Positions 1-7,465 of a stretch of DNA of 7,465 nt are shown here, piece after piece (within the stretch, counting starts at the first letter, position 1; the number at the start of each line of letters is the position of its first letter). The stretch comes from a virus (taxonomy: Duplodnaviria > Heunggongvirae > Uroviricota > Caudoviricetes), in the IMG/VR virus record IMGVR_UViG_3300028976_000016, positions 1 through 7,465 of that record; one strand, 5' to 3'. The notes below the pieces were generated by a model, which saw only the letters and a list, made by a program, of their open reading frames with translations, was not told the DNA's origin and did no database searches. A program made the translations under genes and the position numbers.

Positions 1-5576: not shown

Positions 5577-5714
5577 GTGTTTGATTTTAGCAAACTGATT
5601 CGGGAGATTCGAGTGATGGCTGAAAAATTATCCACCTGGAAGTTCATTCTTATCTGGCTGGTGTTTGTGATTATGGCCTCCGGTTATTTCATCGGTCAGA
5701 TACGCTGGTGGTGA
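5577..5714 (+). CDS. Small single-pass membrane protein (about 45 aa), translationally coupled to Rz
   Basis: AAGGAG at 5566-5571 lies 5 nt before GTG 5577; an alternative ATG at 5616 follows GGGAG at 5602-5606. Product ...[40 protein letters not shown] has one hydrophobic helix. The TGA at 5712-5714 is 1 nt before the Rz ATG at 5716. It was missed by the ORF track because it is short. Confidence 0.35.
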
Positions 5715-5715
5715 A

Positions 5716-6180
5716 ATGAACCGCGTACTGTGCGTGGTCATCATTGCCCTGCTGGTGGCCTGTGGTGCGCTTAGTCTGGGGCTGAATCATTACCGTGATA
5801 ACGCCATTACCTACAAAGCCCAGCGCGACAAAAATGTCAGAGAACTGAAGCTGGCGAACGCGGCAATTACTGACATGCAGATGCGTCAGCGTGATGTTGC
5901 TGCGCTCGATGCAAAATACACGAAGGAGTTAGCTGATGCGAAAGCTGAAAATGATGCTCTGCGTGATGATGTTGCCGCTGGTCGTCGTCGGTTGCACATC
6001 AAAGCAGTCTGTCAGTCAGTGCGTGAAGCCACCACCGCCTCCGGCGTGGATAATGCAGCCTCCCCCCGACTGGCAGACACCGCTGAACGGGATTATTTCA
6101 CCCTCAGAGCGCGACTGATAATAATGCAAAAACAACTTGAAGGGGCACAGCTATACATTCGAGAGCAATGCCTCAGATAA
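5716..6180 (+). CDS. Rz: Rz i-spanin (inner-membrane spanin subunit), lambda-like
   Basis: N-terminal TM segment followed by [18 protein letters not shown]...[86 protein letters not shown], which is nearly identical to lambda Rz as recalled. Confidence 0.9.
5936..6118 (+). CDS. Rz1: Rz1 o-spanin (outer-membrane lipoprotein), embedded in the +1 frame of Rz
   Basis: Lipoprotein signal with lipobox (LPLVVVGC) and a proline-rich mature region ([31 protein letters not shown]), wholly nested inside Rz as in lambda. Confidence 0.9.
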
Positions 6181-6487
6181 AAACCGGCCAAGGATAATCC
6201 GCTGAAGATTCGCCGGTGGCTAAAGTGTGCCAAGAGTTCAATTTACGCAATTACTCCTGTCGATGCTATGTACCGTCTTTGTGAAGTCAATGGATACCTG
6301 ATTTATTTCTGTGCGCTGTATCGTCGCTGTACTCTTGCATTAATTATGACTGTAGCCTGACGGGGAACTCCTTCTGCACAAGTGTGGGGGAATAATCAAA
6401 AACGATGCACACCGGGGTTACCGGGTACACATATTTCATCATGCCAGCGAGTCCGGTTCTGGCACGGAAGAAACCGGACGTTATGAT

Positions 6488-6898
6488 TTAGTGCGGAAAT
6501 ATTTGTGTAGTGTTCTGAATGTTCTCAGTAAAGAGTAATGAATTATCAAAGGTATAGTAATACCTTTTGTTTTCGTGGATATTTGTAATCCATCTGAAAA
6601 CCCCTGCTGTAGCAAGATTTTTCCTGTATTCGTAAAATGATAACTCTCCTGATTTGAATCCTTTTAAGGTGGCTTCTATAAGGCATTTATTTTTTGAAAA
6701 TCTTACATTTACAACCTTACCCTGTCCTTTTATTAAAACCGTATTATCGTTTTCAAGAACAAGATGAATATTCTCTGTGGCTAAATAGTAAATGTAATGT
6801 GAGACATTGTGACGTTTTAGTTCAGAATAAAACCAGTGATAGTTTAAATTATTTCGCACTTTATCGAATATTTGTTTAAAAATGGCAATCTGAGCCAT
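6488..6898 (-). CDS. Hypothetical AT-rich protein (136 aa from the second ATG; 141 aa from the first), possibly YbcV/DUF1398-like
   Basis: Track ORF 6488..6913. The second in-frame ATG (6898) has a GGAAGG Shine-Dalgarno about 7 nt upstream, whereas the first ATG has only a C-rich leader. The gene is strongly AT-rich (by eye) and follows the RHH gene on the same strand with an intergenic spacer of about 57 nt. A weak hairpin (6451-6479) follows the stop. The family assignment is a low-certainty recollection. Confidence 0.55.
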
Positions 6899-6955
6899 TG
6901 TAGTACCTTCCATGTGATATGAGGGGGGGTAGTCTGCACGATTATCTAAATTGCT

Positions 6956-7189
6956 TCAATCTGGTCTGACCTGTTTTCTGAGCAATTCAGTAATGTCACT
7001 CTTTTCTTTGTTTGCTTCAGGCGAAACTCTTTTTTCTGAGCACAGTCTCCGGCGGCAGGCTTCAATGACCCAGGCTGAGAAATTCCCGGACCCTTTTTGA
7101 ACAAGAGCGATGTTAATTTGTTCAATCATTTGGTTAGGAAAGCGGATGTTGCGGGTTGTTGTTCTGCGGGTTCTGTTCTTCGTTGACAT
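6956..7189 (-). CDS. Small ribbon-helix-helix (Arc/MetJ/CopG-like) DNA-binding protein
   Basis: After a basic N-terminal tail (KNRTRRTTTR), the segment NIRFPNQMIEQINIALVQKGSGNFSAWVIEACRRRL fits a beta-strand / helix / G-x-S/N turn / helix RHH pattern. It is the last gene before cos, on the strand opposite the late genes. Confidence 0.6.
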   Translation of the reverse strand: MSTKNRTRRTTTRNIRFPNQMIEQINIALVQKGSGNFSAWVIEACRRRLCSEKRVSPEANKEKSDITELLRKQVRPD

Positions 7190-7388
7190 GAGGTTGCCCT
7201 GTATTCAGTGTCGCTGATTTGTATTGTCTGAAGTTGTTTTTACGTTAGGTTGATGCAGATCAATTAATACGATACCTGCGTCATAATTGATTATTTGACG
7301 TGGTTTGATGGCCTCCACGCACGTTGTGATATGTAGATGATAATCATTATCGCTTTACGGGTCCTTTCCGGTGATCCGACAGGTTACG

Positions 7389-7400
7389 GGGCGGCGACCT
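7389..7400. other. cosN cohesive-end site (lambda-type 12-nt GGGCGGCGACCT), with cosQ upstream and the start of cosB downstream
   Basis: 7389-7400 reads GGGCGGCGACCT, the lambda cohesive end. The preceding bases (...GGGTCCTTTCCGGTGATCCGACAGGTTACG) match the lambda right end, and the following bases (CGCGGTTTTTCACTATTTATGAAAATTTT) match the lambda left end with a few substitutions, as recalled. Confidence 0.85.
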
Positions 7401-7465
7401 CGCGGTTTTTCACTATTTATGAAAATTTTTCAGGGAAAATCGTGTCGGTACTTCTCGAATATAAC

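What the first reader, a model, noticed from the sequence alone, without database searches (positions are those of the whole stretch)
6451..7330. Minus-strand two-gene module next to cos: RHH DNA-binding protein followed by a strongly AT-rich 136-aa protein (toxin-antitoxin-like layout)
Between Rz and cos, where lambda carries bor and other accessory genes, this phage has two co-oriented genes on the strand opposite the late operon: a 77-aa ribbon-helix-helix protein and, about 57 nt downstream, a markedly AT-rich 136-141-aa protein with its own SD. A small RHH regulator first and a larger effector second is the standard layout of type II toxin-antitoxin and some abortive-infection modules, and the AT-richness suggests horizontal acquisition. 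I faintly recall conserved small ORFs of unknown function (YlcI/YbcV-like) at this position in E. coli lambdoid prophages; even if this pair belongs to them, their function is to my knowledge uncharacterised. A G7 tract (6922-6928) lies in the leader between the two genes.
Basis: partly seen in the sequence, partly recalled or inferred. Interest (0 to 1): 0.6.

Follow-up and report, generated by a model that had tools for sequence, protein, structure and literature searches.

The report
Lambda-family ynfO–ydfO accessory gene pair
The two genes are real but already catalogued (YnfO/YlcI and YdfO/YbcV, present in most E. coli prophages and in phage lambda itself); they are two separable genes of unknown function, not a toxin–antitoxin pair, and they sit behind FNR and Fur binding sites, which suggests host-signal control.

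Summary
Both ORFs exist as described. The 77-aa ORF (6956-7189, minus) is Pfam DUF3950 / NCBIfam YlcI-YnfO. The 136/141-aa AT-rich ORF (6488-6898/6913, minus) is Pfam DUF1398 and a close homologue of E. coli YdfO, whose structure is solved (PDB 2HH8). The locus is 100% identical to RefSeq-annotated prophage genes of E. coli ATCC 11775 and orthologous to Qin ynfO-ydfO. Lambda carries both genes; its DUF3950 ORF is unannotated in NC_001416.

The toxin-antitoxin reading fails its main test, because the families are separable. DUF3950 occurs alone in about 110 phage records. DUF1398 occurs alone in 30/30 chromosomal loci. In lambda and DLP12 an opposite-strand gene lies between them. No toxin or defence family matches.

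DUF3950 is the conserved anchor. Its N-domain has dN/dS 0.03-0.07, and it is always the first gene divergent from the packaging module. DUF1398, ybcW and bor are optional cargo downstream of it.

Upstream lie a perfect FNR box, placed as in class II FNR promoters, and a Fur box. Fur binding to the Qin copy is published, credited to nohA.

The ribbon-helix-helix fold is plausible but only weakly supported. The biochemical function of both proteins remains unknown. The feature is already known and of modest interest.

The parts
6956..7189 (-). ynfO-type gene: 77-aa DUF3950 / YlcI-YnfO family protein. It has a conserved N-terminal ~50 aa (putative ribbon-helix-helix) and a hypervariable C-terminal tail.
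   Evidence: Pfam PF13132 E 2e-20 and NCBIfam NF041551. RefSeq names the identical locus ynfO. N-domain dN/dS is 0.03-0.07 with pS 0.48-0.64. The tail is variable.
6488..6898 (-). ydfO-type gene: 136-aa DUF1398 protein (an alternative upstream ATG at 6913 would give 141 aa). AT-rich.
   Evidence: Pfam PF07166 E 3e-43. PDB 2HH8 (YdfO) E 2e-69. GC 31.5%. dN/dS 0.22-0.38.
6899..6955 (-). 57-nt spacer containing the Shine-Dalgarno GGAAGG (6906-6911) and a non-conserved C7/G7 run (6923-6929). No terminator-like site was found.
7250..7263 (-). Perfect FNR consensus box TTGAT-N4-ATCAA. Its centre is 67 nt upstream of the ynfO ATG and about 41 nt upstream of the inferred start site.
   Evidence: Exact match. 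Conserved at the same distance in nearly all Nu1-type loci.
7223..7228 (-). Candidate -10 hexamer GACAAT (GATAAT in a diverged lineage), 29-34 nt downstream of the FNR box centre, as in class II FNR promoters. The implied 5' UTR is about 26 nt.
   Evidence: Sequence; lineage comparison. Inference only, no transcription start data.
7250..7312 (.). 63-nt block that is invariant in seven of nine compared lineages, although adjacent synonymous sites are near saturation. It includes the inverted repeat ATCAATTA-N17-TAATTGAT (7259-7291).
7338..7352 (.). Fur box of the 7-1-7 type (TGATAAT-N-ATTATCA). It matches 13/14 here and 14/14 in lambda, Qin and DLP12. Its centre is 156 nt upstream of the ynfO ATG.
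   Evidence: Fur gel shift on the Qin 'nohA' site and the prediction for 'nohB' are in PMC2189734.
7389..7400 (+). cosN cohesive-end sequence GGGCGGCGACCT. It marks the start of the packaging module (Nu1-type terminase follows in the identical E. coli locus).
6451..6479 (-). 8-bp hairpin 9 nt after the DUF1398 stop codon, with no U-tract. Not a convincing terminator.
   Evidence: z -1.04
6311..6430 (.). Conserved non-coding block downstream of the module. It is homologous to the region upstream of lambda bor, and is also kept in Stx phages that lack DUF1398. bor itself is absent here, and the promoter annotated in the HK630 record is degenerate.

Best explanation
This is the Qin-type allele of the accessory block that lambdoid phages carry between the lysis genes and the packaging module. 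That block is transcribed against the late operon. The first gene (ynfO/ylcI family, DUF3950) is the conserved anchor of the block. It encodes a small protein whose N-terminal ~50 residues are almost invariant and most likely form an Arc-like ribbon-helix-helix DNA-binding domain. The second gene (ydfO/ybcV family, DUF1398) is optional, AT-rich cargo with its own ribosome-binding site. In this allele it is probably co-transcribed with ynfO, but it does not depend on ynfO functionally. The unit is most likely driven by a class II FNR-activated promoter (FNR box 7250-7263, -10 at 7223-7228). A Fur box lies about 90 nt further upstream (7338-7352). The unit would therefore be switched on by host signals, namely anaerobiosis and low iron, like a lysogenic-conversion 'moron', and not by the phage lytic programme. 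Shown here or in the literature: the family memberships; the separability of the two genes; purifying selection; the presence and conservation of both boxes; and Fur binding in vitro to the Qin copy. Inferred: the promoter and its direction; co-transcription; DNA binding by the small protein. The biochemical role of DUF1398 is unknown.
For: The identical RefSeq locus is named ynfO plus DUF1398, and Qin has the same 77 aa / 57 nt / 136 aa layout. DUF3950 is always the first gene divergent from the packaging module, whether that module is Nu1-type or HNH-TerS-TerL type. It occurs with DUF1398 at 57 or 101 nt, with ybcW in between, or with no cargo at all. The N-domain has dN/dS 0.03-0.07 at pS about 0.5-0.6. 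No terminator-like site lies between the two genes. A perfect FNR box lies 67 nt upstream of the ATG, a -10-like hexamer lies 29-34 nt downstream of the box centre, and both are conserved across lineages. The 63-nt block around the FNR box is more conserved than synonymous sites of the adjacent gene. The Fur 7-1-7 box keeps invariant arms while its central base varies; it is retained with the gene in L207/L208, where the cos side has been replaced; and only 0.04 such matches are expected by chance in the window. Fur binding to the Qin site was shown by gel shift, and the site was recovered by in vivo selection (PMC2189734). ybcV and ybcW rise mildly under microaerobiosis (PMC8910356). lambdap78 is non-essential by CRISPRi (PMC10695390).
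Against: The sigma-70 consensus scan found no promoter on the minus strand upstream of ynfO, and I have no transcription start or expression data. At 156 nt from the ATG, the Fur box is too far upstream to repress the inferred FNR promoter directly. It may instead serve another promoter or plus-strand transcription towards Nu1, as the literature assumed. HNH-type (Stx) lineages have neither box, so this regulation cannot be universal to the family. The RHH fold is not statistically established. The standard view is that lambda lysogens express only cI, rexAB, lom and bor (PMC7067206). No operator for the small protein has been identified, and the inverted repeat I found can be explained by FNR half-sites.
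Confidence: 0.55

Rival explanations
1. Type II toxin-antitoxin or abortive-infection module: the RHH protein is an autorepressing antitoxin whose C-terminal tail neutralises a DUF1398 toxin.
Against: The families are separable. DUF3950 is in 153 phage records against 43 for DUF1398, and DUF3950 stands alone next to HNH or Nu1 packaging genes. 30/30 diverged DUF1398 genes are stand-alone chromosomal genes. DUF1398-like DNA is found in 5376 of 5426 E. coli genomes, against 4184 for DUF3950. An opposite-strand gene sits between the two in lambda and DLP12. There is no toxin or defence family hit. YdfO was solved alone by NMR.
Confidence: 0.06
2. The DUF3950 protein serves the packaging junction. 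It would bind DNA next to cos or the first packaging gene, either to insulate the terminase genes from leaky transcription in lysogens or to modulate cos recognition or termination. DUF1398 would be unrelated cargo.
For: Its position immediately divergent from the first packaging gene is conserved across two unrelated packaging systems: about 200 nt from cosN, or 41 nt from the HNH start codon. The N-domain is extremely constrained even where no cargo follows. The family is reported in capsid-forming PICIs that carry TerS/TerL (PMC13612085).
Against: No shared DNA motif was found between Nu1-type and HNH-type upstream regions. From my own knowledge, minimal cos fragments package without this gene in cis. 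The position could simply reflect a permissive insertion site at a module boundary.
Confidence: 0.12
3. The block is part of the phage-host arms race: DUF1398 and/or DUF3950 act as counter-defence or superinfection-exclusion factors, or are sensed by defence systems.
For: The neighbouring gene in lambda (lambdap79/ybcW) is the trigger of the Vulcan NADase defence. Escapers lose it by recombining with Qin, which creates exactly the arrangement seen here (bioRxiv 10.64898/2026.09.04.749371; its absence from the window). The region is a presence/absence hotspot.
Against: No PADLOC match. DUF1398 homologues sit in housekeeping chromosomal contexts, including in Flavobacteriia. There are no experimental data for either protein.
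Confidence: 0.12

Closest known systems
E. coli K-12 Qin prophage ynfO-ydfO (b4533-b1549)
   Same: Same two families, same order and strand relation to cos/nohA, same 77-aa and 136-aa lengths, and the same 57-nt spacer. DNA identity is about 90% over window 6450-7429. The same FNR and Fur boxes are present.
   Different: The window's Fur box has one outer mismatch. The prophage belongs to B2/ExPEC strains and has an intact Nu1/A-type terminase downstream.
Phage lambda lambdap78 plus the unannotated ORF at 48109-48303, and DLP12 ylcI-ybcW-ybcV-borD
   Same: Homologous DUF1398 (about 76% aa identity). The DUF3950 N-domain plus the whole upstream region to cos is 94-97% identical.
   Different: Lambda and DLP12 have the plus-strand gene lambdap79/ybcW between the two genes, and bor downstream. 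The C-terminal tail of DUF3950 is different.
P22 immI arc-ant (small RHH repressor first, effector second, embedded against or within the late region)
   Same: The layout resembles it: an Arc-like small protein followed by a larger accessory protein in a unit embedded in late-gene territory. This comparison rests on my own knowledge of P22.
   Different: There is no demonstrable sequence homology to Arc (hhalign E 0.005-0.02). DUF1398 is unrelated to Ant. Autoregulation is untested.
Type II toxin-antitoxin modules with RHH antitoxins (RelBE, ParDE, FitAB, MazEF-mt)
   Same: A small, possibly RHH protein lies upstream of a larger protein on the same strand.
   Different: Co-occurrence is not obligate, there is no toxin fold or family, the intergenic spacer is long with a separate SD, and the partner gene is frequently absent or separated.

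Membership tests
Pfam DUF3950 / NCBIfam YlcI-YnfO | Profile match above the curated cut-off | tested here: met
   PF13132 72.8 bits (cut-off 25); NF041551 35.2 bits (cut-off 30)
Pfam DUF1398 / YdfO-like | Profile match above the curated cut-off, and homology to the solved YdfO structure | tested here: met
   PF07166 147 bits (cut-off 22); 2HH8 E 2e-69 over residues 1-140
Ribbon-helix-helix (Arc/MetJ) superfamily | N-terminal beta-strand followed by two helices, with the G-x-S/T/N-type turn before helix B | tested here: inconclusive
Ribbon-helix-helix (Arc/MetJ) superfamily | Detectable sequence or profile similarity to a recognised RHH family | tested here: inconclusive
   hhalign against Arc and against an Arc/Mnt profile gives E 0.021 and 0.0053, probability <7%, in the correct register. 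No weak Pfam RHH hits. No PDB profile hits.
Ribbon-helix-helix (Arc/MetJ) superfamily | Dimerisation and sequence-specific DNA binding | not testable with these tools
   Needs EMSA or ChIP, or at least a multimer structure prediction
Type II toxin-antitoxin system | The two gene families co-occur obligately as an adjacent pair | tested here: not met
   DUF3950 occurs alone in Stx phages and others. The phage database has 153 records with DUF3950 against 43 with DUF1398. DUF1398 is alone in 30/30 chromosomal loci. ybcW is interposed in lambda and DLP12.
Type II toxin-antitoxin system | The second gene encodes a recognised toxin fold or family, or is toxic | tested here: not met
   The only match is DUF1398, with no toxin family in Pfam and nothing significant in PADLOC. 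Its homologue YdfO was produced alone for NMR (the inference about toxicity is mine). Toxicity itself was not assayed.
Type II toxin-antitoxin system | Tight operon: overlapping or closely abutting genes that are co-transcribed | tested here: inconclusive
   The spacer is 57 nt (56, 57 or 101 nt in relatives) with its own SD. No terminator or promoter is predicted in between.
Class II FNR-dependent promoter | TTGAT-N4-ATCAA centred near -41.5, with a -10 hexamer at the right distance | tested here: met
   A perfect box lies at 7250-7263, and GACAAT/GATAAT lies 29-34 nt downstream of its centre. Both are conserved. The transcription start site and FNR binding were not tested. An FNR ChIP-chip paper (PMC1802558) mentions nohA, nohB, ydfO and ybcW, but I could not read it.
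Fur box | 7-1-7 inverted repeat TGATAAT-N-ATTATCA that binds Fur | tested here: met
   13/14 in the window and 14/14 in lambda, Qin and DLP12. Fur gel shift on the Qin site is reported in PMC2189734. Binding to the window variant was not tested.
Known anti-phage defence systems (PADLOC) | Match to a defence-system protein model | tested here: not met
   Nothing for the 77-aa protein. For the 141-aa protein there is only Csx23 at E 0.026.

The most novel reading that the evidence does not exclude
DUF3950 (YnfO/YlcI) is not a passive moron. It would be a dedicated, near-invariant DNA-binding regulator stationed at the lysis/packaging junction of most E. coli lambdoid prophages, lambda included. 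It would read host anaerobiosis and iron status through the FNR and Fur sites and control something basic that has been overlooked in lambda, for example silencing or insulating terminase and cos cleavage in lysogens, or cross-talk between co-resident prophages. DUF1398, ybcW and bor would be interchangeable cargo under its control.
Probability: 0.12. Interest if true: 0.6.

Novelty: already known. Interest (0 to 1): 0.3.

Why it matters
These two genes are among the commonest prophage genes in E. coli. DUF3950 DNA is found in 4184 of 5426 complete genomes, with up to 12 copies per genome, and DUF1398-like DNA in 5376. Both sit in phage lambda, yet neither has a known function, and the lambda DUF3950 ORF is not annotated in the reference record. 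Showing that they are not a toxin-antitoxin pair removes a tempting mis-annotation. Recognising DUF3950 as the constrained anchor, with FNR and Fur sites in front of it, turns a 'hypothetical protein' into a testable regulatory hypothesis. The published Fur sites attributed to nohA and nohB may really belong to the divergent ynfO/ylcI genes. The region also borders a gene (lambdap79) recently shown to trigger a defence system.

Tried and rejected
1. AlphaFold2 of DUF1398 with a shallow 20-sequence alignment gave pLDDT 46.6. Foldseek then recovered only 2HH8, and by sequence (TM 0.29), so it gave no fold neighbours.
2. The RHH model found nothing with Foldseek against the PDB.
3. The DUF3950 profile against PDB sequences gave no hits at E <= 10. 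A low-threshold Pfam scan of 19 members gave no RHH families.
4. The apparent DUF3950-DUF1398 'fusion' proteins P0013 and P0014 are artefacts of TGA being read as Trp. The two ORFs are in frame in this window, separated by a single TGA. However, the spacer is 56 nt in about half of the close relatives, so programmed read-through is rejected.
5. The G7/C7 tract is not conserved.
6. The hairpin after the DUF1398 stop codon is not a convincing terminator (z -1.04, no U-tract).
7. The leader RNA upstream of ynfO is not unusually structured (z -0.29).
8. Rfam has no family in 6200-7465.
9. A tblastn hit in Pasteurella phage Pmp7 is antisense to an annotated gene and was dismissed.
10. The statement in PMC4077768 that 'YdfO overexpression raises oxidative-stress resistance' is a mis-citation. 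The cited paper names YfdO of CPS-53 and never mentions ydfO, so I did not use it.
11. ydfO being 'essential only by TraDIS' was not used as evidence.
12. Searches of viral contigs returned only near-identical loci, so they added counts but no diversity.
13. The PHROG/RefSeq label 'head protein' and the older label 'putative envelope protein' for DUF1398 have no support. The gene lies outside the head cluster on the opposite strand, is non-essential, has no signal peptide or membrane segment, and has chromosomal non-phage homologues.

Full report
**Observation**

One is 77 aa at 6956-7189. The other is 141 aa at 6488-6913, or 136 aa from the second ATG at 6898.
- The second ATG is preceded by GGAAGG with a 7-nt spacing and is the start used by RefSeq.
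- The distance from the first gene's stop codon to that ATG is 57 nt.
- The second gene is clearly AT-rich: GC 31.5% against 45.8% for the window.
- The module lies between Rz (5716-6180) and the cohesive-end sequence GGGCGGCGACCT at 7389-7400.

**What the genes are**

The 77-aa protein matches Pfam DUF3950 (E 2e-20) and the NCBIfam YlcI/YnfO model. The larger protein matches Pfam DUF1398 (E 3e-43) and the E. coli YdfO protein solved by NMR (PDB 2HH8, E 2e-69).

The 1266-nt region 6200-7465 is 100% identical to a prophage in E. coli ATCC 11775 and many B2 ExPEC strains. RefSeq labels the genes there as 'ynfO: YlcI/YnfO family protein' and 'DUF1398 domain-containing protein', followed by Nu1/A-type terminase genes. 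In K-12 the Qin prophage has the same layout: ynfO 77 aa, 57 nt, ydfO 136 aa.

DLP12 and lambda carry the same two families with a plus-strand gene (ybcW / lambdap79) between them and bor downstream. Lambda's DUF3950 ORF (48109-48303, minus strand, 64 aa) is intact but not annotated in NC_001416. The implied contrast with lambda was not: what this window lacks is bor and lambdap79.

**Are the ORFs functional genes?**

Yes. I compared lineages whose synonymous sites are close to saturation (pS 0.48-0.64).
- The first 49 codons of DUF3950 have pN 0.035-0.057, giving dN/dS 0.03-0.07.
- DUF1398 has dN/dS 0.22-0.38.
- The DUF3950 C-terminal tail (residues 50-77 here) differs completely in length and sequence between lineages.
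- The homology break between this window and lambda falls exactly at the boundary between the N-domain and the tail.

**Test of the toxin-antitoxin reading**

The defining property of a TA pair is obligate coupling, and that is not met.
- In the phage collection DUF3950 occurs in 153 records and DUF1398 in only 43.
- In Stx-converting phages and other HK97-type packagers, DUF3950 stands alone, 41 nt divergent from the HNH endonuclease gene, with no DUF1398.
- It also stands alone next to Nu1 in another lineage.
- All 30 diverged DUF1398 loci recovered from reference genomes lack any DUF3950 within 4 kb and look like stand-alone chromosomal genes. They come from Kluyvera, Klebsiella, Raoultella, Pseudocitrobacter, Citrobacter, E. 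coli ycgX beside bluR/bluF, and the flavobacterium Epilithonimonas.
- DUF1398-like DNA is present in 5376 of 5426 complete E. coli genomes, against 4184 for the DUF3950 N-domain.
- Neither protein hits a toxin family or a PADLOC defence model.
- YdfO was solved as a single chain.

Where the two genes are adjacent, the spacer is 56, 57 or 101 nt with a separate SD. The apparent fusion proteins in metagenome catalogues are TGA-as-Trp artefacts. The in-frame relationship and the G7 tract are both not conserved. I put the TA/Abi reading at about 6%.

**Is the small protein a ribbon-helix-helix?**

It is plausible but not established.
- The AF2 monomer gives two helices (19-32 and 34-53, pLDDT about 80) after an extended RNIRFP segment.
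- hhalign aligns this segment with Arc's FNLRWP strand and helix A in the right register, but only at E 0.005-0.02.
- Foldseek, the PDB profile search and a low-threshold Pfam scan gave nothing.

**What organises the locus**

Across all variants DUF3950 is the first gene divergent from the packaging module. Downstream of it the content varies: nothing, DUF1398, ybcW plus DUF1398 plus bor, or other genes. DUF3950 is therefore the anchor and DUF1398 is optional cargo.

The DNA between the DUF3950 start codon and cos is more conserved than the coding sequence. A 63-nt block (7250-7312) is invariant in seven of the nine lineages compared, including lineages whose adjacent synonymous sites are about 50% diverged. 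Two recognisable sites lie in this upstream region.

The first is a perfect FNR consensus, TTGATCTGCATCAA, at 7250-7263, centred 67 nt upstream of the ATG.
- A -10-like hexamer (GACAAT, or GATAAT in a diverged lineage) lies 29-34 nt downstream of the box centre. This is the geometry of class II FNR-activated promoters, which lack a -35 element.
- That absence of a -35 explains why the sigma-70 consensus scan found nothing.
- The implied 5' UTR is about 26 nt.

The second is a Fur box of the 7-1-7 type at 7338-7352.
- It matches 13/14 here and 14/14 in lambda, Qin and DLP12.
- Only the unconstrained central base varies between lineages.
- It is retained with the gene in a lineage where the cos side has been replaced.
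- The chance expectation in the window is 0.04.
- Chen et al. 2007 (PMC2189734) predicted this very site as 'nohA' (22.3 bits, -233) and 'nohB' (25.3 bits, -133). They showed a Fur gel shift for the nohA oligonucleotide, and the fragment had earlier been recovered by in vivo Fur titration.
- ynfO and ylcI were not considered in that work. The box lies between the divergent genes, so which one it controls is open.

HNH-type lineages have neither box.

**Most likely mechanism**

I think this is a leftward, anti-late transcription unit of the 'moron' type, driven by host-signal-responsive promoters (FNR, possibly Fur).
- The first product is probably a small dimeric DNA-binding regulator.
- The second product, where present, is an independent accessory protein of unknown biochemistry.
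- No terminator-like site separates the two genes, so co-transcription is likely in this allele.
- Weak supporting expression data exist. ybcV and ybcW rise 1.7-1.8-fold under microaerobiosis. ybcV and ybcW mRNA fall about 10-fold in a pdhR mutant. ydfO responds to an ionic liquid. ybcV is among the most copper-responsive genes in one study, but the direction is not stated in the text I could read.
- lambdap78 is non-essential. The 'essential' CRISPRi score for lambdap79 is, in my reading, probably a polar block of the late transcript that must cross this region.

**Rivals**

(a) TA/Abi: see above. (b) DUF3950 has a role at the packaging junction, suggested by its conserved position next to two unrelated packaging systems and its presence in capsid-forming PICIs. 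(c) The block has an arms-race role, suggested by the recent finding that lambdap79 triggers the Vulcan NADase system. Escapers lose that gene by recombination with Qin, which yields exactly the arrangement seen in this window.

**Literature status**

No paper in the library assigns a function to DUF1398 or DUF3950. A 2025 multi-tool in silico study could draw no inference for the paralogue ycgX. One often-repeated statement, that YdfO raises oxidative-stress resistance, traces to a confusion with YfdO of CPS-53.

**Verdict**

The genes are already known and annotated, and their function is unknown. The TA interpretation is not supported.

The modest added value here has four parts: the separability analysis; the strong constraint on the DUF3950 N-domain and its fixed position; the FNR-promoter inference; and the suggestion that the published nohA/nohB Fur sites may belong to ynfO/ylcI. 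Interest is 0.3.

Noticed in passing
window 4883-5417 (G7 run at 5040-5046): The endolysin gene is split into two frames at a G7 homopolymer. RefSeq annotates the identical locus in E. coli ATCC 11775 as 'rrrQ lysozyme, frameshifted', so this prophage is probably lysis-defective.
   Followed up: partly
window 2733-3321: Downstream of the Q antiterminator gene lie three tRNA genes (2733-2805, 2816-2889, 2906-2979), the sRNA STnc100 (3058-3266, plus strand, 131.7 bits) and, on the opposite strand, AsxR, the 'anti-stx2' sRNA (3269-3321, exactly at its gathering score of 63 bits).
   Followed up: no
window 1997-2704: A 235-aa AraC-family regulator (HTH_AraC, HTH_18) is inserted between Q and the tRNA cluster. 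It is another probable moron in the late-promoter region.
   Followed up: no
window 4063-4072: A run of 10 N interrupts the sequence inside the holin region and shows up as XXXX in ORF translations.
   Followed up: no
L003 2710-2904 (lambda NC_001416 48109-48303, minus strand): Phage lambda has an intact 64-aa DUF3950 (YlcI-like) ORF that is not annotated in the RefSeq lambda record. It is annotated in some other lambda-like records (4W, ev099, O276).
   Followed up: yes
L003 2339-2545 (lambdap79); absent from the window: The plus-strand gene between the two families in lambda and DLP12 (lambdap79/ybcW) is reported as the activator of the Vulcan NADase defence. The window naturally has the lambdap79-less, Qin-type arrangement that Vulcan escapers acquire.
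   Followed up: partly
window 6311-6430: A non-coding block of about 120 nt is conserved (80-86%) in lambda, DLP12, ev099 and even Stx phages that lack DUF1398. In lambda it lies upstream of bor and contains the promoter annotated in the HK630 record. Here bor is absent and that promoter is degenerate (TACAGC in place of TACAAT). Its function is unexplained.
   Followed up: partly
window 6263-6290 (minus strand): A promoter-like site, TTGACT-16-TAGCAT, points leftward into the 3' end of Rz, in sequence not shared with lambda. Only a 46-aa ORF overlapping Rz follows it.
   Followed up: no
literature (PMC4077768 versus PMC3105296): The claim that YdfO overexpression increases oxidative-stress resistance cites Wang et al. 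2010. That paper reports YfdK, YfdO and YfdS of CPS-53 and never mentions ydfO, so this is a gene-name mix-up.
   Followed up: yes
PHROG 413 / RefSeq lambdap78 annotation: DUF1398 proteins are labelled 'head protein' (PHROGs, RefSeq phage records) or 'putative envelope protein' (older records). Nothing in their position, essentiality, sequence or distribution supports either label.
   Followed up: partly
protein hits P0018-P0120 and P0143-P0240 (ENA contigs of about 3.5 kb): Dozens of singleton protein clusters with odd N- or C-terminal extensions come from ENA contigs of about 3.4-3.6 kb. They cover the right end of lambda and look like error-rich copies of a lambda control fragment, not real diversity.
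   Followed up: no
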